DNA of 64,000 nucleotides from the NCBI RefSeq assembly GCF_053078305.1, contig NZ_CP166879.1; one strand, 5' to 3'. How positions within the stretch are numbered: position 1 is the first letter of the stretch; every line of letters starts with the position of its first letter. The notes under the pieces were generated by a model, which worked only from the letters and a program-made list of their open reading frames with translations, ran no database searches and was not told where the DNA came from. The position numbers and the translations under genes were made by a program. This document shows positions 1 through 64,000 of the stretch, one piece after another.

Positions 1-867
1 TTCGTGTTCCAGCATTACGCGCTGTTCCGCCATATGACGGTATTCGACAATATCGCTTTTGGCCTGACGGTGCTGCCGCGTCGCGAGCGCCCGAATGCCG
101 CGGCGATCAAAGCGAAAGTGACAAAATTGCTGGAGATGGTGCAGCTTGCTCATCTGGCGGATCGTTATCCGGCGCAGCTTTCCGGCGGCCAGAAACAGCG
201 TGTGGCGCTGGCGCGTGCGCTGGCTGTGGAACCGCAAATTCTGCTGCTTGATGAACCGTTTGGCGCGCTGGATGCGCAGGTGCGTAAAGAGCTGCGTCGC
301 TGGCTGCGTCAACTGCATGAAGAGCTGAAATTCACCAGCGTATTCGTGACCCACGACCAGGAAGAAGCGACCGAAGTAGCTGATCGTGTAGTGGTGATGA
401 GCCAGGGCAATATTGAACAGGCTGACGCGCCGGATCAGGTATGGCGCGAACCGGCGACCCGTTTTGTGCTCGAATTTATGGGCGAAGTGAACCGCCTGCA
501 GGGAACCATTCGCGGCGGGCAGTTCCATGTTGGCGCACATCGCTGGCCGCTGGGCTACACACCTGCGTATCAGGGGCCGGTGGATCTCTTTCTGCGCCCT
601 TGGGAAGTGGATATCAGCCGCCGTACCAGCCTCGATTCGCCGCTGCCGGTACAGGTACTGGAAGCCAGCCCGAAAGGTCACTACACCCAATTAGTGGTGC
701 AGCCGCTGGGGTGGTACAACGAACCGCTGACGGTCGTGATGCATGGCGACGATGCCCCGCAGCGTGGCGAGCGTTTATTCGTTGGTCTGCAACATGCGCG
801 GCTGTATAACGGCGACGAGCGTATCGAAACCCGAGATGAGGAACTTGCTCTCGCACAAAGCGCCTGA
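1..867 (+). CDS. cysA: sulfate/thiosulfate ABC transporter ATP-binding subunit, C-terminal part (gene starts upstream of window)
   Basis: ORF 4..867 runs to the window edge; ABC signature [15 protein letters not shown] and Walker [12 protein letters not shown] visible; position upstream of cysM. Confidence 0.9.
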
Positions 868-887
868 TAGGTTGAGTGAATGTTAAC

Positions 888-920
888 GCCCGGAGGCGCT
901 TCCCGCGATCCGGGCTTTTT
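888..920 (+). terminator. rho-independent terminator after cysA
   Basis: GC stem cccgga(889-894)/tccggg(909-914) followed by T-run 916-920. Confidence 0.5.
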
Positions 921-930
921 AATGGTGTAG

Positions 931-962
931 GCCTGATAAGACGCGCAAGCGTCGCATCAGGC
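931..962. repeat. REP (repetitive extragenic palindrome) element
   Basis: GCCTGATAAGACGCGCAAGCGTCGCATCAGGC imperfect palindrome typical of enterobacterial REP, between cysA and cysM. Confidence 0.7.
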
Positions 963-985
963 AACACCACGTATGGATAGAGATC

Positions 986-1897
986 GTGAGTACATTAGAA
1001 CAAACAATAGGCAATACGCCTCTGGTGAAGTTGCAGCGAATGGGGCCGAATAACGGCAGTGAAGTGTGGTTAAAACTGGAAGGCAATAACCCGGCAGGTT
1101 CGGTAAAAGATCGTGCGGCGCTTTCGATGATCGTCGAGGCGGAAAAGCGCGGGGAAATTAAACCGGGTGATGTGTTAATCGAAGCCACCAGTGGTAACAC
1201 CGGCATTGCGCTGGCAATGATTGCCGCGCTTAAAGGCTATCGCATGAAATTGCTGATGCCCGACAACATGAGCCAGGAACGCCGTGCGGCGATGCGTGCT
1301 TATGGTGCGGAACTGATTCTTGTCACCAAAGAGCAGGGCATGGAAGGTGCGCGCGATTTGGCGCTGGAGATGGCGAATCGTGGTGAAGGAAAGCTGCTCG
1401 ATCAGTTCAACAATCCCGATAACCCTTACGCCCATTACACCACTACCGGGCCGGAAATCTGGCAGCAGACTGGCGGGCGCATTACCCATTTTGTCTCCAG
1501 CATGGGAACAACCGGCACTATCACCGGCGTGTCACGCTTTATGCGCGAACAATCCAAACCGGTGACCATTGTCGGCCTGCAACCGGAAGAGGGCAGCAGC
1601 ATTCCCGGCATTCGCCGCTGGCCTACGGAATATCTGCCGGGGATTTTCAACGCTTCTCTGGTGGATGAGGTGCTGGATATTCATCAGCGCGATGCGGAAA
1701 ACACCATGCGCGAACTGGCGGTGCGGGAAGGAATATTCTGTGGCGTCAGCTCCGGCGGCGCGGTTGCCGGAGCACTGCGGGTGGCAAAAGCTAACCCTGG
1801 TGCGGTGGTGGTAGCGATCATCTGCGATCGTGGCGATCGCTACCTTTCCACCGGGGTGTTTGGGGAAGAGCATTTTAGTCAGGGGGCGGGGATTTAA
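986..1897 (+). CDS. cysM: cysteine synthase B (O-acetylserine sulfhydrylase B)
   Basis: 303 aa ORF; PLP-fold motifs (SVKDR, TSGNTG); synteny with cysA. Confidence 0.93.
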   Translation: MSTLEQTIGNTPLVKLQRMGPNNGSEVWLKLEGNNPAGSVKDRAALSMIVEAEKRGEIKPGDVLIEATSGNTGIALAMIAALKGYRMKLLMPDNMSQERRAAMRAYGAELILVTKEQGMEGARDLALEMANRGEGKLLDQFNNPDNPYAHYTTTGPEIWQQTGGRITHFVSSMGTTGTITGVSRFMREQSKPVTIVGLQPEEGSSIPGIRRWPTEYLPGIFNASLVDEVLDIHQRDAENTMRELAVREGIFCGVSSGGAVAGALRVAKANPGAVVVAIICDRGDRYLSTGVFGEEHFSQGAGI

Positions 1898-1899
1898 GA

Positions 1900-2359
<460 letters not shown>

Positions 2360-2372
2360 GAGAAAAAATTAA

Positions 2373-3224
2373 ATGAGTAGTTTGTTGTTGTTTAACGATA
2401 AGAGCAGGGCACTGCAGGCGGATATCGTCGCCGTGCAGTCGCAGGTAGTGTACGGCAGCGTAGGCAACAGCATTGCCGTGCCTGCTATCAAACAGAACGG
2501 CCTGAATGTCTTTGCCGTGCCGACGGTATTGCTGAGCAATACGCCGCATTATGACACTTTCTACGGTGGTGCGATTCCGGACGAATGGTTTAGCGGCTAT
2601 TTGCGTGCGCTTCAGGAGCGTGATGCGCTGCGCCAACTTCGAGCTGTAACCACGGGCTATATGGGAACGGCATCGCAAATCAAAATCCTTGCCGAGTGGC
2701 TGACTGCGCTACGCAAAGACCATCCTGACCTATTGATCATGGTCGATCCGGTGATTGGCGATATTGATAGCGGAATTTATGTCAAACCTGACCTTCCCGA
2801 GGCGTATCGACAATATTTACTGCCGCTGGCGCAGGGAATTACCCCCAATATCTTTGAGCTGGAAATCCTGACCGGTAAAAATTGCCGCGATCTCGACAGT
2901 GCCATTGCTGCCGCAAAAAGTCTGCTTTCAGACACATTAAAATGGGTGGTGATTACCAGCGCCTCCGGTAATGAAGAAAATCAGGAGATGCAGGTGGCGG
3001 TGGTCAGTGCCGACAGCGTGAATGTCATTTCCCATTCAAGGGTAAAAACCGACCTGAAAGGGACTGGCGACCTGTTTTGTGCTCAGCTTATCAGTGGTTT
3101 GCTGAAAGGGAAGGCATTAAACGATGCGGTGCACCGCGCGGGGTTGCGCGTACTGGAAGTGATGCGCTACACCCAGCAGCATGAGAGCGATGAATTGATT
3201 TTGCCGCCGCTGGCGGAAGCATAA
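2373..3224 (+). CDS. pdxK: pyridoxal/pyridoxine/pyridoxamine kinase
   Basis: 283 aa ORF, ribokinase-like fold, start [32 protein letters not shown]; synteny with crr. Confidence 0.9.
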
Positions 3225-3252
3225 AAAAATGGCGCCGATGGGCGCCATTTTT
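3225..3252. terminator. bidirectional rho-independent terminator between convergent pdxK and crr
   Basis: aaaaaaATGGCGCCgatgGGCGCCATttttt: perfect 8-bp stem flanked by A-run and T-run. Confidence 0.7.
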
Positions 3253-3266
3253 CACTGCGGCAAGAA

Positions 3267-3776
3267 TTATTTCTTGATGCGGATAACCGGGGTTTCACCC
3301 ACAGTCACGCTACCGGACAGTTTGATCAGTTCTTTGATTTCGTCCATGTTGGAGATAACAACCGGAGTCAGGGTAGACTTGGCTTTCTCTTCCAGCAGCG
3401 GCAGATCAAATTCAATGACAGTATCGCCAACTTTCACGCGCTGACCTTCTTCAGCAATACGCTTGAAGCCTTCGCCTTTCAGTTCAACGGTGTCGATACC
3501 GAAGTGGACGAACAGTTCAACGCCGCTATCAGATTCGATAGAGAATGCGTGGTTGGTTTCAAAGATTTTACCAATGGTGCCGTCTACAGGCGCGACCATT
3601 TTGTTACCCGTTGGTTTGATAGCAATACCATCACCAACGATTTTTTCCGCAAAAACGACATCCGGCACGTCTTCGATATTGACGATCTCGCCAGAGAGCG
3701 GAGCAATGATCTCAATAGTTCCGGTATCCTTCTTGTCGTCGGAAACCAGAGATTTCAGTTTATCGAACAAACCCAT
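3267..3776 (-). CDS. crr: PTS glucose-specific EIIA component
   Basis: 169 aa [19 protein letters not shown]...; last gene of ptsHI-crr operon. Confidence 0.95.
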
Positions 3777-3816
3777 GATCTTCTCCTAAGCAGTAAATTG
3801 GGCCGCATCTCGTGGA

Positions 3817-5544
3817 TTAGCAGATTGTTTTTTCTTCAATGAACTTGTTAACCAGCGTCATTAACTCGTCCGTTGTCGGTTGAGCAAGAGCCTGCTCTGC
3901 TAACACCTTCGCATCTTCGAAGTTCGTGTTACGGATAATCTTCTTAATGCGCGGGATAGAAATGGCGCTCATAGAGAATTCGTCCAGACCCATCCCCAGC
4001 AACAGAAGTGTAGCACGTTCATCGCCAGCAAGCTCACCACACATGCCAGTCCATTTGCCTTCAGCATGAGAAGCATCAATAACTTGCTTGATCAAGTTCA
4101 GCACGGACGGTGACATTGGCTGGTAAAGGTGTGAAATCATATCATTACCACGGTCAACTGCCAGAGTGTACTGCGTTAAATCATTGGTGCCGATACTAAA
4201 GAAATCAACTTCTTTGGCTAAATGACGTGCAATTGTTGCGGCAGCCGGTGTTTCCACCATTACGCCGATTTCAATTGACTCGTCAAACGCTTTACCTTCG
4301 TCGCGCAGTTCCTGTTTGTAAATTTCGATCTCTTTGCGCAGTGCACGCACTTCTTCAACAGAGATGATCATCGGGAACATAATGCGCAATTTACCGAAAG
4401 CCGAGGCACGCAGGATAGCGCGGAGCTGATCGCGCAGGATCTCTTTACGATCCATCGCGATACGGATAGCGCGCCAGCCGAGGAACGGGTTCTCTTCTTT
4501 CGGGAAGTTCATGTATGGCAGCTCTTTGTCGCCGCCGATGTCCATGGTACGAACGATAACCGCCTGCGAGCCACACGCTTCAGCCACTGCTTTGTAAGCA
4601 GCAAACTGTTCTTCTTCAGTGGGCAGCGCGTCGCGGTCCATGAACAGGAACTCAGTACGATACAGACCAACGCCTTCAGCGCCGTTACGCTCTGCACCTT
4701 CAACGTCACGAACCGTACCAATGTTAGCGCATACTTCTACCTGGTGACCGTCCAGCGTAATAGCTGGCAGATCTTTCAGTTTAGCAAGCTCTGCTTTTTC
4801 AGAAGCCACTTGCTCCTGAACAGCGCGCATTTTATCAATAACTTCGTTGGTTGGATTGACGTAAACCTGATTATTTACGGCATCCAGAATCAGATAGTCG
4901 TCATTTTTCACCTGAGAGGTGACGCTACCGGTACCCACGATAGCAGGCAGTTCCAGAGAACGCGCCATGATAGAGGTGTGGGAAGTACGGCCACCCGCGT
5001 CGGTGATGAAACCCAGCACCTTCTTCAGGTTCAGCTGTGCGGTTTCGGACGGCGTCAGGTCAGCGGCAACCAGAATGACTTCATCCTGAATGGCGCTCAG
5101 GTCGATAATCTTCAGGCCCAGGATGTTGCGCAGCAGGCGCTTACCGATATCACGTACGTCAGCCGCACGTTCTTTCAGGTATTCATCATCCAGCTCTTCC
5201 AGGGCAGAAGCCTGACCTTCGATAACTTCATGAGCAGCTGCGTCAGCAGTCATGTGTTTATCTTTAATCAGGGCTATGATTTCCTGCTCCAGCTCCTCAT
5301 CTTCGAGCAGCATAATATGCCCTTCAAAGATGGCTTCTTTTTCTTCACCGAACGTTTCACCAGCTTTCGTTTTGATCGTTTCCAGCTGGGCTGATGCCTT
5401 GGCACGACCGCTCAGAAAACGTTCAACTTCCTGATCAACCTGGTCGGCAGAAATTTTTTTCCGGTCAATGACAATTTCGTCTTCTTTCAGAAGCAGAGCT
5501 TTACCGAAAGCGATACCCGGGGATGCTAAAATGCCTGAAATCAT
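3817..5544 (-). CDS. ptsI: PTS enzyme I (phosphoenolpyruvate-protein phosphotransferase)
   Basis: 575 aa [22 protein letters not shown]...; between ptsH and crr. Confidence 0.95.
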
Positions 5545-5588
5545 AACCCTACCTTACTTGTGACTGATTTTTAAAAGAACCCGGGAAA

Positions 5589-5846
5589 TTACTCGAGTTC
5601 CGCCATCAGTTTAACCAGATGTTCAACCGCTTTCTGCTCGTCTTCGCCTTCTGCGGAGATAGTCACAACGGTACCTTGAGTCAGGCCCAGAGTCTGCAGT
5701 TTAAACAGGCTTTTCGCGCTGGCGCTTTTGCCGTTGGAAGTCACAGTAATTTCAGAAGTGAAGCCCTTAGCTTCTTTTACAAACTGGGCAGCAGGGCGGG
5801 TGTGCAGACCGTTCGGAGCGGTAATGGTAACTTCTTGCTGGAACAT
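5589..5846 (-). CDS. ptsH: PTS phosphocarrier protein HPr
   Basis: 85 aa [30 protein letters not shown], active-site His15 context. Confidence 0.95.
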
Positions 5847-6180
5847 TGTATTTCCCCAACTTATAGGTTTAGTGTTGTGGAACTAAAGTCTAGCCTGGCG
5901 GTTCGACTTTAGCCTGTATTGTTAGCGCCAGTTTTTAACAGACGCGACGCACGAAGAGCGCAATACAGTCCATTGCTGGCGGGTGTTGACCGCTGACGTT
6001 TCGTACGTCATTAAACATTATGCCGCTAAAGGAAGAATTGAACCAAATCATAAAATCGATTCAGCTTTGGCTTTTCCTGTAACGATTAATTTCGCGCATC
6101 AAAATAATTAGTCTGGTTAAATACCAGTTCCGACAGGCTGAATCAATGCCAGGAGGGGCGAAAGTTTGAAGCAGGCCACA

Positions 6181-6208
6181 AAAAAGCACCTAAAAAGGTG
6201 CTTTTTTA
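6181..6208. terminator. rho-independent terminator downstream of cysK (bidirectional form)
   Basis: aaaaAGCACCtaaaaaGGTGCTtttttt hairpin with flanking A and T runs. Confidence 0.65.
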
Positions 6209-6229
6209 CGCATTTTTAACAAGCTGGCA

Positions 6230-7201
6230 TTACTGTTGCAATTCTTTCTCCGTGAAGAGATCGGCAAACAATGCGGTGCTTAAATAACGCTCACCCGATG
6301 ACGGTAGAATAACCACAATATTCTTGTTGGTAAAGCTTTCATCTTCTTGTAGTTTCAACGCCGCAGCAACAGCTGCTCCAGAAGAGATACCTGCAAGAAT
6401 ACCTTCTTCTTCCATCAGACGACGCGCGGTAGAAATCGCTTCTTCATTGGTTATGCCAATGACTTTATCGACCAGCTTGAGATCGAGGTTAGCCGGGATA
6501 AAACCAGCGCCAATACCCTGAATTTTATGCGGGCCAGGTTTAATCTCTTCACCTGCCAGCGCCTGGGCGATAACTGGAGAATCGGTTGGCTCAACGGCGA
6601 CAGAGATAAGATCGGTCTTACCTTTGGTGCCTTTAATGTAGCGGCTGACGCCAGTCAGCGTACCGCCAGTCCCAACGCCAGCAATAAATACATCAACCTG
6701 ACCGTCGGTATCTTCCCAGATCTCCGGACCGGTGGTTTTTTCGTGAATTTCAGGGTTTGCCGGATTGCTGAATTGTTGCAGCAGCAGGTATTTCTCTGGA
6801 TTGCTGGCGACAATTTCTTCTGCTTTTTGGATTGCGCCTTTCATGCCTTTAGCACCTTCGGTCAGCACCAGGTTTGCACCTAACGCTTTCAGCAGCTTGC
6901 GGCGTTCAATACTCATGGTTTCTGGCATGGTCAGGGTGAGTTTGTAACCGCGAGCGGCAGCGACATAGGCCAGTGCAATCCCGGTATTACCGCTGGTTGG
7001 TTCAACCAGTTCAACGCCTGGTTTCAGCACGCCGCGCTTTTCGGCATCCCAAATCATGTTGGCACCGATACGGCACTTAACGCTGAAGCTGGGGTTACGA
7101 GATTCCACCTTCGCCAGAATGCGTCCGTTACCGATGCGATTCAGGCGAACCAGCGGCGTGTGACCGATAGTCAGCGAGTTATCTTCAAAAATCTTACTCA
7201 T
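6230..7201 (-). CDS. cysK: cysteine synthase A (O-acetylserine sulfhydrylase A)
   Basis: 323 aa [23 protein letters not shown]...; PLP-dependent fold. Confidence 0.95.
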
Positions 7202-7385
7202 GGCCTGTCCTTAACTGTATGAAATTGGGATACAACAGGTAGCATACCCGCTCAGAGAATATGCGGAAGTAAGGATTTAGCATATCTATATACAGAAGGG
7301 AAATAATGACATGAAAGATGGAATAAGGGGCGGCATAAGCCACCCCTGTTTCACACAAACGGTTTACAAAATAACCGGTAGATTG

Positions 7386-8147
7386 TTACCGCCACATCGC
7401 GTGTTTATCGCGATAGCAATCGACCCACATCGCCGTCGCGCCACAAACGGCAACGGGCATGATGAACAGATTAAGCAGCGGGATCATCGTAAACAGGCTG
7501 GTTAAAGCACCAAACTGCATATTGGTGATTTTGCGTGTGCGCAGGGCGGTGCGCATCTCTTTAAACGGCACTTTGTGGTTATCGAAGGGGTAATCGCAAT
7601 ACTGGATGGCTAACATCCAGGCGCTAAACAGGAACCACAGTACCGGCGCGACGGTTTGCCCAATACCAGGGATGAAGTAAAGAATTAGTAATACAATTGC
7701 GCGCGGCAGATACCAGGCAAATTTTTGCCATTCGCGTTTCATGATTCGCGGCACATCTTTCATGATACCGAAAATCCCGGTATCTGGCGGTGTAGCGCCA
7801 GTCAATCGTGCTTCCAGTTGTTCAGCCAATAAACCGTTAAACGGAGCGGCAATCCAGTTAGCAATCGTGGAGAAGAAATAGCCAAACACTAACAGCACAG
7901 AGATGACAGCCAGAGGCCACAACAGATAGCTCAGCCATTGTAACCAGTCCGGAACATAACTCATGAGAGTCGGGATCCAGACATCGAGTTGCGTAAAGAG
8001 CCACCAGAATGCGCCCCCCATCAACAAAATATTGACCAGCAGCGGTAAAATAACGAAACGCCGAATCCCAGGTTGCGAGACGAGCTTCCAGCCTTGCGCA
8101 AAATAGTAAAAACCGCTGCGTGGGGCAGATGTGAATGATGAAACCAT
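7386..8147 (-). CDS. cysZ: sulfate transporter CysZ
   Basis: 253 aa polytopic membrane ORF; upstream of cysK on same strand, divergent from zipA. Confidence 0.9.
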
Positions 8148-8376
8148 AATCAGGATGAGCTCCTTTTGACCAATCCCAGGAAAATTGTGCGTATTTTACC
8201 GGGTAATTGCGCAATGGACAGTTAGGATATGTTCGAAAAAACAGCAAAAAGCACGATTTCATCTATCTTTGTGCTGTGAAAGTTAATAGTGCACTTGCAC
8301 TTGAGGTAATCGGCAAATACTCTTAGTGAGTAAATGTTTGCCGTGGTGGCAAGGTGTTAGAACAACAGAGAATATA

Positions 8377-9375
8377 ATGATGCAGGATTTGCGTCTGATA
8401 TTAATCATTGTTGGCGCGATCGCCATAATCGCTTTACTGGTACATGGTTTCTGGACCAGCCGTAAAGAACGATCTTCTATGTTCCGCGATCGGCCATTAA
8501 AACGAATGAAGTCAAAACGTGACGACGATTCTTATGACGAGGATGTCGAAGATGATGAGGGCGTTGGTGAGGTTCGTGTTCACCGCGTGAATCATGCCCC
8601 GGCTAACGCCCAGGAGCATGAGGCTGCTCGTCCGTCGCCGCAACACCAGTACCAACCGCCTTATGCGTCTGCGCAGCCGCGTCAACCGGTCCAGCAGCCG
8701 CCTGAAGCGCAGGTACCGCCGCAACATGCTCCGCGTCCAGCGCAGCCGGTGCAGCAACCCGTGCAGCAGCCTGCCTATCAGCCGCAGCCTGAACAGCCGT
8801 TGCAGCAGCCAGTTTCGCCACAGGTCGCGCCAGCGCCGCAGCCAGTGCATTCAGCACCGCAACCGGCACAACAGGCTTTCCAGCCTGCAGAACCCGTAGC
8901 GGCACCACAGCCTGAGCCTGTAGCGGAACCGGCTCCAGTTATGGATAAACCGAAGCGCAAAGAAGCGGTGATTATCATGAACGTCGCGGCGCATCACGGT
9001 AGCGAGCTAAACGGTGAACTGCTTCTTAACAGCATTCAACAAGCGGGCTTCATTTTTGGCGATATGAATATTTACCATCGTCATCTTAGCCCGGATGGCA
9101 GCGGCCCGGCGTTATTCAGCCTGGCGAATATGGTGAAACCGGGAACCTTTGATCCTGAAATGAAGGATTTCACTACTCCGGGCGTCACTATCTTTATGCA
9201 GGTACCGTCTTACGGTGACGAGCTGCAGAACTTCAAGCTGATGCTGCAATCTGCGCAGCATATTGCCGATGAAGTGGGCGGTGTCGTGCTTGACGATCAG
9301 CGCCGTATGATGACTCCGCAGAAATTGCGCGAGTACCAGGACATCATCCGCGAAGTTAAAGACGCCAACGCCTGA
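8377..9375 (+). CDS. zipA: cell division protein ZipA
   Basis: Start placed at [26 protein letters not shown] (N-terminal TM anchor), long P/Q-rich linker, C-terminal FtsZ-binding domain; track ORF 8326 start is an upstream extension. Confidence 0.88.
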
Positions 9376-9436
9376 TACACTTAAGGCAAATTAACTCCTC
9401 TTCGAACCCCCGCTTGTCGGGGGTTTTTAGCATTGA

Positions 9437-11461
<2,025 letters not shown>

Positions 11462-11462
11462 G

Positions 11463-11666
11463 ATGGAAAAAGAGCAGCTGATTGAAATAGCCAATACGAT
11501 AATGCCGTTTGGCAAATACAAAGGGCGTCGCTTAATCGACCTGCCGGAGGAGTATCTGCTGTGGTTTGCCCGCAAAGATGAGTTCCCGGCAGGGAAGCTC
11601 GGTGAGCTAATGCAAATCACGCTGCTGATTAAAACCGAGGGGCTGACGCAACTGGTCCAGCCCTGA
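11463..11666 (+). CDS. ypeB: DUF3820-family small protein YpeB
   Basis: ATG 2 nt after ligA stop, 67 aa MEKEQLIEIANTIMPFGKYKGRRL...; the track ORF from 11370 is an in-frame extension overlapping ligA. Confidence 0.6.
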   Translation: MEKEQLIEIANTIMPFGKYKGRRLIDLPEEYLLWFARKDEFPAGKLGELMQITLLIKTEGLTQLVQP

Positions 11667-11676
11667 AGCGTCCGCT

Positions 11677-12675
11677 TTAAGCTTTATCGGTGCTGCTTTC
11701 CTGCTGCGCCTGTAACTGTTCGGTCTGGCGTTTGTATCGACGCGCCAGCACCGCACAGACCATCAATTGGATCTGATGGAAAATCATCAGGGGCAGCACC
11801 ATCATACCGATCACCGATGTGGGGAACAGAATGTTTGCCATCGGGATGCCATTTGCCAGACTCTTTTTCGAACCACAAAAGACGATAGTAATTTCATCTG
11901 CCTTATTGAAGCCCAGTCGGCGTGCCATAAAGACGTTAACTACAATCACGATAGCCAGAAGAACGCAGCTGACCACCACGATAAACAGCAATGATCCCCA
12001 GCCAACTTTATGCCAGATACCATTAACGACGGCTTCGCTGAACGCTGTATAAACCACCAACAGAATGGACGTCTGGTCAGTTTTCGCAATCCATTTTTTA
12101 TTGCGCGACACCCAGTCACCAATCCACGGCCGGGAAAGATGCCCCAACACAAACGGCAGCAGCAGTTGCAGCATAATTTTACCGACCTGCTCAAGGCTGC
12201 CCCCTGCACCGTGAACATTCATCACCAGACCAACCAGCAATGGTGAAAGGAAAATCCCCAGCAGGCTGGATGCTGACGCAGAACAAACCGCCGCCGCGAC
12301 GTTACCGCCCGCCATTGACGTGAAGGCGATTGCAGACTGCACGGTAGCCGGGAGAATGCACAAGTAGAGAAAACCGGAGTAGAGCATCGGGTCGACATTT
12401 ACCGGTTTCCACCAGGCAAACAGTACACCCAGAATCGGAAACAGCACGAAGGTGCTGCACATTACCCACAAATGCAGTCGCCAGTGACCACCGCCAGCAA
12501 TAATCGCCTCACGCGACAACTTCGCGCCGTGCATAAAGAACAGCAGGGCAATAGCTGCGGTGGTCAGATTTTCAAAGAAGGGGACGAAATCGCCTCTGGC
12601 CGGAAAGAAAGAGGCCAGCAACACCACCGTGATCAGGGTTAAGGTGAAAGGATCGAGGATACGAAAAAGTTTCAT
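11677..12675 (-). CDS. yfeH: bile acid:sodium symporter family transporter YfeH
   Basis: 332 aa polytopic membrane ORF; divergent from LysR regulator. Confidence 0.85.
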   Translation of the reverse strand: MKLFRILDPFTLTLITVVLLASFFPARGDFVPFFENLTTAAIALLFFMHGAKLSREAIIAGGGHWRLHLWVMCSTFVLFPILGVLFAWWKPVNVDPMLYSGFLYLCILPATVQSAIAFTSMAGGNVAAAVCSASASSLLGIFLSPLLVGLVMNVHGAGGSLEQVGKIMLQLLLPFVLGHLSRPWIGDWVSRNKKWIAKTDQTSILLVVYTAFSEAVVNGIWHKVGWGSLLFIVVVSCVLLAIVIVVNVFMARRLGFNKADEITIVFCGSKKSLANGIPMANILFPTSVIGMMVLPLMIFHQIQLMVCAVLARRYKRQTEQLQAQQESSTDKA

Positions 12676-12764
12676 AAAGACTCCAGATGATCGATGGTTC
12701 TATTGTGCTTCTTCCAGTTTGAGAAATAAAATTGATTTATTGCATCCATTCATGAAGAAAACAG

Positions 12765-13691
12765 ATGAATTATTCTTTAAAACAATTAAAGGTTTTCGTC
12801 ACAGTAGCGCAGGAGAAAAGTTTTAGTCGTGCAGGAGAGCGTATCGGCCTGAGCCAGTCGGCAGTGAGTCACAGTGTGAAGGAGCTGGAAAATCATACTG
12901 GTGTTCGCCTGCTGGACAGAACCACGCGTGAAGTGGTGCTTACAGATGCAGGGCAGCAGTTGGCTTTGCGTCTTGAGCGACTGCTGGATGAACTTAACAG
13001 CACGTTGCGCGATACCGGGCGTATGGGGCAACAACTGAGCGGAAAAGTTCGGGTCGCTGCCAGCCAGACCATTTCCGCGCATCTTATTCCGCAATGCATT
13101 GCTGAAAGCCATCGCCGCTATCCAGATATTCAGTTTGTCCTGCACGATCGTCCGCAGCAGTGGGTGATGGAAAGTATTCGCCAGGGAGATGTCGACTTTG
13201 GCATCGTCATCGATCCAGGCCCAGTGGGCGATCTGCAATGTGAAGCGATTCTTTCCGAGCCTTTCTTTCTGCTTTGCCATCGCGATAGCGCTTTGGCCGC
13301 GGAAGATTATGTACCCTGGCAGGCATTACAGGGAGCGAAATTGGTGTTGCAGGATTACGCGTCAGGCAGCCGACCGCTGATTGACGCAGCGCTGGCGCGC
13401 AATGGTATTCAGGCGAATATTGTGCAGGAGATTGGACATCCGGCGACGCTGTTCCCGATGGTAGCCGCAGGCATCGGCATCAGTATTCTTCCCGCACTGG
13501 CGCTACCATTGCCTGAAGGTAGCCCACTGGTGGTAAAGCGCATTACGCCGGTTGTTGAACGCCAGTTGATGCTGGTGCGCAGGAAGAACCGTTCACTTTC
13601 CACCGCCGCTGAAGCGTTATGGGACGTGGTACGAGACCAGGGCAATGCGCTAATGGCTGGGCGGGAAGGGGATCCGTTGTATCAGATATAG
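12765..13691 (+). CDS. yfeR: LysR-family transcriptional regulator YfeR
   Basis: 308 aa; N-terminal HTH ([35 protein letters not shown]) plus substrate-binding domain. Confidence 0.85.
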
Positions 13692-14023
13692 ATATCGATA
13701 TGAGTCGTATTTTCAACAGGATTTAGAAGGGATACATTCAGAGACAAACGCTGCTCTTTCTCCTGCGCCTTTTCTGCCTGCTGTCTCTGCAACTGCGCCA
13801 GTTGTGTTTCCAGTAGGGTGACTTGCTGTTGAATCAATTCGGCCTGTTTTTGCTTGTCTTCAGCACTGCCGCTAGTGTCTACAATCTCTTTAATTTGTTG
13901 AGTGAGTTTGATGATTTGCTGACTTATCCGCGCGATTTGTGAAGCAACATCGCTACCTTGTGATGCCCTGTTACTACTCTGTGTTTGTATGGAAGGAATT
14001 GAAGTTGAAGAGATAGTGGCCAT
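13682..14023 (-). CDS. FlxA-like small protein (Q-rich coiled coil, C-terminal ...HIDIYI)
   Basis: 113 aa ORF with GAGGA RBS 7 nt upstream of ATG; composition and C-terminus resemble FlxA family; overlaps yfeR 3' end by 10 bp on the opposite strand. Confidence 0.5.
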
Positions 14024-14051
14024 TGTTCAGTCCTCGTCACTGTACGAGGTA

Positions 14052-14078
14052 ATATCGGTAGAAGAACAAGGAACTTGA
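14052..14078 (-). promoter_or_regulatory. putative sigma-28 (FliA) promoter upstream of FlxA-like ORF
   Basis: On minus strand TCAAGTTC-N11-ACCGATAT versus consensus TAAAGTTT-N11-GCCGATAA, about 28 nt upstream of the start codon. Confidence 0.35.
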
Positions 14079-14110
14079 GAAGAAAAATCAATCTTACAAA
14101 TCGCAGATAG

Positions 14111-14139
14111 CAAAAAAGCGCCTTTAGGGCGCTTTTTTA
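14111..14139 (-). terminator. rho-independent terminator of the Val-Val-Val-Lys tRNA operon
   Basis: aaaaaaGCGCCtttaGGGCGCtttttt hairpin immediately 3' of tRNA-Lys. Confidence 0.7.
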
Positions 14140-14141
14140 CA

Positions 14142-14217
14142 TTGGTGGGTCGTGCAGGATTCGAACCTGCGACCAATTGATTAAAAGTCAACTGCTCTAC
14201 CAACTGAGCTAACGACC
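14142..14217 (-). tRNA. lysV: tRNA-Lys (anticodon UUU)
   Basis: Reverse complement reads GGGTCGTTAGCTCAGTTGGTAGAGCAGTTGACTTTTAATCAATTGGTCGCAGGTTCGAATCCTGCACGACCCACCA. Confidence 0.95.
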
Positions 14218-14221
14218 CGAA

Positions 14222-14297
14222 GTGGTGGGTGATGACGGGATCGAACCGCCGACCCCCTCCTTGTAAGGGAGGTGCTCTCCCAGCTGAGCTAATCACC
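14222..14297 (-). tRNA. valY: tRNA-Val (anticodon UAC)
   Basis: Reverse complement reads GGGTGATTAGCTCAGCTGGGAGAGCACCTCCCTTACAAGGAGGGGGTCGGCGGTTCGATCCCGTCATCACCCACCA. Confidence 0.95.
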
Positions 14298-14344
14298 CAC
14301 TTCGGTACTTCACATTTTTACAAGAAATTTAGCTGGTGAGAAAG

Positions 14345-14420
14345 TGGTGGGTGATGACGGGATCGAACCGCCGACCCCCTCCTTGTAAGGGAGGTGCTCT
14401 CCCAGCTGAGCTAATCACCC
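14345..14420 (-). tRNA. valX: tRNA-Val (anticodon UAC)
   Basis: Identical 76-nt tRNA-Val sequence, second copy. Confidence 0.95.
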
Positions 14421-14464
14421 ACTTCTCAATTTCTTGCTACACGGCGGAGACTACATAAAGTAGT

Positions 14465-14540
14465 TGGTGGGTGATGACGGGATCGAACCGCCGACCCCCT
14501 CCTTGTAAGGGAGGTGCTCTCCCAGCTGAGCTAATCACCC
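14465..14540 (-). tRNA. valU: tRNA-Val (anticodon UAC)
   Basis: Identical 76-nt tRNA-Val sequence, third copy; first gene of the operon on the minus strand. Confidence 0.95.
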
Positions 14541-14798
14541 CCGCTGTGTGGAGTCGCATTATAGGGAGAGTTCAAAATGAGTCAACGCATTTTCTAAAGA
14601 AATTGTTCGTTCGTCGTAAATTTAAGCAAGATGATCGCAAAACAGACTGTGTTGCGCAATTTGTCAACGAAAACAATAATGCGTAAGGTTGCAACCCGAA
14701 CTACATTGAGGAATCAGGCGGGAGTGATAGAATATCGCCCACTCAATTTTTCCAGGATTTGCCGGTTGTCGGCATCTTTCTAAACGTAAGGCCATTTC

Positions 14799-16214
14799 AT
14801 GAAAATCAAAACTCGCTTCGCGCCAAGCCCAACAGGCTATCTGCACGTTGGCGGCGCGCGTACTGCTCTTTACTCCTGGCTTTTTGCACGTAACCACGGC
14901 GGTGAGTTCGTGCTGCGTATTGAAGACACCGATCTTGAGCGTTCCACGCCGGAAGCTATCGAAGCCATTATGGATGGCATGAACTGGCTGAGCCTGGAGT
15001 GGGATGAAGGTCCGTACTACCAGACCAAACGTTTTGATCGCTACAACGCAGTGATCGATCAGATGCTGGAGGAGGGCACTGCTTATAAATGCTATTGCTC
15101 TAAAGAGCGCCTGGAAGCGCTGCGCGAAGAACAAATGGCGAAAGGTGAGAAGCCGCGTTATGACGGTCGCTGCCGCCACAGTCATGAGCATCACGCTGAT
15201 GATGAGCCGTGTGTCGTACGTTTTGCTAACCCGCAGGAAGGTTCTGTTGTTTTTGACGATCAGATCCGTGGTCCGATCGAGTTCAGCAACCAGGAGCTGG
15301 ATGATCTGATTATCCGCCGTACCGATGGTTCCCCAACCTATAACTTCTGTGTGGTTGTCGATGACTGGGATATGGAAATCACCCACGTTATCCGTGGCGA
15401 AGACCATATCAACAACACGCCACGCCAGATCAACATTCTTAAAGCCCTGAAAGCGCCGGTACCGGTTTACGCGCACGTTTCTATGATCAACGGCGATGAC
15501 GGCAAAAAACTGTCCAAACGTCACGGGGCAGTCAGCGTAATGCAGTATCGTGATGACGGTTATTTGCCAGAAGCACTGCTGAACTATCTGGTGCGTCTGG
15601 GCTGGTCCCACGGCGATCAGGAAATCTTCACTCGTGAAGAGATGATCAAATACTTCACTTTGAATGCCGTCAGCAAATCTGCCAGTGCGTTCAACACCGA
15701 CAAGTTGCTGTGGCTGAACCATCACTACATTAATGCGCTGCCGCCGGAGTATGTTGCTACTCACTTACAGTGGCACATTGAGCAGGAAAATATCGATACC
15801 CGTAACGGCCCGCAGCTGGCTGATCTGGTGAAACTGCTGGGCGAACGCTGCAAGACGCTGAAAGAGATGGCACAGAGCTGCCGTTATTTCTACGAAGATT
15901 TTGCTGAGTTCGATGCCGATGCCGCGAAAAAACATCTGCGTCCGGTAGCGCGTCAGCCGCTGGAAGTAGTTCGTGACAAACTGGCCGCGATTACTGACTG
16001 GACAGCTGAAAACGTTCATCACGCTATTCAGGCGACGGCGGATGAGCTGGAAGTGGGTATGGGTAAAGTTGGTATGCCGCTGCGTGTCGCCGTAACCGGT
16101 GCGGGGCAGTCTCCGGCACTGGATGTTACCGTTCACGCAATCGGTAAGACACGTAGCATTGAGCGTATCAACAAAGCGCTGGCCTTTATTGCTGAACGCG
16201 AAAACCAGCAGTAA
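14799..16214 (+). CDS. gltX: glutamyl-tRNA synthetase
   Basis: 471 aa; class I aaRS HIGH motif ([13 protein letters not shown]) and KMSK (KLSKR); divergent from tRNA operon. Confidence 0.95.
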
Positions 16215-16232
16215 TTAGCGTGTAAAAAGATA

Positions 16233-16265
16233 AACGGCAGGAGATAATATCCTGCCGTTTTTTAT
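16233..16265. terminator. bidirectional rho-independent terminator between convergent gltX and yfeD
   Basis: AACGGCAGGagataatatCCTGCCGTTtttt. Confidence 0.7.
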
Positions 16266-16658
16266 TTATGCTGATTCGTCAATATCGAGACGGGCGAGGA
16301 AATTGCGAATTCCTTCACGTGACAAAAATTGCGCGACTTTTTCCTGCTCAATGTCTGTCATATTATCTATCGCGTTGATGATTTGTCGATACGCCGGGGC
16401 GCGTGCTCCAGGAGCGTATTCAGCAATTCTCTCTTCAGCTTCCATCAACATTGGTGTGTTATGGAACGCAGGCGTGTTCTGAATAAACTCGCAAACTTGC
16501 GTATCGACCAGAATAAGTCTGGCACGACCGCCTTTCACGCCGGGAAATTTTTCCGTTTTCCAGCCTTTTTCTCTGATCCAACGGTTAACAGTTTGTTTAG
16601 CCACACCGAGGCATTCAGCCAGTTCTTCGGTGGTCATTTTATTGCGTAATCTTTTCAT
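16266..16658 (-). CDS. yfeD: DUF1323-family putative DNA-binding protein YfeD
   Basis: 130 aa; paralogous to adjacent ORF (shared QTVNRWIREKGWKT / QTINKWVRKEGWTT HTH-like motif). Confidence 0.75.
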   Translation of the reverse strand: MKRLRNKMTTEELAECLGVAKQTVNRWIREKGWKTEKFPGVKGGRARLILVDTQVCEFIQNTPAFHNTPMLMEAEERIAEYAPGARAPAYRQIINAIDNMTDIEQEKVAQFLSREGIRNFLARLDIDESA

Positions 16659-16659
16659 A

Positions 16660-17019
16660 TTATTTGCTATCGCGAATCCCTAAGCGTTGTAACAATCCGA
16701 TAATCCCTTCCCGCAGAAGCAAGGATGTAAACTGTTTTTGTTCAACTGGCGTCATCTCTTTCGCCAGTGTCACCAGCAATACTTCAAGCGGCGCATCACC
16801 AGAAAGGGCAGGCGCTTCTCCCTGACCTTCTGGACGTTCAGCATTACGAATATATTCACGAACCTGTTCATTGACGTGAACCAGTCGGGCTTTGCCACCC
16901 TGGACGCCTGGTTTTGGTGACGTCGTCCAGCCTTCCTTGCGTACCCATTTATTAATGGTCTGGCGGCTATAGCCGGTCAGTCTGGCAAGTTCATCTGGCG
17001 TCATCCTCTCCTTGAACAT
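16660..17019 (-). CDS. yfeC: DUF1323-family putative DNA-binding protein YfeC
   Basis: 119 aa paralogue immediately upstream of yfeD, 1-nt spacing. Confidence 0.75.
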   Translation of the reverse strand: MFKERMTPDELARLTGYSRQTINKWVRKEGWTTSPKPGVQGGKARLVHVNEQVREYIRNAERPEGQGEAPALSGDAPLEVLLVTLAKEMTPVEQKQFTSLLLREGIIGLLQRLGIRDSK

Positions 17020-17239
17020 AACAATTCCCTGAATGTATGTGGGTCTATTAGTAGTTCATTTTATAGCACCACTTTACAGGAAACCGTGACATGAATAACT
17101 ACTGAATGCGAGCGGTTTTCCAAAATTGTTCATTTGCCTGATTTTTCAGCGATTGAAACTACACGTTGCAATTTGCCGTTGACACATTCGGGCGGAATTC
17201 ATATGATGCCGCCCGTCAACTCGACAAGCTTTACGTGAC

Positions 17240-17315
<76 letters not shown>

Positions 17316-17354
17316 AATTTTGCACCCAGCAAATTTGGTACGTAAACGCATCGT

Positions 17355-17430
<76 letters not shown>

Positions 17431-17469
17431 AATTTTGCACCCAGCAAATTTGGTACGTAAACGCATCGT

Positions 17470-17545
<76 letters not shown>

Positions 17546-17554
17546 AATTTCCAA

Positions 17555-17582
17555 CCCTCGCTGCAAAGCGGGGGTTTTTTGT
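17555..17582 (+). terminator. rho-independent terminator after the tRNA-Ala array
   Basis: CCCTCGCTGcaaAGCGGGGG followed by tttttt. Confidence 0.6.
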
Positions 17583-17752
17583 CTCTGCTTTTTGCCGCTT
17601 TTGTAATACAGTCTACGTCCGGGTTAGCGCCGCCTGGTGAAAGCATCATTGGATGAAAAATCGGCAACAGGCTGGCCCTTGTTTGCTTCGCGATGCGAAT
17701 AAACTTATTATTTGTGTGCCTGAAAACCCCGATCAGTGAGAGTAGTGTACTC

Positions 17753-19942
17753 ATGTTTGTGGAGCATAACCTGATAAAAAATATCAAGATATTCACACTA
17801 GCGTTTACGCTCACCGTGGTACTTATTCAGCTTTCCCGTTTTATTTCGCCACTTGCCATTATCCATTCCAGTTATATCTTTCTGGCGTGGATGCCACTGT
17901 GCGTAATGCTGTCAATCTTGTTTATCTTTGGCTGGCGCGGTGTCGTTCCCGTTTTATGCGGGATGTTTTGCACCAATCTGTGGAACTTTCATCTCTCTTT
18001 TTTACAGACTGCGGTCATGCTCAGCAGCCAGACGTTTGTCGTGTTATGTGCCTGCGCAATATTACGCTGGCAGCTGGGGACGCGTTGGCGTTATGGATTG
18101 ACCAGCCGATATGTCTGGCAACGTCTGTTCTGGCTTGGTTTGGTGACGCCGATCGGCATCAAATGCAGCATGTATCTTGTGGGGAGCTTCTTTGATTTCC
18201 CGCTAAAGATATCCACCTTTTTCGGCGATGCGGATGCCATTTTCACGGTCGTTGATTTGCTAAGCCTTTTCACCGCGGTGCTGATTTACAACATGCTTTT
18301 CTACTATCTCACTCGCATGATTGTAAGTCCCCACTTTGCGCAGATATTGTGGCGCAGGGATATCGCTCCGTCGTTGGGCAAAGAGAAACGCGCATTTACC
18401 TTAAGCTGGCTGGCAGCGTTAAGCGTGCTGCTACTTCTGTTGTGCACACCTTATGAAAACGACTTTATTGCCGGTTACCTGGTACCCGTTTTCTTCATCA
18501 TCTTTACCCTCGGGGTCGGTAAGCTTCGCTATCCGTTTTTAAATCTCACCTGGGCTGTTTCAACGCTTTGCCTGCTGAATTACAACCAGAACTTTTTGCA
18601 AGGGGTGGAAACCGAATATTCGCTGGCATTTATTCTTGCGGTGCTGATTTCCTTTAGCGTTTGCCTGCTCTATATGGTGCGCATTTATCATCGCAGTGAA
18701 TGGCTTAATCGCCGCTGGCATTTGCAGGCGCTGACCGATCCGTTAACGCTCCTGCCCAACTTTCGTGCGTTGGAACAAGCGCCGGAGCAAGAGGCGGGCA
18801 AGAGTTTTTGCTGCCTGCGCATTGATAATCTTGAGTTTATGAGTCGTCATTACGGGTTAATGATGCGCGTTCACTGTATCCGATCAATTTACCGTACGCT
18901 GCTGCCGTTGATGCAGGAAAACGAAAAGTTGTATCAATTGCCGGGTAGTGAACTGCTGTTAGTGCTGAGCGGGCCGGAAACGGAAGGGCGACTCCAGCAT
19001 ATGGTTAACATCCTGAATAGTCGGCAAATTCACTGGAACAATACCGGGCTGGATATGGGCTATGGTGCTGCCTGGGGGCGTTTTGATGGAAATCAGGAAA
19101 CCCTGCAACCCTTGTTGGGGCAGTTAAGCTGGCTGGCGGAGCAATCCTGCGCACATCATCATGTGCTGGCGCTGGATAGCCGAGAGGAGATGGTTTCCGG
19201 GCAGACCACTAAACAGGTGCTATTGCTGAATACCATTCGCACGGCGTTAGATCAGGGTGATTTGCTGCTCTACGCCCAGCCAATTCGCAACAAAGAGGGT
19301 GAAGGTTATGATGAGATCCTCGCGCGACTGAAATATGACGGCGGCATTATGACCCCGGATAAGTTTCTGCCCCTTATTGCTCAGTTTAATCTTAGCGCGC
19401 GTTTTGATTTGCAAGTGCTGGAATCCTTGTTGAAGTGGCTGGCAACACACCCTTGCGACAAAAAAGGCCCGCGCTTTTCAGTTAATTTAATGCCGCTCAC
19501 GCTGCTGCAAAAGAATATTGCCGGGCGGATTATTCGTCTATTTAAGCGTTATCACATCTCCCCGCAGGCGGTCATTCTTGAGATCACCGAGGAGCAGGCG
19601 TTTTCTAACGCAGAAAGCAGCATGTACAACATCGAGCAGCTGCATAAGTTTGGTTTCCGGATTGCGATTGATGACTTTGGCACCGGCTATGCCAACTACG
19701 AACGGTTAAAGCGTTTGCAGGCTGATATCATCAAAATTGATGGCGTCTTTGTGAAAGATATCGTCACGAATACGCTGGATGCGATGATTGTGAGATCAAT
19801 TACCGATCTGGCGAAAGCGAAGTCATTGAGTGTGGTCGCGGAGTTTGTCGAGACGCAACAGCAACAGGCGCTATTGCATAAGCTCGGGGTGCAATATCTG
19901 CAAGGGTATTTGATTGGTCGCCCGCAGCCATTAGCTGATTAA
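17753..19942 (+). CDS. pdeA: cyclic-di-GMP phosphodiesterase (membrane N-terminal sensor domain, degenerate GGDEF, EAL)
   Basis: Start placed at MFVEHNLIKNIKIF (729 aa); multiple TM helices, C-terminal EAL motifs (EITEEQ, DDFGTGYANY); track ORF 17693 is an upstream extension. Confidence 0.85.
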   Translation: MFVEHNLIKNIKIFTLAFTLTVVLIQLSRFISPLAIIHSSYIFLAWMPLCVMLSILFIFGWRGVVPVLCGMFCTNLWNFHLSFLQTAVMLSSQTFVVLCACAILRWQLGTRWRYGLTSRYVWQRLFWLGLVTPIGIKCSMYLVGSFFDFPLKISTFFGDADAIFTVVDLLSLFTAVLIYNMLFYYLTRMIVSPHFAQILWRRDIAPSLGKEKRAFTLSWLAALSVLLLLLCTPYENDFIAGYLVPVFFIIFTLGVGKLRYPFLNLTWAVSTLCLLNYNQNFLQGVETEYSLAFILAVLISFSVCLLYMVRIYHRSEWLNRRWHLQALTDPLTLLPNFRALEQAPEQEAGKSFCCLRIDNLEFMSRHYGLMMRVHCIRSIYRTLLPLMQENEKLYQLPGSELLLVLSGPETEGRLQHMVNILNSRQIHWNNTGLDMGYGAAWGRFDGNQETLQPLLGQLSWLAEQSCAHHHVLALDSREEMVSGQTTKQVLLLNTIRTALDQGDLLLYAQPIRNKEGEGYDEILARLKYDGGIMTPDKFLPLIAQFNLSARFDLQVLESLLKWLATHPCDKKGPRFSVNLMPLTLLQKNIAGRIIRLFKRYHISPQAVILEITEEQAFSNAESSMYNIEQLHKFGFRIAIDDFGTGYANYERLKRLQADIIKIDGVFVKDIVTNTLDAMIVRSITDLAKAKSLSVVAEFVETQQQQALLHKLGVQYLQGYLIGRPQPLAD

Positions 19943-19950
19943 CAGGCGTA

Positions 19951-19982
19951 AAAAAACCGGGGAATTATCCCCGGCTTTTTTA
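19951..19982. terminator. bidirectional rho-independent terminator between convergent pdeA and nupC
   Basis: aaaaaaACCGGGGaattatCCCCGGCttttttt. Confidence 0.7.
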
Positions 19983-19991
19983 TGTATGGTC

Positions 19992-21194
19992 TTACAGCAC
20001 CAGTGCTGCGATTGACGCAGACAGCACACTCACCAGGGTAGAGCCGTAAACCAGCTTCAGACCGAAGCGAGAAACCACGTTACCTTGCTCTTCATTCAGG
20101 CCTTTAACTGCACCTGCGATAATCCCGATTGAAGAGAAGTTAGCGAAGGAAACCAGGAACACAGAGATGATGCCTTCAGCACGTGGAGAGAGTGTAGAGG
20201 CAATTTTCTGCAGATCCATCATCGCAACGAACTCGTTGGAAACCAGTTTGGTCGCCATGATACTGCCCACTTGCAGTGCTTCACTGGAAGGAACACCCAT
20301 CACCCATGCAATCGGATAGAAGATGTAGCCCAGGATGCCCTGGAAGGAGATGCTGTAGCCAAACCAGCCAGTCACGGTAGCAAACAGTGCGTTCAGCGCG
20401 GCGATCAGGGCGATAAAGCCGATCAGCATCGCGGCAACGATAATGGCAACTTTGAAACCTGCCAGAATGTATTCACCCAGCATTTCGAAGAAGCTCTGAC
20501 CTTCGTGCAGGTTGGACATCTGAATGTTTTCTTCACTGGCATCAACACGGTAAGGGTTGATCAGCGACAGCACGATAAAGGTGCTGAACATATTCAGTAC
20601 CAGCGCTGCAACGACATATTTCGGCTCCAGCATGGTCATGTATGCACCAACGATGGACATAGAAACGGTGGACATCGCCGTTGCTGCCATGGTGTACATA
20701 CGATTACGGGAGATTTTGCCGAGGATATCTTTATAGGCAATAAAGTTTTCAGACTGACCCAGAATCAGAGAGCTGACGGCGTTAAAGGATTCCAGTTTGC
20801 CCATACCGTTGACTTTGGAGAGCAGGAAACCAATTGCGCGGATAATCACCGGTAACACGCGAATGTGCTGGAGAATACCGATCAGTGCAGAGATAAAGAC
20901 GATTGGGCACAGCACTTTCAGGAAGAAGAATGCCAGGCCTTGATCATTCATGCTACCAAAGACGAAGTTAGTCCCTTCGTTGGCAAATCCGAGCAGTTTT
21001 TCGAACATTTCGGAGAAGCCTTTCACGAAGCCTAAACCAACGTCGGAGTTCAGGAAGAACCACGCCAGTAACACTTCGATAACAAGCAATTGAATAACAT
21101 AACGGATACGAATTTTTTTGCGGTCGCTGCTTACCAGCAGTGCGAGAATCGCAACAACGGCAAGTGCCAGTACAAAATGAAGGACGCGGTCCAT
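19992..21194 (-). CDS. nupC: nucleoside:H+ symporter NupC
   Basis: Start placed at [20 protein letters not shown] (400 aa); CNT-family membrane protein; track ORF extends 13 codons upstream. Confidence 0.88.
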
Positions 21195-21460
21195 ATTTGC
21201 TCCAAATATGAGGCAGGTTAAATTTCCGTGCACATTCTATGTAACATGGTTAAGGAAAACGAGATCTGACACACACTATAATGACGTCCTGTGACAAGCT
21301 TCAAAAATAGTGAGCTGTCATACATTTCTGCTATGTTGTGTATGGAAGCTGAAAGTTATGTAAATGTGCTAACATTAAACATAACCATAACATTCAAGTC
21401 ATCAATCTTTTCGTAGTCATAATCCTGGTCTATCAGAGAAATCACCACAATCCATTTAAA

Positions 21461-21517
21461 TGAATTTGATAATCATTCTCGTTTGACATAGCATGAAACA
21501 TAGCAAAGGCTATGTTT
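21461..21517 (+). promoter_or_regulatory. mntH promoter region with Fur-box-like sequence and MntR operator palindrome
   Basis: tgaatttGATAATCATTCTCg (Fur-box-like) followed by perfect palindrome AAACATAGCaaagGCTATGTTT at 21496-21517, about 12 nt upstream of mntH ATG. Confidence 0.6.
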
Positions 21518-21520
21518 TAG

Positions 21521-22768
<1,248 letters not shown>

Positions 22769-22774
22769 TTGAAT

Positions 22775-22885
<111 letters not shown>

Positions 22886-22908
22886 TTGTGCTCCATTGGC
22901 GAATGTGT

Positions 22909-23235
22909 TTAATGGCGGTGTCCATGTCCGCGGCCTTTTCCGCGATGATCGTCACGATCGCGCCAGCCTTCACGATAGCCACGCTCATATGCTTTACGCT
23001 TATCCCAGCCACGATGGTAGCCATTATCATGACGCCACCAGCGGTTTTTACGCCATTCATAATTGCGATGCCAGTAGTCACGGTCGCGCCAGTGACCACC
23101 GTCCCAGTAATTACCGTAATGATCGCGATCGCCAATTTGTAATTTGATTGATGGCAGTAGGGTGATTTCGCCTGCGTTTGCTGCAAGCGGGGTAAATGCC
23201 ATCAGGGCGGCCGCCAGAAACAGTGACCTGAACAT
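22909..23235 (-). CDS. ypeC: DUF2502 secreted protein YpeC (His/Arg/Trp/Asp-rich)
   Basis: 108 aa with signal peptide [21 protein letters not shown] and low-complexity R/D/H/W/Y-rich C-terminus. Confidence 0.7.
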
Positions 23236-23349
23236 TGTTATTCTCCTTCACGATCGAAGCCGTCAGCGGCCTGTTAACGCAATATTACGGGGAGGTAAAG
23301 CCCCGTATCATCGCCATAACTCTTAAATCATAAAGGAGAGCATTTTTTG

Positions 23350-24606
23350 CTAAACGTTATCGTGGGGGGGCTGTTGCTTCGGACGATTGACCATCATCAT
23401 CGGCTTACCTGCTAATAACAGCCATGCCGGAAGCATGACGATACAGAGCAGCGGTAGCAATGTGGTATTGGGTACAACGACTGCCGCCATAAAAAGGCTT
23501 AACCAGCCATCGCGTGTTACCACCAGCACGATGCCGAGAATAGCGCAGGAAACGGTTATTGCCGCTGGAACGGCGGGGACGTGCTCATGCAGCATCAACC
23601 CTAATGCCACGCCGACGAACACTGCCGGGAAAATTCGTCCACCGCGAAAGCCACTGGCGGCAGCAACGACCAGGGCGGTCAGTTTAATCACCGCCAGCAA
23701 AAAGTAATCGCTGGTGCTGAAAGCCTGATTTGCCACCATCTGCTGCATCTCATCCAGCCCTTTAAACAGCGAAACTGGTCCACCAATAACCCCCAGAATA
23801 CCGAGAATAAATCCGCCAATACCCAGCACGAGCACCGGATTTTTCATTTGATGCATCATCGCGTGCAACCGTGGTAAGCACCATACGGCGACCATCCCTG
23901 CTGCGATGGCAATCGCCGCGACAATTGCACCGCTGAGAATATCGGTCATTTCCATCTGTCCGTAATGCGCAATGGGCAGTGAAAAATGGGGATGGAAAAA
24001 TAATCCGGTAGTAAGTGCACCAGCTGCTGCCGCCATTAACGGCGCAAAAAGACGATCCCATAGCGGAACTTCACTACTGCCATTTAAGGTTTGCGAAAAT
24101 ATCAACGCCGCCGCAACAGGTGTACCAAACAGCGCGCCGATGGTTCCGGCAGAGGCTAAAATAGTCCACTCCATTCGGTTGACGCGCGGTAACAGACGAG
24201 CGCCAATGGCAACCGCAAGGGCGATATTGACGGTCATGATCGGATGTTCCGGCCCCAGGCTGACGCCGCCAGCAAGACCGAGAATTAATGCTACGATAAG
24301 TCCTGGTAGCGCAGAGGGCGGAACCGGTGCGCCGATCAGCGGTTCACAGGCGGGGTCTGGTCCGGCATGACCCTGGCTGAAACGGATAACCAACCCCACC
24401 GCAATACCCGTTAGCGTTAATACACCGATGATCCAGAGGGGTGAATCCTGGGCTATCCCCAGAGTTCCCGGCAGTCGTTGCCAGAGCAAATTCTGTAATA
24501 CCGAGGCGATTTTCATCACCACAATCAGAATAAGACTGGACGCAATCCCAATTGCCACGGCGGGGAGCGATAATAACAACATGGTTCTGGCTCGCGGATG
24601 GAGCAT
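23350..24606 (-). CDS. yfeO: ClC-type putative ion channel/transporter YfeO
   Basis: 418 aa highly hydrophobic ORF with Gly-rich re-entrant helices; divergent from glk. Confidence 0.85.
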
Positions 24607-24809
24607 GTTCTATTCCTTATGCGGGGTCAGATACTTAGTTTGCCCAGCTTGCAAAAAGGCATCGCTGCAATTGGTGCTGAAACGATAAAGTAATTGTGTG
24701 ACCCAGATCGATATTTACAGGGAGCCTGCCTTTCCGGCGTTGTTGTTATGCCCCCAGGTATTTACAGTGTGAGAAAGAATTATTTTGACTTTAGCGGAGC
24801 AGTTGAAGA

Positions 24810-25775
24810 ATGACAAAGTATGCATTAGTCGGTGATGTGGGCGGCACCAACGCACGTCTTGCTCTGTGTGATATTGCCAGTGGTGAAATCTCGCAGGCTA
24901 AGACCTATTCAGGGCTTGATTACCCCAGCCTCGAAGCGGTCATTCGCGTTTATCTTGAAGAACATAAGGTCGAGGTGAAAGACGGCTGTATTGCCATCGC
25001 TTGCCCAATTACCGGTGACTGGGTGGCAATGACCAACCATACCTGGGCGTTCTCAATTGCCGAAATGAAAAAGAATCTCGGTTTTAGCCATCTGGAAATT
25101 ATTAACGATTTTACCGCTGTATCGATGGCGATCCCGATGCTGAAAAAAGAGCATCTGATTCAGTTTGGTGGCGCAGAGCCGATAGAAGGTAAGCCTATTG
25201 CGGTTTACGGTGCCGGAACGGGGCTTGGGGTTGCGCATCTGGTCCATGTCGATAAGCGTTGGGTAAGCTTGCCGGGCGAAGGCGGTCACGTTGATTTTGC
25301 GCCGAATAGTGAAGAAGAGGCCATTATCCTCGAAATATTGCGTGCGGAAATTGGTCATGTTTCGGCGGAACGCGTGCTTTCTGGCCCAGGGCTGGTGAAT
25401 TTGTATCGCGCAATTGTGAAAGCTGACAACCGCCTGCCAGAAAATCTCAAGCCAAAAGATATTACCGAACGCGCGCTGGCTGACAGCTGCACCGATTGCC
25501 GCCGTGCGTTGTCGCTGTTTTGCGTCATTATGGGCCGTTTTGGCGGCAATCTGGCGCTCAATCTCGGGACATTTGGCGGCGTGTTTATTGCGGGCGGTAT
25601 CGTGCCGCGCTTCCTTGAGTTCTTCAAAGCCTCTGGTTTCCGTGCCGCATTTGAAGATAAAGGGCGCTTTAAAGAATATGTCCATGATATTCCGGTGTAT
25701 CTCATCGTCCATGACAATCCGGGTCTTCTCGGTTCCGGTGCACATTTACGCCAGACCTTAGGTCACATTCTGTAA
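24810..25775 (+). CDS. glk: glucokinase
   Basis: 321 aa; N-terminal ATP-binding motif [16 protein letters not shown]. Confidence 0.95.
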
Positions 25776-25993
25776 ATCCTTCCTGTTATATCGGGAGGTA
25801 ACTCTCCCGATAATCTTTTAAATCATACAGTTAATTCAATTTTTCTTTGTGTCCCCTCACAAGGCCGACCTGCGTCACACTTCCGTACAGCGGGATTAAT
25901 TCTCCAGTAAATGCATTATTTGTCTGGTAACGGCGATTTGTTTTGCACGTTCATAATTTCACTCGTCAACTATCACTGAACGAGGAATTAACG

Positions 25994-26320
25994 ATGAGTA
26001 AGAAACTGATTGCCTTATGTGCCTGCCCGATGGGCCTGGCTCACACCTTTATGGCCGCTCAGGCGCTGGAAGAAGCAGCGGTAGAAGCCGGTTATGAAGT
26101 GAAAATTGAAACCCAGGGCGCGGACGGTATCCAGAATCGCCTGACGGCGCAGGATATCGCCGAAGCGACCATCATCATCCACTCCGTGGCAGTTACCCCG
26201 GAAGATAACGAACGTTTCGAATCACGCGACGTTTATGAAATCACTTTGCAGGACGCAATTAAAAACGCTGCGGGCATCATCAAAGAAATCGAAGAGATGA
26301 TTGCCTCTGAACAACAGTAA
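25994..26320 (+). CDS. fryB: PTS fructose-like EIIB component
   Basis: Start placed at MSKKLIALCACPMGLAHTFMAAQ (108 aa) with active-site Cys in CACPMG; track ORF has 17-codon upstream extension. Confidence 0.85.
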   Translation: MSKKLIALCACPMGLAHTFMAAQALEEAAVEAGYEVKIETQGADGIQNRLTAQDIAEATIIIHSVAVTPEDNERFESRDVYEITLQDAIKNAAGIIKEIEEMIASEQQ

Positions 26321-26341
26321 TATTCGACAGGGATAATTGTT

Positions 26342-27589
26342 ATGGCCATTAAAAAACGCAGTGCAACCGTTGTGCCTGGCGCATCCGGTGCGGCAGCGGC
26401 AGTTAAGAATCCGCAGGCCTCTAAAACCAGCTTCTGGGGTGAACTCCCGCAGCATGTGATGTCAGGGATTTCACGCATGGTGCCGACCTTAATTATGGGC
26501 GGTGTGATCCTCGCTTTCAGCCAGTTGATTGCTTATAGCTGGCTTAAAATTCCTGCTGAGATCGGCATCATGGATGCTCTTAATAGCGGGAAATTCTCCG
26601 GTTTCGACCTCTCCTTACTTAAATTTGCCTGGCTGTCGCAGTCCTTCGGCGGCGTGTTGTTTGGTTTTGCCATTCCGATGTTTGCTGCATTTGTGGCGAA
26701 CTCTATCGGTGGCAAACTGGCGTTCCCGGCTGGTTTTATCGGCGGCTTGATGTCTACCCAGCCGACGCAACTGCTGAACTTCGATCCCAGCACTATGCAA
26801 TGGGCGACCTCTTCGCCGGTGCCGTCCACCTTCATTGGTGCGCTGATTATATCTATCGTTGCTGGTTACCTTGTGAAATGGATGAACCAGAAAATCCAGT
26901 TACCGGATTTCCTGTTAGCGTTCAAAACCACATTTTTGCTACCGATTCTTTCCGCCATTTTTGTCATGCTGGCGATGTACTACGTCATCACCCCCTTTGG
27001 GGGCTGGATCAACGGCGGTATCCGTACTGTGCTGACTGCCGCAGGTGAGAAGGGCGCGCTGATGTACGCAATGGGGATCGCCGCGGCGACAGCAATCGAC
27101 CTTGGTGGCCCGATCAACAAAGCCGCAGGTTTTGTTGCCTTCAGCTTTACCACTGACCACGTATTACCGGTCACCGCACGTTCTATCGCTATCGTTATTC
27201 CGCCGATTGGTCTGGGTCTGGCGACCATTATCGACCGTCGTTTAACCGGCAAACGCCTGTTCAGCGCACAACTTTATCCGCAGGGTAAGACCGCGATGTT
27301 CCTTGCCTTTATGGGGATCAGTGAGGGTGCGATTCCGTTTGCGCTGGAAAGCCCCATCACCGCCATTCCGTCGTATATGGTCGGCGCGATTGTCGGCTCA
27401 ACCGCCGCTGTCTGGCTGGGCGCAGTGCAATGGTTCCCGGAATCCGCTATCTGGGCATGGCCGCTGGTCACTAACCTGGGCGTCTATATGGCGGGGATCG
27501 CGCTGGGGGCAGTCATAACTGCGCTGATGGTGGTGTTCCTGCGTCTGATGATGTTCCGTAAAGGCAAATTGTTAATCGATAGCCTGTAA
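26342..27589 (+). CDS. fryC: PTS fructose-like EIIC permease
   Basis: 415 aa polytopic membrane ORF directly after the IIB gene. Confidence 0.88.
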
Positions 27590-27603
27590 GAAGGAAAATC
27601 CAG

Positions 27604-28689
27604 ATGACATTACTCGCTTCGCTGCGCGACTGGCTTAAGGCGCAACAACTGGATGCGGTGCTTCTCTCCTCACGGCAGAACAAACAGCCGCATCTGGGGA
27701 TCTCCACCGGATCAGGCTATGTGCTGATTAGCCGTGAAAGTGCGCACATTCTGGTGGACTCGCGCTATTACGCGGATGTAGAAGCCCGCACGCAAGGTTA
27801 CCAGCTGCATTTGCTTGACGCGACGCACACGCTTACAACCATCGCCAGGCAAATCATTGCCGATGAGCAGTTGCAAACGCTCGGTTTTGAAGGCCAGCAG
27901 GTGAGTTGGGAAACCGCGCACCGCTGGCAGTCTGAACTCAATGCGAAACTGGTAAGCGCCACGCCGGATGTGCTGCGGCAAATCAAAACGCCAGAGGAGG
28001 TGGAGAAAATCCGCCTTGCCTGTGGGATTGCCGATCGCGGTGCAGAGCATATTCGCCGCTTTATTCAGGCGGGGATGAGCGAGCGCGAGATAGCCGCTGA
28101 ACTGGAGTGGTTTATGCGCCAGCAGGGCGCAGAAAAAACCTCTTTTGACACCATTGTCGCCAGTGGCTGGCGTGGGGCGCTGCCGCACGGCAAAGCCAGC
28201 GACAAGATTGTTGCAGCGGGCGAGTTTGTCACTCTCGATTTCGGTGCGCTGTATCAGGGCTACTGCTCTGATATGACGCGCACCTTGCTGGTGAATGGCG
28301 AAGGGGTGAGCGCCGAATCTCATCCGCTGTTTAACGTCTATCAGATTGTTTTGCAGGCACAGCTCGCAGCAATCTCTGCAATTCGCCCCGGCGTGCGCTG
28401 CCAGCAGGCTGACGACGCCGCGCGCCGGGTGATTACCGAGGCAGGATTTGGCGACTATTTTGGTCACAACACCGATCATGCTATTGGCATTGAAGTACAC
28501 GAAGATCCGCGCTTTTCACCGCGGGATACCACGACGCTACAGCCAGGCATGTTACTGACCGTGGAGCCGGGGATTTATTTGCCAGGGCAAGGGGGCGTGC
28601 GCATCGAGGATGTTGTGCTGGTCACCCCGCAAGGCGCAGAAGTGCTCTACGCCATGCCGAAAACAGTGTTGCTCACGGGAGAGGCATAA
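27604..28689 (+). CDS. ypdF: M24-family Xaa-Pro aminopeptidase
   Basis: 361 aa; pita-bread fold metal-ligand region ([13 protein letters not shown]..., [10 protein letters not shown]). Confidence 0.85.
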
Positions 28690-29726
28690 TGGATTTATCG
28701 CTATTAAAAGCGTTGAGCGAGGCAGATGCGATCGCCTCCTCGGAACAGGAAGTGCGGCAGATCCTGCTGGAAGAAGCGGATCGCCTGCAAAAAGAAGTGC
28801 GATTTGATGGTCTGGGATCGGTGCTGATCCGCCTCAATGAATCGACAGGTCCGAAAGTGATGATCTGTGCGCATATGGACGAAGTTGGATTTATGGTGCG
28901 CAGTATCTCCCGCGAAGGCGCAATTGATGTGCTGCCGGTTGGCAACGTGCGCATGGCTGCCCGCCAGCTGCAGCCGGTGCGCATCACCACCCGTGAAGAG
29001 TGCAAAATTCCAGGCCTGCTTGACGGCGACCGGCAGGGGAATGATGTCAGCGCCATGCGCGTGGATATTGGCGCGCGCTCGTATGACGAAGTGATGCAGG
29101 CGGGAATTCGTCCAGGCGATCGCGTCACGTTCGATACCACTTTTCAGGTTCTCCCCCACCAGCGGGTGATGGGGAAAGCCTTTGATGACCGCCTCGGTTG
29201 CTATCTGCTGGTGACGTTACTACGTGAGCTGCACGACGCCGAACTGCCTGCGGAAGTGTGGCTGGTGGCAAGTTCCAGCGAAGAGGTGGGATTACGCGGC
29301 GGGCAAACTGCCACCCGCGCGGTGTCGCCGGACGTCGCCATTGTCCTTGATACCGCCTGCTGGGCGAAAAACTTTGATTATGGCGCGGCTAACCATCGCC
29401 AGATTGGTAACGGCCCGATGCTGGTGTTAAGCGACAAGTCACTGATTGCGCCGCCAAAACTCACCGCCTGGATCGAAACCGTGGCGGCAGAAATTGGCGT
29501 GCCGTTACAGGCGGATATGTTCAGTAACGGCGGCACGGACGGTGGAGCGGTGCACTTAACCGGTACCGGCGTACCCACAGTGGTGATGGGGCCTGCCACC
29601 CGCCACGGACATTGCGCCGCGTCGATTGCCGATTGCCGCGACATTTTGCAGATGCAGCAGCTTTTATCTGCCCTTATTCAACGTCTTACGCGTGAGACGG
29701 TTGTTCAACTGACGGATTTCAGATGA
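28689..29726 (+). CDS. ypdE: M42-family aminopeptidase
   Basis: 345 aa; start overlaps ypdF stop (ATAATGG); M42 glutamyl aminopeptidase-like motifs ([15 protein letters not shown]). Confidence 0.85.
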
Positions 29727-29750
29727 TCTCCTGATTAACCCGGAGCGGTT

Positions 29751-32246
29751 ATGTTAACGATTCAATTTCTCTGTCCTTTGCCAAATGGTCTACATGCTCG
29801 TCCGGCGTGGGAGCTTAAAGAGCAGTGCAGCCAGTGGCAAAGCGAAATCACTTTTATTAACCATCGCCAGAACGCAAAGGCCGATGCCAAAAGCTCGCTG
29901 GCGCTGATTGGCACCGGCACCTTATTTAATGACAGTTGCAGCCTGAACATTAGCGGCAGCGATGAAGAGCAGGCGCGGCGCGTGCTGGAAGAGTACATCC
30001 AGGTGCGCTTTATCGACAGCGACAGCATCCAGCCAACGCAGGCAGAACTGACGGCGCATCCGCTGCCGCGTTCATTAAGTCGCCTGAACCCTGATTTACT
30101 GTATGGCAATGTGCTGGCAAGCGGCGTCGGTGTGGGGACGCTGACCCTGTTACAGAGCGACAGCCTCGACAGTTACCGGGCGATCCCCGCCAGTGCGCAA
30201 GATTCCACCCGGCTGGAGCACAGCCTGGCAACGCTTGCCGAGCAATTGAACCAGCAATTGCGTGAGCGTGACGGCGAAAGCAAAACTATCCTCAGCGCCC
30301 ATTTGTCGCTGATTCAGGATGATGAATTCGCGGGCAATATCCGTCGCCTGATGACAGAACAACATCAGGGGCTGGGGGCGGCGATTATCAGCAATATGGA
30401 GCAGGTTTGCGCCAAACTTTCTGCTTCTGCCAGTGATTATCTGCGCGAACGTGTTAGCGACATTCGCGATATCAGCGAACAGTTACTGCATATCACCTGG
30501 CCGGAACTGAAGCCGCGCAACAATCTGGTGCTGGAAAAACCGACTATTCTGGTGGCCGAGGATTTAACCCCAAGCCAGTTTTTAAGCCTGGATTTAAAAA
30601 ATCTTGCGGGCATGATTCTGGAGAAAACCGGGCGCACCTCGCATACCCTGATTCTGGCCCGCGCCTCGGCGATCCCGGTACTGAGCGGCCTGCCGCTGGA
30701 TGCGATTGCCCGTTATGCCGGGCAACCTGCAGTGCTTGACGCCCAGTGCGGCGTGCTGGCGATTAACCTGAATGACGCGGTGAGCGGTTATTATCAGGTC
30801 GCGCAGACGCTGGCGGATAAACGCCAAAAACAACAGGCGCAGGCTGCCGCGCAGCTGGCTTATTCCCGTGATAACAAGCGTATTGATATCGCGGCGAATA
30901 TTGGCACCGCTCTGGAAGCGCCTGGCGCGTTTGCCAACGGCGCGGAAGGCGTCGGGCTGTTCCGTACCGAAATGCTCTATATGGATCGCGACAGCGCGCC
31001 GGACGAGCAGGAGCAATTTGAAGCCTACCAGCAGGTGCTACTGGCAGCGGGCGACAAGCCGATTATCTTCCGCACAATGGACATCGGAGGCGATAAAAGC
31101 ATTCCTTATCTGAATATTCCCCAGGAAGAGAACCCGTTCCTCGGCTATCGCGCGGTACGTATTTACCCGGAATTTGCTGGCCTGTTCCGCACTCAACTGC
31201 GGGCCATTTTGCGCGCCGCCAGTTTCGGCAACGCCCAGTTGATGATCCCGATGGTCCACAGCCTCGATCAGATCTTATGGGTGAAGGGCGAGATCCAAAA
31301 AGCGATCGTTGAGCTTAAGCGCGATGGCCTGCGTCATGCAGAGACGATTACGCTGGGTATCATGGTGGAAGTGCCGTCGGTGTGCTACATCATCGATCAC
31401 TTCTGCGATGAGGTCGATTTCTTCAGTATCGGCTCCAACGATATGACCCAGTATCTGTATGCGGTCGATCGTAATAACCCGCGCGTATCGCCGCTATATA
31501 ACCCGATTACGCCATCGTTCCTGCGCATGTTGCAGCAAATAGTTACCACTGCGCATCAGCGGGGCAAATGGGTAGGCATTTGCGGTGAACTGGGCGGTGA
31601 AAGCCGTTATCTGCCGCTACTGCTTGGGCTGGGCCTGGATGAGCTGAGTATGAGTAGCCCGCGCATTCCGGCGGTGAAAAGCCAGCTTCGTCAACTGGAT
31701 AGCGAGGCGTGTCGGGAACTGGCACGTCAGGCGTGTGAATGTCGCAGCGCGCAGGAAATTGAAGCGTTACTCACCGCCTTTACGCCGGAAGAAGACGTTC
31801 GCCCGCTGCTGGCGCTGGAGAATATCTTCGTTGATCAGGCCTTTAGCAATAAAGAGCAGGCGATCCAGTTCCTGTGCGGTAACCTCGGCGTTAACGGGCG
31901 CACTGAACATCCGTTCGAGCTGGAAGAGGATGTCTGGCAGCGGGAAGAGATTGTCACCACTGGCGTTGGTTTTGGCGTGGCGATCCCGCACACCAAATCT
32001 CAGTGGATCCGTCATTCCAGTATCAGCATTGCCCGGCTGGCGAAACCGGTTGACTGGCAGTCAGAAATGGGCGAAGTCGAACTGGTGATCATGCTGACGC
32101 TGGGTGCTAACGAAGGGATGAATCATGTGAAAGTCTTCTCGCAGCTGGCGCGTAAACTGGTGAATAAAAACTTCCGCCAGTCGTTGTTTGCCGCGCAAGA
32201 TGCACAAAGTATCCTGACGCTGCTGGAAACAGAATTAACCTTCTGA
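29751..32246 (+). CDS. fryA: multiphosphoryl transfer protein (HPr-like + enzyme I-like + EIIA-like domains), fructose-like PTS
   Basis: 831 aa; N-terminal HPr-like domain (LPNGLHARPA), central EI domain paralogous to ptsI in this window, C-terminal IIA-like. Confidence 0.88.
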   Translation: MLTIQFLCPLPNGLHARPAWELKEQCSQWQSEITFINHRQNAKADAKSSLALIGTGTLFNDSCSLNISGSDEEQARRVLEEYIQVRFIDSDSIQPTQAELTAHPLPRSLSRLNPDLLYGNVLASGVGVGTLTLLQSDSLDSYRAIPASAQDSTRLEHSLATLAEQLNQQLRERDGESKTILSAHLSLIQDDEFAGNIRRLMTEQHQGLGAAIISNMEQVCAKLSASASDYLRERVSDIRDISEQLLHITWPELKPRNNLVLEKPTILVAEDLTPSQFLSLDLKNLAGMILEKTGRTSHTLILARASAIPVLSGLPLDAIARYAGQPAVLDAQCGVLAINLNDAVSGYYQVAQTLADKRQKQQAQAAAQLAYSRDNKRIDIAANIGTALEAPGAFANGAEGVGLFRTEMLYMDRDSAPDEQEQFEAYQQVLLAAGDKPIIFRTMDIGGDKSIPYLNIPQEENPFLGYRAVRIYPEFAGLFRTQLRAILRAASFGNAQLMIPMVHSLDQILWVKGEIQKAIVELKRDGLRHAETITLGIMVEVPSVCYIIDHFCDEVDFFSIGSNDMTQYLYAVDRNNPRVSPLYNPITPSFLRMLQQIVTTAHQRGKWVGICGELGGESRYLPLLLGLGLDELSMSSPRIPAVKSQLRQLDSEACRELARQACECRSAQEIEALLTAFTPEEDVRPLLALENIFVDQAFSNKEQAIQFLCGNLGVNGRTEHPFELEEDVWQREEIVTTGVGFGVAIPHTKSQWIRHSSISIARLAKPVDWQSEMGEVELVIMLTLGANEGMNHVKVFSQLARKLVNKNFRQSLFAAQDAQSILTLLETELTF

Positions 32247-32248
32247 CG

Positions 32249-33106
32249 TTAGCCCTGAAAACGGGCGCTGTACTCTCCCGGCGTCAGACCAAACTGACGC
32301 CGGAAAACGCGACAAAAATAGTCGCTATCCGGAAAACCGCAACGCTGTGCCACTTCATGAATTGACAGATGATATTTCTGCAAAATCATCCTCGCCTTCG
32401 CCATTCGCACCCAACGCACATATTCGATAAAACGCATTGTTCCATGCTGAGCAAACAGTTTTGACAGATGATTGGGCGTGATATTAAAAAACTGTGCCAC
32501 GCTCTCGCGGGTGAGCTGCTGGGCATAATTATCCTGAACCCAGTTACAAATGCTGTGATAGAGAAAATCGCCGCGCGGCTGCGAATTGCCCGGTGGCATA
32601 TTCACCACGTTGCGGCAAAGATGCAGCAAACTTAACACCAGTGGCTGAATGATATTCTGCTCCAGCGGCGAACGGCTAAGATGGGTGAGGGCGGTAAGTA
32701 TCGCTTCACCTTCACCGCGTTGCAGGCTGGGAAGCTGGATCTGGCGGGCTGGATGCAACAACGACGTGGTGCGGCTATCGTAAAACGATAACCCAAGCCA
32801 GGTCGGTGCGAACACCAGACTTAACAGCATCACCGGTTTGTTGTTGATCGGTAAATTAGCCGCGCGCGCCGGAATAAACAGCATTTCTCCTTCCACCAAA
32901 CGTTGCTGCTTTGCTTCCAGCAGATTGCCGTATTCGCCGCGCAGCACGATATCCAGACGGGGAAAATCAATACATAAACTGCCCACCGGCAACGAGGCAG
33001 GCTGGCTGGCAAACCAGACGCGCCCCAGTAGTTGCGGGTTAAGCACCAGGCCGCTGAACAGATCGGCGAAAAATTGTTGATCGGCGGGCAAGCCTGGTGC
33101 TTTCAT
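32249..33106 (-). CDS. ypdC: AraC-family transcriptional regulator
   Basis: 285 aa; C-terminal AraC HTH (SIHEVAQRCGFPDSDYFCRVFRRQFGLTPGEY). Confidence 0.85.
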   Translation of the reverse strand: MKAPGLPADQQFFADLFSGLVLNPQLLGRVWFASQPASLPVGSLCIDFPRLDIVLRGEYGNLLEAKQQRLVEGEMLFIPARAANLPINNKPVMLLSLVFAPTWLGLSFYDSRTTSLLHPARQIQLPSLQRGEGEAILTALTHLSRSPLEQNIIQPLVLSLLHLCRNVVNMPPGNSQPRGDFLYHSICNWVQDNYAQQLTRESVAQFFNITPNHLSKLFAQHGTMRFIEYVRWVRMAKARMILQKYHLSIHEVAQRCGFPDSDYFCRVFRRQFGLTPGEYSARFQG

Positions 33107-33118
33107 GAAAGTTCCCGA

Positions 33119-33853
33119 TTAAAGATGCATTAACTGGCGAAATTCTTTTACTTTGCTGCGGCTGACTGGCACTTCAAAATCCAGATCTTTCAGCCGCAGA
33201 ATATAGGTGTTATTAAACCACGGTTCGATCTCGCGGATTTTGTTCAGATTGACACAAAATGAGCGATGGCAGCGGAAAAAATGCGACGGCGGCAGTTTGC
33301 TGCAAAATTCGGTAATGTTCATCGGCATTACGTAGGATTCACGCCGCGTATAAACAAAGGTCATTTTCTCGTGCGCTTCGGCGTAATAGATATCGTTAAT
33401 GGGGGTGACGATTATTCGCTCATCTTTCACCAGATTAATGGTGTCATTCTCACGCGTTACCGTCGCGGCAGGCGTGCTGCTGGTCTGCTGTTGTTGCCAG
33501 GCCGCTTCCAGTTTTTGCAGCATCCCGGTAATGCGTGACTCCTGATACGGTTTGAGAATGTAGTCAAACGCCTCCAGTTCGAACGCTTCTACCGCATGTT
33601 CTTTCCACGCGGTGATGAACACAATAAACGGTTTATGGGCGAACTGGCTGATGTTTTGTGCCAGCAACACACCATCCAGCGACGGAATATTGATATCCAG
33701 AAAAATGGCGTCGACGCGGTTATGCTGCAAAAACTTCAACACGTCCAGACCGTCGTCAAAGGTGCCGACAATCTCCATCTGGCTGTGCTCTTTAATTAGC
33801 CAGCTCAGTTCCTGTTGTGCCAGGAATTCGTCTTCAACAATGATGACTTTCAC
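33119..33853 (-). CDS. ypdB: LytTR-family response regulator (two-component partner of ypdA)
   Basis: Receiver domain (VKVIIVEDE..., D in FLDINIP) plus C-terminal LytTR; start chosen as GTG giving 244 aa, track ORF extends to 33871. Confidence 0.8.
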   Translation of the reverse strand: MKVIIVEDEFLAQQELSWLIKEHSQMEIVGTFDDGLDVLKFLQHNRVDAIFLDINIPSLDGVLLAQNISQFAHKPFIVFITAWKEHAVEAFELEAFDYILKPYQESRITGMLQKLEAAWQQQQTSSTPAATVTRENDTINLVKDERIIVTPINDIYYAEAHEKMTFVYTRRESYVMPMNITEFCSKLPPSHFFRCHRSFCVNLNKIREIEPWFNNTYILRLKDLDFEVPVSRSKVKEFRQLMHL

Positions 33854-33867
33854 AATATCACTCCGGC

Positions 33868-35565
33868 TCAAAGCAATAACGTAGCCTGTGAGGCGACTGG
33901 GGTGCGTTGGTTAGGAATGTAAAACGCAATTTCCGTTCCTGGTTCCAGGCGGCGGATATGCAGCCCCTCGCCATACAATAACTTCACGCGATGATGAACA
34001 TTCAGCAGGCCAATTTTATTGCCCGGCATTTCATTCGCTTCGACCCGCTCAATCACCTTTGGATCGATGCCGTGCCCGGTATCCCGCACCGCAATGCGTA
34101 CCCGATTGCCGCACTCTGCAACGCTGATGGTGACAACGCCTTTACCTTTGCAAGGCTGGATACCGTGGACAATGGCATTCTCCACCAACGGCTGGATCAG
34201 CAGGCTGGGAATGCAGCAATTCACCTCTTCATCAATATCATAGATAACCGTGAGCTTGTCGCCAAAGCGGGCCTGCTCAATGGCAATATAGTCTTTAATT
34301 TGATACAGCTCTTTTTTGATATCGATTTGCTCATCGTCTTTTAATTCAATGTTATAGCGCAGATAACGCGACAGATTAAAGATCAGCTGGCGAGCGGTAT
34401 CCGGATTCAGACGGATCGACGATGAAATAGCGTTCAGAGCGTTAAACAGAAAATGGGGATTAATTTTGCTTTGCAGGGCGCGAAGCTCTGCCTTATTTGC
34501 CATTTCACGTAGCTGCTCGGCGCGTGAAACCTCCAGTTGCGTGGAGATGATTTGCGACAGACCAACCGCCATTTCCTGTAATGACGAGGTTATCTGATGC
34601 GCGTGGCAGTAGTAAATTTTCAGCGTTCCGGTCACAACGCCTTTCTCCCACAATGGGATCACCAGCATGGAATGAATCTCTGGTGTGCGGTGGGCTTCAT
34701 CATTGTTTTTAATGATGATTTTTCCGTAATTCATCGCCTGACGGGTAGTCGGGCTAATGAAGTCATCGCCATTCTGATAGTTATGTTCACCCACGCCAAC
34801 ATAGGCCAGCACATGATCGGTATTGGTAATCGCCACCGCATCGGCGTGAATGTCATCGCGAATAATTTCACAAACTTTGCGTAATGACTCGCTATTGACA
34901 TGGCGAAACAGAGGTAGCGTTTTGTTGGCGATATCCAGCGCCAACTTGGCCTGCCGCGCGGCGCTGGCCTCTTTTTCGCCCTCAACGCTTTGCACCAGAA
35001 GCACAATAAAGCCGATACAGACGCTGCCGAGGATCATTGGAATCCCGATTTTAGAGACGATATCGATCCCCAACGCGGTAGTTGGTGCCCAGACAATCAC
35101 CAGAATCATGGTCAACGTTTCACACAACATGCCGCCGAGAATACCGACGCGCCAGCGCTGTGCTTTGGGGATTTTCAGGTTGATCCAGCCCGATATACAA
35201 CCAGCCAGAATGCTGGTGATAAAGCAGGGGATCGCCGTCACGCCACCGATATCAATTAAATAACGATGAATACCCGCAATCACGCCGGTAATGATGCCCA
35301 CCCACGGGCCAAACAGAATCCCGCCGGACATCACCGCGATAATACGTACGTTCACCAGCGAGCCTTCTACGGGAACGCCGGACCAGGTGCTGAAGAGGGC
35401 GAACAGCGAGAAAATGGCGGTAACGGCGAGCAACTCTTTCGGTGAGTGTGCCGACTTGTGCAACAGTTCGCGAAACAGGCGGATACGGATGAGAAAGAAC
35501 AGGCAGATAAGCATTAACGCTGCCCGATCGAAGACCGCCAGCAGCATGTTGAATATTTCGTGCAC
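33868..35565 (-). CDS. ypdA: LytS/5TMR-GAF-type sensor histidine kinase
   Basis: 565 aa; N-terminal TM sensor, GAF-like region, His-kinase H-box ([11 protein letters not shown]) and ATPase domain. Confidence 0.85.
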
Positions 35566-35941
35566 GGGTGACTCTGAATAAGGATTAAACCTCTATGATA
35601 GGTAACCTGAAGGCTGATGACCAGCAGGCCGTTTTTGAGGAAAAACCACAATTTTAAAAGGGGATTGATAGATAAATGGTGTATTAGCAATGCATCTCTT
35701 GATAATGCACTTCTGGTTAGTAAATTTATTGAAATTATTATGTTAATAAAATGAGTGGTAATTTTCTTGTTAGCGCAGATAATTTTCCTGTTTTTAAAGC
35801 AGAGTTCCTCATTTAACGTCATTAATAAAAATGTTCTAAAACGCTGGACAGACAGAAATTAATCAGGCTATTTTCAAAACAGCCACCATCGTGGCAGCGT
35901 CGCTCGGACGGTCCGGGCGCTAACGTTAATCTGAGGAAATT

Positions 35942-37180
35942 ATGGCTGACACTCGCCCTGAACGTCGCTTTACGCGCATTGATCGTCTCCCGCCCTATGT
36001 TTTTAACATTACCGCTGAACTGAAAATGGCTGCGCGTCGGCGCGGCGAAGATATTATCGATTTCAGTATGGGTAACCCGGACGGTGCGACTCCGCCGCAT
36101 ATCGTCGAAAAATTATGTACTGTGGCCCAGCGCCCGGACACGCATGGTTACTCCACTTCACGCGGTATTCCGCGGCTACGTCGCGCCATTTCCCGCTGGT
36201 ATCAGGATCGCTACGACGTTGAAATCGACCCGGAATCAGAAGCCATCGTCACTATTGGTTCGAAAGAGGGCCTGGCGCATCTGATGCTGGCGACACTGGA
36301 TCACGGTGACACAGTGCTGGTGCCGAATCCAAGTTACCCCATTCATATTTACGGCGCGGTGATTGCCGGGGCTCAGGTACGCTCAGTGCCGCTGGTGGAA
36401 GGTGTCGATTTCTTCAACGAACTGGAGCGCGCCATTCGTGAAAGTTATCCGAAACCGAAGATGATGATCCTCGGCTTCCCGTCGAACCCAACCGCGCAAT
36501 GCGTGGAACTGGAGTTCTTCGAAAAGGTTGTGGCGCTGGCGAAACGCTACGATGTGCTGGTGGTCCATGACCTGGCCTATGCCGATATCGTCTACGATGG
36601 CTGGAAAGCGCCGTCAATCATGCAGGTGCCGGGTGCACGCGATGTGGCGGTCGAGTTCTTTACGCTGTCGAAAAGCTACAACATGGCGGGCTGGCGTATC
36701 GGCTTTATGGTTGGCAACAAAACGCTGGTCAGCGCCCTGGCACGTATTAAAAGCTATCACGATTACGGCACCTTTACGCCGTTGCAGGTGGCGGCGATTG
36801 CGGCACTCGAGGGCGATCAACAGTGCGTGCGCGACATTGCCGAACAGTACAAACGCCGCCGTGATGTATTGGTTAAAGGGCTGCATGAAGCGGGCTGGAT
36901 GGTCGAAATGCCGAAGGCTTCGATGTATGTCTGGGCGAAAATACCGGAACCGTATGCTGCCATGGGCTCGCTGGAATTTGCCAAGAAATTGCTTAACGAA
37001 GCGAAGGTCTGTGTCTCTCCGGGGATTGGCTTTGGCGACTATGGTGATACGCATGTGCGCTTTGCACTGATTGAAAACCGCGACCGTATTCGTCAGGCGA
37101 TTCGTGGGATTAAAGCGATGTTCCGTGCCGACGGTTTACTACCCGCCAGCAGCAAACATATTCACGAAAACGCGGAATAA
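35942..37180 (+). CDS. alaC: PLP-dependent aminotransferase (glutamate-pyruvate type)
   Basis: 412 aa class I aminotransferase; PLP lysine context ([12 protein letters not shown]). Confidence 0.9.
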
Positions 37181-37197
37181 ACACCGACCTCAGAAAT

Positions 37198-37228
37198 GCA
37201 AACAGGAGCCTGATGGCTCCTGTTTTTC
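37198..37228. terminator. rho-independent terminator after alaC
   Basis: AAACAGGAGCCtgatGGCTCCTGTTTttc. Confidence 0.7.
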
Positions 37229-37244
37229 ATTGCACAGTTTGCTT

Positions 37245-37316
37245 TTAGATCATCAGGGCAAAAGTACCGGCCCAAACGATGACCATAAAAGAAATGCCCA
37301 TAAAGAAATATTTCAC
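37245..37316 (-). CDS. ypdK: 23-aa small membrane protein (GTG start)
   Basis: Minus-strand reading GTG AAA TAT TTC TTT ATG GGC ... = (M)KYFFMGISFMVIVWAGTFALMI*, matching my recollection of YpdK; too short for the ORF track. Confidence 0.4.
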   Translation of the reverse strand: MKYFFMGISFMVIVWAGTFALMI

Positions 37317-37671
37317 TTTACATCTCTCCGCGTAATTGCTGTTACGCCTGAATGACTTCATTACACCTGATACAGTGAGTTGACACCGGGCAAAACGACC
37401 TTAAAAGTCCTGTATTTTACCGTGGGCATCACCCCAGAATTCTGAGCTAAACTGCTCGAGACGGCGCTAATGTACGCCTAAAACTGAAACGAGACAAGAG
37501 GCATTTTCTTATTTACTTTTAGTAACTTACAGGTGTCTCATATCGGCGACAGTTTAATTTCTGACGGTAATAATTAGATATTCAGCGAAGGAAAAAACCT
37601 TAAGAAAAAAGCCATAAAAACCATGAGGTTATTATGGCTTATGTGAGGAGGTAAAGAGTCAGAGCAGTTTG

Positions 37672-38592
37672 TTAAATGTATAACGACGATTCTCCCACCG
37701 GGCGCGTTTTAAAGCGACGGTGGATCCAGAGGTACTGCTCCGGTGCGCGCATGATTTCTTTCTCGATAATCTTGTTCATATAGGCAGCGGCTTGATTTTC
37801 ATCTGTCGGGTAGCCTTCCATCTCTGGGGTGATGAACAAACGATATCCGCTGTAATCCGCTTTTCTTACCATCGTTACGGTCAACATGGCTGCGCCAGAG
37901 AGACGGGAGAGAACATAGGTGCCATTGGTTGTGGCGACATTTTCTACCGCAAAGAACGGCGCGAAGGAGCTGCCTTTACGACCATAATCCTGATCGGGAG
38001 CAAACCATACCGCTTCACCTTTCTTCAGTGCACTGACAATGCCGCGCAGATTATTTCTGCCGATCATCGCTTTGTTAGAGCGCATGCGACCACGGGTCTG
38101 CACCCATTCCATCAGCTGATTATTATGTGGACGATAGGTAGCCATCATTGGCTGACAAAGTCCCATCACGCGGCCGCCCAGTTCCAGCGACATAAAATGG
38201 ACGCCGACAACCATTACGCCGCGATTTTGCATTTGTGCGCGTTTAAGGTTATCCAGCCCTTCAACATCAAACCATTTACGTACGCGACTGTCGGGCCAGA
38301 ACCACGCCATGCCGGTTTCTACCAGCGCCATGCCGAGTGAACGAAAGTTTTCGGCAATCATCTTCTCGCGTTCTTCCGCAGAATGCTGCGGGAAGCAAAG
38401 TTCCAGGTTTTTACGGGCGATAGATTCACGCCGTTTCAGGAATGGTCGCGCCATTGCGCCAATACGCGTGCCGAGAAAGCAGAGAACAGGATAAGGAAGC
38501 TGTACCCAAAGCCAGAGTACACCAAGCCCAAACCATGTGAGCCAGTAGCGAGGATGCAGAAACTCGCGGGAAAATTTGCATTGTGGAAACAT
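37672..38592 (-). CDS. lpxP: lipid A palmitoleoyl (cold-induced lauroyl-type) acyltransferase
   Basis: Start placed at MFPQCKFSREFLHPRYWLTW (306 aa); LpxL/LpxM family HX4D-type acyltransferase; track ORF extends 22 codons upstream. Confidence 0.85.
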   Translation of the reverse strand: MFPQCKFSREFLHPRYWLTWFGLGVLWLWVQLPYPVLCFLGTRIGAMARPFLKRRESIARKNLELCFPQHSAEEREKMIAENFRSLGMALVETGMAWFWPDSRVRKWFDVEGLDNLKRAQMQNRGVMVVGVHFMSLELGGRVMGLCQPMMATYRPHNNQLMEWVQTRGRMRSNKAMIGRNNLRGIVSALKKGEAVWFAPDQDYGRKGSSFAPFFAVENVATTNGTYVLSRLSGAAMLTVTMVRKADYSGYRLFITPEMEGYPTDENQAAAYMNKIIEKEIMRAPEQYLWIHRRFKTRPVGESSLYI

Positions 38593-38944
38593 AGTTACCT
38601 TCTGTAGATACGAATTGTTGTATCGCAGAAGATTCCATGTCGACAGCGGTACACTCAATTGATTAGGCCATCATGTACGACAATGGTTCCTGTAAAGAGT
38701 GTAAAGACTAGTCAGGACATAACCACGAGGAGCATGAATGCGGTGGCTCTACTTTATCACTGGCTGACTGCTTTCAGCTACTGATTATTAATCGTGCAAA
38801 GTAAAAAATTTTCCGTATGCAATAGTGTTGCATTTAACATGCTGTTTTCATTGATGCTTAGCAAAAATTGCCAGAGGTTAAGGATTGTCTTACTATTAAA
38901 GTGACTGAAGTTACAGGTTTTTTAGCGCGGCAGGAGGTTGAGCT

Positions 38945-39187
38945 ATGATTTATTTATGGATGTTTCTCGCCCTGTGTATTGTCTGCGTAAGCGGCTACAT
39001 CGGTCAGGTACTGAACGTGGTATCGGCGGTCTCTTCTTTCTTCGGCATGGTGATCCTCGCTGCACTCATTTATTACTTCACCATGTGGTTAACAGGCGGT
39101 AATGAACTGGTGACGGGGATATTTATGTTTCTTGCCCCGGCTTGTGGCTTGATGATTCGCTTTATGGTGGGGTATGGCAGGCGGTAG
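38945..39187 (+). CDS. yfdY: DUF2545 small membrane protein
   Basis: 80 aa hydrophobic ORF MIYLWMFLALCIVCVSGYIG. Confidence 0.65.
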   Translation: MIYLWMFLALCIVCVSGYIGQVLNVVSAVSSFFGMVILAALIYYFTMWLTGGNELVTGIFMFLAPACGLMIRFMVGYGRR

Positions 39188-39263
39188 TGGGTCAGGATGG
39201 CTCATTTGGGCAGGTGTTCACATCAGCATCAGACATGATTGCTCACCTGCCATGTGACAGACG

Positions 39264-39539
39264 CTATCGCACAGGATGAATAAGATAACTCGCCTTTGTC
39301 GGATAAGTGGGCGTGGTTTCTTCTGTGAGGTTTAATGGTGGCGCATCTTCTCTCATCTTAAACAAAATCGCCTGTGATGGCTGAAATTTTGTAGAGTGAG
39401 TTGTCGTCATCGCTGACGTTTTTTCCGTCTCTTTATAGCTCGCCTCACTACCACCACCAGAAATAGAAAATGCAAAAACATTGCATGCCATAATAGAGAC
39501 CAATAAAAATAAGCTAAAAAGCATTAAGTTTACTTTCAT
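39264..39539 (-). CDS. ypdI: putative lipoprotein YpdI
   Basis: 91 aa with signal peptide and lipobox-like MAC at residues 17-19. Confidence 0.65.
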   Translation of the reverse strand: MKVNLMLFSLFLLVSIMACNVFAFSISGGGSEASYKETEKTSAMTTTHSTKFQPSQAILFKMREDAPPLNLTEETTPTYPTKASYLIHPVR

Positions 39540-39681
39540 AGAAAGTTATCCTGAAAATGGTTCACTGAAAACCTACGACGTTATGGCTGTATTTACATAT
39601 AATTAATCAGTATTTACATCGATATAATAAATGACATCTCTTTGTGGTATATAAGAATAGTTCTCTGTGACAGGAAGCAGA

Positions 39682-39699
39682 TTCCTACAACTGTAAGAT
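39682..39699. promoter_or_regulatory. EvgA-box-like 18-bp inverted repeat upstream of yfdX
   Basis: TTCCTACAacTGTAAGAT versus reported EvgA box TTCYTACA-N2-TGTARGAA; about 135 bp upstream of yfdX. Confidence 0.5.
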
Positions 39700-39834
39700 T
39701 AAAATACTTCTTGCGATAATAACTACAAGTGTAAGATAACCCTTTCAAAATGACCGTTGCTCTCTGATTTCTCATTTCATGCTCACCCAATATGATGGCG
39801 GCGTTTTCTAAAACTGTTAAAGAATGAGGTAAGT

Positions 39835-40467
39835 ATGAAACGTTTAATTATGGCTACGATGGTCACAGCTATTCTGGCATCTTCAACTGTATGGGCTGCT
39901 GATAATGCACCGGTAGCGGCACAACAGCAAACTCAGCAAGTTCAGCAAACCCAGAAAACGGCAGCAGCAGAGCGTATCTCTGAACAAGGTTTATATGCGA
40001 TGCGTGACGTGCAGGTAGCGCGCCTGGCTCTGTTTCATGGCGATCCGGAAAAGGCAAAAGAACTGACCAATGAAGCTTCCGCTTTGTTGTCAGATGACAG
40101 TACCGAATGGGCAAAGTTCGCTAAGCCAGGTAAAAAGACCAATCTCAATGATGACCAATATATTGTCATTAATGCATCTGTCGGAATTTCTGAGAGTTAT
40201 GTAGCGACACCCGAAAAAGAAGCCGCGATAAAAATTGCCAATGAAAAAATGGCGAAAGGGGATAAAAAGGGCGCAATGGAAGAGCTTCGCCTGGCCGGTG
40301 TTGGTGTAATGGAAAACCAATATCTGATGCCGCTTAAACAGACTCGTAATGCACTTGCTGATGCGCAGAAACTGCTTGATAAAAAGCAATACTACGAGGC
40401 AAACCTGGCGCTTAAAGGTGCGGAAGATGGAATCATCGTCGATAGCGAAGCACTGTTTGTGAACTAA
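39835..40467 (+). CDS. yfdX: periplasmic YfdX-family protein
   Basis: 210 aa with signal peptide [21 protein letters not shown]; first gene of the EvgA-regulated acid-resistance cluster. Confidence 0.85.
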
Positions 40468-40710
40468 TGCTGACAGGCAGTATATTGAGGTAAAGGATTT
40501 AACTCCCTCCAGCCGACAATTTTTTATGACCACAATACGACAGGTTGTGGTCATAAAATTATTTGGCGCTCGCTGTTCTATAAACTCGCATTTTATATTC
40601 CTCAAAGTAAACCGCAATAATCCCGTGTCATCACAAATTATTTAATATGTTATATTTTATGGTACGCTTTAAAAAGCGTAATCATACCCTTACTTGTAAA
40701 TCACCGGCGC

Positions 40711-40728
40711 TTCTTACAGTTGTAAGAA
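40711..40728. promoter_or_regulatory. EvgA box (perfect 18-bp inverted repeat) upstream of frc
   Basis: TTCTTACAgtTGTAAGAA, perfect palindrome matching EvgA consensus, about 250 bp upstream of frc. Confidence 0.55.
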
Positions 40729-40978
40729 TAACATCACAAATGTCGCGACTCTCTCTGATTACCACGAACCAATATTTATCATATTCTTCTTTTCGTCCTC
40801 ACTACTTACCATGCAGAAAGGAATTGGAAGTAGCGATGAAATGATTTTCAGTACTTGATACAGGAATGTAAAAATATCGAGTGCCGCTACGACGATATTT
40901 TGCGGATTATTTATAGAGGCGTTACGCCTTAAATAAACGCTAAATTAACACATATTTAATTAACTAATAGGTATTGCT

Positions 40979-42229
40979 ATGTCAACTCCACTTCAAGGAA
41001 TTAAAGTTCTCGATTTCACCGGTGTGCAATCTGGCCCATCTTGTACTCAAATGCTGGCCTGGTTTGGCGCTGACGTCATTAAAATTGAACGCCCCGGCGT
41101 TGGTGACGTAACGCGTCACCAGCTGCGAGATATTCCTGATATCGATGCGCTTTACTTCACCATGCTTAACAGTAACAAACGTTCTATTGAGTTAAATACC
41201 AAAACAGCGGAAGGCAAAGAGGTAATGGAAAAGCTGATCCGCGAAGCTGATATCTTAGTCGAGAACTTTCATCCAGGGGCCATTGATCACATGGGTTTCA
41301 CCTGGGAGCATATTCAAGAAATCAATCCACGTCTGATTTTTGGTTCGATCAAAGGGTTTGATGAGTGTTCGCCTTATGTGAATGTAAAAGCCTATGAAAA
41401 CGTTGCTCAGGCAGCGGGTGGCGCGGCATCCACTACGGGTTTTTGGGACGGTCCGCCGCTGGTAAGCGCTGCAGCGTTGGGTGACAGCAACACCGGAATG
41501 CATTTACTGATCGGTTTACTTGCTGCTTTGCTGCATCGCGAAAAAACGGGGCGTGGGCAACGAGTCACCATGTCAATGCAGGATGCCGTATTGAACCTTT
41601 GCCGCGTGAAATTACGCGACCAGCAGCGTCTCGATAAATTGGGTTATCTGGAAGAATACCCGCAGTATCCGAATGGCACATTTGGTGATGCAGTTCCCCG
41701 CGGAGGTAATGCGGGTGGTGGCGGTCAGCCTGGCTGGATCCTGAAATGTAAAGGTTGGGAAACCGATCCTAACGCCTATATTTATTTCACTATTCAGGAG
41801 CAAAACTGGGAAAACACCTGTAAAGCCATCGGCAAACCAGATTGGATTACCGATCCGGCATACAGTACAGCCCATGCCCGACAGCCACATATTTTCGATA
41901 TTTTTGCTGAAATCGAAAAATACACTGTCACTATTGATAAACATGAAGCGGTGGCCTATTTGACTCAATTTGATATTCCTTGTGCACCGGTTTTAAGTAT
42001 GAAAGAAATTTCACTTGATCCCTCTTTACGCCAAAGTGGCAGTGTTGTCGAAGTGGAACAACCGTTGCGTGGAAAATATCTGACAGTTGGTTGTCCAATG
42101 AAATTCTCTGCCTTTACGCCAGATATTAAAGCTGCGCCGCTATTAGGTGAACATACCGCTGCTGTATTGCAGGAGCTGGGTTATAGCGACGATGAAATTG
42201 CTGCAATGAAGCAAAACCACGCCATCTGA
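40979..42229 (+). CDS. frc: formyl-CoA:oxalate CoA-transferase
   Basis: 416 aa CoA-transferase family III (CaiB/BaiF) [43 protein letters not shown]. Confidence 0.9.
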
Positions 42230-42282
42230 TATTAACGGGGGCTTCTGGCTCCCAATTTATAAAAATTTCGAGGTTATTAATC

Positions 42283-43977
42283 ATGTCAGATCAACTTCAA
42301 ATGACAGATGGTATGCATATCATCGTTGAAGCATTAAAACAGAATAATATTGACACTATTTATGGTGTTGTAGGTATTCCTGTGACGGATATGGCGCGCC
42401 ATGCCCAGGCGGAAGGCATTCGTTATATTGGTTTTCGTCATGAGCAGTCGGCAGGCTATGCCGCTGCGGCAAGCGGTTTTCTTACCCAAAAACCGGGGAT
42501 CTGCCTGACAGTGTCTGCGCCAGGATTCCTCAATGGTTTGACCGCATTGGCCAACGCAACGGTAAATGGTTTTCCGATGATCATGATTAGCGGCTCCAGC
42601 GACCGCGCGATCGTTGACCTACAGCAAGGTGATTATGAAGAGCTGGACCAAATGAATGCGGCAAAACCGTATGCCAAAGCAGCATTTCGCGTTAATCAGC
42701 CGCAGGATCTTGGCATTGCATTGGCACGCGCTATCCGGGTCTCCGTATCGGGTCGCCCTGGCGGAGTTTATCTTGATTTGCCAGCAAATGTCCTGGCCGC
42801 GACGATGGAAAAAGACGAAGCGTTAACCACGATTGTAAAAGTTGAAAATCCGTCGCCAGCATTATTGCCATGCCCGAAGTCAGTCACTAGCGCAATTTCG
42901 CTTTTAGCAAAAGCTGAACGGCCATTAATTATCCTTGGCAAAGGCGCGGCGTATTCACAAGCTGACGAACAGCTTCGTGAATTTATTGAAAGTGCCCAGA
43001 TTCCATTCCTGCCAATGTCTATGGCGAAAGGGATCCTCGAAGATACGCATCCACTTTCTGCGGCAGCTGCGCGTTCGTTTGCCCTGGCAAATGCTGACGT
43101 TGTCATGCTTGTTGGTGCACGACTGAATTGGTTACTGGCACACGGTAAAAAAGGATGGGCGGCAGATACACAGTTTATTCAACTGGATATTGAACCGCAG
43201 GAAATTGACAGCAACCGCCCCATTGCTGTGCCAGTCGTTGGCGATATTGCATCCAGTATGCAAGGTATGCTGGCAGAACTGAAACAAAACACATTTACGA
43301 CTCCACTGGTATGGCGCGATATTTTAAATATCCACAAGCAGCAAAATGCACAAAAAATGCATGAAAAATTAAGTACAGATACCCAACCATTAAATTACTT
43401 TAATGCATTAAGTGCTGTGCGCGATGTATTGCGTGAGAACCAGGATATTTATTTAGTTAATGAAGGTGCAAATACCCTGGATAATGCACGAAATATTATT
43501 GATATGTATAAACCACGTCGTCGTCTGGATTGTGGTACCTGGGGTGTCATGGGCATCGGTATGGGCTATGCCATCGGTGCTAGCGTGACCTCTGGTTCTC
43601 CGGTTGTCGCCATTGAAGGTGATAGTGCTTTTGGTTTCAGTGGGATGGAGATTGAAACGATTTGTCGATATAACCTGCCGGTGACGATCGTTATTTTTAA
43701 TAATGGCGGCATCTACAGAGGAGACGGTGTTGATCTCAGTGGCGCTGGTGCACCATCACCAACAGATCTGTTGCACCATGCAAGGTATGACAAATTAATG
43801 GATGCGTTTCGTGGCGTTGGCTATAACGTCACCACGACAGATGAACTTCGTCATGCTTTAACCACCGGTATTCAGTCGCGCAAACCGACCATTATTAATG
43901 TGGTCATCGACCCTGCAGCAGGAACTGAAAGTGGCCATATTACCAAACTTAACCCAAAACAAGTCGCTGGTAATTAA
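42283..43977 (+). CDS. oxc: oxalyl-CoA decarboxylase (ThDP-dependent)
   Basis: 564 aa; TPP-binding motif GDSAFGFSGMEIETICRYNLPVTIVIFNNGG. Confidence 0.9.
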   Translation: MSDQLQMTDGMHIIVEALKQNNIDTIYGVVGIPVTDMARHAQAEGIRYIGFRHEQSAGYAAAASGFLTQKPGICLTVSAPGFLNGLTALANATVNGFPMIMISGSSDRAIVDLQQGDYEELDQMNAAKPYAKAAFRVNQPQDLGIALARAIRVSVSGRPGGVYLDLPANVLAATMEKDEALTTIVKVENPSPALLPCPKSVTSAISLLAKAERPLIILGKGAAYSQADEQLREFIESAQIPFLPMSMAKGILEDTHPLSAAAARSFALANADVVMLVGARLNWLLAHGKKGWAADTQFIQLDIEPQEIDSNRPIAVPVVGDIASSMQGMLAELKQNTFTTPLVWRDILNIHKQQNAQKMHEKLSTDTQPLNYFNALSAVRDVLRENQDIYLVNEGANTLDNARNIIDMYKPRRRLDCGTWGVMGIGMGYAIGASVTSGSPVVAIEGDSAFGFSGMEIETICRYNLPVTIVIFNNGGIYRGDGVDLSGAGAPSPTDLLHHARYDKLMDAFRGVGYNVTTTDELRHALTTGIQSRKPTIINVVIDPAAGTESGHITKLNPKQVAGN

Positions 43978-44046
43978 ATACTGACATCGTCTCCTCTTGC
44001 CAACTCATTATGCGATGGTGAGGGGACCCTTATCGGAAATACTATT

Positions 44047-44991
44047 ATGCTAACATTTTTTATTGGCGATTTATTGCCTATTATCGTAATCATGCTGTTG
44101 GGTTATTTTAGCGGCAGACGAGAAACTTTTTCAGAAGATCAAGCTCGGGCATTTAATAAACTGGTATTAAACTACGCTCTTCCTGCGGCTCTATTTGTAT
44201 CTATTACCCGGGCAAACAGGGAAATGATTTTTGCGGACACTCGTCTGACCCTTGTATCACTTGTGGTTATTGTCGGATGTTTCTTTTTCTCCTGGTTTGG
44301 TTGCTACAAATTTTTTAAACGTACCCATGCAGAAGCAGCTGTATGTGCATTAATTGCAGGTTCACCTACCATTGGATTCCTGGGGTTTGCAGTTCTCGAT
44401 CCTATTTATGGTGATTCCGTATCAACAGGTTTAGTGGTAGCAATTATTTCTATTATTGTTAACGCAATTACTATTCCTATTGGTCTGTATTTGCTGAATC
44501 CTTCCTCAGGAGCGGATGGTAAGAAGAATAGTAATCTGAGCGCATTAATTTCTGCGGCAAAGGAGCCAGTTGTATGGGCACCTGTTCTGGCAACGATCCT
44601 GGTGTTGGTTGGGGTAAAAATTCCGGCAGCATGGGACCCAACCTTTAATCTGATTGCGAAGGCTAACTCAGGGGTAGCGGTATTCGCTGCGGGGTTGACT
44701 CTGGCTGCACATAAATTCGAGTTCAGTGCCGAAATTGCTTATAACACCTTCCTGAAGCTGATTCTGATGCCACTGGCGCTGCTTCTCGTTGGTATGGCAT
44801 GTCATTTGAACAGCGAACATTTGCAGATGATGGTACTGGCAGGCGCATTACCGCCGGCATTCTCCGGAATCATTATTGCCAGCCGGTTTAATGTCTACAC
44901 CCGCACTGGTACAGCGTCATTGGCTGTGAGCGTACTGGGCTTTGTCGTCACGGCTCCCTTGTGGATTTATGTCAGTCGACTGGTTTCATAA
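44047..44991 (+). CDS. yfdV: AEC (auxin efflux carrier) family transporter
   Basis: 314 aa polytopic membrane ORF in the frc-oxc cluster. Confidence 0.85.
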
Positions 44992-45064
44992 TTAATCATG
45001 TTATTGATTTTACATAAATGCCGAAGTGTCTTTTCACCTTCGGCTTTTTTCAAGGCATAAGCAA

Positions 45065-46210
45065 ATGACAAATAATGAAAGCAAAGGGCCGTTTGAAGGC
45101 TTATTAGTTATCGATATGACACATGTCCTTAATGGACCTTTCGGAACTCAACTTCTTTGTAATATGGGCGCAAGGGTAATTAAAGTTGAGCCACCAGGTC
45201 ATGGTGATGATACCCGCACATTTGGTCCCTATGTGGATGGACAGTCACTCTATTACAGTTTTATTAATCATGGTAAAGAGAGTGTGGTTCTTGATTTAAA
45301 GAATGATCACGATAAAAGTATATTTATAAATATGCTTAAACAAGCTGATGTATTAGCTGAGAATTTTCGCCCAGGTACAATGGAAAAACTGGGGTTTTCA
45401 TGGGAAAGGTTACAAGAAATCAACCCGCGCCTCATATATGCTTCATCGTCAGGTTTCGGACATACCGGTCCGCTAAAAGATGCTCCTGCCTACGATACCA
45501 TCATTCAGGCAATGAGCGGGATAATGATGGAAACGGGATACCCTGATGCTCCGCCAGTGCGCGTTGGCACTTCTCTTGCGGATCTATGTGGCGGTGTCTA
45601 TTTATTCAGTGGAATAGTGAGTGCACTTTATGGCCGCGAAAAGAGCCAGAGAGGGGCGCATGTCGATATAGCGATGTTTGATGCCACGCTGAGTTTTCTG
45701 GAGCACGGGCTGATGGCATATATCGCGACTGGGAAGTCACCACAACGTTTGGGAAATCGCCACCCCTACATGGCACCTTTTGATGTTTTCGATACTCAGG
45801 ATAAGCCGATTACGATTTGTTGTGGTAATGACAAGCTTTTCTCTGCGTTATGCCAGGCACTGGAGCTTACGGAACTGGTTAATGATCCCAGATTTAGCAG
45901 CAATATTTTACGCGTACAAAACCAGGCTATTCTTAAACAATATATTGAGCGGACGTTAAAAACACAGGCAGCTGAAGTTTGGTTAGCCAGAATACATGAA
46001 GTTGGTGTGCCCGTCGCGCCGTTATTAAGTGTGGCTGAGGCCATTAATTTGCCACAAACTCAGGCGAGAAATATGTTGATTGAAGCCGGGGGAATAATGA
46101 TGCCGGGTAATCCGATAAAAATCAGTGGCTGCGCGGACCCGCATGTTATGCCGGGAGCGGCAACGCTCGACCAGCATGGGGAACAAATTCGCCAGGAGTT
46201 CTCATCATAA
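45065..46210 (+). CDS. yfdE: acetyl-CoA:oxalate CoA-transferase (family III CoA-transferase)
   Basis: Start placed at MTNNESKGPFEGLLVIDMTHVLNGPFGTQ (381 aa), paralogous to frc; track ORF has 13-codon extension. Confidence 0.85.
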   Translation: MTNNESKGPFEGLLVIDMTHVLNGPFGTQLLCNMGARVIKVEPPGHGDDTRTFGPYVDGQSLYYSFINHGKESVVLDLKNDHDKSIFINMLKQADVLAENFRPGTMEKLGFSWERLQEINPRLIYASSSGFGHTGPLKDAPAYDTIIQAMSGIMMETGYPDAPPVRVGTSLADLCGGVYLFSGIVSALYGREKSQRGAHVDIAMFDATLSFLEHGLMAYIATGKSPQRLGNRHPYMAPFDVFDTQDKPITICCGNDKLFSALCQALELTELVNDPRFSSNILRVQNQAILKQYIERTLKTQAAEVWLARIHEVGVPVAPLLSVAEAINLPQTQARNMLIEAGGIMMPGNPIKISGCADPHVMPGAATLDQHGEQIRQEFSS

Positions 46211-46232
46211 ATGTAAGATGTGCTGGTAAATA

Positions 46233-46259
46233 GCTCCCACATTTGAACATTGTGGGAGC
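46233..46259. terminator. hairpin between convergent yfdE and evgS
   Basis: GCTCCCACAtttgaacatTGTGGGAGC, 9-bp perfect stem. Confidence 0.5.
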
Positions 46260-46265
46260 CGCTAT

Positions 46266-49200
46266 TTAGTCATTTTGTTGACAGAAAACAGCAATCTCCT
46301 GGTCCAGCTCTGCAATGTGTTCTTTTACAGAGTTCAGCAACTGAAGAATTTCAGGTTTACTGTCATCTGAAACAGGTGTTATTTCTAACTGATGGCTAAT
46401 ATTAATCAACTTTTGCAAATTCAGGATGTTAGCCGCACCGTGGATGCGATGAATACATTGATGGAAAGTTCTGTTATCGCCAGCTTCTAGTGCATGAAAC
46501 GCAGCGGGTAGATCTTTATGGGTTTCATGCTGGAAAGTCATGAGAATCTCCTGCATCAGTTGTAGATCGTTCGCCGTATTATTTTTCAGGGCTTCGATAT
46601 CAAGGTGGCGATACTGAGGTGCAATATGCACAACCTGGTGTAACTGACTTAAATGTGTTTTCAGTACATCCAGGGTCAACGGTTTGAACAAACATAAGTT
46701 CATGCCGCAATTTAACCCTTTTTCACGTTCGTTAGCCTGTGCGTTGGCTGTAAGCCCCCAGATGGGTAAGGACGAATTTTGCTCACGGAGTTTGCGAGTC
46801 AACTCAAAACCATCCATATTCGGCATATTAACGTCAGTAATAAGCAGATCATAATGTTGCATACTGACTTTGTGTAACGCTTGCACACCATCAGTGGCTT
46901 CGTCAACATCATATCCTAATAGATTTAGCTGGCGTTTGAGTAATAGCCTGTTGGTCGGATGATCATCCGCGATTAATATGCTCAACTTTTCAGGTAGTGT
47001 GATAGGTTGTTCTGCTTTTGCCTCGACAGCCGCCACTTGTTGGGTAATTTCTACCGGGATTGTGATCGTAAATGTTGTTCCTATGCCTGGATGACTTTCT
47101 AATGACAAATCACCCTGCATGTTTTTAATTAATTCTTTGCAGATCATTAAGCCTAAACCAGAACCTGTTTGCTGACGACCTGCACTTGTTTGGCTATAAC
47201 GTTTAAACAGTTGTTGTTGTTCTTCCTGTGATAATCCACTTCCAGAATCCATAATCGTCATTTTGATTACAGCGTGGTTGTCATCAATGTGAACCAGGGA
47301 GGTCGTAATTTTTACTGCCCCCTCGGTGGTAAATTTGAGAGCATTGCTCAGTAAATTAGATAAGACCTGCTTAAACGCCTGAGGGTCGATCTTAACCAGG
47401 TAATGTTCAGGAAACGTACTGCTGCAACTTAATGCGATCGATTTGCTTGCAGCAATCGCACCGAAAGAGTGACAAGTGTTCTGGACTAAAGTAGGGATAT
47501 CGACCCATTGTGGTTGAAGTTGATAGTTACCCGATTCAATTTTGTCGACATCAAGGATTTCACCAATTAAGCCGAGGAGTGATTGTCCGGTGGCGTAGGC
47601 AAGTGAAATCGCCTCCACACGTTGCTCCTTGCTAAGACCAGAACCCGACAGAAGTTCCAGGAAGCCCATAATGGAGCTAATTGGTGTTCTTATTTCGTGA
47701 CTCATTGTTGCCAGAAACTGGCTTTTTGCGACAGTTGCATTGATCGCTTTATTTCTCTCTACTTCGAGTGCATGAATTAAATCACGCGTCTCGGTAATAT
47801 CTTGCCAACCACAAATATAAACAGCATGATCGCTGGCTGGCAGATTGCATAATGTATGCCAGTGATTAATGCATCTTTTCTCGATGCCATTATCAATTTC
47901 AAATACCTGTGTGTATATTGTTCGATTTTCTTTCGTTTCTGCTGTGACTTCATGCGCATTAGAAAAAACATCTTTAAAGGGGGAGTCACTGTTTTCTAAT
48001 GGTAACATTGCATTTTTGTAGTAATCCGCAGTGAAATAATGTTCAAAAGCACTATTATGACTAATGACATTACCTTGCCAGTTTACAACATAAGTTGGAT
48101 TCGGTAAGGAATCCGAGAGTGCTTTCCGGAATGATATTTGGTTTTCTAAATCACCCTGAATGACTTTACGACGACGAACTGAGCGTAACAGGTAGAATCC
48201 CCATAAAAGGCTACTGCCAACTAATAAAACGGATAATGTCGTAACAATATAAAATTGCTCGCTATAGAGGTCCCATGTGTCAATGGTCACATTGGGCATT
48301 TTAATCCATTTTTCGGTCAGGCGCAGAACTTCGCTTGGGGGGATTGCATTCAGTGCTTTATTAATAATATCCTTAAGTTCCGGTTCTCCGCGAGGAAAAG
48401 CGAACGAAAGCGATGCATTCGGAACGCCGGGAATAAGAAAATGATAAAGTTCATTAGGATAGTAATGGTCGATCATGTAACGTGAATTTAACTGTGTCGC
48501 GACCAGAGCATCAAGTTCGCCTTCCTTGACCTTGTGAAATGCAGCGCTGGCGTTATCGACTTTTATCCACTCTACCTCCGGATACATCTCTTTTAATTGC
48601 GAATGAAGCTCATAATAATATGGAATGGCAACTTTCATTCCTTTTTTTAATGTTTGTTCACTGTCAGGCGCTTTTTGCATGACAAAAACGTAAGGCGTTG
48701 TTATGAAGGCTTCAGCAAATAAAACATTATTTTCTCTATCTTCACTATAAATAGCACCGGGTAATATATCCCATCCGCCGGGATTCAGCTGTGTTCCAGC
48801 ATGGATATTGTGTGAAACGGTGATCGGAGAAAAATTTAAACCTGTTTGCAAGGTAATAATATTAAGAATGTCCCCCATAACGCCCCGAACCGAGCCATTT
48901 TCATCCGTCATAGAATAGGGGGGCGAGTAAGGATTTTCCAGCACCTTTAAATCGGGATGCTGCTTAATCCACTGTTTTTCATGTTCAGTGAGTTCTAATG
49001 GTTTGTTCAGAAAGGCCAGGTTTCCTGTATCAAGCCAATTTTGTGATACTTCATAGCGAACTTCATTTGTCAAAGCATCAACAAATCGATTGAGTACTTC
49101 ATTAAGAACGACAGATTCTTTTCTGGTCAAGAAAAAATTATATTGACGCGGTGAGTTATAATATTTCACTACATTTAAGGAGTGAGTGAAATAGCGGGAA

Positions 49201-49859
49201 ATCATACTGCTGGTAATGATGTTACTACCAATAAAGTAATCATTCTGTCCGGCTGAGACGGATGCTAATGCCTGATATAAATTTGTAAAAGAGATAATTG
49301 TTGCTTTTGGAAATGATTGATGAATTACCTCGTCAGGGGGATAATTTGCTACTCGAGCAATATTTACTGGTTTTGATGAGGTAAGCGGTCGCATTGAATC
49401 GTGAAGGGTGGTGACCAGCGCCGGAAAGGTAATTATCAGTGGTTTGGTTGCAGCAATGTCATCATTAAGAGGCGGCGAAGCAACTAAATGTGATAACACT
49501 ATATCGACTTCACCTTCTTCCAGCGCGTCCATTGCTTTTTGATGATCGGCGTATTCCCGGAGTGTTAATTTGATATTTAACGCTCTTTTTAAAAGATTTA
49601 AATAATCAGCATTAATACCACGAACCCGTTGCTGCGAATCGGTATGCAACAACGTAGCCGTTTGGGACTTATGTACTGCAATCACAAGATTTTTTTTGCT
49701 CGCTAACCAACGTAATTCCTTGTTGCTCAGACGTAGTGGATCAAGTGTGACACGGTTGTTACTACTGATGCCACGATATTCGATGTAATCTTCGTCTGCG
49801 AAACTTATGGTCGACCAAAGACCACAACAGAGAAGAAAAATATAGGGTAAAAACTTCAT
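46266..49859 (-). CDS. evgS: hybrid sensor histidine kinase EvgS (periplasmic Venus-flytrap domains, HisKA, receiver, HPt)
   Basis: 1197 aa; signal peptide, two PBP-like domains, TM, H-box (MSHEIRTPISSIMG), receiver (LIADDHPTNR), C-terminal HPt. Confidence 0.93.
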   Translation of the reverse strand: MKFLPYIFLLCCGLWSTISFADEDYIEYRGISSNNRVTLDPLRLSNKELRWLASKKNLVIAVHKSQTATLLHTDSQQRVRGINADYLNLLKRALNIKLTLREYADHQKAMDALEEGEVDIVLSHLVASPPLNDDIAATKPLIITFPALVTTLHDSMRPLTSSKPVNIARVANYPPDEVIHQSFPKATIISFTNLYQALASVSAGQNDYFIGSNIITSSMISRYFTHSLNVVKYYNSPRQYNFFLTRKESVVLNEVLNRFVDALTNEVRYEVSQNWLDTGNLAFLNKPLELTEHEKQWIKQHPDLKVLENPYSPPYSMTDENGSVRGVMGDILNIITLQTGLNFSPITVSHNIHAGTQLNPGGWDILPGAIYSEDRENNVLFAEAFITTPYVFVMQKAPDSEQTLKKGMKVAIPYYYELHSQLKEMYPEVEWIKVDNASAAFHKVKEGELDALVATQLNSRYMIDHYYPNELYHFLIPGVPNASLSFAFPRGEPELKDIINKALNAIPPSEVLRLTEKWIKMPNVTIDTWDLYSEQFYIVTTLSVLLVGSSLLWGFYLLRSVRRRKVIQGDLENQISFRKALSDSLPNPTYVVNWQGNVISHNSAFEHYFTADYYKNAMLPLENSDSPFKDVFSNAHEVTAETKENRTIYTQVFEIDNGIEKRCINHWHTLCNLPASDHAVYICGWQDITETRDLIHALEVERNKAINATVAKSQFLATMSHEIRTPISSIMGFLELLSGSGLSKEQRVEAISLAYATGQSLLGLIGEILDVDKIESGNYQLQPQWVDIPTLVQNTCHSFGAIAASKSIALSCSSTFPEHYLVKIDPQAFKQVLSNLLSNALKFTTEGAVKITTSLVHIDDNHAVIKMTIMDSGSGLSQEEQQQLFKRYSQTSAGRQQTGSGLGLMICKELIKNMQGDLSLESHPGIGTTFTITIPVEITQQVAAVEAKAEQPITLPEKLSILIADDHPTNRLLLKRQLNLLGYDVDEATDGVQALHKVSMQHYDLLITDVNMPNMDGFELTRKLREQNSSLPIWGLTANAQANEREKGLNCGMNLCLFKPLTLDVLKTHLSQLHQVVHIAPQYRHLDIEALKNNTANDLQLMQEILMTFQHETHKDLPAAFHALEAGDNRTFHQCIHRIHGAANILNLQKLINISHQLEITPVSDDSKPEILQLLNSVKEHIAELDQEIAVFCQQND

Positions 49860-49863
49860 GTGG

Positions 49864-50478
49864 TTAGCCGATTTTGTTACGTTGTGCGAATGTGTAAAGA
49901 TCCATCAGTGATTTACATTCTAATTTTTCCATCAGGCGACTTTTATAAGTGCTGACAGTTTTGTTGCTGATGAACATTTTTTCAGCAATGTCATTATTAT
50001 CCTTGCCATCAAGAATATAGCGCATGACACTAATTTCTTGTTTCGATAAGGAGTCGAGTTTTTGCTGGTCGGACGTTAAACTTCCAACAAACCGGTTGAG
50101 AGAGAAGGGGAAATAGCAGTAGCCATTTTTTGCAGCTTCAATAGCCGCAATGATATTGTTCATGCCTTCTTTTTTACTCACGAAACCATTAGCGCCAGCA
50201 TCAGCACAATGTTTCCCGTAAAAATGGTCATTTTTAGCGGAGACGATAATAATAATTCCGCTATATTGGCGCTTCCTCAGCGTTTCTAACACCTGGATAC
50301 CGTTAACTCCGGGGATATCGACATCAATGATGACGATATCAGGCTTAAGTGTTTCCACCCGCTGAACGGCACTTCCGCCTTCAGTCAACTCTGCTAAGAT
50401 TTCAATATCGTTTTTGATCAATAAATTACGAATTGCTGCGATAGCAAGAGGATGGTCATCAATAATTATTGCGTTCAT
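49864..50478 (-). CDS. evgA: NarL/FixJ-family response regulator EvgA
   Basis: 204 aa; receiver (MNAIIIDDHPLAIAAIRNLL) plus LuxR-type HTH. Confidence 0.93.
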   Translation of the reverse strand: MNAIIIDDHPLAIAAIRNLLIKNDIEILAELTEGGSAVQRVETLKPDIVIIDVDIPGVNGIQVLETLRKRQYSGIIIIVSAKNDHFYGKHCADAGANGFVSKKEGMNNIIAAIEAAKNGYCYFPFSLNRFVGSLTSDQQKLDSLSKQEISVMRYILDGKDNNDIAEKMFISNKTVSTYKSRLMEKLECKSLMDLYTFAQRNKIG

Positions 50479-50702
50479 AGATTATTCCCTTTGCAATGAA
50501 GCATCTCCCTTCTCCCTGTAGTAATACAGACATAAGGCATCATCTCATTTTCTCAATAAAAATAAGAAAATTTGAGCTTCCTTTAAGATAATTCGACAAG
50601 TATACCATATAAATAGTCGGCATATATGAAATGTCAACAATAAAATCAGGGATTATACCGATGATTTATAGTTTCAAGTTAGCACTATAAGTCTTCTCAC
50701 TA

Positions 50703-50720
50703 ATCCTACAGGCGTAAGAA
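50703..50720. promoter_or_regulatory. EvgA-box-like inverted repeat in evgA-emrK divergent intergenic region
   Basis: ATCCTACAggCGTAAGAA, close match to TTCYTACA-N2-TGTARGAA. Confidence 0.45.
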
Positions 50721-50893
50721 TTGTATTGCAAAAGCCACGGTTTAGTCCTCTGTTGTTTTTTTTGCACCTCATTTAAATTAGGCCTCCAACGTTCCTGGGA
50801 TAATGTGCAACACATGCACTGTGTTTGATATGAAGAATGAATACTCTTTTCATTCAATTCATAAATTTCATCTATGCGAAATGAGAGATAATA

Positions 50894-52057
50894 GTGGAAC
50901 AGATTAATTCAAATAAAAAACATTCTAACAGAAGAAAATACTTTTCTTTATTGGCGATAGTTTTATTTATTGCGTTTTCAGGTGCTTATGCCTATTGGTC
51001 AATGGAATTAGAAGACATGATTAGTACAGATGACGCCTATGTCACGGGGAATGCAGATCCAATTTCTGCACAAGTCTCAGGTAGTGTCACTGTAGTTAAT
51101 CATAAAGATACGAACTACGTTCGACAGGGTGACATTTTAGTTTCACTGGATAAAACTGATGCCACTATCGCACTCAATAAAGCTAAAAATAATCTGGCAA
51201 ATATTGTTCGGCAAACGAATAAACTGTACTTACAGGATAAACAATACAGTGCCGAAGTCGCTTCAGCACGTATTCAGTATCAACAATCTTTAGAAGATTA
51301 TAACCGTCGTGTGCCTTTAGCGAAGCAGGGGGTTATTTCAAAAGAAACGCTGGAGCATACCAAAGATACGTTAATAAGTAGCAAAGCGGCATTGAATGCC
51401 GCTATCCAGGCTTATAAAGCGAATAAAGCTTTAGTAATGAACACACCATTAAACCGTCAGCCACAAGTCGTTGAAGCTGCGGATGCAACCAAAGAAGCCT
51501 GGTTGGCGCTTAAACGTACGGATATTAAGAGTCCGGTTACCGGCTATATTGCCCAGAGAAGTGTTCAGGTCGGCGAAACAGTGAGCCCCGGACAATCGTT
51601 AATGGCTGTCGTACCGGCACGTCAAATGTGGGTTAATGCCAACTTTAAAGAAACACAACTCACGGATGTACGGATTGGTCAATCGGTCAATATTATCAGC
51701 GATCTTTATGGTGAAAATGTTGTGTTTCATGGCCGGGTGACAGGGATCAATATGGGAACCGGCAATGCGTTCTCCTTATTACCTGCACAAAATGCGACAG
51801 GGAACTGGATCAAAATCGTTCAGCGTGTACCGGTTGAAGTTTCTCTTGATCCAAAAGAACTCATGGAACACCCCTTGCGCATTGGTTTATCGATGACTGC
51901 AACTATTGATACGAAGGACGAAGACATTGCTGAGATGCCTGATCTGGCTTCAACCGTGACCTCCATGCCTGCTTATACCAGTAAGGCTTTAGTTATCGAT
52001 ACCAGTCCGATAGAAAAAGAAATTAGCAACATTATTTCGCATAATGGACAACTTTAA
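50894..52057 (+). CDS. emrK: multidrug efflux membrane fusion protein (EmrA-like)
   Basis: 387 aa; N-terminal TM anchor, HlyD-family coiled-coil/lipoyl regions; divergent from evgA. Confidence 0.9.
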   Translation: MEQINSNKKHSNRRKYFSLLAIVLFIAFSGAYAYWSMELEDMISTDDAYVTGNADPISAQVSGSVTVVNHKDTNYVRQGDILVSLDKTDATIALNKAKNNLANIVRQTNKLYLQDKQYSAEVASARIQYQQSLEDYNRRVPLAKQGVISKETLEHTKDTLISSKAALNAAIQAYKANKALVMNTPLNRQPQVVEAADATKEAWLALKRTDIKSPVTGYIAQRSVQVGETVSPGQSLMAVVPARQMWVNANFKETQLTDVRIGQSVNIISDLYGENVVFHGRVTGINMGTGNAFSLLPAQNATGNWIKIVQRVPVEVSLDPKELMEHPLRIGLSMTATIDTKDEDIAEMPDLASTVTSMPAYTSKALVIDTSPIEKEISNIISHNGQL

Positions 52058-53595
52058 TGGCAATCACTAAATCAACTCCAGCACCATTAACCGGTGGGAC
52101 GTTATGGTGCGTCACTATTGCATTGTCATTAGCGACGTTTATGCAAATGTTGGATTCCACTATTTCTAACGTCGCAATACCGACAATATCTGGCTTTCTG
52201 GGAGCATCAACAGACGAAGGCACCTGGGTTATCACCTCGTTTGGCGTAGCAAATGCCATTGCGATCCCTGTTACCGGCAGGCTGGCACAAAGAATAGGCG
52301 AATTAAGGTTATTTTTACTTTCAGTCACTTTTTTTTCGCTGTCTTCCTTAATGTGTAGTTTATCGACCAATCTTGATGTGTTGATATTTTTTAGAGTCGT
52401 TCAGGGGTTAATGGCAGGGCCGTTAATTCCACTGTCACAGAGTTTATTATTAAGGAATTATCCACCAGAAAAAAGAACATTTGCTCTGGCATTATGGTCA
52501 ATGACCGTGATTATAGCTCCGATATGTGGGCCGATATTAGGCGGATATATTTGCGATAACTTTAGCTGGGGTTGGATATTTTTAATCAATGTCCCTATGG
52601 GTATTATCGTCCTGACATTATGCTTAACCTTACTTAAAGGAAGAGAAACTGAGACTTCACCGGTCAAAATGAATCTACCAGGACTGACCCTGTTAGTGCT
52701 CGGTGTTGGTGGCTTGCAAATTATGCTTGATAAAGGGCGCGATCTGGATTGGTTCAACTCGAGTACAATAATAATATTAACAGTAGTATCAGTTATTTCT
52801 CTGATCTCTTTAGTCATTTGGGAGTCGACCTCAGAGAACCCGATTCTTGATCTCAGTTTGTTTAAGTCCCGTAATTTCACCATTGGTATAGTGAGTATCA
52901 CATGCGCGTATTTATTTTACTCTGGAGCGATCGTCCTTATGCCGCAGTTACTCCAGGAAACGATGGGGTATAATGCGATATGGGCCGGACTTGCTTATGC
53001 GCCCATCGGCATCATGCCACTATTAATTTCACCTTTGATAGGACGTTATGGCAACAAAATAGACATGCGGTTGTTAGTGACATTTAGTTTTTTGATGTAT
53101 GCGGTTTGCTATTACTGGCGTTCTGTGACATTTATGCCAACGATTGATTTTACAGGCATCATTTTGCCACAGTTTTTCCAGGGGTTCGCCGTTGCCTGTT
53201 TCTTTTTACCCTTAACAACGATTTCGTTTTCAGGGTTGCCAGATAATAAATTTGCCAATGCCTCGAGTATGAGTAATTTTTTTCGTACCTTGTCAGGATC
53301 AGTTGGTACGTCGTTGACAATGACGCTGTGGGGGCGACGCGAATCGTTACACCATAGTCAGTTGACAGCAACCATCGATCAATTTAACCCTGTGTTTAAT
53401 TCATCGTCACAAATTATGGATAAATACTATGGTTCGCTTTCAGGAGTTCTTAATGAAATTAATAATGAAATAACCCAGCAGTCACTTTCTATTTCTGCAA
53501 ATGAGATTTTCCGTATGGCGGCTATTGCTTTTATCTTACTTACGGTTTTGGTTTGGTTTGCGAAACCGCCGTTTACAGCGAAAGGCGTTGGGTGA
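52057..53595 (+). CDS. emrY: MFS multidrug efflux transporter (EmrB-like, 14-TM)
   Basis: 512 aa MFS ORF; start overlaps emrK stop (TAATGG). Confidence 0.9.
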   Translation: MAITKSTPAPLTGGTLWCVTIALSLATFMQMLDSTISNVAIPTISGFLGASTDEGTWVITSFGVANAIAIPVTGRLAQRIGELRLFLLSVTFFSLSSLMCSLSTNLDVLIFFRVVQGLMAGPLIPLSQSLLLRNYPPEKRTFALALWSMTVIIAPICGPILGGYICDNFSWGWIFLINVPMGIIVLTLCLTLLKGRETETSPVKMNLPGLTLLVLGVGGLQIMLDKGRDLDWFNSSTIIILTVVSVISLISLVIWESTSENPILDLSLFKSRNFTIGIVSITCAYLFYSGAIVLMPQLLQETMGYNAIWAGLAYAPIGIMPLLISPLIGRYGNKIDMRLLVTFSFLMYAVCYYWRSVTFMPTIDFTGIILPQFFQGFAVACFFLPLTTISFSGLPDNKFANASSMSNFFRTLSGSVGTSLTMTLWGRRESLHHSQLTATIDQFNPVFNSSSQIMDKYYGSLSGVLNEINNEITQQSLSISANEIFRMAAIAFILLTVLVWFAKPPFTAKGVG

Positions 53596-53702
53596 TGGTA
53601 AAAGCAGGGGGTTATAGCGGGTAAGACCGGGGATCTTAAGTCTGCGCCATCGGCAGCATCGCTCACCCAGGGAAAGGATGGCGATGCTGCGTTGAAATGT
53701 TA

Positions 53703-55031
53703 TTAACGGCCTTTTGCCAGATATTGCTCCATCTCTTCTTCCGGCACCATTCCACCTCCCGTCGCCCACACCAGATGAGTGGTATTACGCAGTTGTTCTG
53801 CGCTGAAACCGTGCATCTGTTGGTAACTTACTGATGCACACACGCGCTGAGGTCCGGCCATACCCGCCAGTGCCGAAGGTTCAAGACGAATACCTTCTTC
53901 CTGCGCCAGCCAGCCAAGCATGTCATACATGGTTTGATCGCTAAGGGTATAGAAGCCATCCAGCAGACGCTCCATTGCCCGCCCGACAAAGCCTGATGCG
54001 CGACCAACTGCAAGGCCATCCGCTGCGGTAAGGTTGTCGATACCAATATCCTGAACAGAAATCTGATCGTGTAATCCTGTATGGACGCCTAACAACATAC
54101 AAGGGGAGTGCGTTGGTTCGGCAAAAAAGCAGTGAACATGATCGCCAAACGCCAGTTTAAGCCCGAATGCGACGCCACCAGGACCACCGCCAACACCACA
54201 CGGCAGATAGACAAACAGAGGGTTATCAGCATCGACGATACGGCCTTGCTGGGCAAATTGCGCTTTAAGACGCTGGCCAGCGACGGAATACCCAAGGAAC
54301 AACGTGCGGGAATTTTCGTCATCAATAAAGAAACAGTTCGGGTCAGACTGCGCTGCTTTACGTCCTTCCTCGACGGCAACACCATAATCTTGCTCATATT
54401 CCACGACCGTAACGCCATGGCTGCGCAGTTTCGCTTTTTTCCATGCCCGGGCATCAGCAGACATATGCACTGTCACCTTAAAGCCAATGCGGGCGCTCAT
54501 AATGCCGATTGATAACCCCAGATTTCCGGTTGAGCCCACAGCAATGCTGTATTGGCTAAAGAACTGTTTAAACTCCGGAGAAAGCAGTTTGCTGTAGTCA
54601 TCATCAAGCGTCAGCAACCCCGCTTCCAGAGCCAGTTTTTCTGCGTGTGCCAGGACTTCATAAATCCCGCCGCGTGCTTTTATGGAGCCGGAAATGGGCA
54701 AATGGCTATCTTTTTTCAGTAACAGTTGCCCGCTGATCGGTTGTTGATATTCCTTTTCCAGCCGTTTTTGCATAGCCGGAATGGCAACCAGTTCTGATTC
54801 AATAATCCCCCCAGTGGCAGCAGTTTCAGGAAATGCTTTTGCCAGATAGGGTGCAAAACGGGATAAGCGCGCATGGGCGTCCTGAACATCCTGTTCGGTC
54901 AGGCCAACATAAGGTAAACCTTCAGCCAATGAGGTCGTGCCAGGATTAAACCAGGTGGTTTCTTTAAGAGCAACCAGATCCTTTACCAACGGATACTGGG
55001 CGATGAGCGAGTTCATTTTAGCGTTTTCCAT
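53703..55031 (-). CDS. dsdA: D-serine ammonia-lyase (D-serine dehydratase)
   Basis: 442 aa PLP enzyme [31 protein letters not shown]..., PLP lysine in SGSIKARGG. Confidence 0.93.
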
Positions 55032-55048
55032 AGTACGTCTCTTTGCGC

Positions 55049-55279
55049 TTAGATGATAAATGACAGCAGGAATGTGCCCGCCAGAGCGACGACTGAAGCG
55101 ATAAATGTCGCTGTCGTATAGTATTTAAATGTTTCATTGAGCGTAGCGCCGCAATATTGCTTCACCAGCCAGAAAAGCGAGTCCGTAACGATCGTGCAGC
55201 CAATCGCGCCTGAACCGATAGCAATCGCAATAATTTCCGGGCTGATGTCGGGATACAGCGGCAGCACAATGATCCATAT
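55049..55279 (-). pseudogene. dsdX: 3'-terminal remnant of D-serine permease gene dsdX (GntP family)
   Basis: Only the last ~72 codons of a GntP-type permease are present immediately upstream of dsdA; reading frame is closed by a stop at 55280-55282. Confidence 0.7.
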
Positions 55280-55373
55280 TTATATTTTCTTCTCCAGGTT
55301 GGCGATGCCAGTTGGCATGTTTTACTTACTTGCCTATATGGTTACTCGTTGGCGAGAACAGAGGCGGAATTGG

Positions 55374-55385
55374 GGACAATTGTCC
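55374..55385. promoter_or_regulatory. perfect 12-bp palindrome upstream of cscR
   Basis: GGACAATTGTCC about 110 bp upstream of cscR start; candidate operator. Confidence 0.25.
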
Positions 55386-55497
55386 GGGAATTATTGTTAT
55401 TTTTTATTGTATTGCCGTGTCAGGTGATAGGGCGTTGGATCTCGCCAGTGACGTCTGTTTCTGCTACAGTGCCCGTTTTACGGCAAACGGCTTGGGT

Positions 55498-56493
55498 ATG
55501 GCTTCATTAAAGGATGTCGCACGCCTGGCGGGAGTGTCGATGATGACAGTCTCCCGGGTGATGCATAATGCAGAATCTGTGCGTCCTGCAACGCGTGACC
55601 GCGTATTGCAGGCAATCCAGACCCTGAATTATGTTCCTGATCTTTCCGCCCGTAAGATGCGCGCTCAAGGACGTAAGCCGTCGACTCTCGCCGTGCTGGC
55701 GCAGGACACTGCTACCACTCCTTTCTCTGTTGATATTCTGCTTGCCATTGAGCAAACCGCCAGCGAGTTCGGCTGGAATAGTTTTTTAATCAATATTTTT
55801 TCTGAAGATGACGCTGCCCGCGCGGCACGTCAGCTGCTTGCCCACCGTCCGGATGGCATTATCTATACTACAATGGGGCTGCGACATATCACGCTACCTG
55901 AGTCTCTGTATGGTGAAAATATTGTATTGGCGAACTGTGTGGCGGATGACCCAGCGTTACCCAGTTATATCCCTGATGATTACACTGCACAATATGAATC
56001 AACACAGCATTTGCTCGCGGCGGGCTATCGTCAACCGTTATGCTTCTGGCTACCGGAAAGTGCGTTGGCAACAGGGTATCGTCGGCAGGGATTTGAGCAG
56101 GCCTGGCGTGATGCTGGACGAGATCTGGCTGAGGTGAAACAATTTCACATGGCAACAGGTGATGATCACTACACCGATCTCGCAAGTTTACTCAATGACC
56201 ACTTCAAATCGGGCAAACCAGATTTTGATGTTCTGATATGTGGTAACGATCGCGCAGCCTTTGTGGCTTATCAGGTTCTCCTGGCTAAGGGGGTACGTAT
56301 CCCGCAGGATGTCGCCGTAATGGGCTTTGATAATCTGGTTGGCGTCGGGCATCTGTTTTTACCGCCGCTGACCACAATTCAGCTTCCACATGACATTATC
56401 GGGCGGGAAGCTGCATTGCATATTATTGAAGGTCGTGAAGGGGGAAGTGTGACGCGGATCCCTTGCCCGCTGTTGATCCGTTGTTCCACCTGA
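55498..56493 (+). CDS. cscR: LacI-family sucrose operon repressor
   Basis: 331 aa from MASLKDVARLAGVSMMTVSRVMHN (LacI HTH); the track ORF from 55312 is an upstream extension. Confidence 0.85.
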   Translation: MASLKDVARLAGVSMMTVSRVMHNAESVRPATRDRVLQAIQTLNYVPDLSARKMRAQGRKPSTLAVLAQDTATTPFSVDILLAIEQTASEFGWNSFLINIFSEDDAARAARQLLAHRPDGIIYTTMGLRHITLPESLYGENIVLANCVADDPALPSYIPDDYTAQYESTQHLLAAGYRQPLCFWLPESALATGYRRQGFEQAWRDAGRDLAEVKQFHMATGDDHYTDLASLLNDHFKSGKPDFDVLICGNDRAAFVAYQVLLAKGVRIPQDVAVMGFDNLVGVGHLFLPPLTTIQLPHDIIGREAALHIIEGREGGSVTRIPCPLLIRCST

Positions 56494-56500
56494 TATTATG

Positions 56501-57934
56501 TTAACCCAGTTGCCAGAGTGCTCCATGTTGCACCACAGCCACTCCGTGGGAGGCATAAAGCGACAGTTCCCGTTCTTCTGGCTGCGGATAGATTCGACTA
56601 CTCATCACCGCTTCCCCGTCGTTAATAAATACTTCCACGGATGATGTATCGATAAATATCCTTAGGGCGAGCGTGTCACGCTGCGGGAGGGGAATACTAC
56701 GGTAGCCGTCTAAATTCTCGTGTGGGTAATACCGCCACAAAACAAGTCGCTCAGATTGGTTATCAATATACAGCCGCATTCCAATGCCGAGCTGTAATCC
56801 GTAATGTTCGGCATCACTGTTCTTCAGCGCCCACTGCAACTGAATCTCAACTGCTTGCGCGTTTTCCTGCAAAACATATTTATTGCTGATTGTGCGGGGA
56901 GAGATAGATTGATGCTGCTGGCGTAACGACTCAGCTTCGTGTACCGGGCGTTGTAGGAGTTTGCCATTGCTCTCTGATAGCTCGCGCGCCAGCGTCATGC
57001 AGCCTGCCCAGCCTTCACGTTTTGAGGGCATTGGCGATTCCCACATATCCATCCAGCCGATAACAATACGCCGACCATCCTTCGCTACAAAGCTTTGTGG
57101 TGCATAAAAGTCATGCCCGTTATCAAGTTCAGTAAAATGCCCGGATTGTGCAAAAAGTCGTCCTGGCGACCACATTCCGGGTATTACGCCACTTTGAAAG
57201 CGATTTCGGTAACTGTATCCCTCGGCATTCATTCCCTGCGGGGAAAACATCAGATAATGCTGATCGCCAAGGCTGAAAAAGTCCGGACATTCCCACATAT
57301 AGCTTTCACCCGCATCAGCGTGGGCCAGTACGCGATCGAAAGTCCATTCACGTAATGAACTGCCGCGATAAAGCAGGATCTGCCCCGTGTTGCCTGGGTC
57401 TTTCGCCCCGACTACCATCCACCATGTGTCGGCTTCACGCCACACTTTAGGATCGCGGAAGTGCATGATTCCTTCTGGTGGAGTGAGGATCACACCCTGT
57501 TTCTCGAAATGAATACCATCCCGACTGGTAGCCAGACATTGTACTTCGCGAATTGCATCGTCATTACCTGCACCATCGAGCCAGACGTGTCCGGTGTAGA
57601 TAAGTGAGAGGACACCATTGTCATCGACAGCACTACCTGAAAAACACCCGTCTTTGTCATTATCGTCTCCTGGCGCTAGCGCAATAGGCTCATGCTGCCA
57701 GTGGATCATATCGTCGCTGGTGGCATGTCCCCAGTGCATTGGCCCCCAGTGTTCGCTCATTGGGTGATGTTGATAAAACGCGTGATAACGATCGTTAAAC
57801 CAGATCAGGCCGTTTGGATCGTTCATCCACCCGGCAGGAGGCGCGAGGTGAAAATGGGGATAGAAAGTGTTACCCCGGTGCTCATGAAGTTTTGCTAGTG
57901 CGTTTTGCGCCGCATGCAATCGAGATTGCGTCAT
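56501..57934 (-). CDS. cscA: sucrose-6-phosphate hydrolase / invertase (GH32)
   Basis: 477 aa from MTQSRLH...; GH32 motifs WMNDPNG, FRDPKV, WECPD. Confidence 0.88.
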   Translation of the reverse strand: MTQSRLHAAQNALAKLHEHRGNTFYPHFHLAPPAGWMNDPNGLIWFNDRYHAFYQHHPMSEHWGPMHWGHATSDDMIHWQHEPIALAPGDDNDKDGCFSGSAVDDNGVLSLIYTGHVWLDGAGNDDAIREVQCLATSRDGIHFEKQGVILTPPEGIMHFRDPKVWREADTWWMVVGAKDPGNTGQILLYRGSSLREWTFDRVLAHADAGESYMWECPDFFSLGDQHYLMFSPQGMNAEGYSYRNRFQSGVIPGMWSPGRLFAQSGHFTELDNGHDFYAPQSFVAKDGRRIVIGWMDMWESPMPSKREGWAGCMTLARELSESNGKLLQRPVHEAESLRQQHQSISPRTISNKYVLQENAQAVEIQLQWALKNSDAEHYGLQLGIGMRLYIDNQSERLVLWRYYPHENLDGYRSIPLPQRDTLALRIFIDTSSVEVFINDGEAVMSSRIYPQPEERELSLYASHGVAVVQHGALWQLG

Positions 57935-57966
57935 TTTAATCATCCTGGTTAAGCAAATTTGGTGAA

Positions 57967-58044
57967 TTGTTAACGTTAACTTTTATAAAAATAAAGTCCC
58001 TTACTTTCATAAATGCGATGAATATCACAAATGTTAACGTTAAC
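57967..58044. promoter_or_regulatory. cscA / cscKB divergent control region with two copies of a LacI-type operator palindrome
   Basis: TGTTAACGTTAAC occurs at 57967-57980 and 58032-58044 (core GTTAACGTTAAC is palindromic). Confidence 0.55.
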
Positions 58045-58149
58045 TATGACATTTTGTGATCGAATATGCATGTTTTAGTAAATCCATGACGATTTTGCGA
58101 AAAAGAGGTTTATCACTATGCGTAAGTCAGATGAATTTAAGGGAAAAAA

Positions 58150-59064
58150 ATGTCAGCCAAAGTATGGGTTTTAGGGGATGCGGTAGTAGATCTCTTGCCA
58201 GAATCAGACGGGCGCCTACTGCCTTGTCCTGGCGGCGCGCCAGCTAACGTTGCGGTGGGAATCGCCAGATTAGGCGGAATAAGTGGGTTTATAGGTCGGG
58301 TCGGTGATGATCCTTTTGGTGCGTTAATGCAAAGAACGCTGCTAACTGAGGGAGTCGATATCACGTATCTGAAGCAAGATGAATGGCACCGGACATCCAC
58401 GGTGCTTGTCGATCTGAACGATCAAGGGGAACGTTCATTTACGTTTATGGTCCGCCCCAGTGCCGATCTTTTTTTAGAGACGACAGACTTGCCCTGCTGG
58501 CGACATGGCGAATGGTTACATCTCTGTTCAATTGCGTTGTCTGCCGAGCCTTCGCGTACCAGCGCATTTACTGCGATGACTGCGATCCGGCATGCCGGAG
58601 GTTTTGTCAGCTTCGATCCCAATATTCGTGAAGATCTATGGCAAGACGAGCATTTGCTCCGCTTGTGTTTGCGGCAGGCGCTACAACTGGCGGATGTCGT
58701 CAAGCTCTCGGAAGAAGAATGGCGACTTATCAGTGGAAAAACACAGAACGATCGGAATATATGCGCCCTGGCAAAAGAGTATGAGATCGCCATGCTGTTG
58801 GTGACTAAAGGTGCAGAAGGGGTGGTGGTCTGTTATCGAGGACAAGTTCACCATTTTGCTGGAATGTCTGTGAATTGTGTCGATAGCACGGGGGCGGGAG
58901 ATGCGTTCGTTGCCGGGTTACTCACAGGTCTGTCCTCTACGGGATTATCTACAGATGAGAGAGGAATGCGACGAATTATCGATCTCGCTCAACGTTGCGG
59001 AGCGCTTGCAGTAACGGCGAAAGGGGCAATGACAGCGCTGCCATGTCGACAAGAACTGGAATAG
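58150..59064 (+). CDS. cscK: fructokinase (ribokinase/pfkB family)
   Basis: 304 aa; pfkB motifs (VVDLLPE..., DSTGAGDAFVAGLL). Confidence 0.88.
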   Translation: MSAKVWVLGDAVVDLLPESDGRLLPCPGGAPANVAVGIARLGGISGFIGRVGDDPFGALMQRTLLTEGVDITYLKQDEWHRTSTVLVDLNDQGERSFTFMVRPSADLFLETTDLPCWRHGEWLHLCSIALSAEPSRTSAFTAMTAIRHAGGFVSFDPNIREDLWQDEHLLRLCLRQALQLADVVKLSEEEWRLISGKTQNDRNICALAKEYEIAMLLVTKGAEGVVVCYRGQVHHFAGMSVNCVDSTGAGDAFVAGLLTGLSSTGLSTDERGMRRIIDLAQRCGALAVTAKGAMTALPCRQELE

Positions 59065-59135
59065 TGAGAAGTAAACGGCGAAGTCGCTCTTATCTCTAAA
59101 TAGGACGTGAATTTTTTAACGACAGGCAGGTAATT

Positions 59136-60383
59136 ATGGCACTGAATATCCCATTCAGAAATGCGTACTATCGTTTTGCATCCAGTTACTCATTTCTCTT
59201 TTTTATTTCCTGGTCGCTGTGGTGGTCGTTATACGCTATTTGGCTGAAAGGACATCTAGGGTTGACAGGGACGGAATTAGGTACACTTTATTCGGTCAAC
59301 CAGTTTACCAGCATTCTATTTATGATGTTCTACGGCATCGTTCAGGATAAACTCGGTCTGAAGAAACCGCTCATCTGGTGTATGAGTTTTATCCTGATCT
59401 TGACCGGACCGTTTATGATTTACGTTTATGAACCGTTACTGCAAAGCAATTTTTCTGTAGGTTTAATTCTGGGGGCGCTCTTTTTTGGCCTGGGGTATCT
59501 GGCGGGATGCGGTTTGCTTGACAGCTTCACCGAAAAAATGGCGCGAAATTTTCATTTCGAATATGGAACAGCGCGCGCCTGGGGATCTTTTGGCTATGCT
59601 ATTGGCGCGTTCTTTGCCGGCATATTTTTTAGTATCAGTCCCCATATTAACTTCTGGTTGGTCTCGCTATTTGGCGCTGTATTTATGATGATCAACATGT
59701 GTTTTAAAGATAAGGATCACCAGTGCGTAGCGGCGGATGCGGGAGGGGTAAAAAAAGAGGATTTTATCGCAGTTTTCAAGGATCGAAACTTCTGGGTTTT
59801 CGTCATATTTATTGTTGGGACGTGGTCTTTCTATAACATTTTTGATCAACAACTTTTTCCTGTCTTTTATGCAGGTTTATTCGAATCACACGATGTAGGA
59901 ACGCGCCTGTATGGTTATCTCAACTCATTCCAGGTGGTACTCGAAGCGCTGTGCATGGCGATTATTCCGTTCTTTGTGAATCGGGTAGGGCCAAAAAATG
60001 CATTACTTATCGGTGTTGTGATTATGGCGTTGCGTATCCTTTCCTGCGCGCTGTTCGTTAACCCCTGGATTATTTCATTAGTGAAGCTGTTACATGCCAT
60101 TGAGGTTCCACTTTATGTCATATCCGTCTTCAAATACAGCGTGGCAAACTTTGATAAGCGCCTGTCGTCGACGATCTTTCTGATTGGTTTTCAAATTGCC
60201 AGTTCGCTTGGGATTGTGCTGCTTTCAACGCCGACTGGGATACTCTTTGACCACGCAGGCTACCAGACAGTTTTCTTCGCAATTTCGGGTATTGTCTGCC
60301 TGATGTTGCTATTTGGCATTTTCTTCCTGAGTAAAAAACGCGAGCAAATAGTTATGGAAACGCCTGTACCTTCAGCAATATAG
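59136..60383 (+). CDS. cscB: sucrose:H+ symporter (oligosaccharide:H+ symporter family, LacY-like)
   Basis: 415 aa 12-TM MFS ORF. Confidence 0.88.
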   Translation: MALNIPFRNAYYRFASSYSFLFFISWSLWWSLYAIWLKGHLGLTGTELGTLYSVNQFTSILFMMFYGIVQDKLGLKKPLIWCMSFILILTGPFMIYVYEPLLQSNFSVGLILGALFFGLGYLAGCGLLDSFTEKMARNFHFEYGTARAWGSFGYAIGAFFAGIFFSISPHINFWLVSLFGAVFMMINMCFKDKDHQCVAADAGGVKKEDFIAVFKDRNFWVFVIFIVGTWSFYNIFDQQLFPVFYAGLFESHDVGTRLYGYLNSFQVVLEALCMAIIPFFVNRVGPKNALLIGVVIMALRILSCALFVNPWIISLVKLLHAIEVPLYVISVFKYSVANFDKRLSSTIFLIGFQIASSLGIVLLSTPTGILFDHAGYQTVFFAISGIVCLMLLFGIFFLSKKREQIVMETPVPSAI

Positions 60384-60824
60384 ACGTAAACTTTTTCCGG
60401 TTGTTGTCGATATCTCCATATCCTTCAACCGGAAAATAATAATACTAAAATGCTTAGCCCTGCTAATAATCGCCTAATCCAAACACCTCATTCATGTTCT
60501 GGTACAGTCGCTCAAATGTACTCCGGATACACGGTTCGCTGATTTCCAGGACATTGTCGTCATTCAGCGACCTGTCGCGTGTATCACGGGCCTGCGAATT
60601 CATCAAGGAATGCATTGCGGAGTGAAGTATCGAGTCACGCCATATTTCGCTATCAGGATTCTGTGTGATGGTTACATCGCCCGGCCCAAGGCTGTTTAGT
60701 CATCAGCGCTTTCTGACAGTGCTGAGATTTCAACCTGTTGCAGTAAAAATGAGTAGATATAGGGCAAGTGTGCTGCCAAACCCATCGTTTACGGGATGAA
60801 GGTAGATTTGGTTTGAAGGGTATC

Positions 60825-60839
60825 TGGTGTCCCCTGCAG
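60825..60839 (-). other. prophage att core: copy of the 3' end of tRNA-Arg (argW-type)
   Basis: TGGTGTCCCCTGCAG is the reverse complement of ...CTGCAGGGGACACCA (3' acceptor end of tRNA-Arg-CCU as recalled); similarity stops after 15 nt, so this is a partial copy and not a tRNA gene. Confidence 0.5.
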
Positions 60840-60912
60840 ACATCTACTTGAAGCGGCAGGGGATTGATTGGAATGGTGTTTTTTAGATGTGAAAAATATT
60901 TTACCCGCTATT

Positions 60913-61113
60913 TTACCCATTGGCGCGGCTTAAGAGCTTATTTTTGAATTCACAATGGTCACGATATAACCATCTTGCTCGCCCGTGGATAACTTTGGCT
61001 TTAGGTAGGTCTCCGGACTTAATCCGGTCATAGATGAAGGTCTTACCGAAGCCAGTATCAGCCATGATGAATTTCAAATCAACCAGTGAATCAGGTTGTA
61101 GTTCGTGTTGCAT
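60913..61113 (-). CDS. torI: AlpA/TorI-type excisionase (recombination directionality factor)
   Basis: 66 aa MQHELQPDSLVDLKFIMADTGFGKTFIYDRIKSGDLPKAKVIHGRARW...; winged-helix Xis family; matches my recollection of TorI of the argW prophage. Confidence 0.6.
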   Translation of the reverse strand: MQHELQPDSLVDLKFIMADTGFGKTFIYDRIKSGDLPKAKVIHGRARWLYRDHCEFKNKLLSRANG

Positions 61114-61217
61114 GAGTGCTATCTCCGAATAGGGAATCGAACCTGCAAATCAGGCAATAAAAAAACCGCATTGATGCGGCGATGGTAGGTCTGGATATCT
61201 TGATAAATGAAAATGCC

Positions 61218-61496
61218 TCATCGAGTGTGAGGCGGTGTGATTCCATGGTTACCTCTGCTTTTTGAACGCATGTCACGTAACTTCTTAATGTGTTCTGCCG
61301 TTTCGATCTCTTCTGCTATCCGATCTGCATCAGCTTTATTCACAGGTTCAAAGTCATGATTAAAGCGGAACATGCTGGCGATACATGTTCTGCCTTTTCG
61401 GATGTAGTGAACTTTGTTGTGGTTAGAACGCAGGATTTTGCAGGGAGTGCCGTGGTGGTCGACGTACCAGGTGTTAGGCAAAATGATTCTGAACAT
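61218..61496 (-). CDS. hypothetical prophage protein
   Basis: 92 aa ORF co-oriented with the prophage early-left operon. Confidence 0.45.
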   Translation of the reverse strand: MFRIILPNTWYVDHHGTPCKILRSNHNKVHYIRKGRTCIASMFRFNHDFEPVNKADADRIAEEIETAEHIKKLRDMRSKSRGNHGITPPHTR

Positions 61497-61543
61497 TTTT
61501 ACACCTCAGTTGGACGATGTTGAAATTTGCTCCTTTGAGGTCA

Positions 61544-61762
61544 TCACAATCCCCATTGTTTGTTCTTAAGTTCGATCTCCTCCTGGCAACTTGCACAAGT
61601 CCGACAACCCTGAACGGCTAGGCGTCTTCGCTTATCTATGGGATCGCCACACTCACAACAATGAGTGGCAGATATAGCCTGGTGGTTCAGGCGGCGCATT
61701 TTTATTGCTGTGTTGCGCTGTAATTCTTCAATTTCTGATGCTGAATCAATGATGTCTGCCAT
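61544..61762 (-). CDS. DksA/TraR-family C4 zinc-finger protein (phage-encoded)
   Basis: 72 aa with CxxC-N17-CxxC (CCECGDPID...CRTCASC). Confidence 0.6.
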   Translation of the reverse strand: MADIIDSASEIEELQRNTAIKMRRLNHQAISATHCCECGDPIDKRRRLAVQGCRTCASCQEEIELKNKQWGL

Positions 61763-61860
61763 CTTTCATTAATCCCTGAATTGTTGGTTAATACGCTTGA
61801 GGGTGAATGCGAATAATAAAAAAGGAGCCTGTAGCTCCATGAAGATTTTGCTTTTCATGT

Positions 61861-62142
61861 TCACCGTTCCTTAAAGACGCCGTTTAACATACCGATTGCC
61901 AGACTTAAGTGAGTCGGTGTGAATCCCATCAGCGTTACCGTTTCGCGGTGCTTCTTCAGTACGCTACGGCAAATGTCATCGACGTTTTTATCCGGAAACT
62001 GCTGTCTGGCTTTTTTGATTTCAGAATTAGCCTGACGGGCAATACTGCGAAGGGCGTTTTCTTGCTGAGGTGTCATTGAACAAGTCCCATGTCGGCAAGC
62101 ATAAGCACACAGAATATGAAGCCCGCTGCCAGAAAAATGCAT
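61861..62142 (-). CDS. hypothetical prophage protein (start uncertain; internal Met would give about 71 aa)
   Basis: 93 aa ORF in the early-left region. Confidence 0.4.
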   Translation of the reverse strand: MHFSGSGLHILCAYACRHGTCSMTPQQENALRSIARQANSEIKKARQQFPDKNVDDICRSVLKKHRETVTLMGFTPTHLSLAIGMLNGVFKER

Positions 62143-62152
62143 TCAGTGGTTG

Positions 62153-62344
62153 TCATACCTGGTCTCTCTCATCTGCTTCTGCTTTCGCCACCATCATTTC
62201 CAGCTTTTGTGAAAGGGATGTGGCTAACGTATGAAATTCTTCGTCTGTTTCTGCTGGTATTGGCACAAACCTGACTCCAATTTGAGCAAGGCTATGTGCC
62301 ATCTCAATGCTCGTTCTTAACTCAACAGGAGATGCTTTGTGCAT
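62153..62344 (-). CDS. hypothetical small prophage protein
   Basis: 63 aa ORF immediately downstream of exo in the same operon orientation. Confidence 0.4.
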   Translation of the reverse strand: MHKASPVELRTSIEMAHSLAQIGVRFVPIPAETDEEFHTLATSLSQKLEMMVAKAEADERDQV

Positions 62345-62495
62345 ACAGCCCCTCGTTTATTATTTATCTCCTCAGCCAGCCGCTGGGCTTTCAGTGGATT
62401 TTGGATAACAGAAAGGCCGGGAAATACCCAGCCTCGCTTTGTAACGGAGTAGACGAAAGTGATCGCACCTACCCGGATATTATCGTGAGGATGCT

Positions 62496-63176
62496 TCATC
62501 GCCATTGCTCCCCAAATACAAAACCAATTTCAGCCAGTGCCTCGTCCATTTTTTCGATGAACTCCGGCACCATCTCGTCAAAACTCGCCATGTAATTTTC
62601 ATCCCGCTCAACCACGACATAATGCAGGCCTTCACGCTTCATGCGTGGGTCATAGTTGGCAAAGTACCAGGCATCTTTTCGCGTCACCCACATGCTGTAC
62701 TGCACCTGGGCCATGTAAGCCGACTTTATGGCCTCGAAACCACCGAGCCGGAACTTCATGAAATCCCGGGAGGTAAACGGGCATTTCAGCTCAAGACCAT
62801 TGCCGTCACTGCATAAACCATCGGGAGAGCAGGCGGTGCGCATACTTTCGTCGCGATAGATGATCGGGGATTCAGTAACATTCACGCCGGAAGTGAATTC
62901 AAACAGGGTTCTGGCGTCGTTCTCGTACTGTTTTCCCCAGGCCAGCGCCTTAGCATTAACTTCCGGAGCCACACCGGTGCAAACCTCAGCCAGCAGGGTG
63001 TGGAAGTAGGACATTTTCATGTCAGGCCATTTCTTTCCGGAGCGGGGTTTTGCTATCACGTTGTGAACTTCTGAAGCTGTGATGACGCCGAGCCGTAATT
63101 TGTGCCACGCATCATCCCCCTGCTCGACAGCTCTCACGTCGATCCCGGTACGCTGCAGGATAATGTCTGGTGTCAT
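62496..63176 (-). CDS. exo: lambda-type 5'-3' exonuclease (Red alpha)
   Basis: 226 aa [37 protein letters not shown]...; matches phage lambda Exo as recalled. Confidence 0.9.
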
Positions 63177-63958
63177 GCTGCCACCTTCTGCTCAGTGGCT
63201 TTTTGTTTCAGGAATCCAAGAGCTTTCACTGCTTCGGCCTGTGTCAGTTCTGACGATGCACGAATGTCGCGGCGAAATATCTGGGAACAGAGCGGCAATA
63301 AGTCGTCATCCCATGTTTTATCCAGGGCGATCAGCAGAGTGTTAATCTCCTGCATGGTTTCATCGTTAACCGGAGTGATGTCGCGTTCCGGCTGGCGTTC
63401 TGCAGTGTATGCGGTATTTTCGACAATGCGCTCGGCTTCATCCTTGTCATAGATACCAGCAAATCCGAAGGCCAGGCGGGCACACTGAATCATGGCTTTA
63501 TGCCGTAACATCCGTTTGGGATGCGACTGCCACGGGCCGGTGATTTCTCTGCCTTCGCGGGTTTTGAATGGTTCGCGTCGGCATTCATCCATCCACTCGG
63601 TAACGCAGATCGGATGATTACGGTCTTTGCGGTAAATCCGGCATGTACAGGATTCATTGTCCTGCTCAAAGTCCATGCCATCAAACTGCTGGTTTTCATT
63701 GATGATGCGGGACCAGCCATCAACGCCCACCACCGGAACGATGCCGTTCTGCTTATCAGGGAAGGCGTAAATTTCTTTCGTCCACGGATTAAGGCCGTAC
63801 TGGTTGGCGACGATCAACAATGCGATGAACTGCGCATCGCTGGCATCGCCTTTAAATGCTGTCTGGCGAAGAGTGGTGATCAGTTCCTGTGGGTCGACAG
63901 AATCCATGCCGACACGTTCAGCCAGCTTCCCTGCCAGCGTTGCGAGTGCTGTACTCAT
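63173..63958 (-). CDS. bet: lambda-type single-strand annealing protein (Red beta)
   Basis: 261 aa [35 protein letters not shown]...; start overlaps exo by 4 nt. Confidence 0.9.
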
Positions 63959-63963
63959 CCGTT

Positions 63964-64000
63964 TTATACCTCTGAATCAATATCAACCTGGTGGTGAGCA
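63964..64000 (-). CDS. gam: Gam-like RecBCD inhibitor, C-terminal end only (gene continues beyond window)
   Basis: Minus-strand frame ends ...AHHQVDIDSEV* 5 nt upstream of bet start, consistent with the lambda Gam C-terminus. Confidence 0.6.
   Translation of the reverse strand, partial: AHHQVDIDSEV

Follow-up and report, generated by a model that had tools for sequence, protein, structure and literature searches.

The gap between emrY and dsdA in Escherichia coli raises the question of why two converging genes are separated by a perfect inverted repeat, and which of their transcripts, if either, that repeat serves. The DNA analyzed (the window) was a 64-kb stretch of an E. coli chromosome, in which the 211 nt around the site were 100% identical to strain Combat11I9. 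This 211-nt site was matched in 5398 of 5426 complete E. coli genomes, with flanks annotated as emrY and dsdA; the gene names used here are taken from the annotation of the 100%-identical E. coli record. An initial annotation of the window had described a perfect 10-bp stem with an 18-nt loop and no flanking T-run, lying in a 107-bp convergent gap, and had suggested either a stabilizer of transcripts or a protein-binding site.

Geometry and folding of the inverted repeat

The descriptive part of that annotation was borne out. The two arms (Table 1) are 100% complementary, the gap extends from the end of emrY (+ strand) at 53595 to the dsdA stop codon (- strand) at 53703-53705, and a terminator scan of both strands called no site combining a hairpin with a T-run. 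The figure of 18 nt is correct as the spacer between the 10-bp arms but not as the loop of the dsdA-sense fold, where five further pairs (53676-53680 with 53664-53668, one of them U-G) bring the stem to 15 bp and leave a loop of 7 nt. On the + strand the same U-G pair becomes a C.A mismatch. RNA folding, which had been suggested as a check, predicted a stable hairpin on both strands: the free energies for the 46-nt hairpin were -27.4 kcal/mol on the - strand and -23.2 kcal/mol on the + strand, with z values of -6.46 and -4.56, and none of 200 shuffles was as stable. In the dsdA-sense direction the hairpin starts 12 nt past the dsdA stop codon, and in the other direction it lies 58-95 nt beyond the emrY stop codon.

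The stem 10-mer was found at these two places only within the window. When the window was shuffled with dinucleotides preserved, perfect 10-mer inverted repeats separated by loops of 3-30 nt turned up about 2 times per 64 kb, corresponding to about 0.003 expected per 107-bp gap, which makes chance an unlikely source of the repeat. An Rfam E-value scan of 53000-54300 returned only chance-level matches (best E 0.9), among them a weak match to ArcZ whose 13.8 bits fell short of the gathering score, 66. Nothing was found by a promoter and terminator scan of 53300-54000, and the MG1655 annotation carries no REP or other feature at the emrY/dsdA gap. A second predicted helix at 53619-53650 (-) was dropped, being unconserved among E. 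coli lineages. An alternative 7-bp pairing, CGCCATC/GATGGCG, joins 53645-53651 with 53677-53683 (+) and overlaps the main stem; in the yidF genes of Leclercia and Silvania an analogous pairing, GCCATCA/TGATGGC, is the main predicted helix.

Table 1. Features at the emrY/dsdA junction, in window coordinates.
Feature	Position	Strand	Remarks
emrY CDS	52057-53595	+	convergent with dsdA
Equivalent of MG1655 2,480,768 (+), best-scoring coordinate	~53465	-	188 nt downstream of hairpin; arithmetic mapping
C-rich, G-poor tract	53553-53642	-	directly downstream of hairpin on dsdA-sense transcript; candidate rut region
Full dsdA-sense stem-loop	53653-53690	-	10 bp, 1-nt bulge (53663), 5 bp, 7-nt loop (53669-53675)
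Outer stem arm GCAGCATCGC	53653-53662	written on +	3' arm in dsdA-sense hairpin; yidF-remnant codons Q-H-R (CAG CAT CGC)
Outer stem arm GCGATGCTGC	53681-53690	written on +	5' arm in dsdA-sense hairpin; yidF-remnant codons A-M-L (GCG ATG CTG)
yidF 3'-end remnant	53654-53695	+	13 codons plus stop, translates to QHRSPRERMAMLR and stop
Mirror C-rich, G-poor tract	53701-53790	+	antisense to dsdA coding end; candidate rut for emrKY read-through
dsdA (D-serine ammonia-lyase) CDS	53703-55031	-	3' UTR contains hairpin

Origin in the coding end of yidF

The origin of the repeat was sought in 80 dsdA loci from other species of Enterobacterales. In 34 of the 80, for example in Citrobacter, Salmonella, and Klebsiella, an intact convergent yidF gene was present with its stop codon no more than 60 nt from that of dsdA, and in 30 of these 34 the yidF stop lay no further than 5 nt inside dsdA or 16 nt beyond it. 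At one further locus yidF lay 931 nt away from dsdA (L065), and two loci carried yidF remnants only (L009 and L038). The product of the convergent gene in Citrobacter has 176 aa and ends in MRDLIKQHRSPMELMAMLR, and two DUF202 genes come next. Its E. coli homologue is annotated as yidF, encoding a radical SAM protein, in the yidHGF cluster; the name yidF rests on the RefSeq annotation, and a Pfam search of the 176-aa YidF returned no domain. The C-terminus KQHRSPMELMAMLR of the intact Citrobacter protein is also the usual tail among the 34 dsdA-linked loci.

Alignment of these loci shows the inverted repeat to be the surviving tail, the last 13 codons, of a yidF gene that formerly converged on dsdA. 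The window holds no intact yidF ORF, and the 13 codons that remain are homologous to the yidF 3' end in sequence, in frame, and in position relative to dsdA. A block running from TCAACGCAGCATCGCCATC to GGTGAGCGATGCTG, that is, from about 6 nt before the stem to the end of the stem, aligns across E. coli, the other Escherichia clades, E. albertii, Citrobacter, Salmonella, and the E. coli emrD/yidF junction. Beyond the stem the sequence has decayed in the Escherichia remnants, and upstream of the remnant yidF homology is lost in E. coli and extends over about 20 codons in two Escherichia clade loci (L009 and L011). The initial annotation had recognized the hairpin and missed its identity.

E. 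coli also retains a native yidF, convergent with emrD, which provides a second copy for comparison. At the native junction (L089 1494-1545 in E. coli XL1-Blue, and L091 in E. albertii) only 7 nt separate the two stop codons, and a homologous 10-bp stem with one compensatory pair different (GCAGCATCGT / ACGATGCTGC) lies inside the coding end of yidF. There the sequence is translated, with the tail KQHRSPMELMTMLR; the window copy is non-coding, and the U-rich stretch that follows the native stem has been lost from it. Position -4 of the tail is Ala in the window remnant and in the dsdA-linked yidF of Citrobacter and Salmonella, and Thr in the native E. coli yidF. This argues that the remnant arrived with dsdCXA and was not derived from the native gene. 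Within the collection of papers searched, none covered both yidF and dsdA and none discussed a dsdA terminator hairpin. On these alignments, the new point is the origin: the hairpin was embedded in, and has outlived, the coding end of yidF.

A separate observation was made in Klebsiella indica (L032), where identity to Citrobacter sp. Cu233 is 90-98% on the dsdA side and over the first 60 nt at the yidF 3' end, hairpin included, while the remainder of yidF is 70-87% identical to K. oxytoca. This pattern suggests that K. indica imported dsdCXA together with the hairpin through a recombination event that crossed over within the conserved tail of yidF.

Selection on pairing and retention after gene loss

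Pairing statistics were computed on 20 distinct sequences. The share of paired cells was 91.4% in the dsdA sense and 84.6% in the opposite sense. When the partners were slid against each other pairing was 17-61%, compared with 91.4% in register; a slide of 3 nt still paired 50-65%, owing to the codon-repeat composition of the arms (CAG/CTG and CAT/ATG). The observed covariation score for the 20 sequences was reached by no shuffle. Double-sided changes were seen at two stem pairs (U-A to G-C in four sequences; C-G to G-C in three and to U-A in one), and these represent perhaps three independent compensatory events. In the native yidF of E. coli and E. albertii the C-G to U-A change combines a synonymous CGC to CGT with an Ala-to-Thr replacement on the opposite side. 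The K. pneumoniae-type sequence (CAGCAGCGG/CCGCTGCTG) carries two pair swaps, His-to-Gln with Met-to-Leu in one case and Ala-to-Pro opposite CGG in the other. The pair changes came at a cost to the protein: H was exchanged for Q along with M for L, and A for P or T where the facing Arg codon changed synonymously. In Pseudocitrobacter an 11-bp stem was kept with its register shifted by 3 nt.

Codon usage in the stem was nearly fixed at synonymous sites (GCG 14/14, CTG 20/20, CAG 19/20, CAT 14/16), whereas equally conserved neighboring residues used varied codons (Leu-16 CTG 11/20, Val-20 7/20, Gly-34 8/20). In four lineages, 93-99.9% of synonymous recodings of the encoded peptide folded less stably than the observed hairpin. 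At the level of these alignments, the pattern shows that the stem has been under nucleotide-level selection for pairing. The YidF tail is also strongly conserved as protein, so that part of the nucleotide conservation is protein-driven. Among 36 YidF homologues the covariation expected at the protein level (H-M versus Q-L) was not clean, several tails combining H with L, and the DNA of such tails formed weakened hairpins. This indicates that the hairpin is limited to certain lineages and is not universal in yidF. The lineages with a hairpin-bearing yidF are Escherichia, Citrobacter, Salmonella, the K. pneumoniae type, and Pseudocitrobacter; some other yidF genes have only weak hairpins despite close convergent neighbors.

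As to the strand on which the structure acts, in 34 of 44 sequences the dsdA/emrD-sense strand gave the more stable hairpin, and the inner extension (5 bp, or 4 bp in the shared Citrobacter-type fold) requires a U-G pair that is C.A on the opposite strand. Single-sided wobble cells gave no clear strand bias, about 9 fitting the dsdA sense and about 8 the other strand. The fold models favor the dsdA sense, and do so only through the fixed inner U-G pair and the overall fold energies.

The stem has also persisted where the rest of yidF has gone. In E. albertii a 13-nt deletion has shortened the loop to 5 nt, on a stem of 12 bp (z -5.9). A stem of 11-14 bp with a 4-9-nt loop stands ahead of a co-directional gene in Kluyvera ascorbata and K. 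georgiana, and the hairpin at one Kluyvera locus (L019) had a z of -6.6. The stem was likewise kept in two other Escherichia clades and in a Raoultella remnant. Across the Escherichia remnants (E. coli, the other clades, and E. albertii) the 20 arm positions differ by about 5%, two of the three arm changes being G-U wobbles on the dsdA-sense strand; the loop and flanks are 20-30% different or unalignable. Within E. coli, the 42-nt hairpin was at least 90% identical in 5394 of 5426 complete genomes and the adjoining 42 nt of spacer was detectable in only 4024 of 5426, figures that represent a few haplotypes rather than thousands of independent observations.

Other loci served as natural controls. 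Between dsdA and yidF, K. oxytoca and K. spallanzanii have a canonical terminator, and the repeat is broken. The yidF of Kluyvera sichuanensis, which lies away from a convergent junction, has no hairpin. Every dsdA locus without this stem that was examined has another hairpin, a terminator, or a REP element just past dsdA.

Some variation within E. coli was noted as well. About 30 of the 5426 genomes are without the hairpin. In one of them, strain AF56 (L007, NZ_OZ546963.1), homology stops 38 nt past the emrY stop, at about window position 53633, and phage genes (for a DNA circularization protein and a baseplate assembly protein) replace the hairpin and dsdA. In strain AVS0453 (L005) dsdA is annotated as a frameshifted pseudogene, and one arm of the retained hairpin has a G-to-A change. 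In a few genomes the dsdA-proximal region, hairpin included, is present twice (at most two places per genome), which is consistent with the two dsdCXA loci reported for some K1 strains.

Rho-dependent termination and the proposed role of the hairpin

The hairpin is flanked symmetrically by C-rich, G-poor tracts, one antisense to dsdA and the other made up of spacer and sequence antisense to emrY. The tract downstream of the hairpin in the dsdA sense (53642-53553) has a C content of 0.38-0.42 and a G content of 0.12-0.15, and its C/G ratio, 2.6-3.6, exceeds the 99th percentile of the window; its assignment as a candidate rut region is based on this composition and not on Rho binding. The mirror tract has a C/G ratio of about 3.3, again above the 99th percentile.

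Published data from K-12 place Rho-dependent termination on the same strand. A Rho termination region antisense to emrY was reported at MG1655 2,480,768 (+), with a Rho score of 3.87 and a p value of 3.9e-9 (Adams et al. 2021, PMC7815308, supplementary file 2). Reads upstream and downstream of this coordinate were 86 and 26 without bicyclomycin, and 216 and 253 with it (PMC7815308). These regions were defined with 800-nt windows, so that the position is approximate, and were measured in K-12 rather than in the present strain; the coordinate was transferred to the window (Table 1) by way of the dsdA and emrY positions in MG1655 and the 107-bp spacer, which is identical. Because the drop in coverage is abolished by bicyclomycin, the hairpin alone does not stop RNA polymerase efficiently. 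The Term-seq tables examined contained no mapped 3' end for dsdA or emrY, the table of Adams et al. (PMC7815308) having no entry for dsdA, emrY, or emrD, probably a result of poor expression in the media used. Two further Rho regions are listed in the Adams et al. data, a strong one at MG1655 2,476,726 (+), antisense to dsdC (score 8.9, p 1.4e-21), and one at 3,854,772 (-), antisense to emrD and about 340 nt past the yidF stop according to estimated yidF coordinates.

It has been reported that Rho-dependent transcripts end precisely after stable stem-loops that have no U-tract, that these structures shield the RNA from PNPase and RNase II, and that rut sites come directly after them (Dar & Sorek 2018, PMC6061677). 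The anatomy at dsdA matches that description point for point, and a protective 3' stem-loop of dsdXA is proposed on this ground. The stem-loop in the 3' UTR is stable in the dsdA sense (-27.4 kcal/mol, z -6.46), it is followed by CGAUGGCGCAGAC instead of uridine-rich sequence and was called as a terminator by no scan, a tract of rut-like composition lies immediately downstream, and bicyclomycin-sensitive termination occurs further on (in K-12, at coarse resolution). By analogy, the hairpin behaves as a member of this class, with four of its defining features present and the decisive one, a mature 3' end at the stem, predicted. It differs in being the fossil of a neighbor's coding end, which in other genera is still within coding sequence.

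A sequence of events consistent with these results can be outlined. Where the ancestral arrangement persists, the yidF coding end doubles as a stem-loop, in most cases starting no more than 16 nt after the dsdA stop. When dsdCXA was placed beside emrKY in Escherichia, the body of yidF was lost and the stem-loop kept. The dsdXA mRNA would now form a 15-bp hairpin, without a U-tract, 12 nt past the stop codon, and RNA polymerase would read through it. Rho would then load on the C-rich tract just downstream, and transcription would end about 100-200 nt further on, inside antisense emrY. Trimming by 3'-to-5' exonucleases back to the hairpin would set and protect the mature 3' end. Transcripts of emrKY arriving from the opposite direction may use the hairpin likewise, a possibility suggested by the perfect palindromic stem with a C-rich tract on each side. 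With moderate confidence, we propose that a U-tract-less hairpin derived from the yidF tail protects the 3' end of the Rho-terminated dsdXA mRNA. The stabilizing stem-loop without a T-run put forward in the initial annotation accordingly fits all the results as a structure, while its function is an interpretation of them.

An inert remnant would explain some of the same observations. The sequence is demonstrably a piece of a gene, and selection on pairing could have acted in the intact yidF, leaving a fragment in the emrY/dsdA gap that has no role there and has yet to decay. The shallow diversity of E. coli leaves room for this explanation: the strains are too close for conservation to be decisive, the contrast between hairpin and flank amounts to a few haplotypes and indels, and a common haplotype has an A.C mismatch in the stem on the dsdA-sense strand. 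Against it, the remnant is older than the divergence among E. coli, E. albertii, and the other Escherichia clades, over which the arms have changed far less than the loop and flanks (about 5% versus 20-30%). Independent deletions in E. albertii, Kluyvera, and Raoultella have spared the stem, two of them tightening the hairpin, and the stem-less dsdA loci examined all carry some other structure after dsdA. We consider inertness rather unlikely on balance. The hairpin might instead terminate transcription by itself, as a non-canonical intrinsic terminator that dispenses with a U-tract and acts, possibly in both directions, on dsdXA and emrKY (ancestrally dsdXA and yidHGF). A strong GC-rich stem of 15 bp with a 7-nt loop, immediately past a stop codon and at a convergent junction, at which transcription has to end in both directions, is what such terminators, including bidirectional ones, look like. 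Canonical terminators occupy the same place in relatives without the stem (K. oxytoca, Enterobacter), and a short U-rich stretch does follow the stem in ancestral contexts (UUUAAUCAG in Citrobacter, CUUUAUCAG at E. coli emrD/yidF, and UUUAUCAC in Kluyvera). In the window, however, the stem is followed by CGAUGGCG in the dsdA sense and GUUGAAAUG on the other strand, with neither a downstream U-tract nor an upstream A-tract and no terminator-like site called, so the hairpin was not placed in the intrinsic terminator class. Moreover, in K-12 inhibition of Rho abolishes the dsdA-sense drop in coverage, from 86 to 26 reads without inhibition versus 216 to 253 with it, and such read-through makes termination by the hairpin itself improbable.

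The protein-binding site offered in the initial annotation belongs with a wider set of explanations at the DNA level, in which the palindrome would bind a dimeric regulator or would be a recombination or cruciform site at the edge of the mobile dsdCXA segment. The repeat is perfect, its gap looks regulatory, the hairpin moves along with the dsdCXA segment, the yidF of K. indica is chimeric, and the E. coli remnant ends just past the stem. Protein binding found no support, since relatives keep the arms complementary through compensatory and wobble changes but hold them 5 or 9 nt apart instead of 18 nt, a variation that a hairpin tolerates and a dimer site of fixed geometry would not. G-U wobbles are tolerated as well, the K. 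indica junction is more simply read as homologous recombination in a highly conserved stretch, and the sequence is not a repeated element, each genome having one copy at dsdA and the yidF homologue, and K-12 no annotated feature. A DNA-level site is in our judgment very improbable. REP elements are likewise palindromes in convergent intergenic gaps that could stabilize an upstream mRNA, and REP-like elements follow dsdA in Salmonella and at several Enterobacter loci. A REP or other dispersed repeat was rejected, the 211-nt and 42-nt queries each having matched a median of one place per genome rather than many copies. The dsdA hairpin is presumably also unlike the REP consensus.

The proposed protective role of the hairpin leads to a broader and more tentative suggestion, that the final 13 yidF codons form a module with two uses, as a protein tail and as an RNA 3'-end hairpin for the converging gene, whether dsdA or emrD. 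Pairing would dictate residues of the tail (H/M versus Q/L, and A versus T/P), and the module would outlive its gene and move with dsdCXA in horizontal transfer. If this is true, the emrY/dsdA hairpin is coding sequence exapted into a 3' UTR element, possibly for both convergent operons. The general understanding of termination is unchanged, with no new mechanism and an ordinary element of unusual origin. The locus is a clean natural example of RNA structure in a coding end constraining the choice of codons and amino acids and being kept after gene loss. The boundary of the dsdCXA segment is likewise marked by the remnant, which preserves a trace of a former linkage to yidF like that in Salmonella and Citrobacter. 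For E. coli itself, the hairpin gives the dsdXA operon for D-serine detoxification a concrete candidate 3' boundary that can be tested, and this operon bears on niche choice in uropathogenic and enterohaemorrhagic strains.

Follow-up and report, generated by a model that had tools for sequence, protein, structure and literature searches.

Does a sucrose regulon stand in place of the D-serine genes at the argW-dsd region of this genome, and what would such a swap leave of D-serine use and bring in sucrose use? We addressed this in a window of 64,000 nucleotides, the whole stretch of DNA analysed, for which a first-pass annotation had reported that a csc system replaces dsdC and most of dsdX next to an intact dsdA. 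We are highly confident that this locus carries the csc allele common in the E. coli argW-dsd region, 2368 bp of K-12-type DNA having given way to a module of 5558 bp. From this we infer a loss of D-serine use and a probable, slow use of sucrose. This exchange of csc for dsdCX at argW is already known, well documented and ordinary, and is in print (Jahreis 2002; Moritz and Welch 2006; Connolly 2015; O'Boyle 2020), the content of the first two papers being taken from later papers that cite them.

The dsdA gene (53703..55031, minus strand) encodes a D-serine ammonia-lyase of 442 aa, full-length as reported: it scored 814 bits against TIGR02035 (cut-off 368), was 99.8% identical to K-12 DsdA over 442 aa by tblastn, and carries the PLP lysine motif SGSIKARG at residues 114–121, with K118 present. 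Next to it, only the tail of dsdX remains, a pseudogene of the last 71 codons and the stop (55049..55266, minus strand) identified by tblastn and blastn against a K-12-type locus. It corresponds to K-12 DsdX residues ~374–445 (NF007395 positions 374–445). The truncation described in the first-pass annotation was correct. The 218 nt hold 71 complete codons, the stop and 2 further nt, and the GTG start of the 72-codon ORF is due to the junction base. RefSeq calls this remnant a partial pseudogene in relatives, and dsdA and the 219-nt remnant had identical annotation in 10 csc+ genomes sampled down the ranking. As at the dsdCXA locus of K-12 and CFT073, dsdA and the last 71 dsdX codons are collinear with K-12 (~99% identical) and the emrKY-evgAS flank is the same.

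Base-by-base alignment with a K-12-type dsdCXA sequence, as the first-pass annotation had proposed, placed the left junction at 55266/55267. K-12 dsdX homology runs up to 55266, csc-specific DNA begins at 55267, and every dsdCXA-type genome stopped matching at one base (query position 1667). Compared to the K-12/CFT073 dsdCXA locus, the one here lacks dsdC, the control region between dsdC and dsdX, and codons 1 to ~373 of dsdX; the DNA displaced from the K-12-type locus consists of the 5′ 1120 bp of dsdX, this control region, dsdC and 95 bp past dsdC. The absence of dsdC was borne out in the 64-kb window, in which a tblastn search with K-12 DsdC gave just a 28%-identical LysR paralogue, yfeR (12771–13277). 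Similarly, no full-length DsdX (a GntP-family permease) was found in the window, residues ~374–445 alone being left.

From the truncation point, the csc system is complete, with four full-length, uninterrupted ORFs (cscR, cscA, cscK and cscB) and cscA divergent from cscK-cscB, as reported; we found none of the frameshifts that would have spoken against it. Exact sequences of all four proteins are recorded in public genomes. cscR (55498..56493, plus strand) encodes a sucrose repressor of 331 aa matching LacI-family profiles, found in exact form on at least 1000 contigs and 3 substitutions away from the ‘Sucrose operon repressor’ of E. coli W. It is preceded by a csc-specific leader lacking K-12 homology (55267..55497, plus strand), which presumably holds the cscR promoter. 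The leader shows a 12-bp length polymorphism among csc+ genomes, cscR starting at locus position 1899 or 1911, and the variant 12 bp shorter is the one present here. cscA (56501..57934, minus strand), convergent with cscR and co-directional with dsdA, encodes a GH32 invertase of 477 aa (477 bits against TIGR01322; E = 2.5e-173 against PDB 7vco) with the catalytic motifs WMNDPNG at 36, RDP at 160 and EC at 215. cscK (58150..59064, plus strand) encodes a PfkB-family fructokinase of 304 aa, with 504 bits against NF006957 (cut-off 450) and a GAGD motif; the exact protein occurs on 209 contigs. CscA and CscK show a few substitutions relative to known csc alleles.

The fourth gene, cscB (59136..60383, plus strand), encodes a LacY-type sucrose:H+ symporter of 415 aa (590 bits against TIGR00882), the alignment with LacY spanning residues 11–399. 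The equivalents of LacY R144, R302, H322 and E325 are conserved (R147, R, H320 and E323), and D replaces LacY E126. This is a rare allele, carrying V88I, R189C and C327Y relative to common ones, and its exact sequence was found on only 2 contigs. C327Y lies one helical turn away from the essential E323.

Between cscA and cscK, a repeat search and a scan for CRP-like sites of the divergent control region (57935..58149) revealed two GTTAACGTTAAC palindromes, putative CscR operators, at 57969–57980 and 58033–58044 (64 bp apart), and a CRP-like site, TGCGATGAATATCACA, at 58014–58029 with one mismatch to the consensus. These match the two 12-bp inverted repeats and the Crp site described for csc (PMC11251922).

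The first-pass annotation had ended the module at 60440, which was too early: csc DNA extends to 60824 and K-12 homology is back at 60825. Downstream of cscB we thus distinguish a csc-linked flank of 441 bp (60384..60824, minus strand). tblastn detected in it a degraded piece from the interior of a DUF4942 gene (60472–60672), 60% identical to aa 85–151 of a 281-aa DUF4942 protein, in a frame full of stops. Elsewhere, the full-length DUF4942 gene sits in a CbtA/YeeU toxin-antitoxin gene cluster. The right boundary itself is a 15-nt copy of the argW 3′ end, TGGTGTCCCCTGCAG (60825..60839, minus strand), identical to the annotated tRNA-Arg 3′ end and serving also as a prophage attR core. Only this copy abuts the csc module because a lambdoid prophage has integrated into argW; in 1415 genomes the csc flank passes straight into intact argW-yfdC.

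Of 5426 complete E. coli genomes, 2646 (about half) have the same junctions and arrangement, counted at a query coverage of at least 80%. Together with several papers, this count shows that the first-pass annotation was right to relate the locus to the known variability of argW-dsdCXA. Identical junctions across thousands of genomes imply one ancestral event, after which the csc allele would have spread by homologous recombination through the conserved flanks. The csc-region DNA is 98–99.6% identical to that of many genomes, O157:H7 included. The cscRAKB loci of EC3132, W and O157:H7 EDL933 (Bockmann 1992; Jahreis 2002) have the four genes in the order and orientation seen here, the two 12-bp palindromic putative operators, the CRP-like site and the same position between truncated dsdX and argW. 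Only allelic detail differs from them, namely the triple substitution in CscB, a few in CscA and CscK, and the shorter leader before cscR.

As to D-serine, dsdA would be deprived of the DsdC-activated dsdX promoter and would keep a weak, DsdC-independent expression. With this promoter lost, the strain is expected to be sensitive to D-serine and unable to use it for growth. According to the literature, EDL933 and W carry the same replacement and have lost D-serine use, and the D-serine and sucrose phenotypes are mutually exclusive. The poor dsdA expression without dsdC suggested in the first-pass annotation is supported by experiments on EHEC of the same architecture, in which dsdA is silent and D-serine toxic, and in which only deletions letting the cscA or z3622 promoters (cscAp, z3622p) read into dsdA restore expression (PMC7486766). 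The 8-bp repeat CCGGATAA, mediator of one of these EHEC deletions, is absent here.

As to sucrose, in the scheme drawn from the literature CscB brings in sucrose with a proton, CscA hydrolyses it and CscK phosphorylates the fructose, the divergent cscA and cscKB promoters being repressed by CscR until sucrose is present and needing cAMP-CRP as well. The strain is probably able to use sucrose, slowly. Accordingly, of the trade of D-serine for sucrose utilisation put forward in the first-pass annotation, the loss of the D-serine genes stands, but the sucrose side was overstated, since sucrose supports slow or very slow growth in most csc+ scr- isolates (PMC11251922).

Three other readings of the locus were weighed. 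The sucrose genes might be cryptic, through tight CscR repression or a rare CscB that impairs transport, so that D-serine use was lost with no gain of sucrose use. We regard this as unlikely, although it is the likeliest of the three: beside the slowness of csc+ scr- isolates, 5 of 29 did not grow on sucrose at all, 4 of these having no obvious csc defect and the other a cscB frameshift (PMC11251922), and the R189C and C327Y substitutions belong to a CscB sequence found in exact form on just two contigs. Furthermore, cscB is interrupted by a stop codon in N1454, one of the relatives sampled, so csc does decay in some lineages. Against it, every one of the four ORFs is intact here, as are the two putative operators and the CRP-like site, and CscB conserves those LacY charge residues that align with it. 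That csc was merely inserted, with dsdC and a full dsdX surviving nearby and D-serine use kept, is very improbable. Stephens et al. (2024), who treat the distribution of csc, found dsdC ‘often retained’ with csc, a few strains having both loci complete, and reported that some strains carry dsdC, or a second complete dsdCXA, elsewhere. The first-pass annotation had named a full-length dsdX and dsdC elsewhere at the locus as a possible objection to its reading, but no dsdC or second dsdX was found in the 64-kb window or in its 7-kb extension (L007). In addition, cscB and the argW core lie just 441 bp apart, with nothing in the interval able to encode a DsdC-like protein, and in prophage-free relatives argW-yfdC comes directly after the csc flank.

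The remaining reading supposes that dsdA has been rewired: sucrose-induced cscA transcripts would run antisense through cscR, and on through the dsdX remnant, into dsdA, giving a sucrose-dependent D-serine detoxification. The geometry is favourable, with cscA and dsdA co-directional and the stop codons of the convergent cscA and cscR 7 bp apart. The minus strand showed no hairpin or terminator-like site from cscA to the dsdX remnant, and a consensus scan, an inverted-repeat search and Rfam revealed no relevant terminator or structured RNA between cscA and dsdA. Removal of cscR in EHEC lets cscAp drive dsdA, and dsdA is intact in 12/12 csc+ genomes examined. However, reporter output from the cscAp-to-dsdA fragment of wild-type EHEC was low, activation having required a deletion. 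Moreover, a long untranslated RNA such as this antisense one of ~1.2 kb is a likely target of Rho termination. We consider the rewiring improbable, and we similarly doubt that csc+ lineages keep dsdA intact for a continued use by way of conditional read-through from the sucrose-induced cscA promoter. If true, D-serine detoxification would be coupled to sucrose availability without DsdC. A promoter scan picked out a single consensus-like site in 7.7 kb, whereas shuffled sequence gave more, so the scan bears on neither the dsdA nor the csc promoters. Selection on dsdA was analysed by Nei-Gojobori dN/dS with 12 csc+ and 8 dsdCXA+ sequences. Ratios of 0.105 and 0.034, respectively, were obtained in a comparison that is underpowered and confounded by recombination, and the corresponding counts of segregating sites, synonymous to nonsynonymous, were 41:14 and 68:11 (Fisher p = 0.12). 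The signal is confounded because the ratio of the dsdX pseudogene remnant was equally low (0.036), 2 of its 5 variable sites were shared with dsdCXA+ genomes, and no fixed differences separated the two groups. As dN/dS did not distinguish continued use of dsdA from recombination with dsdCXA+ strains, it was dropped as evidence in either direction.

The replacement of dsdCX by csc thus remains the preferred reading. The csc/dsd polymorphism, in which two metabolic traits contest a single chromosomal site, is a textbook case of such competition. Niche differences have been linked to it: D-serine-rich urine as against the gut, the repression by D-serine of type III secretion in EHEC, and Crohn's-associated strains. 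For this subAB-positive STEC genome the prediction, useful for phenotype prediction, is a D-serine-sensitive strain that may use sucrose. The locus brings no new biology; the small additions made here are the exact boundaries, the argW att core end, the DUF4942 remnant and the rare CscB allele.

Beyond the boundary, and outside the csc module, the window is filled by the start of the lambdoid prophage integrated in argW (60840..64000, minus strand). The argW direct repeat adjoins the excisionase gene torI (60913–61113), which is followed by an exonuclease-like gene (62496–63176) and bet (63173–63958), matching lambda-exonuclease family and Bet models. In the L007 extension the prophage continues with Gam, a KilR-family protein, a cI-like repressor, O and P. 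Its integrase end, and with it the intact argW, fall outside the window. The attR/TorI module of KplE1 (CPS-53) in K-12 has the same 15-nt argW core followed by torI, whose protein is 100% identical, and the DNA is 94% identical over 60825–61233. Beyond the TorI module, KplE1 carries yfd genes, whereas the prophage here is lambda-like, with exonuclease-like, bet, gam, KilR-family, O and P genes.

In the window, a complete csc sucrose system stands in place of dsdC and most of dsdX, beside a full-length dsdA. This replacement is real, was correctly read by the first-pass annotation and is already well described; the anatomy of the locus can be followed directly in the window sequence. Gene identities were taken from an ORF list and an NCBIfam scan. 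After emrK (50894-52057) and emrY (52057-53595), both on the plus strand, comes dsdA (53703-55031, minus strand), a D-serine ammonia-lyase equivalog (814 bits) whose product shares 99.8% identity with K-12 DsdA across its full 442 residues and retains the PLP-lysine motif. Next to it, a 72-codon ORF (55049-55267, minus strand) matches no more of DsdX than its C-terminus (positions 374-445 of the 445-position profile). The dsdX DNA left amounts to 218 nt (71 codons, 2 nt and the stop), and the GTG 'start' of the ORF comes from the junction.

We aligned the window with the K-12-type locus of strain JME64 (L002; emrKY-dsdA-dsdX-dsdC-torI), a comparison proposed in the first-pass annotation for placing the breakpoint. 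Homology extends at 99.1% identity up to 55266, ending inside dsdX, and picks up again at 60825. Between these positions the window genome carries 5558 bp versus 2368 bp in K-12; the replaced DNA consists of dsdC with a further 95 bp downstream of it, the spacer between dsdC and dsdX, and 1120 bp at the 5′ end of dsdX. On the right, the junction can be placed to the base: 60825-60839 (TGGTGTCCCCTGCAG) reproduces, in reverse complement, the 3′-terminal 15 nt of the tRNA-Arg gene argW. The csc module thus ends at the argW attachment core, and the end previously assigned to it, 60440, lies ~385 bp before the true boundary. As claimed earlier, dsdC is absent from the locus: tblastn of K-12 DsdC against the whole window returned just the LysR paralogue yfeR (28% identical, at 12.8 kb), and DsdX returned the remnant alone. 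The 441 bp separating cscB from the argW core are too small for dsdC, and in prophage-free relatives argW and yfdC come straight after the csc flank. The D-serine locus loss is that seen within the 64-kb window, and a dsdC copy may lie elsewhere in the genome.

The module contains cscR (55498-56493, plus strand; LacI family), cscA (56501-57934, minus strand; GH32 hydrolase), cscK (58150-59064, plus strand; PfkB fructokinase) and cscB (59136-60383, plus strand; LacY-type MFS transporter). All four genes are uninterrupted and every exact protein is present in public genomes, in agreement with a complete system free of frameshifts. CscA carries the GH32 motifs WMNDPNG, RDP and EC and matched a solved sucrose-6-phosphate hydrolase with E = 2.5e-173. 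The CscB-LacY alignment spans residues 11-399; counterparts of LacY R144, R302, H322 and E325 are kept, and D129 replaces E126. The window CscB is a rare allele, recorded in identical form on 2 contigs; it differs from common alleles by V88I, R189C and C327Y, residue 327 lying four residues past E323, the E325 equivalent. Sucrose catabolism by CscB, CscA and CscK is controlled by CscR and CRP. In the 215 bp cscA-cscK spacer, the palindrome GTTAACGTTAAC occurs twice, 64 bp apart (putative CscR operators), with the CRP-like site TGCGATGAATATCACA between the copies, similarly to the published csc spacer, where a Crp site accompanies two inverted repeats of 12 bp that were put forward as CscR operators (PMC11251922). 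Ahead of cscR, the leader that begins at the dsdX junction (55267-55497) differs in length by 12 bp between csc+ genomes (those with the csc module), which places the cscR start at locus offset 1899 or 1911; the shorter version is present in the window.

The flank 60384-60824 (441 bp) accompanies csc in every csc+ genome. Within it, 60472-60672 shows ~75% DNA and 60% protein identity to the central part (aa 85-151) of DUF4942 genes encoding 281 aa; the frame is interrupted by many stops and the fragment is a dead remnant. In strain D2, a full-length DUF4942 gene adjoins a CbtA/YeeU toxin-antitoxin gene cluster. The remnant hints that argW may formerly have been flanked, on the csc side, by integrative-island DNA. 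In EDL933, the z3622 ORF sits directly after cscB, on the same strand as dsdA, at the place that this fragment occupies in the window. On the other side, the argW core serves as attR for a lambdoid prophage running past the window end (60840-64000, then 11700-21248 of L007, the extension beyond it). After the core come torI (protein 100% identical) and lambda-like recombination genes. The TorI/att module is of the K-12 KplE1 type, lambda-like genes following it in the window prophage. These include exonuclease-like, bet, gam, KilR-family, cI-like repressor, O and P genes (the latter five types in L007), with a HipA_2/DUF3037 pair between the KilR-family gene and the repressor.

The same arrangement was published for EC3132, EDL933 and E. 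coli W, with cscRAKB in place of dsdC and part of dsdX beside argW (PMC4366372, PMC7486766, PMC3032704), which supports the earlier link to known argW-dsdCXA variability; these papers trace it to two earlier studies, Jahreis 2002 and Moritz and Welch 2006. In a Megablast search of 5426 complete E. coli genomes, the query 53600-61000 recovered the whole csc arrangement in 2646, at 95-99.6% identity, so that it is common to about half of sequenced E. coli. All dsdCXA-type genomes lose homology at one base (query 1667, window 55266). A synthetic 'empty-site' query (csc flank, full argW and start of yfdC) matched over its full length in 1415 genomes; argW therefore carries no integration in about half of the csc+ genomes. 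Ten csc+ genomes sampled down the ranking had the same intact dsdA and 219-nt dsdX pseudogene. One of them, the close relative N1454, has an internal stop in cscB (L009, its locus, 5549-6796), an example of csc decay within the same allele class. Since junctions are identical in divergent backgrounds, they point to a single ancestral replacement, which would then have spread via homologous recombination of the flanks; the 'recombination hot spot' of the literature is consistent with such spread.

Expression of dsdXA depends on DsdC. We infer that the window strain is D-serine-negative and D-serine-sensitive, and sucrose-positive, probably with slow growth. For E. coli W, D-serine utilisation is stated in the literature on the replacement to have been lost through it; in EHEC, where D-serine is toxic, the dsd system is described as 'nonfunctional without DsdC' (PMC7486766), which fits the suggestion that dsdA is poorly expressed here. 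D-serine and sucrose phenotypes are reported to be largely mutually exclusive and to follow the two alleles, and csc+ isolates without scr grow slowly or very slowly on sucrose, 5/29 not at all (PMC11251922). The proposed trade of D-serine for sucrose utilisation overstates the sucrose side. Sucrose-induced transcription could conceivably read through from cscA into dsdA, as both genes have the same direction with only the convergent cscR between them (7 bp between the cscA and cscR stop codons). We keep this improbable reading because no terminator-like hairpin was found on the minus strand between cscA and dsdA; in EHEC, reporter data speak for a silent wild-type arrangement, dsdA activity appearing only after deletion of cscR or the whole csc locus, which puts dsdA under the cscA or z3622 promoters (PMC7486766). 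The dN/dS of dsdA was 0.105 in csc+ versus 0.034 in dsdCXA+ genomes (those with the K-12-type D-serine locus), with segregating synonymous:nonsynonymous sites of 41:14 versus 68:11 (p = 0.12), a signal confounded by recombination because the dead dsdX remnant appears equally 'constrained' and shares polymorphisms with dsdCXA+ genomes.

From 49136 to its end at 64000, the window matches contig JPQG01000003.1 (GCA_000736735.1) of E. coli strain 48 at 100% identity; this strain has served as reference for the subAB2-3 variant of subtilase cytotoxin (PMC5323612), and the prophage host is a subAB-positive STEC. Elsewhere, the K-12-type genome has an IS421 (IS4-like) copy between nupC and pdeA that the window lacks (~19960-19971). 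The xapABR xanthosine operon and yfeN (4.4 kb in K-12, yfeR to the tRNA-Val/Lys cluster) are missing at 13693-14096, where ~400 bp with a 113-aa FlxA-like ORF (13682-14023, minus strand) are found, as in 1306/5426 complete genomes. Finally, three tRNA-Val(UAC) genes and tRNA-Lys lie at 14143-14540 and three tandem tRNA-Ala(GGC) genes at 17240-17545, versus two Val and two Ala genes in the K-12-type comparison genome.

Follow-up and report, generated by a model that had tools for sequence, protein, structure and literature searches.

A perfect 12-bp palindrome upstream of the sucrose repressor gene cscR: very probably a chance symmetry in the remnant of a yjfF-like gene

The palindrome and its place in the csc island

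The region upstream of the sucrose repressor gene cscR in the 64,000-nt stretch of DNA analyzed here (hereafter the window) carries a perfect 12-bp palindrome, GGACAATTGTCC, and this raises the question of whether the palindrome is a regulatory site, the trace of a recombination event, or neither. The initial annotation had offered it as a possible operator or recombination scar at the island junction. Its coordinates, 55374–55385, were given correctly, and it is present as a single copy in the window; the symmetry stops at 12 bp, with G/G mismatches on both flanks. Our overall conclusion is that the observation is real but ordinary, that the operator reading is rejected and that "scar" is loosely right. 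Very probably the palindrome is an accident of sequence, without function, within neutrally evolving debris of a yjfF-like gene that was brought in with the csc island.

Palindromes of this kind are no more frequent here than chance would have them: 21 perfect 12-bp ones occur in the window, where Markov-1 simulations give 19.2 ± 4.6, and 4.2% of simulated 231-bp regions of the same composition contain at least one. No other copies of GGACAATTGTCC within two mismatches were found in the 64-kb window beyond the chance expectation. A search of Rfam gave no match in the palindrome region (the sole sub-threshold hit, a chance match to a snoRNA, sits inside the dsdX fragment described below), and a full-text literature search for the 12-mer returned unrelated eukaryotic primer sequences only, with nothing in a bacterial context.

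The locus is a familiar one, the csc sucrose island found at the hotspot argW-dsdCXA (PMC11251922, PMC7486766), which is carried by 2691 of 5426 complete E. coli genomes, or about half. Gene names come from PGAP, as given for a genome that matches the window exactly over the 231 bp before cscR, and from the open reading frames of the window itself; the order is evgS, evgA, emrK, emrY, dsdA, dsdX', cscR, cscA, cscK, cscB, a DUF4942 fragment, the tRNA-Arg gene argW, and yfdC. On the minus strand, dsdA (53703–55031) is followed by dsdX' (55049–55266/55267), which retains only ~72 codons from the C-terminal end of the D-serine transporter gene as judged from alignment with K-12 and from PGAP. The LacI-family repressor gene cscR (plus strand, 55498–56493) begins with the ATG at 55498, and cscA (minus, 56501–57943), cscK (plus, 58150–59064) and cscB (plus, 59136–60383) are placed by annotation. 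At the right end of the island, between cscB and argW, there is a short open reading frame fragment with a DUF4942 domain at ~60463–60615 (11196–11348 of locus L001). In the csc-positive strain 2015C-4498 dsdA is annotated as frameshifted (1437–2764 of locus L002), as would fit a D-serine deaminase gene that, once orphaned, is decaying in some lineages.

In alignments the K-12 dsdX homology stops at 55266/55267, and so the left junction lies 13 nt to the left of 55280, the position from which the initial annotation had counted the cscR promoter region, and 108 bp to the left of the palindrome. The palindrome is thus well inside the island and not at its junction, as had been supposed, and the statement that the cscR promoter region begins at the dsdX truncation is imprecise both because its start coordinate is 13 nt off and because the predicted core promoter is ~175 bp from the junction. 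We also note a 27-nt inverted similarity, called I1, between 55223–55249 in the dsdX fragment and 55375–55401 in the palindrome and its right flank, the two being 74% complementary. The inverted duplication of dsdX that I1 suggested was rejected by shuffled local alignment: the region scores 20–23 against both strands of K-12 dsdC-dsdX, and the shuffle mean is 22.8, so that the similarity is attributed to chance.

The yjfF-like remnant upstream of cscR

Comparison with more distant csc loci is informative in understanding the DNA between dsdX' and cscR. In Citrobacter amalonaticus (loci L009 and L010) and in a Pluralibacter MAG (L011) the gene immediately preceding cscR, and on its strand, is an intact yjfF, which ends 70–80 nt before it in all three; CscR identity is 92, 90 and 75%, respectively. 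The upstream gene is identified as yjfF by the NCBIfam equivalog NF008630, with scores of 564 bits in L009 and 547 bits in L011 (cut-off 363), and the gene order in L009 is ytfT-yjfF-cscR-cscA-cscK. By alignment, the E. coli cscR upstream region from 55267 to 55469 is a frameshifted and internally deleted remnant of such a yjfF-like galactofuranose ABC permease gene.

This homology was seen in several ways. An nhmmer profile made from ten Escherichia alleles of 55267–55440 and searched against 536 kb of other loci matched yjfF over profile positions 1–122, in L009 (2546–2672, E = 5.5e-8), L010 (E = 1.4e-5) and L011 (E = 3.1e-4), with second, collinear matches over profile positions 119–181 (E = 0.012 and 0.042), and it matched K-12 yjfF with E = 5.8e-7. 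A tblastn search with the Citrobacter YjfF protein against the less decayed copy in the outgroup lineage L007 aligned amino acids 297–334 with E = 1.6e-5 (WTKIAIGVLLFIFIALQRGLTVLWENRQSSPVTRISAT vs WRRLFRGLLLF-FIVLQCRLTGRWEYRRVSPVTSVSAT), and it found further collinear pieces, amino acids 212–233 (64% identity) and 240–258, in two further reading frames. The reading frame of the remnant is thus broken into three collinear pieces in three frames, with ~46 codons missing. With the window sequence alone the top four matches all fall in the same yjfF segment, the best with E = 0.01, and so the strong statistics rest on the allele profile and on the less decayed L007 copy. A stringent (+2/−3) DNA local alignment of the window region with the Citrobacter upstream gene was not significant (z = 1.3–1.7), and the conceptual remnant peptides alone, which are too decayed, had no match in Pfam; the homology shows with softer scoring, with the L007 copy, with tblastn and with the profile. 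The tail of the remnant, SPVTSVSAT, resembles the Citrobacter-type SPVTRISAT and not the K-12 SPVTRVNIA, so that the remnant is no copy of the resident yjfF. On plasmids, the only homologues of 55267–55405 were mislabelled E. coli chromosomes. In the literature searched we found no paper that names yjfF together with cscR, nor the yjfF identity of the 230 bp upstream of cscR.

The remnant comprises two plus-strand segments. The first, at 55267–55385, corresponds to decayed and frameshifted codons ~213–255 (nhmmer and tblastn), and the second, at ~55386–55469, to decayed codons ~302–334 (tblastn and the second nhmmer matches); ~140 nt are missing between them, with the joint at about 55383–55389. 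The palindrome occupies profile positions 108–119, which align to L009 ~2657–2670, GAC GCT ATT GCT TCA (D-A-I-A-S), and profile positions 117–122, equivalent to 55383–55388 of the window, mark the change from the first homology block to the second. By these alignments the palindrome is decayed yjfF coding sequence that ends at the first (internal) deletion joint. Both nhmmer and MAFFT place it on the codons LDAIAS, and tblastn places it also on WTKIAIG, beyond the deletion, an alternative that makes the internal joint impossible to fix to the nucleotide; under either placement the palindrome is within the pseudogene fragment.

The proximity of this joint raises the possibility that the palindrome is a scar in the literal sense, created by the ~140-nt internal deletion, with its left half from L-D-A (GGAC GCT A) and its right half from an ATTGC/CATTGG crossover. 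The first nhmmer match ends at profile positions 117–122 and the second starts at 119–120, at 55383–55388 and so at the right edge of the palindrome, and in intact yjfF both ends of the missing stretch carry short direct repeats (ATTGC, ATTGGCG). Against this, the alignments put the whole 12-mer on the contiguous GAC GCT ATT GCT TCA to the left of the joint, the joint is not placeable to the nucleotide, and it takes later point differences, at 55375 and 55382, to make the symmetry perfect, both of these positions being variable among alleles. We therefore regard creation by the deletion as possible but rather unlikely. It implies no function, and it is compatible, as a sub-hypothesis, with the chance symmetry in yjfF debris that we favor.

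At its right end, the second segment closes with TGCTACAG (55462–55469), which occurs once in E. coli, and Citrobacter L009 has TGCTACAG twice, in the yjfF tail (codons S-A-T-E) and again in the cscR −10 region. The single E. coli copy is flanked by yjfF-derived sequence on its left and promoter-derived sequence on its right, from which we infer a deletion between the repeats.

At the left end, antisense dsdX and yjfF share the hexamer GCAGCA at 55261–55266, within or just after which the crossover lies. Its contexts are GGCAGCA/TGGG in K-12 antisense dsdX, CGCAGCACC in Pluralibacter yjfF and GTAGCACAA in Citrobacter yjfF, and this common microhomology indicates that the left junction arose by illegitimate recombination. 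An alternative view of the junction, in which csc was inserted at an att-like or dif-like site with the palindrome as its core, would fit the location of the csc locus at the argW recombination hotspot (PMC11251922), but we give it almost no likelihood, since the palindrome is inside the island, has no second copy within two mismatches beyond chance, and shares no k-mer of ≥11 nt with the cscB-argW end (60384–61200), since no integrase is annotated between dsdA and yfdC, and since the GCAGCA microhomology accounts for the junction. The recombination scar of the initial annotation is thus right in part: the region is acquisition debris, a yjfF fragment with two deletion joints, but the palindrome has neither a position at the junction nor a partner copy.

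Some relatives have further rearrangements here. In Escherichia sp. MOD1-EC7003, a member of a cryptic clade, cscR adjoins lpxP (1101–1560 of locus L008). Comparison with locus L092 (34750–35101) indicates a ~16.5-kb deletion from the yfdY-lpxP intergenic region to ~55399 at the microhomology ATTT(A)TTTAT; it spans yfdY, evgAS, emrKY, dsdA, dsdX' and most of the yjfF remnant and leaves ~99 bp before cscR. We considered this locus as a left csc module boundary at ~55400 and rejected it as a secondary deletion. Strain 12690 has phage genes in place of the csc genes and, in the T-rich stretch to the right of the palindrome (L005 3131–3140, equivalent to window ~55398), an IS3-family element (TGAACCGCCCCGGG...) that we take to be IS629-like.

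The cscR promoter and regulatory readings of the palindrome

The most likely promoter of cscR is a weak one at 55442–55470 (plus strand), with a putative −35 element TCGCCA at 55442–55447, a 17-nt spacer and an extended −10 element TGcTACAGT at 55462–55470, and with a transcription start predicted near 55477. This placement derives from conservation, the −10 being kept in five genera and TGCTAcAGTGCC varying hardly at all among Escherichia, Citrobacter, Pluralibacter and Tatumella; the site falls under the threshold of a consensus scan. The E. coli promoter looks like a hybrid, the −10 being common to Citrobacter and the others and the −35 and spacer being former yjfF codons (SPVTSVSAT), joined through the TGCTACAG-repeat deletion, and both repeats are still present in Citrobacter (L009 2899–2980). 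We dropped an earlier candidate, a −35 region homologous across genera, since in Escherichia the −35 derives from yjfF codons.

The known CscR sites are elsewhere. Two identical operators, TGTTAACGTTAACT, lie at 57968–57981 and 58032–58045 in the cscA-cscK intergenic region, and a search for the CscR operator with ≤3 mismatches finds only these two sites in the locus. They are the 12-bp inverted repeats proposed as CscR operators by Jahreis et al. (2002), as cited in PMC11251922 and PMC3938415, and according to the same two papers a derepressing mutation maps to one of them. The initial annotation's suggestion that the palindrome is itself an operator, which might serve as an auxiliary CscR site for autoregulation or for looping to the cscA/cscK operators, does have in its favor that a 12-bp dyad, of the same length as the known operators, lies upstream of the repressor's own gene. 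Nevertheless, the palindrome-centred 14-mer has 10/14 mismatches with the CscR operator TGTTAACGTTAACA, the palindrome centre is AATT and that of the operator CG, and the best CscR operator-like site anywhere in 55267–55497 has 5 mismatches. The palindrome centre (55379/80) is at about −97 from the predicted cscR start (about −109 in alleles with 12 extra bp), where it neither overlaps nor flanks the predicted core promoter, and it is 2.6 kb from the real operators. The literature puts CscR operators only in the cscA-cscK region (PMC3938415, PMC11251922), and, as described next, the site varies among functional loci and among genomes that share identical CscR proteins. An auxiliary CscR operator here is therefore very improbable, and presumably the palindrome is not bound by protein.

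The comparison with other csc islands was made by counting exact 36-mers centred on the palindrome in 2689 csc-positive complete E. coli genomes. The perfect GGACAATTGTCC of the window, with 6/6 pairs, is present in 698 (26%), among them E. coli W. Three other major alleles have imperfect palindromes: GTACAATTGTCC with 5/6 pairs (563 genomes), GTACAATTATCC preceded by GA with 4/6 pairs (879 genomes, AMA1167 type), and GTACAATTATCC preceded by GG, also with 4/6 pairs (310 genomes, O157:H7 type), so that at least 1752 of the 2689 genomes have a 5/6 or 4/6 form. Rarer alleles have 3/6 or 4/6 pairs, a divergent Escherichia lineage has an indel at the palindrome site, and the site is absent from Escherichia sp. 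MOD1-EC7003, Citrobacter and Pluralibacter. The cscR and other csc genes of O157:H7 are experimentally functional (PMC7486766), and yet this locus has only the imperfect GTACAATTATCC, an outcome of the kind that the initial annotation had itself named as refuting its reading. The state of the palindrome does not co-vary with CscR. One and the same protein, WP_001301925.1, accompanies the perfect version in some genomes and the O157 version in others, and WP_001342524.1 is encoded both by strain W (6/6 pairs) and by strain Eco_23-2667 (3/6).

In a set of nine E. coli alleles, 4/12 palindrome positions are variable, compared to 23/219 intergenic positions outside it (one-sided Fisher p = 0.038), and there are no variable sites (0/61) in the 61 bp before the cscR ATG (55437–55497). 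In the yjfF remnant 21/134 sites vary, and in the promoter and 5' UTR 0/61. This pattern shows selection to act on the promoter-proximal part and not on the palindrome. The outgroup lineage L007 has G at 55375 and 55382, as does the window, and so E. coli may have had the perfect form, or nearly so, from an ancestor, without its having newly arisen. Among alleles of the cscR upstream region, indels of 12, 13 and 1 nt also segregate. Alleles FAH and Z1323HEC are without the 13 bp GTTGGCGATGCCA (55298–55310, between GTTGGC repeats), a loss that removes one arm of a terminator-like hairpin (55297–55318) in the yjfF remnant and is another sign of relaxed constraint.

The 12-bp indel is a deletion of CGTTGAGAATAT between CGTTG direct repeats at 55432/55433, directly upstream of the predicted cscR −35. 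Allele comparison shows it to be specific to the window/E. coli W allele class, all the other sampled Escherichia alleles having the 12 bp, and it travels with the perfect palindrome (identity to the window over 231 bp is ≥99% in 705 genomes, and 698 have the exact 36-mer). Since the two changes occupy one haplotype, and since this includes E. coli W, an efficient sucrose user (PMC3938415), one might imagine that the W/B1-type perfect palindrome binds a dimeric regulator other than CscR and, with the 12-bp deletion, tunes cscR. However, shared descent would by itself put the two on one haplotype, the palindrome fits no known motif, its centre lies near −97 from the predicted start, and the literature searched has no report of the sequence in a bacterial context; we consider such a lineage-specific site improbable. 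That the perfect form, as a putative dimeric-regulator site or through a change in DNA geometry, alters cscR expression together with the deletion likewise seems improbable to us; if it did so, the W/B1-type site would help to explain why strains differ in the threshold for induction by sucrose, or in how far transcription reads through into dsdA, which is silent.

The evgA gene is 5 kb away, and for its box we used the consensus TTCYTACA-NN-TGTARGAA (TTCYTACANNTGTARGAA, an 18-bp inverted repeat). This consensus has matches with 0–3 mismatches at 39682–39699, 39720–39737, 40711–40728 and 50703–50720, where 0.58 are expected by chance; these positions are upstream of yfdX, in the yfdX-frc interval and in the evgA-emrK intergenic region, and boxes at the yfdX, frc and emrK promoters fit the published EvgA regulon. 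An EvgA box at the palindrome was tried and rejected, there being 6–8/16 mismatches in every allele, against 0–3 in the genuine boxes; what the two have in common is an ACA-NN-TGT core.

A structural role was weighed as well, in which the palindrome and the T-rich run TTATTGTTATTTTTTATTG that follows it on the plus strand would form a hairpin or terminator that stops upstream transcription or insulates dsdA from the csc genes. The stem would have only 4 bp (−4.9 kcal/mol on the minus strand; −2.2 kcal/mol as DNA), the plus strand prefers another fold (z = −0.28), and a terminator scan does not list the palindrome. In addition, transcription from the cscA promoter of O157:H7 reads through the region into dsdA (PMC7486766), and we regard a terminator here as extremely improbable.

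Proposed history and comparison with known systems

The reading that we prefer, a non-functional chance symmetry in yjfF debris, can be set out as a series of events whose order is our proposal. The donor genome would have had a yjfF-like permease gene directly upstream of cscR, as Citrobacter amalonaticus and Pluralibacter have today, and the decayed 3' part of that gene would have come into E. coli along with cscRAKB when yjfF and antisense dsdX recombined illegitimately at the 4–6-nt microhomology GCAGCA. Later, the yjfF fragment would have lost ~140 nt internally and a further ~67 nt between the two copies of TGCTACAG, the latter loss joining the yjfF tail to the cscR −10 element. The palindrome would then be the former yjfF codons D-A-I-A-S at the first deletion joint, perfect in one allele class only, and CscR would act at the two GTTAACGTTAAC operators between cscA and cscK and not at the palindrome.

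The palindrome can thus leave any list of candidate operators, and the yjfF remnant is a modestly useful by-product that indicates a csc source context like that of Citrobacter or Pluralibacter. A yjfF fossil with a Citrobacter-type tail implies that the E. coli csc cluster once adjoined yjfF, and this argues for the yjfF-adjacent arrangement as the ancestral one and for E. coli as the recipient. The opposite direction, in which Citrobacter received its csc copies from E. coli, has been suggested (PMC11251922). The E. coli cscR −35 and spacer would have been built from formerly coding sequence by a short-repeat deletion, and this origin is relevant to engineering cscR expression and to comparing it in W, EC3132 and O157:H7.

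With respect to known systems, the gene order here is identical to that of the E. coli csc islands in which cscRAKB replaces dsdC and most of dsdX (EC3132, W, O157:H7). The cscR upstream region of the window is identical to that of many sequenced E. coli and near-identical to that of W, the two 12-bp CscR operators are between cscA and cscK as published (PMC11251922), and the window's locus itself shows no difference from these islands. LacI/GalR-family operators, such as the CscR operator GTTAACGTTAAC, are likewise 12-bp perfect dyads near a LacI-family repressor gene, but the palindrome differs from it in being AATT-centred with 10/14 mismatches, far upstream of the promoter and not conserved. 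There is a likeness, too, to gene remnants at the borders of horizontally acquired islands, where fragments of flanking genes are joined by microhomology-mediated illegitimate recombination: here what is left of the recipient's dsdX meets what is left of the donor's yjfF at a 4–6-nt microhomology, and the donor fragment is likewise frameshifted, deleted between short direct repeats and polymorphic. The present case differs from those in that the tail of the remnant was apparently co-opted as the −35 element and spacer of the cscR promoter.

Follow-up and report, generated by a model that had tools for sequence, protein, structure and literature searches.

The two identical copies of the 12-bp palindrome GTTAACGTTAAC that lie between cscA and cscK are very likely operators of CscR, the repressor of the chromosomal csc regulon, and they belong to a conserved cassette in which one operator (O1), a promoter, a CRP site, the other operator (O2) and a second CRP site follow one another. 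The original prediction had taken the palindromes for CscR operators at the divergent cscA and cscKB promoters, and this identification is upheld by the anatomy of the region, by a comparison across 80 species and by published genetics. The operator pair is already known, the same element having been described in another strain in 2002; added here to the earlier work are the extension of the comparison to 80 species rather than five, the fixed offsets between O2 and the CRP sites, lineages with a single operator, and a natural deletion of one repeat unit. All positions refer to the window, by which we mean the whole 64,000-nt stretch of DNA analysed.

The csc locus

The four genes of the locus (Table 1) were assigned from family models, namely those of an invertase, a fructokinase, an oligosaccharide transporter of the MFS class and a LacI-family regulator, together with the RefSeq annotation. 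The 5.5-kb stretch that contains them is 99.8% identical to E. coli chromosomes on which the genes are annotated as cscR, cscA, cscK and cscB, and the identity of the window to annotated csc loci is 99.5-99.8%. Both the published csc gene set and its arrangement are present, with dsdA and a truncated dsdX on the flank (the dsd-argW hotspot), and a csc locus was found in 2,645-2,662 of 5,426 complete genomes. Most of the RefSeq records that we compared (H1-H39) use other names, giving cscK as 'aminoimidazole riboside kinase', cscA as 'sucrose-6-phosphate hydrolase' and cscR as 'LacI family regulator'.

Table 1. Features of the csc locus and of the region between cscA and cscK (window coordinates).
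Feature	Position	Strand	Sequence	Description
cscR	55498-56493	+		LacI-family sucrose repressor, 331 aa; convergent with cscA; family models and RefSeq annotation
cscA	56501-57934	-		Sucrose hydrolase (invertase); family models and RefSeq annotation
O1, putative operator, cscA-proximal	core 57969-57980, centre 57974.5; repeat unit 57965-57981		GTTAACGTTAAC	Perfect 12-bp palindrome
Putative cscA -10	57988-57993	-	TATTTT	Placed by geometry only; implied start ~57980-57981
CRP-like site 1	58014-58029, centre 58021.5		TGCGAtgaataTCACA	One mismatch to TGTGA-N6-TCACA; ends 3 bp before the O2 core
O2, putative operator, cscA-distal (cscK side)	core 58033-58044, centre 58038.5; repeat unit 58029-58045		GTTAACGTTAAC	Identical to O1
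CRP-like site 2	58055-58070, centre 58062.5		TGTGAtcgaatATGCA	Three mismatches, weak in E. coli; starts 10 bp past the O2 core
Tentative cscKB -10	58091-58096	+	GATTTT	Placed, weakly, by geometry only; implied start ~58103
cscK	58150-59064	+		Fructokinase; heads the cscKB operon; family models and RefSeq annotation
cscB	59136-60383	+		Sucrose:H+ symporter, MFS class; family models and RefSeq annotation

The length of the intergenic region depends on the start codon chosen for cscA. The 206 bp originally given holds only for an ATG at 57943, whereas the RefSeq ATG at 57934, which has an AGGA Shine-Dalgarno sequence 8 nt upstream, gives 215 bp. The list of ORFs over-extends two of the genes: cscA is given 480 aa from the ATG at 57943, against 477 aa from the RefSeq start, and cscR is given 393 aa from a TTG at 55312, against the 331 aa from the annotated start at 55498, a length that matches all of the orthologs. 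The remnant of dsdX lies between dsdA and cscR (window 55032-55497), at about 55049-55267 when its position is transferred from locus L001, next to the segment 53703-55031; it marks the known event in which the csc island took the place of dsdC and dsdX at the dsd/argW hotspot. The gene just upstream is emrY, at 52057-53595.

Sequence of the operator pair

As originally claimed, the sequence TGTTAACGTTAAC is duplicated between cscA and cscK, and we found exactly two copies, with no mismatches, at 57968-57980 and 58032-58044. They are not 65 bp apart, as had been stated, but 64 bp from start to start, with 51 bp between them. The description of the sequence as a palindrome applies to its inner 12 nt, GTTAACGTTAAC, the leading T of TGTTAACGTTAAC being unpaired in either E. 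coli copy. A repeat finder extended the direct repeat to 17 nt, AAtTGTTAACGTTAACT, again with a spacing of 64 bp from start to start. The 12-nt core is a perfect even palindrome with CG at its centre, and a central CG in an even palindrome is a hallmark of LacI-family operators. The sites thus have the form of operators of the LacI/GalR family, which are even inverted repeats of ~14-20 bp with a central CG, and they also have the expected setting, in the promoter region of catabolic genes beside a LacI-family gene that encodes a helix-turn-helix and a sugar-binding domain.

A chance origin of the pair is excluded. From the local base composition, the 12-mer should occur ~2e-5 times in the intergenic region, and across all 64 kb of the window no other word of at least 13 nt recurs within 100 bp. 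A single 12-bp palindrome is nothing unusual (21 were found in the window against 15.6 expected), and we therefore place weight on the duplication and on the comparative data rather than on palindromy alone. One other perfect 12-bp palindrome, TAACGATCGTTA, lies at 57786-57797, inside the cscA coding region and ~140 bp from its start; it is AT-centred rather than CG-centred and was not reported when the window was scanned with the position weight matrix (PWM) for CscR at a threshold of 8, in which O1 and O2 each scored 24.9, and it is therefore probably a product of chance.

Several other candidates were considered and rejected. An origin of the pair by tandem duplication was discarded, as the two 64-bp units have only the 17-nt repeat in common, and an RNA element was discarded because the stretch 57700-58400 had no Rfam match, only a meaningless score of 13.8 bits being returned. 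The small intergenic ORFs of 30-31 aa gained no support. A search upstream of cscR for an autoregulatory operator found none, the best match having four mismatches, and autoregulation of cscR through this palindrome motif was rejected on that ground.

Conservation of the palindrome with CscR

In order to compare loci that encode CscR orthologs, we used an alignment of 24 such orthologs to fetch 80 loci from the Enterobacterales and Orbaceae, one genome per species, in which the CscR orthologs were 52-96% identical; homologs of the csc genes were mapped in each locus, and the 1.14 Mb of sequence was scanned for the palindrome. Perfect copies numbered 94, against ~0.07 expected. When one mismatch was allowed, 165 of the 171 sites lay within the 300 bp upstream of csc homologs, which make up 5% of the sequence, and three of the six remaining sites came from one Morganella locus, beside genes that our queries did not recognize. 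The flanks, which had not been selected for, extend the palindrome to a consensus of 16-18 bp, aATGTTAACGTTAACATt.

Across the 80 species the palindrome follows the CscR orthologs through several gene orders: cscA/cscK, the E. coli layout; cscA/cscB, in Rosenbergiella; an operon of cscB'-cscA, in Pectobacterium, Yersinia, Serratia, Rahnella and Pantoea; and cscA-cscB'/cscR, in Enterobacter, Klebsiella, Citrobacter and others. The motif and the regulator thus co-occur, as a phylogenetic footprint of one upon the other should. Operator pairs were present in 65 of the 80 loci, and their spacing was 64 bp in 38 loci, 63 bp in 13, 57 bp in eight, 69 bp in four and 62 bp in two.

The conserved unit is larger than the original prediction saw, in that it comprises O1, the promoter, a CRP site, O2 and a further CRP site. 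An alignment of 28 sequences, the window and 27 loci of other species, gave a cassette consisting of O1, ~30 variable bp, CRP site 1, 3 bp, O2, ~10 bp and CRP site 2, with O1 of the window aligning to the proximal operator of 27 other genera. In most genera the two-operator module stands upstream of a single operon, without a consistent divergent csc gene, which suggests that the promoter of the cscA-containing operon has an operator on each side. Where a cscB'-cscA operon comes after the cassette, too, there is no consistent divergent gene, and the cassette in its entirety, with O2 and CRP site 2, would there serve one promoter.

The operator pair is not obligatory, as shown by Providencia (L017, L020-L023) and Moellerella (L025), in which cscA and cscK are divergent as in E. 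coli and only one perfect operator is present. A PWM search of these two genera found no degenerate second operator, and no conserved CRP-like sites were seen in them: L017 alone had two matches with two mismatches, and L021, L022 and L025 had none. Regulation at these loci seems to follow a simpler plan.

CRP-like sites and putative promoters

The two CRP-like sites hold fixed positions relative to O2. CRP site 1 lies at an offset of -19 from the start of O2 in 52 of the 65 paired loci, with two mismatches or fewer to TGTGA-N6-TCACA in 51 of the 65, and CRP site 2 lies at +22, again in 52 of the 65, with two mismatches or fewer in 36 of the 65; the background rate of such matches is ~0.4%. 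By this motif the region resembles CRP-activated promoters. The consensus sequences that the 28-sequence alignment gave across genera are tGATGtTAATCACa / tGTGATGTTAATCACA for site 1 and TG.GAtc..gaTca / TGtGATCnnGATCAca for site 2.

With CRP site 1 taken as a class II site, transcription of cscA would start near 57980, with O1 at about +1 to +12, CRP site 1 at about -41 and O2 at about -58. This geometry agrees with the part of PMC11251922 that describes the promoter, in which the downstream operator lies over the start and the -35 has a CRP site next to it. By the same reasoning, with CRP site 2 as a class II site, cscKB would start near 58103, and CRP site 2 would be at about -41 and O2 at about -65 of that promoter; the GATTTT stretch that would provide its -10 is conserved within E. 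coli. A scan of 57900-58200 for sigma-70 and terminator consensus sequences found nothing. Such scans are usually blank at activator-dependent promoters and are thus uninformative for those that depend on CRP.

The CscR protein

CscR has the domains PF00356 (helix-turn-helix), PF00532 and PF13377, and a protein search found many full-length orthologs, with identities of 52-79%. In the alignment of 24 orthologs the recognition-helix residues V13, S14, M16, T17, S19 and R20 are invariant, and this invariance parallels that of the operator half-site, which supports the identification of the palindromes as CscR operators. Among named NCBIfam models, the best score for CscR was that of CytR, at 138 bits, far under the cutoff of 436 bits. 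On the LacI-subfamily profile of 358 positions the CscR match stops at position 330, indicating that the protein has no counterpart of the C-terminal tetramerization segment of LacI. The PDB entry 6NDI, labelled only 'Transcriptional regulator', is a protein of 334 aa with two chains, whose match to CscR is full-length (E = 1e-113). It probably belongs among the orthologs of the CscR group, and it could be a template on which to model operator recognition.

Proposed regulation of cscA and cscKB

In the passages of PMC11251922 that cite Jahreis et al. (2002, J Bacteriol 184:5307), the region between cscA and cscK is said to contain a pair of 12-bp inverted repeats, given as putative CscR operators. 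According to the same passages these flank the -35 and -10 of cscA, the downstream repeat extends over the start, a CRP site is next to the -35, and a mutation in one of the operators raised expression. Conservation of the repeats in five species was shown in 2024 (PMC11251922). A study of 2014 (PMC3938415) names operator sites for cscA and for cscKB and re-isolated a known mutation of the cscKB operator in E. coli W, a recurrent mutation that allows growth on low sucrose; it also reports that a cyaA mutant loses growth on sucrose, and a passage in it citing Sabri et al. (2013, AEM 79:478) places two cAMP-CRP sites in the bidirectional promoter. In published work, loss of cscR derepresses the csc regulon. 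CscR is, furthermore, among the sucrose regulators whose motifs were reconstructed in a comparative study of the LacI family (PMC4052901). The literature that we searched contained no EMSA or footprint report of direct binding by E. coli CscR. Between our region and the csc operators of E. coli EC3132 and W there is no substantive difference, since they agree in the locus, in the repeats, in CscR as the proposed regulator and in the CRP sites.

We propose that a CscR dimer would occupy each palindrome in the absence of inducer, and that sucrose, or a product of sucrose, would free the repressor. At O1, which would lie across the transcription start of cscA, the bound repressor would block RNA polymerase, while CRP site 1, at about -41, would be the class II activator site of the same promoter. 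Activation of cscKB probably works through CRP site 2, with O2 just upstream of that site, and CscR at O2 would repress cscKB mainly by interfering with activation by CRP rather than by occluding RNA polymerase. We infer the transcription starts, the assignment of operators to promoters and the anti-activation step; the last is suggested by the position of O2, which is separated by 3 bp from CRP site 1 and by 10 bp from CRP site 2, at offsets that are fixed in more than 50 species. The claim that the operators control both promoters is thus supported, with the refinement that the layout is probably not one operator for each promoter: both putative operators are likely to serve the promoter of cscA, with O2 likely to act also on the divergent cscKB promoter in E. 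coli. A broader proposal, that the cassette is old and portable (from Escherichia to Gilliamella), that O2 works by anti-activation, CscR there excluding or capturing CRP and not RNA polymerase, and that cscKB co-opted the upstream half of a module that at first pointed in one direction only, is put forward tentatively, and as a whole we regard it as rather doubtful.

The two operators might instead act independently, O1 on cscA only and O2 on cscKB only. The naming of separate cscA and cscKB operators in PMC3938415, and the growth on low sucrose that follows mutation of the 'cscKB operator', are in line with this simpler arrangement, and Providencia and Moellerella, which manage divergent cscA and cscK genes with a single operator, illustrate that one site can suffice. 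However, O2 and CRP site 2 are kept at the same offsets in front of cscB'-cscA operons that have no consistent divergent gene, which suggests a role for O2 at the promoter on the cscA side. In addition, both operators flank the cscA promoter in the relevant passages of PMC11251922, and a position near -65 of cscKB, which O2 would have if CRP site 2 served cscKB in class II fashion, is unsuited to simple occlusion of RNA polymerase. We therefore regard the assignment of one operator to each promoter as possible but rather doubtful.

Repression by DNA looping, as with lacO1-O3 or galOE-OI, in which CscR on the two operators would enclose the promoter and CRP site 1 within a loop of 64 bp, appears improbable. 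Its attraction is the spacing of 63-64 bp in 51 of the 65 pairs, which is ~6 helical turns and sets the operators on the same face of the DNA, but the pairs of other lineages (12 of 65) are spaced at 57 bp (~5.4 turns) or 69 bp (~6.6 turns), out of phase, and the fixed promoter geometry explains the common spacing well enough, because the offset between O2 and CRP site 1 is fixed and a class II CRP site fixes the start. Moreover, a loop of 64 bp is very short unless a DNA-bending protein assists, and a LacI-type loop calls for a repressor able to bridge two operators, whereas CscR (331 aa) has no LacI tetramerization segment, as judged from where it ends on the profile and from its close solved homolog 6NDI, which has 334 aa and two chains.

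That the sites are not CscR operators at all, but a relic of chance or duplication, an RNA element, or a target of Cra/FruR or another LacI paralog, is very improbable indeed, because, for all that single 12-bp palindromes are common in the window (21) and the literature searched gave no direct report of CscR binding, the motif tracks CscR orthologs over 80 species and is nearly absent elsewhere in the 1.14 Mb, published mutations of the operator and of cscR both derepress, and the Cra half-site, TGAATC, differs from the half-site GTTAAC found here.

With the palindromes read as CscR operators, the practical interest of the region is that the csc regulon underlies sucrose-fed industrial E. coli (strain W and engineered K-12), in which growth on low sucrose is commonly obtained by derepression, a standard approach that uses mutations of cscR or of the operators. 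Knowledge of the operators, of the CRP sites and of the geometry that they keep should help in the design of tuned promoters, a value that is modest. The comparison across 80 species moves the operators from 'putative' to very well supported, and it supplies a CscR motif that can be put to use. It is a correct, ordinary finding, which opens no new question of general interest.

Comparison with related systems

One parallel is with the operators O1 and O2 of ScrR at the scrY promoter of pUR400 and Klebsiella where, in the passages of PMC11251922 that cite Cowan (1991) and Jahreis & Lengeler (1993) for the ScrR operators, the downstream operator likewise lies over the start and a CRP site lies upstream. 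The ScrR system differs, however, in that the repressor belongs to another orthologous group, the pathway is a PTS and the effectors are fructose and fructose-1-phosphate; its operators are 14-bp inverted repeats of a different sequence, at a single promoter with no divergent operon and with a CRP site that is poorly conserved.

Promoters regulated by CytR and CRP (deoP2, cdd and others) resemble the O2 half of the cassette, because in both a site for a LacI-family repressor has a CRP site on each side. The sites of CytR are weak, and their cooperative binding depends on CRP, with the CRP sites ~52-53 bp apart. By contrast, the csc operator is a perfect palindrome, its CRP sites are centred 41 bp from each other, and there is another operator at the putative start. 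Thus O2 shares with the CytR class its place between tandem CRP sites, and neither the weak, CRP-dependent operator nor the ~52-53 bp spacing; the resemblance is one of layout only. The operator pairs of lac and gal are similar in that two LacI/GalR-family operators bracket a CRP-dependent promoter, but CscR lacks the tetramerization segment and the helical phasing of its operators does not hold in every lineage.

Variation within E. coli and at other loci

The intergenic region was present in 2,662 of the 5,426 complete genomes, and among the 25 records listed no feature was annotated under the match. We aligned eight sequences, the window and seven other E. coli alleles, one of which is divergent (92-96% protein identity). 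SNPs were confined to the spacers and the operators did not vary: O2 is invariant in all seven of the other alleles and O1 in six, the seventh, from O84:H7 strain Trh52 (L087, NZ_CP047600.1), keeping one operator copy only. Exactly one 64-bp unit, corresponding to window 57968-58031, has been lost from this allele, and the deletion covers one copy of the operator, the putative core promoter of cscA and CRP-like site 1. Such a loss is what recombination between the two direct copies, or slippage, would be expected to produce. Partial coverage of the kind seen in Trh52 occurs in at most five of the 2,662 genomes.

Two further arrangements of operator-like sites were observed among the other species. 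In Morganella psychrotolerans (L072), three strong sites are found downstream of the cscR ortholog, at 8254, 8486 and 8550 of that locus, with a spacing of 64 bp between two of them. The neighbouring genes had no match to CscA, CscK or CscB, and the locus may hold a different sucrose gene set under the same regulator. In Gilliamella (L037-L058), an extra pair of overlapping operator-like sites, 14 bp apart (for example at 6826 and 6840 of L038), lies between cscB and cscR, at loci that also carry an operator pair spaced by 57 bp upstream of cscA; the overlapping pair is similar to a described class of overlapping LacI-family sites that are ~13 bp apart (PMC4052901).

Follow-up and report, generated by a model that had tools for sequence, protein, structure and literature searches.

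The closest described system is the element KplE1 (CPS-53) of Escherichia coli K-12, whose 16-nt core, CTGCAGGGGACACCAT, is duplicated and in which intS is the first and torI the last gene (PMC2951348, PMC3509656). The recombination module of this element is conserved in the phages HK620, Sf6 and CUS-3 as well as in many argW prophages, and excision was obtained in vitro with IntS, TorI and IHF on KplE1 and HK620 substrates (PMC2951348, PMC3509656). Work on the split int/xis geometry, the core of 15-16 nt and TorI dates back to 2004-2010, and the K-12 annotation lists a 15-nt pseudogene, pawZ, which is located 73 bp past torI and directly after the feature named 'cryptic prophage CPS-53'.

With the Int/Xis system of phage lambda this module shares a heterobivalent tyrosine integrase that uses arm-type and core-type sites together with IHF, and a small winged-helix directionality factor (PMC2951348). 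In lambda, xis and int lie next to each other to one side of attP, are co-transcribed and both stay at one prophage end, whereas in the IntS/TorI module attP is placed between the two genes, their transcription is uncoupled and the intS promoter overlaps attL (PMC2951348). On the host side, replacement of dsdC and most of dsdX by the csc genes beside the argW hotspot has already been described (PMC4366372).

The window, i.e. the whole stretch of 64,000 nucleotides analysed here, contains a junction of this kind next to cscB. We consider it almost certain that this junction is the attR of a lambda-like prophage inserted in argW by means of an IntS/TorI module of the KplE1/CPS-53 type, and by every feature testable within the window the locus is a member of this module class. 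An earlier note on the same DNA had proposed the int-distal end of a prophage as in the argW prophage of K-12; this proposal agrees with the identical layout of torI, the 73-bp spacer and the pawZ equivalent in both sequences, with argW and intS at the opposite end in K-12. The coordinates of all features are given in Table 1.

Table 1. Features of the prophage-host junction and of the adjoining prophage region in the window.
Feature	Position	Strand	Characteristics
Bacterial flank, right-hand side of attB	60384..60824		follows argW directly in unoccupied csc-type strains
50-aa ORF in the host flank, probable relic	60463..60615	minus	Pfam DUF4942, E=3.3e-6, model positions 18-62 of 190
attR core CTGCAGGGGACACCA	60825..60839	minus	last 15 nt of tRNA-Arg(CCU) argW; equivalent of K-12 pawZ (b4643)
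P arm of attR, spacer of 73 bp from torI stop codon to core	60840..60912	minus	2 mismatches to K-12
Two direct GGGTAAAATA repeats, presumed arm-type sites	60897..60919	minus	12-bp period, overlap torI stop codon; HK620 'attP' repeat_region, 23/23
torI, 66-aa recombination directionality factor (excisionase)	60913..61113	minus	66/66 identity to PDB 1Z4H
Conserved block upstream of torI	61120..61158	minus	identical to HK620 'phage integration' promoter pI block
cII site within the pI block, as annotated	61145..61157	minus	HK620 annotation
Terminator-like hairpin followed by T run	61165..61180	minus	inner edge of the conserved recombination module
Start of prophage body (early-left region), continuing past the window	61218..64000	minus	DUF4222 protein, TraR/DksA zinc-finger protein, small ORFs
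lambda Exo	62496..63176	minus	prophage early-left region
Bet/RecT	63173..63958	minus	prophage early-left region

Core, breakpoint and host flank

The core is identical in 15 of 15 positions to the argW 3′ end, for which the annotated gene of a related genome (L002, 15640..15714) served as reference; in modules of this type CTGCAGGGGACACCA may be extended by a T. It is present as a single copy in the whole window and stays the sole match if up to two mismatches are allowed; a second, degenerate att copy within the window was considered and not found at this threshold. The copy of the tRNA-Arg 3′ end in minus orientation claimed in the earlier note is thus found where it was placed, equals the argW end and is unique in the window. 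Immediately 5′ of the core the match to argW ends (gattC-CTGCAGG in the tRNA, gatgT-CTGCAGG in the window). Neither ARAGORN nor Rfam revealed a tRNA or a complete cloverleaf near the core (60800..60900), and a search of 60000..62000 against Rfam with a permissive threshold returned chance-level matches only, none of them to a tRNA or a known sRNA. The 15 nt are a partial tRNA copy, i.e. a stub, and not a functional tRNA-Arg gene.

Counted from the start of the core, the sixteenth base is G in the window and T in K-12, and the identity block comprises 15 nt in the one and 16 nt in the other. The block is shorter because the csc-type flank supplies G after the core. A block of 15 nt is expected for a flank of this type and is no real objection to the identification of the junction as attR.

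Comparison with K-12 located the breakpoint. From the ATG of torI to the last base of the core, nine mismatches occur in 289 nt, seven of them in torI and two in the spacer. Beyond the last core base all similarity to K-12 is gone, as dsdC follows in K-12 and the csc flank in the window. A break of homology exactly at the end of the core is what a site-specific recombination junction predicts.

The gene cscB (59136..60383) ends 441 bp from the core. We constructed a synthetic empty site by joining argW and its upstream flank, both taken from strain NADC1036, to the reverse complement of 60384..60824. A search of 5426 complete E. coli genomes found this sequence uninterrupted in 1412 of them (100% coverage, about 98.5% identity), and the occupied junction consisting of flank, core and torI in 371. 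The empty site of PapM-32-1 has the order yfdC-argW-DUF4942 fragment-cscB-cscK-cscA-cscR-dsdX remnant-dsdA, which is the gene order of the window minus the prophage. As the 441 bp follow argW directly in 1412 genomes, they are host DNA and the prophage begins at 60840; their assignment to phage or island DNA was rejected for this reason. The breakpoint lies at the core and the flank beyond it is continuous with argW in unoccupied genomes.

The earlier observation that no integrase lies between the core and torI or towards cscB was confirmed, the 441-bp stretch holding just one 50-aa ORF with similarity to DUF4942. This ORF is a gene fragment, probably the relic of an older element beside argW, and the same fragment was found at the same place in prophage-free genomes. 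The exact CscB protein variant of the window was present on only two contigs in an index of 153 billion genes.

The boundary is hence fixed to the base, with phage DNA from 60840, the shared core at 60825..60839 and host DNA from 60824 downwards. The csc sucrose genes are not phage cargo. A boundary of this precision is useful for annotation and for the design of attB/attP excision assays.

Clusters of tRNA genes are located elsewhere in the window, namely three tandem tRNA-Ala(GGC) genes at 17240..17545 and a group of three tRNA-Val(UAC) genes with one tRNA-Lys gene at 14143..14540. K-12 presumably carries two Ala(GGC) copies at the same locus, which would make the window a copy-number difference.

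torI, the P arm and the sequence upstream

The 66-aa ORF is 100% identical over 66 aa to the 'Tor inhibition protein' of PDB entry 1Z4H, the TorI of K-12 (E=6.6e-43), which is the directionality factor of the KplE1/CPS-53-type module and is known besides to inhibit the response regulator TorR. At the nucleotide level the gene differs from torI of K-12 at seven positions, all of them silent. The name torI is also carried by the annotation of relatives, and RefSeq uses 'response regulator inhibitor TorI'. In Pfam, TorI gave i-Evalues of 0.16 for Phage_AlpA (PF05930) and 0.011 for HTH_17, both above the usual thresholds, and NCBIfam yielded no match for TorI, the DUF4222 protein or the 50-aa ORF of the flank. 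Of the designation 'AlpA/TorI-type excisionase' given in the earlier note, the TorI part is therefore correct, with 66 of 66 residues identical to 1Z4H, whereas the AlpA-type part, for which the Pfam match stays below significance, is a weakly supported label that would at best denote a remote resemblance.

The spacer between the core and the 66-aa ORF had been measured as 73 bp, and exactly this length is occupied by 60840..60912. K-12, HK620 and Sf6 have the same spacing, and the P arm is conserved together with its repeats at a fixed distance. The GGGTAAAATA repeats are presumably integrase arm-type sites; this assignment is based on the annotation in the HK620 record and on the PLoS Genetics paper. 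A TAAA motif is common to the arm-type sites of the IntS/TorI module (PMC2951348). For in vitro excision a 135-bp attR substrate has been used whose outer end is marked by the primer attR-IHF2 (PMC3509656), and this primer has an exact match in the window at 60917..60936.

Upstream of torI, the function of the pI block as a cII-dependent promoter is a prediction of the depositors of the HK620 and Sf6 sequences. Homology among the window, K-12 and HK620 begins at the terminator-like hairpin, and the recombination module is a mosaic cassette whose start is located about 45-65 nt upstream of torI. The sequence of the hairpin stem differs among the window, K-12 and HK620, and a hairpin with T run is kept in the window and in HK620.

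The argW T-arm recurs as an exact 16-nt copy, TTGCAGGTTCGATTCC, on the minus strand at 61133..61148, 19 nt upstream of the torI ATG. The block containing it is invariant in all four aligned sequences (window, K-12, HK620 and NADC1036), and within the window the 16-mer is unique apart from the genuine T-arm of tRNA-Lys, which shows two mismatches. In argW this sequence directly precedes the 15-nt core with an overlap of one base, and the last 30 nt of argW appear to be split in the phage by 293 bp comprising torI and the P arm. Its position coincides with the annotated pI promoter and cII site and with the start of 'boundary sequence 2' in HK620 and Sf6. One can speculate, although we hold this somewhat doubtful, that an ancestral attP contained a longer tRNA segment into which the torI/P-arm cassette was later inserted or shuffled, and that the relic was co-opted as a promoter or as a recombination sequence at the module boundary. 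The match may also be a coincidence of promoter sequence. Keyword searches of two papers returned no mention of an argW T-arm copy beside torI.

The prophage body and its far end

The early-left region of the prophage extends past the end of the window and was followed on contig JPQG01000003.1 (GCA_000736735.1), which shows 0 mismatches to the window over 14,865 overlapping bp. This contig, which carries a rare O-protein variant, was read 15.4 kb past the window, up to the window-equivalent position 79,375. The extension encodes a lambda-like prophage with Gam, Kil, a cI-like repressor, O, P, RusA, Q, lysis proteins, Bor, Nu1 and GpA. The part of the prophage read on JPQG01000003.1, which reaches at least 18.5 kb from the core and ends before the far end, contains no integrase. 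Exo, Nu1 and Bor occur on hundreds to tens of thousands of larger contigs.

Two observations concern the gene content of this extension. A gene pair encoding HipA_2 (PF20613) and DUF3037 (PF11236) proteins is located between the cI-like repressor and kil (L015, 15912..17485), about 1-2.6 kb past the end of the window, and is also present in two relatives (L017 and L018); the pair may represent a moron, a toxin-antitoxin system or defence cargo. Between Q and the holin gene of JPQG01000003.1 no gene is called (L016, 15893..17770), and at this interval the relative L017 has a gene for a 365-aa porin (16077..17174). The prophage of the window may thus carry a disrupted porin gene.

The far end was studied in genomes with related prophages. 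Strain NADC1036 has the same junction; at the far end of its prophage, which spans about 40 kb, intS (1158 bp) and the tRNA-Arg gene are both intact. The attL of this strain is ...gattcCTGCAGGGGACACCAtttat, the attR ...gatgcCTGCAGGGGACACCAgatac. An attP rebuilt from the P side of the window, the core and the P′ side of NADC1036 is collinear with the HK620 sequence from the start codon of torI to that of int; both are 450 nt long and differ by 16 mismatches, without gaps. Among complete genomes, GMM060 has the prophage most similar to that of the window (98.1% identity, 83% coverage of the first 19 kb), a lambda-type prophage of 48 kb that ends at an intact tRNA-Arg. Of the integrase gene beside argW, GMM060 retains a 261-bp N-terminal fragment, which adjoins an ISL3 transposase (L029, 28349..31150).

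A probe from the argW-proximal region of GMM060 was discarded as a link to the prophage of the window, since it represents unrelated ISL3 cargo. ISL3 and a KilA-N/P22AR gene form a two-gene unit that was seen in many unrelated chromosomal and phage contexts, and the P22AR-type gene seems to move as cargo of the IS. JPQG01000003.1 was absent among the contigs read that carry this unit.

The segment composed of torI, P arm and core was detected in 1404 and the segment argW-attL-intS in 1864 of the 5426 complete E. coli genomes. The position of argW at the far end of the prophage of the window is well supported by analogy with these relatives, and an intact intS is likely to be located there as well. 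In such prophages the presence of an integrase is the rule, its intactness not being guaranteed.

The module consists of the tyrosine integrase IntS, the directionality factor TorI and a core of 15-16 nt identical to the tRNA 3′ end, and the free phage carries these elements in the order torI, P arm, core, P′ arm and int. A crossover within the core against argW as attB splits torI from int, and the two genes end up at opposite prophage ends because the crossover point sits between them, a separation regarded in the literature as a defining trait of the module (PMC2951348, PMC3509656). By this mechanism the attL end receives the intact argW together with intS, and the attR end torI with the 15-nt tRNA stub, which in the window abuts the csc sucrose genes. 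For the prophage of the window, excision would depend on IntS, TorI and IHF acting on attL and attR, as is required according to the literature. P′ arm repeats, GGGTAAAAAGTGGATAAAATAATTTTACCC..., are predicted between intS and argW. The predicted products of excision are an attB in which argW is joined to ...GGGGACACCA with GATACCCTTCAAACC directly following, and an attP in which the core links the 3′ end of torI to the 5′ end of intS.

Other explanations of the junction were weighed against this mechanism. If the 15-mer were a chance match, the true boundary would lie elsewhere, for example at the cscB stop codon, and the 441 bp would belong to the phage. Fifteen nucleotides are indeed short, and at least one match with up to two mismatches arose in 12 of 100 shuffles; an exact match, however, was found in 0 of 100 dinucleotide-preserving shuffles, and the expectation for uniform composition is 1.2e-4 per window. 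Moreover, the homology to K-12 stops exactly where the 15-mer ends, K-12, HK620 and Sf6 have the same distance between core and torI as the window, and the 441 bp stand directly after argW in the 1412 prophage-free genomes. The breakpoint at the core and the empty site refute a chance match, to which we assign a negligible probability. It is also quite improbable that torI was kept mainly as a host regulator, namely as inhibitor of the response regulator TorR, and that its position at the prophage edge reflects domestication. The RefSeq name of the protein and the retention of torI within the 10-kb prophage remnant of K-12 would fit such a role, but HK620 and Sf6, which are active phages, encode a protein 100% identical to it (PMC3509656), conservation extends over the entire P arm including the arm repeats, and the gene is located on what looks like a full-length prophage. 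Besides, both roles are compatible with each other.

An explanation that leaves the boundary itself untouched assumes a prophage that is locked in, its far-end intS having been lost or truncated by an IS or a deletion, with torI and attR remaining as orphans. The integrase fragment next to the ISL3 transposase in GMM060 provides an example of such a state, and the numbers of torI ends and argW-intS ends differ across the 5426 genomes, which means that the two ends are not always paired. Against this, the ISL3 element with its KilA-N/P22AR cargo is a mobile unit and JPQG01000003.1 is not among its carriers read, intS of NADC1036 is intact, and in the part read the prophage of JPQG01000003.1 looks complete, having genes for repressor, replication, Q, lysis and terminase. 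A locked-in prophage is thus unlikely, yet it deserves to be kept in mind. The preferred reading is an attR whose prophage would have argW and intS at its far end in the same genome and would be able to excise.

Comparison with known systems

The recombination module of the window is closest to that of KplE1/CPS-53. TorI is 100% identical, and the two modules agree in the 15-nt core, the 73-bp spacer (apart from two mismatches), the arm repeats and the orientation; in K-12, argW and intS are located at the end opposite to torI, which is the layout proposed for the window. The only differences from K-12 are the prophage body and the host flank, the latter accounting for an identity block of 15 nt as against 16 nt in K-12. 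In K-12 a remnant of 10.2 kb without an immunity region is left, whereas in the window the module is attached to a lambda-like body with Exo/Bet, a cI-like repressor, O/P, Q and Nu1/GpA. The host flank leads to cscB in the window and to dsdC in K-12.

HK620 and Sf6, which are P22-like podoviruses of the genus Lederbergvirus, show the order torI (hkaC and gp18, respectively), 73 bp, attP core, about 160 bp and int. Their nucleotide identity to the window over torI and the P arm is 96-97%, and the annotated attP repeat and pI block are identical to those of the window. In contrast to the window, which contains the recombined attR of a long-tailed lambda-type prophage, they are free short-tailed phages with an unrecombined attP.

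With respect to the host, the locus corresponds to the variable argW-dsdCXA/csc island of E. coli, in which yfdC and argW are followed by a prophage or by nothing and then by cscBKAR, dsdX' and dsdA. The window differs from this island at the strain level only, its CscB variant being rare. The arrangement as a whole is already known, well studied and, as pawZ, annotated in E. coli K-12, and it adds no new biology. The prophage of the window is best described as the well-characterised argW/IntS/TorI integration cassette combined with a lambda-type body.

Follow-up and report, generated by a model that had tools for sequence, protein, structure and literature searches.

The 441-bp segment that separates the cscB stop codon from the prophage attachment core (positions 60384-60824 of the window, that is, of the whole 64,000-nucleotide stretch analyzed here) is very probably the ordinary cscB-argW spacer that is inherited with the csc genes, a three-part fossil that serves neither as a working gene nor as an RNA. 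The first-pass annotation had placed it at a junction between the csc block and the att core and had found no open reading frame of 60 aa or more in it, and both statements hold. The segment begins directly after the last base of cscB at 60383 and ends directly before the core at 60825-60839 (Table 1), and the ORFs lying wholly within it, on both strands, are all 50 aa or shorter, with the longest start-to-stop ORF at 50 aa and the longest stop-to-stop frame at 78 codons. The lack of a longer ORF is in itself unremarkable, because 59% of 2,000 shuffled versions of the segment also had no ORF of at least 60 aa, the median longest ORF in the shuffles being 56 aa.

Table 1. Features of the cscB-argW spacer and its immediate surroundings, in window positions.
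Feature	Position	Strand	Description
cscB (sucrose permease)	59136..60383	+	415-aa ORF; upstream neighbor; stop codon 60381-60383
cscB 3' flank, part of the csc block	60384..60466	+	homology to Citrobacter amalonaticus csc loci
Hairpin	60393..60436	+	11-bp stem UUUUCCGGUUG/CAACCGGAAAA; 22-nt loop with an inner 4-bp stem
Residual ORF	60463..60615	-	50 aa, inside the relic; RefSeq/PGAP "DUF4942 domain-containing protein" or "hypothetical protein" in other genomes
DUF4942 pseudogene relic, piece 1	60472..60669	-	corresponds to aa 86-151 of the 281-aa intact paralogues
DUF4942 relic, piece 2	60675..60758	-	corresponds to aa 38-65; other frame, with an in-frame stop
argW-proximal arm	60759..60824		no coding homology; apparent resemblance to the integrase-proximal arm of a CP4-like island at argW
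att core	60825..60839	-	15 bp, TGGTGTCCCCTGCAG, reverse complement of the 3'-terminal 15 nt of the tRNA-Arg gene argW; junction on the attR side of an HK620/Sf6/KplE1-type prophage
torI-like excisionase gene	60913..61113	-	66-aa ORF; first prophage gene; the equivalent is annotated torI in K-12, O26, and strain 4750

The distribution of the segment was determined by megablast against 5,426 complete Escherichia coli genomes. It was matched in 2,644 of these (with a query coverage of at least 80% in 2,623), always on the chromosome, nearly always in a single copy, and mostly at 95-99% identity, and cscB was detected in 2,648 of the same 5,426 genomes. From the agreement of the two counts it follows that the spacer and the csc genes are inherited together. 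The cscB product is labeled an oligosaccharide MFS transporter in all matched genomes. In the prophage-free strains 3CM, EcPF40, and ECNB21-M121 the alignment stays collinear over the whole distance between the cscB stop and argW, and the 3' end of argW meets the spacer exactly at window position 60825. Alignment against csc-carrying strains had been proposed as a check on the first-pass annotation; because of this collinearity with element-free strains, the whole segment is ordinary csc flanking sequence, which was the homology half of what that annotation had named as evidence against its own reading. The allele in the window is 98.9% identical to its best full-length (441-bp) match among the complete genomes, from which it differs by a few SNPs, and positions 60440-60824 are 99.5% identical to the nearest complete genomes.

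The argW-csc/argW-dsdCXA variable region and the displacement of dsdC by the csc block are both described in passages of PMC11251922, PMC3032704, and PMC7486766, which cite Jahreis et al. (2002) and Moritz and Welch (2006). The common layout of this region is argW, an optional prophage or island, cscB-cscK-cscA-cscR, a truncated dsdX, and dsdA. Within this layout, the segment is the usual stretch between cscB and argW and shows nothing different in kind; in the window, the att core is occupied by an HK620/KplE1-type prophage. At the far side of the csc block, a dsdX remnant (window 55267..55052, minus strand; aa 374-445, 98.6% identical to K-12) lies upstream of an intact dsdA (53706-55031) and directly adjoins it. 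The csc block has replaced dsdC and most of dsdX, and this remnant is the other boundary of the replacement. The architecture of the locus has thus been described already, and the gene relic inside the spacer is annotated in public records (RefSeq).

Several other records of the locus are of interest in their own right. In ETEC L7_E1373 (locus L004, 4080-5771), ISEc46, an element of the IS200/IS605 family with TnpA and TnpB, stands in place of the spacer past its first 79 bp and is followed by an N-terminal integrase fragment adjoining argW, an arrangement pointing to a deletion at the argW hotspot that was linked with the IS. The spacer of E. coli SCPM-O-B-8794, a GTDB species representative (locus L018, 5300-5572), is much more diverged and is shortened by internal deletions; it is 70-77% identical in pieces, and the att core and prophage-end sequence still follow it. 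Four GenBank "phage" genomes (ON470594.1, ON470589.1, ON470608.1, and ON470622.1) all contain cscB and the spacer, and two of the four also contain a tRNA-Arg gene. These records include host flank of the argW locus, through over-extension of the prophage boundary or through aberrant excision. They may be the four coliphage csc hits that are mentioned in a passage of PMC11251922.

The right-hand end of the segment is defined by the attachment site. The 15-bp core is identical to the core of K-12 pawZ, the attR of CPS-53 (KplE1), and to the attP core of HK620/Sf6. The likeness continues into the prophage, as window positions 60825-60900 are 97.4% identical to K-12 pawZ and the adjacent torI-side end of CPS-53/KplE1 and also match the HK620/Sf6 attP region. 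The bacterial side of the core is different, with 95 bp followed by dsdC in K-12 and the unrelated 441-bp csc spacer in the window. The sole role of the spacer in the window is that of the bacterial-side flank of the att core of an HK620/Sf6/KplE1-type prophage. The argW core next to the spacer is intact and goes on acquiring elements, which across strains are HK620/KplE1-type prophages (the window and strain 4750), CP4-like islands (O26), and others (O157 and strain A16). Inside the prophage of the window, just upstream of the torI-like gene, positions 61157-61233 (minus strand) carry a terminator-like hairpin, GCCGCATCAATGCGGT, followed by T7, and the same interval shows sub-threshold likeness to the Rfam families isrK (13.7 bits, E 5.6) and ncS025 (16.6 bits, E 5.6).

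The first of the three parts of the spacer is a piece of the csc block itself. CscB homologues with 90-91% amino acid identity exist in Citrobacter amalonaticus (loci L019 and L023; cscB at 4001-5248), where cscB is accompanied not by argW but by a methyl-accepting chemotaxis protein (MCP) gene, fbp, and mpl. Nucleotide identity to these loci, at 80-82%, extends through cscB and past its stop codon and ends at about window position 60451-60466. The csc block therefore takes in the first ~70-85 bp of the spacer and has its permease-side boundary at this distance from the cscB stop. The junction between this flank and the DUF4942 relic described below is placed within ~20 bp, the last homologous relic codon being at 60472. 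Within E. coli, the flank is single copy and restricted to csc+ strains.

The flank contains a hairpin that begins 9 nt past the cscB stop codon and is unique within the window. Its folding energy is -17.9 kcal/mol, against -7.0 ± 2.3 kcal/mol for shuffled sequences (z -4.7), and the post-cscB hairpin is kept in C. amalonaticus with identical stems. In an alignment of seven sequences (four E. coli alleles, one from a divergent Escherichia, and two from C. amalonaticus), none of the 28 paired columns varied, compared with 13 of 18 unpaired columns and 13 of 20 flanking columns; the sequences are related, so the Fisher p of ~1e-7 to 1e-9 for this contrast is indicative rather than exact. Because of this conservation, at least ~44 bp of the segment are not freely drifting. 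Across the same seven sequences no compensatory change was found in the stems, and without covariation the conserved trait could be the DNA sequence rather than an RNA structure. A dispersed repeat or REP-like hairpin was ruled out, the element being single copy and confined to csc+ genomes. A CscR operator was likewise ruled out, as the operators between cscA and cscK are of the TTAACGTTAA type and are unrelated to the hairpin arms. A likeness of the hairpin region to cscA (window 57017-57085; 69 nt, 64%, E 0.03) was treated as chance.

The hairpin had been taken for the cscB terminator. It does stand at the start of the segment and belongs to the 3' end of cscB, but the terminator assignment itself is doubtful, since the U-tract of an intrinsic terminator is missing. 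A Rho-independent terminator of the cscKB operon would be in keeping with a stable stem-loop so close behind the cscB stop and with its conservation alongside cscB across genera, stems invariant. However, the 3' side of the stem continues with AAUAAUAAUAC and has no U-tract in E. coli or in C. amalonaticus; the T-run on the 5' side of the core stem pairs with an A-run on its 3' side, both forming outer base pairs of the stem. The loop, moreover, is 22 nt and not short, the consensus terminator scan called nothing at 60393-60436, and the lack of covariation does not favor RNA structure over DNA sequence as the trait under conservation. Because it has no U-tract, the hairpin is not a canonical intrinsic terminator, and Rho-independent termination of cscKB at this site is, on balance, unlikely. 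With no canonical terminator behind cscB, cscKB transcription could plausibly read through passively. Most likely, the hairpin would mark or protect the cscKB mRNA at its 3' end; it may act as a non-canonical determinant of the 3' end or the stability of this mRNA, or as an inverted repeat to which a protein binds. We put forward, tentatively and as a real possibility, that the hairpin has a function and travels with the csc genes from one genus to another (E. coli and Citrobacter), the rest of the spacer being fossil.

The second and largest part of the spacer is a decayed gene fragment, as the first-pass annotation had thought possible, and the gene is one encoding a DUF4942 protein. The 78-codon open frame matches Pfam PF13708 with an E value of 5.6e-10 and 39.6 bits, above the gathering cut-off of 25, over profile positions 5-62 of 190, which is the first third of the domain. 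With the intact paralogues (280-281 aa) as tblastn queries, residues 86-151 aligned to 60669..60472 at 59-61% identity (E 2e-20), and a second HSP placed residues 38-65 at 60758..60675 with 46% identity and an internal stop (E 0.003). About 55-60 nt, corresponding to aa 66-85 (~20 codons), are missing between the two pieces. At the nucleotide level, blastn to intact DUF4942 genes gave 73-77% identity over 60480-60681 and 80% over 60709-60758. The intact paralogue carries its DUF4942 domain at aa 87-275; in the spacer there is no intact frame of ~280 aa spanning this domain, but two frames, a stop, and no ORF longer than 50 aa.

Intact DUF4942 paralogues stand in terminal position in CP4-like islands, beside tRNA-Ile or tRNA-Ser genes. 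The gene set of these islands comprises Ag43, DUF932, an antirestriction protein (KlcA), RadC/JAB, YeeT (DUF987), the YeeU/CbeA antitoxin, the CbtA toxin, DUF5983, DUF957, and DUF4942. The relic has 59-61% amino acid and 73-80% nucleotide identity with the intact genes and is, like them, associated with a tRNA-gene integration site. Unlike them, it retains only codons ~38-65 and 86-151 of 281, with a change of frame and a stop; it has no neighboring island genes and shows no coding constraint. In two intact examples that were inspected the gene converges on the adjacent tRNA gene, whereas the relic reads away from argW. A HMMER pass over 1.8 billion representative proteins found no closer intact relative, the best full-length match being 57% identical, and a word-indexed protein search returned only fragments of 44-85 aa from the same locus. 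As named examples of DUF4942 genes, K-12 yeeW and yoeF were considered and rejected. YeeW of CP4-44 consists of the DUF5983 N-terminal domain (DUF5983_N) only, YoeF matches the C-terminal end of PduV/EutP GTPases (locus L026, 3941-4135 and 4576-4932), and K-12 CP4-44 has no DUF4942 gene.

The third part is the arm next to the core, and its comparison is with islands that occupy argW itself. In O26:H11 FWSEC0001 (locus L013, 2696-28087) and FDAARGOS_1257 (locus L014, 3130-6144) the argW core is occupied by an integrated CP4-like island, in tandem with a torI prophage in the case of FWSEC0001; the integrase of the island lies toward argW and its YeeU end toward the spacer. This particular island is a later arrival, because the intact spacer lies past a further copy of the core. 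When the 60 nt beside the core were compared, ungapped and in fixed register, with the integrase-side arm of the O26 island, 32 of 60 positions were identical for the O26 spacer allele and 29 of 60 for the window allele, against a background mean of 15 of 60; among 242,014 background 60-mers the empirical p was 4e-6 and 7e-5, respectively. A free local alignment of the same two arms was not significant, as 34 of 500 shuffles scored as well or better. Because of this last result, and because a single island arm was compared, the evidence that 60759-60824 would be akin to the integrase-side arm of an island is graded as moderate. The likeness could also have come from islands capturing host flank.

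The orientation of the DUF4942 relic, reading away from argW, is that of the distal end of the argW islands of O26 and FDAARGOS_1257. Island gene content is therefore found beside a tRNA att core in the orientation of an island, as expected of a CP4-like remnant. The spacer contains no homology to integrase, and no second att copy bounds the relic, the exact 15-bp core being present in the window at 60825 alone. The most economical history that we can infer has three steps. A CP4-like island would first have integrated at argW. The arrival of the csc block would then have cut off the distal end of this island from DUF4942 codon ~151 onward, and the same event would have removed the attR of the island, the 95-bp flank, dsdC, and most of dsdX. 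A large internal deletion, from ~60 bp of the integrase-side arm to DUF4942 codon ~38, would finally have left only the two extremities of the island, a fossil that the csc genes would since have brought along in roughly half of E. coli while it drifted neutrally. On this history, the spacer would record the presence of a CP4-like island at argW before or at the time when the csc block arrived, which would add a step to the known history of the region. As a separate observation, the island of O26:H11 FWSEC0001 and FDAARGOS_1257 ends with a yeeU-family antitoxin gene ~85 bp from the att core and has no annotated cbtA toxin gene; the yeeU-family gene at this island edge may be an orphan antitoxin.

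Variation among alleles bears on whether any of this material is still in use. When alleles of the group that includes the window were compared pairwise with those of the EcPF40 group, differences amounted to 5.4-6.8% in the spacer and, in the adjacent cscB, to 1.9-2.3% overall and 4.3-5.3% at third codon positions. In a set of 12 alleles, variable sites make up 18.8% of the spacer, 6.5% of cscB, and 14.2% of the third positions in cscB, and the spacer has indels of 1, 2, and 6 bp. Sorted by codon position in the same 12 alleles, variable sites are distributed 12:12:9 in the relic and 16:6:59 in cscB, so that the excess at third positions that purifying selection would leave on the DUF4942 frame is not seen. 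Since the divergence is at or above the third-codon rate of cscB and has no codon-position bias, the spacer outside the hairpin evolves as neutral, unconstrained, decaying DNA.

The same divergence argues against a functional small RNA, whether free-standing or derived from the cscB 3' UTR, which the first-pass annotation had listed as possible. A 441-bp non-coding gap beside horizontally acquired DNA is a place where such an RNA might be sought, a conserved and stable hairpin stands directly after cscB, and there is one weak promoter-like site on the minus strand (60466-60439). Shuffled sequences, however, contain 2.1 such sites on average, more than the segment itself, and folding of the whole segment is no better than that of shuffles (z -1.4 on the plus strand and -1.3 on the minus strand). 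An Rfam 15 scan of 59900-61400, with E values up to 10 admitted, gave no match inside 60384-60824; a known RNA family was thereby ruled out, the only weak matches being those to isrK and ncS025 in the prophage noted above. There is no U-tailed terminator, and the sequence other than the hairpin carries indels and has diverged at a synonymous-like rate or faster. The literature retrieved on cscB together with argW, or on small RNA together with O157, reports no sRNA or transcript at the spacer. From these sequence features a small RNA would be quite improbable, and the proposal finds no support in the Rfam, folding, and divergence results.

Even less probable is a functional small protein made from the 50-aa ORF. 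In its favor, PGAP calls a CDS at this place in many genomes, and the Pfam score exceeds the gathering threshold. Yet less than one third of the domain is covered, the ORF varies in length from 44 to 85 aa between strains, its variable sites show no third-position excess, and no Shine-Dalgarno motif is visible in the sequence upstream of the ATG. A short minus-strand DUF4942 CDS is called in the spacer in many RefSeq genomes, and in many others no CDS is annotated there. What RefSeq calls a short "DUF4942 domain-containing protein" in many csc+ genomes is a fragment of a pseudogene, and the entry should be taken as one.

A decayed dsdC 3' end, left behind when csc replaced dsdC and dsdX and named by the first-pass annotation as an example of what the segment might hold, can be practically dismissed: it has geography on its side, as in K-12 the dsdC 3' end is separated from this att core by 95 bp and dsdC and most of dsdX were indeed displaced by the csc block, but blastn (word size 7) of window 60300-60900 against the K-12 attR-dsdC-dsdX-dsdA region matched only the att core and the prophage end, tblastn of DsdC against the segment gave a single 7-aa match (E 35), and ~287 bp of the segment are accounted for by DUF4942, the gene from which the fragment does derive.

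The practical weight of the result is small. The gap no longer counts as a candidate for a concealed gene, a remnant of dsdC, or the locus of an sRNA. One unrelated observation was made elsewhere in the window, at 17240-17545, where three tRNA-Ala(GGC) genes stand in tandem, about 115 bp apart. K-12 has two tRNA-Ala(GGC) genes, alaW and alaX, and the array in the window may be a one-unit tandem expansion relative to K-12.

Follow-up and report, generated by a model that had tools for sequence, protein, structure and literature searches.

We analysed a stretch of 64,000 nucleotides from contig NZ_CP166879.1 (hereafter, the window). In the ORF table for positions 58000-64000, five minus-strand ORFs occupy exactly the coordinates of the original prediction, and the order and shared orientation described there are correct. 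On one side, the run is flanked by a 66-aa excisionase-type ORF. The Red recombination genes exo and bet are on the other side (Table 1). The Exo protein is 98% identical to that of lambda. An Rfam search of positions 60300-63300, at a permissive threshold, detected no RNA families, and a tRNA scan of positions 55000-64000 detected no tRNA genes.

Table 1. Genes and sequence features at the locus, ordered by position in the window.
Feature	Position	Strand	Identification
torI, KplE1-type excisionase and TorR inhibitor, 66 aa	60913..61113	-	identity to AW1.7 torI; phrog_66
Mosaic junction: remnant of ~21 first codons of another helix-turn-helix excisionase (MESHRLTLDEAFSFIKISRPT), then hairpin	61165..61250	-	ORF 61091-61276
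DUF4222 protein (RgdR family), 92 aa	61218..61496	-	no lambda counterpart; Pfam PF13973
orf73, TraR/DksA family, 72 aa	61544..61762	-	lambda Orf73 64/71; Pfam zf-dskA_traR
31-codon small ORF between orf61 and orf73, containing hairpin t2	61769..61864	-	ORF table
Intrinsic-terminator-like hairpin t2 (GGAGCTACAGGCTCC then T-run), between orf61 and orf73	61815..61838	-	hairpin search; predicted terminator t2 of lambda/phi24B
orf61, unbroken Stx-phage-type form, 93 aa as listed	61861..62142	-	lambda orf61 44/46; phrog_303
Candidate 27-aa hydrophobic micro-ORF (MTTTECIFLAAGFIFCVLMLADMGLVQ)	62073..62156	-	between orf63 and 71-aa orf61
orf63, 63 aa	62153..62344	-	lambda orf63 58/63; Pfam DUF1382
orf60a, 62 aa as listed	62317..62505	-	lambda orf60a 58/60; Pfam DUF1317
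Terminator-like hairpin t1 inside orf60a	62413..62435	-	hairpin search; sequence equals predicted terminator t1 of lambda/phi24B
exo and bet (Red recombination genes)	62496..63958 (exo 62496-63176, bet 63173-63958)	-	

Genes shared with lambda and Stx-converting phages

We compared positions 60900-63200 with phage genomes using megablast. This region matched 295 phage records, mostly with 95-99% identity, including many lambda isolates and Stx-converting phages. Between the end of exo and the 3' end of orf73, the window is a near base-for-base match to reference lambda; similarity stops at the latter point. At the protein level, identity to lambda is 90-97% across orf60a, orf63, orf61 and orf73. 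PHROG family matches are in line with the Pfam assignments given below. Lambda Orf73 has no annotation in NC_001416, yet is named in the literature. Hence, the five ORFs, originally described as uncharacterised and largely unassignable, can be named: four are these lambda genes and the fifth encodes a DUF4222 protein, a family with a studied member, RgdR. Matches to lambda early-left proteins, named in advance as evidence against the original prediction, extend to four of the five ORFs; a demonstrated mechanism exists only for Orf73.

The conservation of the region was assessed using 80 IMG/VR loci, collected with orf63 as the query. The order exo-orf60a-orf63-orf61-orf73 is the same in 79 of them, and the remaining contig stops before orf61. 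At one locus, every ORF is 100% identical to that in the window. The block from exo to orf73 is among the most conserved parts of related phages. Past orf73, the content is mosaic: DUF4222, ea22-like genes, lambda orf55 and others are found, and the mosaic part ends in at least 3 different excisionase and integrase modules. The slot had been expected to be variable. This applies only after orf73; the block between exo and orf73 is conserved.

We computed pN/pS for 30 distinct sequences from related loci. In the annotated frame, values were 0.14 for orf63, 0.13 for orf61 (71-aa part) and 0.14 for orf73; shifted frames gave values of about 1-2. Within E. coli, orf60a has a pN/pS of 0.74 and no frame preference (30 distinct sequences). 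Homologues of 52 aa, with 45-67% identity, are found in Salmonella and Klebsiella phages. The divergent homologues are placed directly after exo or a PerC-like gene. Among them, synonymous sites are saturated, pN is 0.25-0.34 and one pair has a dN/dS of 0.14. Such purifying selection indicates that orf60a encodes a real protein. Taken together, the low pN/pS in annotated frames, the divergent homologues and the Pfam matches indicate that the five ORFs are more than chance ORFs.

The product of orf63 shares 58 of 63 residues with its lambda counterpart. It matches Pfam DUF1382 over the full length of the model (1-60 of 60, E 6e-30) and the solved structure of lambda Orf63 (PDB 8DSB, E 2.9e-32). 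In the NMR structure, two Orf63 chains intertwine into a dimer that has a helix-binding cleft (PMC10869804). Residues assigned to the core or interface in that study, Val27, Ile29, Glu36, Leu44 and Lys47, are all kept in the window. Loss of Orf63, a pro-lytic protein, favours lysogeny and host survival (PMC10869804).

The 72-aa ORF was originally placed in the TraR/DksA type, and this assignment stands. Its product is identical to lambda Orf73 at 64 of 71 positions, matches Pfam zf-dskA_traR (E 4.5e-8) and, in the PDB, matches TraR and YbiI. The DxxDxA motif is intact and reads DIIDSA (D3, D6, A8), as in lambda Orf73. Also intact is the C4 zinc finger CxxC-17-CxxC, formed by C35-x-x-C38 and C56-x-x-C59. 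The two extra cysteines typical of lambda Orf73, C36 and C53, bring the total to six. Basic residues, RRR, follow the first CxxC. All these features are shared with lambda Orf73, which together with F-plasmid TraR is the closest known system. Orf73 was the only one of the five ORFs to match an NCBIfam model, and it scored below the cut-off of the curated TraR subfamily (TIGR02419, 54.1 bits vs 59.7). TIGR02419 is strict for a protein this short, and the shortfall counts for less than the 90% identity to the lambda Orf73 that was tested; on sequence, Orf73 belongs to the TraR family.

Lambda Orf73 binds the secondary channel of RNA polymerase at the DksA site, like TraR (PMC9239242). Without ppGpp, its IC50 for inhibition of rrnB P1 is about 50 nM, and a ribosomal-protein promoter is also inhibited (PMC9239242). 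The DxxDxA motif, which reaches towards the active site of the polymerase, is needed, and the D3N and D6N substitutions lower activity (PMC9239242). In cells, lambda Orf73 slows host growth and lifts phage yield about 4-fold after induction (PMC9239242). The literature is in conflict here; two papers assign Orf73 opposite effects on phage yield. By analogy, the window Orf73 may also be a secondary-channel binder. It is one residue shorter than lambda Orf73 and differs by seven substitutions, five of which fall in the last 11 aligned residues. In TraR, these residues correspond to the C-terminal helix that contacts beta Si1. The original suggestion of an accessory region with a host-takeover function is consistent with what Orf73 does in lambda.

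For orf60a, 58 of 60 residues are identical to lambda. The product matches Pfam DUF1317 over its full length (1-60 of 60, E 6e-40) and phrog_1998; a sequence search of the PDB returned no match. Deletion of orf60a or orf61 shifts phage towards lysogeny and delays induction (PMC6213356). Orf60a has been modelled, using AlphaFold and RoseTTAFold, as a beta-sheet DNA-binding fold resembling that of the Tn916 integrase (PMC8614690). For residues 24-93 of the long Orf61, the same approach predicted a homeodomain-like fold, and the authors remark that lambda's own Orf61 looks truncated (PMC8614690). We infer from these models that Orf60a and the 71-aa Orf61 may be small DNA-binding folds.

Hairpins t1, at 62435-62413, and t2, at 61838-61824, have been described. 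Both are predicted terminators of lambda and phi24B (Bloch et al. 2014, PMC4195576), and t2 is linked to lower orf73 and ea22 mRNA levels in lambda (PMC4195576). A literature search on whether t2 is the terminator classically called tL3 gave no usable source.

Start codons and small ORFs around orf61

The window orf61 is identical to lambda at 44 of 46 residues, up to the extra A in an A-run that truncates the lambda copy. In the window, this run has 6 A and there is no frameshift. The product matches phrog_303 (E 2.5e-43) and is identical to the Stx-phage copies. All 71 residues align in 77 of the 80 loci. Of the others, 1 has the lambda-type frameshift, 1 contig ends earlier and 1 was not aligned. 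Against Pfam, orf61 gave insignificant hits only. The RefSeq name 'ZapA' was rejected for this reason, since the Pfam match has an E of just 0.024. Matches of the 71-aa product to PDB entries were confined to short ankyrin/DARPin segments (best E 0.0003, 24 bits) and were regarded as spurious.

The orf61 product probably starts at Met23 (MTPQQ, ATG at 62076), leaving 71 aa and placing the upstream 22 codons outside the protein. The 52 divergent phage homologues align from MTPQQ, and the copy in a Yersinia phage is annotated from MTPEE. The MTPQQ start in phage SfI comes right after the end of a different gene. Hence, a product of 71 aa is most likely. RefSeq also gives 71 aa in near-identical records. 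For orf60a, the third codon is most likely the start. This ATG, at 62499, overlaps the exo stop as ATGA and gives 60 aa, as in lambda. The 3' end of orf60a overlaps orf63 by 28 nt.

Two further small ORFs flank the 71-aa orf61. The 27-aa ORF has ATGA overlaps on both sides: its ATG with the stop of orf63, and its TGA with the ATG of orf61. It is recognisable in lambda and in 79 of the 80 loci, with at least 26 of 27 residues and 93-100% identity; the 80th contig is cut short. Among the 30 distinct sequences, 1 start codon is lost and 1 stop is premature. The pN/pS of 0.44, vs 0.76 for the overlapping frame, is drawn from few sites and favours the 27-aa frame weakly. The ORF has no annotation in the phage and E. 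coli records examined. In phages SfI and Turner, the 31-codon ORF carries a hypothetical-protein annotation; its pN/pS is 0.25, again from few sites.

It is, on balance, probable that some ORFs are not genes as listed. Translation would then skip 22 codons at the front of the 93-aa ORF and 2 at the front of the 62-aa ORF, while the 27-aa and 31-aa ORFs would each be a spacer or a genuine micro-protein. The start of divergent orf61 homologues at MTPQQ or MTPEE, the SfI gene end and the RefSeq length all favour this, as do the ATGA overlaps at the 60-aa orf60a start and at the 27-aa ORF. Furthermore, the commonest polymorphism in the overlap is synonymous in the 27-aa frame and changes an amino acid in the 93-aa frame. 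However, phi24B orf61 has been treated as 93 aa (PMC8614690). Over the 84-nt stretch, polymorphism counts are too few to choose between the 27-aa frame and an orf61 extension, and the lost start codon and premature stop also weigh against the 27-aa frame.

The DUF4222 gene and the excisionase end

Residues 3-53 of the 92-aa protein align with positions 1-53 of the 53 in the PF13973 model (E 6.4e-19), and the protein matches phrog_285. RefSeq applies the DUF4222 label to the same ORF in near-identical E. coli and phage records. About half of the 80 loci carry the gene, usually as the last one before the excisionase. A phmmer search against 1.84 billion representatives returned 42 hits, all close family. 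Hence, the family is small.

RgdR (ECs1581) is the one studied DUF4222 member (PMC3378721). It is found in the EHEC cryptic prophage CP-933C/Sp7 and in E. coli PICIs. RgdR is an activator of LEE1 and type III secretion and a repressor of motility, and its binding to DNA is not sequence-specific (PMC3378721, PMC10877973, PMC6092414). Its RGD motif has been linked to activation of type III secretion (PMC3378721). The window protein and RgdR of EHEC O157:H7 share the Pfam domain, similar lengths (92 vs 99 aa), a basic C-terminal part and a location on mobile elements. Their neighbourhoods differ: in PICI/P4-like elements, rgdR immediately precedes the primase gene, whereas the window-type gene is last before the excisionase in lambdoid prophages. 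Pairwise identity is 24% (E 3e-6), and the window protein has NTW where it aligns with the RGD at residues 20-22 of RgdR. Hence, with low identity and no RGD, the window protein is a family member and not an RgdR orthologue.

An AlphaFold2 model, built from an alignment of 19 sequences, is confident, with a pLDDT of 84.3. It consists of a five-stranded small barrel at about residues 10-52, a helix at 54-81 and a basic tail. Foldseek found no PDB match to this model at E <= 0.001, and against AFDB50 it returned almost only DUF4222 proteins. A sequence search of the PDB found nothing, and a profile search gave only insignificant retinoic-acid-receptor hits. We read the model as a generic SH3/Tudor-like barrel with a long helix. 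The protein may thus be a small, basic, RgdR-type regulator of host transcription, working through non-specific binding to DNA or binding to RNA polymerase. The same barrel could instead mark an RNA polymerase-binding factor, and not a DNA-binding regulator. A Tudor-like barrel would then sit on the beta lobe, as for the UvrD C-terminal domain, CarD and Mfd. We consider this unlikely. Two bolder proposals are long shots. The whole DUF4222 family (this ORF, RgdR and the PICI copies) could consist of RNA polymerase-docking Tudor-like factors, and the 27-aa ORF between orf63 and orf61 in lambda and relatives could encode a translationally coupled membrane micro-protein that has so far escaped annotation. 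If the first is true, lambdoid prophages and satellites would use DUF4222 factors, beside TraR-like Orf73, to retune host transcription.

Homology breaks at 61267, which falls within the tail of the DUF4222 protein, and again at 61184. The excisionase remnant lies between these breakpoints and a hairpin with seven consecutive T at 61180-61165. The intact excisionase ORF is 100% identical to the ORF annotated as torI in a near-identical E. coli AW1.7 locus. It is at the prophage end, beside the chromosomal sucrose genes cscK and cscB, and no integrase gene is present between torI and cscB. In the KplE1 prophage, the integrase is at the end opposite the excisionase. A similar arrangement would fit here, and is compatible with torI lacking an adjacent integrase. 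In comparison with KplE1 (CPS-53) of E. coli K-12, the annotated torI, its position at a prophage end and the lack of a neighbouring integrase are alike. In contrast, the window torI is joined to a lambda-like early-left region and not to a KplE1 remnant.

The exo-xis region of a lambda-like prophage

A cassette directed against host defences or RecBCD, as first suggested, is very improbable: the ORFs lie beside the Red genes, in an early operon that in lambda also includes Gam and Ral, and only Orf73 among the five proteins has a known molecular target, but PADLOC supported no such role, with no match for four ORFs and only an E of 0.0033 between the zinc-finger region of orf73 and a methyl-directed restriction enzyme; the block from exo to orf73 is near-invariant across phages, unlike fast-turnover counter-defence genes; and the phenotypes reported in the literature relate to host transcription and to the choice between lysis and lysogeny (PMC6213356, PMC10869804, PMC9239242). 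In the same PADLOC search, the neighbouring TorI matched an AlpA-like component.

We are confident that the region is instead the exo-xis region of a lambda-like prophage. It is a run of closely spaced small genes that follows the Red genes, and in several cases a stop codon overlaps the next start codon. In lambda, the early leftward promoter pL transcribes the exo-xis region after induction or infection. The window genes may be expressed likewise, an extrapolation from lambda since the window does not include the promoter. Hairpins t1 and t2, together with the overlapping stop and start codons, would set the relative expression of the genes. The products would act as dispensable modulators of host physiology and of the choice between lysis and lysogeny. 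Phenotypes of the exo-xis genes are modest, and were measured in lambda and phi24B, not in the window prophage (PMC6213356, PMC10869804).

For direct comparison, the lambda exo-xis region and its phi24B/933W counterpart match the window in gene content, gene order and strand, and likewise follow exo directly; protein identities are 90-97%. There are two differences from lambda. First, one extra A truncates lambda orf61, whereas the window orf61 is unbroken. Second, ea22, ea8.5, orf55, xis and int follow orf73 in lambda; in the window, one DUF4222 gene, the excisionase remnant and torI are found instead.

We conclude that this is an ordinary, already studied part of a lambda-like prophage, and that the region has already been described, with more than ten papers devoted to it. 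Its genes can be annotated by transfer from studies of lambda and Stx phages. Hence, a false lead is avoided and no discovery work is needed. The unbroken orf61, the DUF4222 gene and the candidate 27-aa ORF are small additions to work on the exo-xis region, not new biology. The exo-xis genes affect induction of Shiga-toxin prophages, and the mechanism is known for Orf73 only.

The orf61 allele and its name

The gene orf61 contains a run of A residues at positions 62012-62017. There are six A in the window, and in 77 of the 80 related loci (viral contigs from IMG/VR), but seven at the corresponding position in reference lambda (L001, position ~3370). Hence, lambda orf61 is a frameshifted, truncated allele and the gene in the window is unbroken. 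Truncation of lambda orf61 has already been reported (PMC8614690). RefSeq calls an orf61 homologue 'cell division protein ZapA' (e.g. NZ_CP073624; window positions 61861-62076). Because the Pfam ZapA match has an E-value of 0.024 and extends across 34 residues, this name is probably an annotation artefact.

Short ORFs on either side of orf61

Features considered here, with window coordinates
Feature	Position	Strand	Remarks
Candidate 27-aa hydrophobic ORF, MTTTECIFLAAGFIFCVLMLADMGLVQ	62073-62156	-	Unannotated; between orf63 and 71-aa orf61
31-codon ORF	61769-61864	-	Spans the t2 terminator hairpin; phages SfI and Turner have it annotated as a hypothetical protein
Mosaic junction	61165-61267	-	Homology breaks at 61267 and 61184
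torI and the interval to cscB	60384-61113		Excisionase is TorI, KplE1 type

The candidate 27-aa ORF is joined to its neighbours by ATGA overlaps, one formed by its start and the orf63 stop, the other by its own stop and the start of the 71-aa orf61. The ORF can be recognised in lambda (L001, 3426-3509) as well as in 79 of the 80 related loci. The ratio of non-synonymous to synonymous polymorphism (pN/pS), which derives from few sites, is 0.44. Among 30 distinct sequences, one variant has lost the start and one has a premature stop. At the sequence level there is a weak indication that this candidate may be coding. Downstream, the orf61 stop overlaps the start of the 31-codon ORF (GTGA), which ends 9 nt short of orf73. 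Translation of this ORF might affect termination at the t2 hairpin.

DUF4222, torI and the prophage end

Where DUF4222 genes occur in the related loci (L005-L084), they are usually the last ORF ahead of the excisionase. This placement is the same for three unrelated excisionase and integrase modules downstream. Seven of these loci have a second type of DUF4222 gene, which is divergent (33% identity) and located elsewhere. In the window, homology to other prophages breaks first within the DUF4222 C-terminal tail. Between the two breaks lies MESHRLTLDEAFSFIKISRPT, left over from the N-terminus of another HTH excisionase. After this remnant come a hairpin and seven consecutive T, just upstream of torI. 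A segment of ~90 bp (61160-61251) is also present upstream of other excisionase types.

A tRNA scan of positions 55000-64000 found no tRNA gene. Only ~530 bp of unannotated DNA, with no integrase gene, separates torI from cscB. Hence, the integrase of this prophage must be outside the window, and the prophage ends here, adjoining the sucrose (csc) locus.
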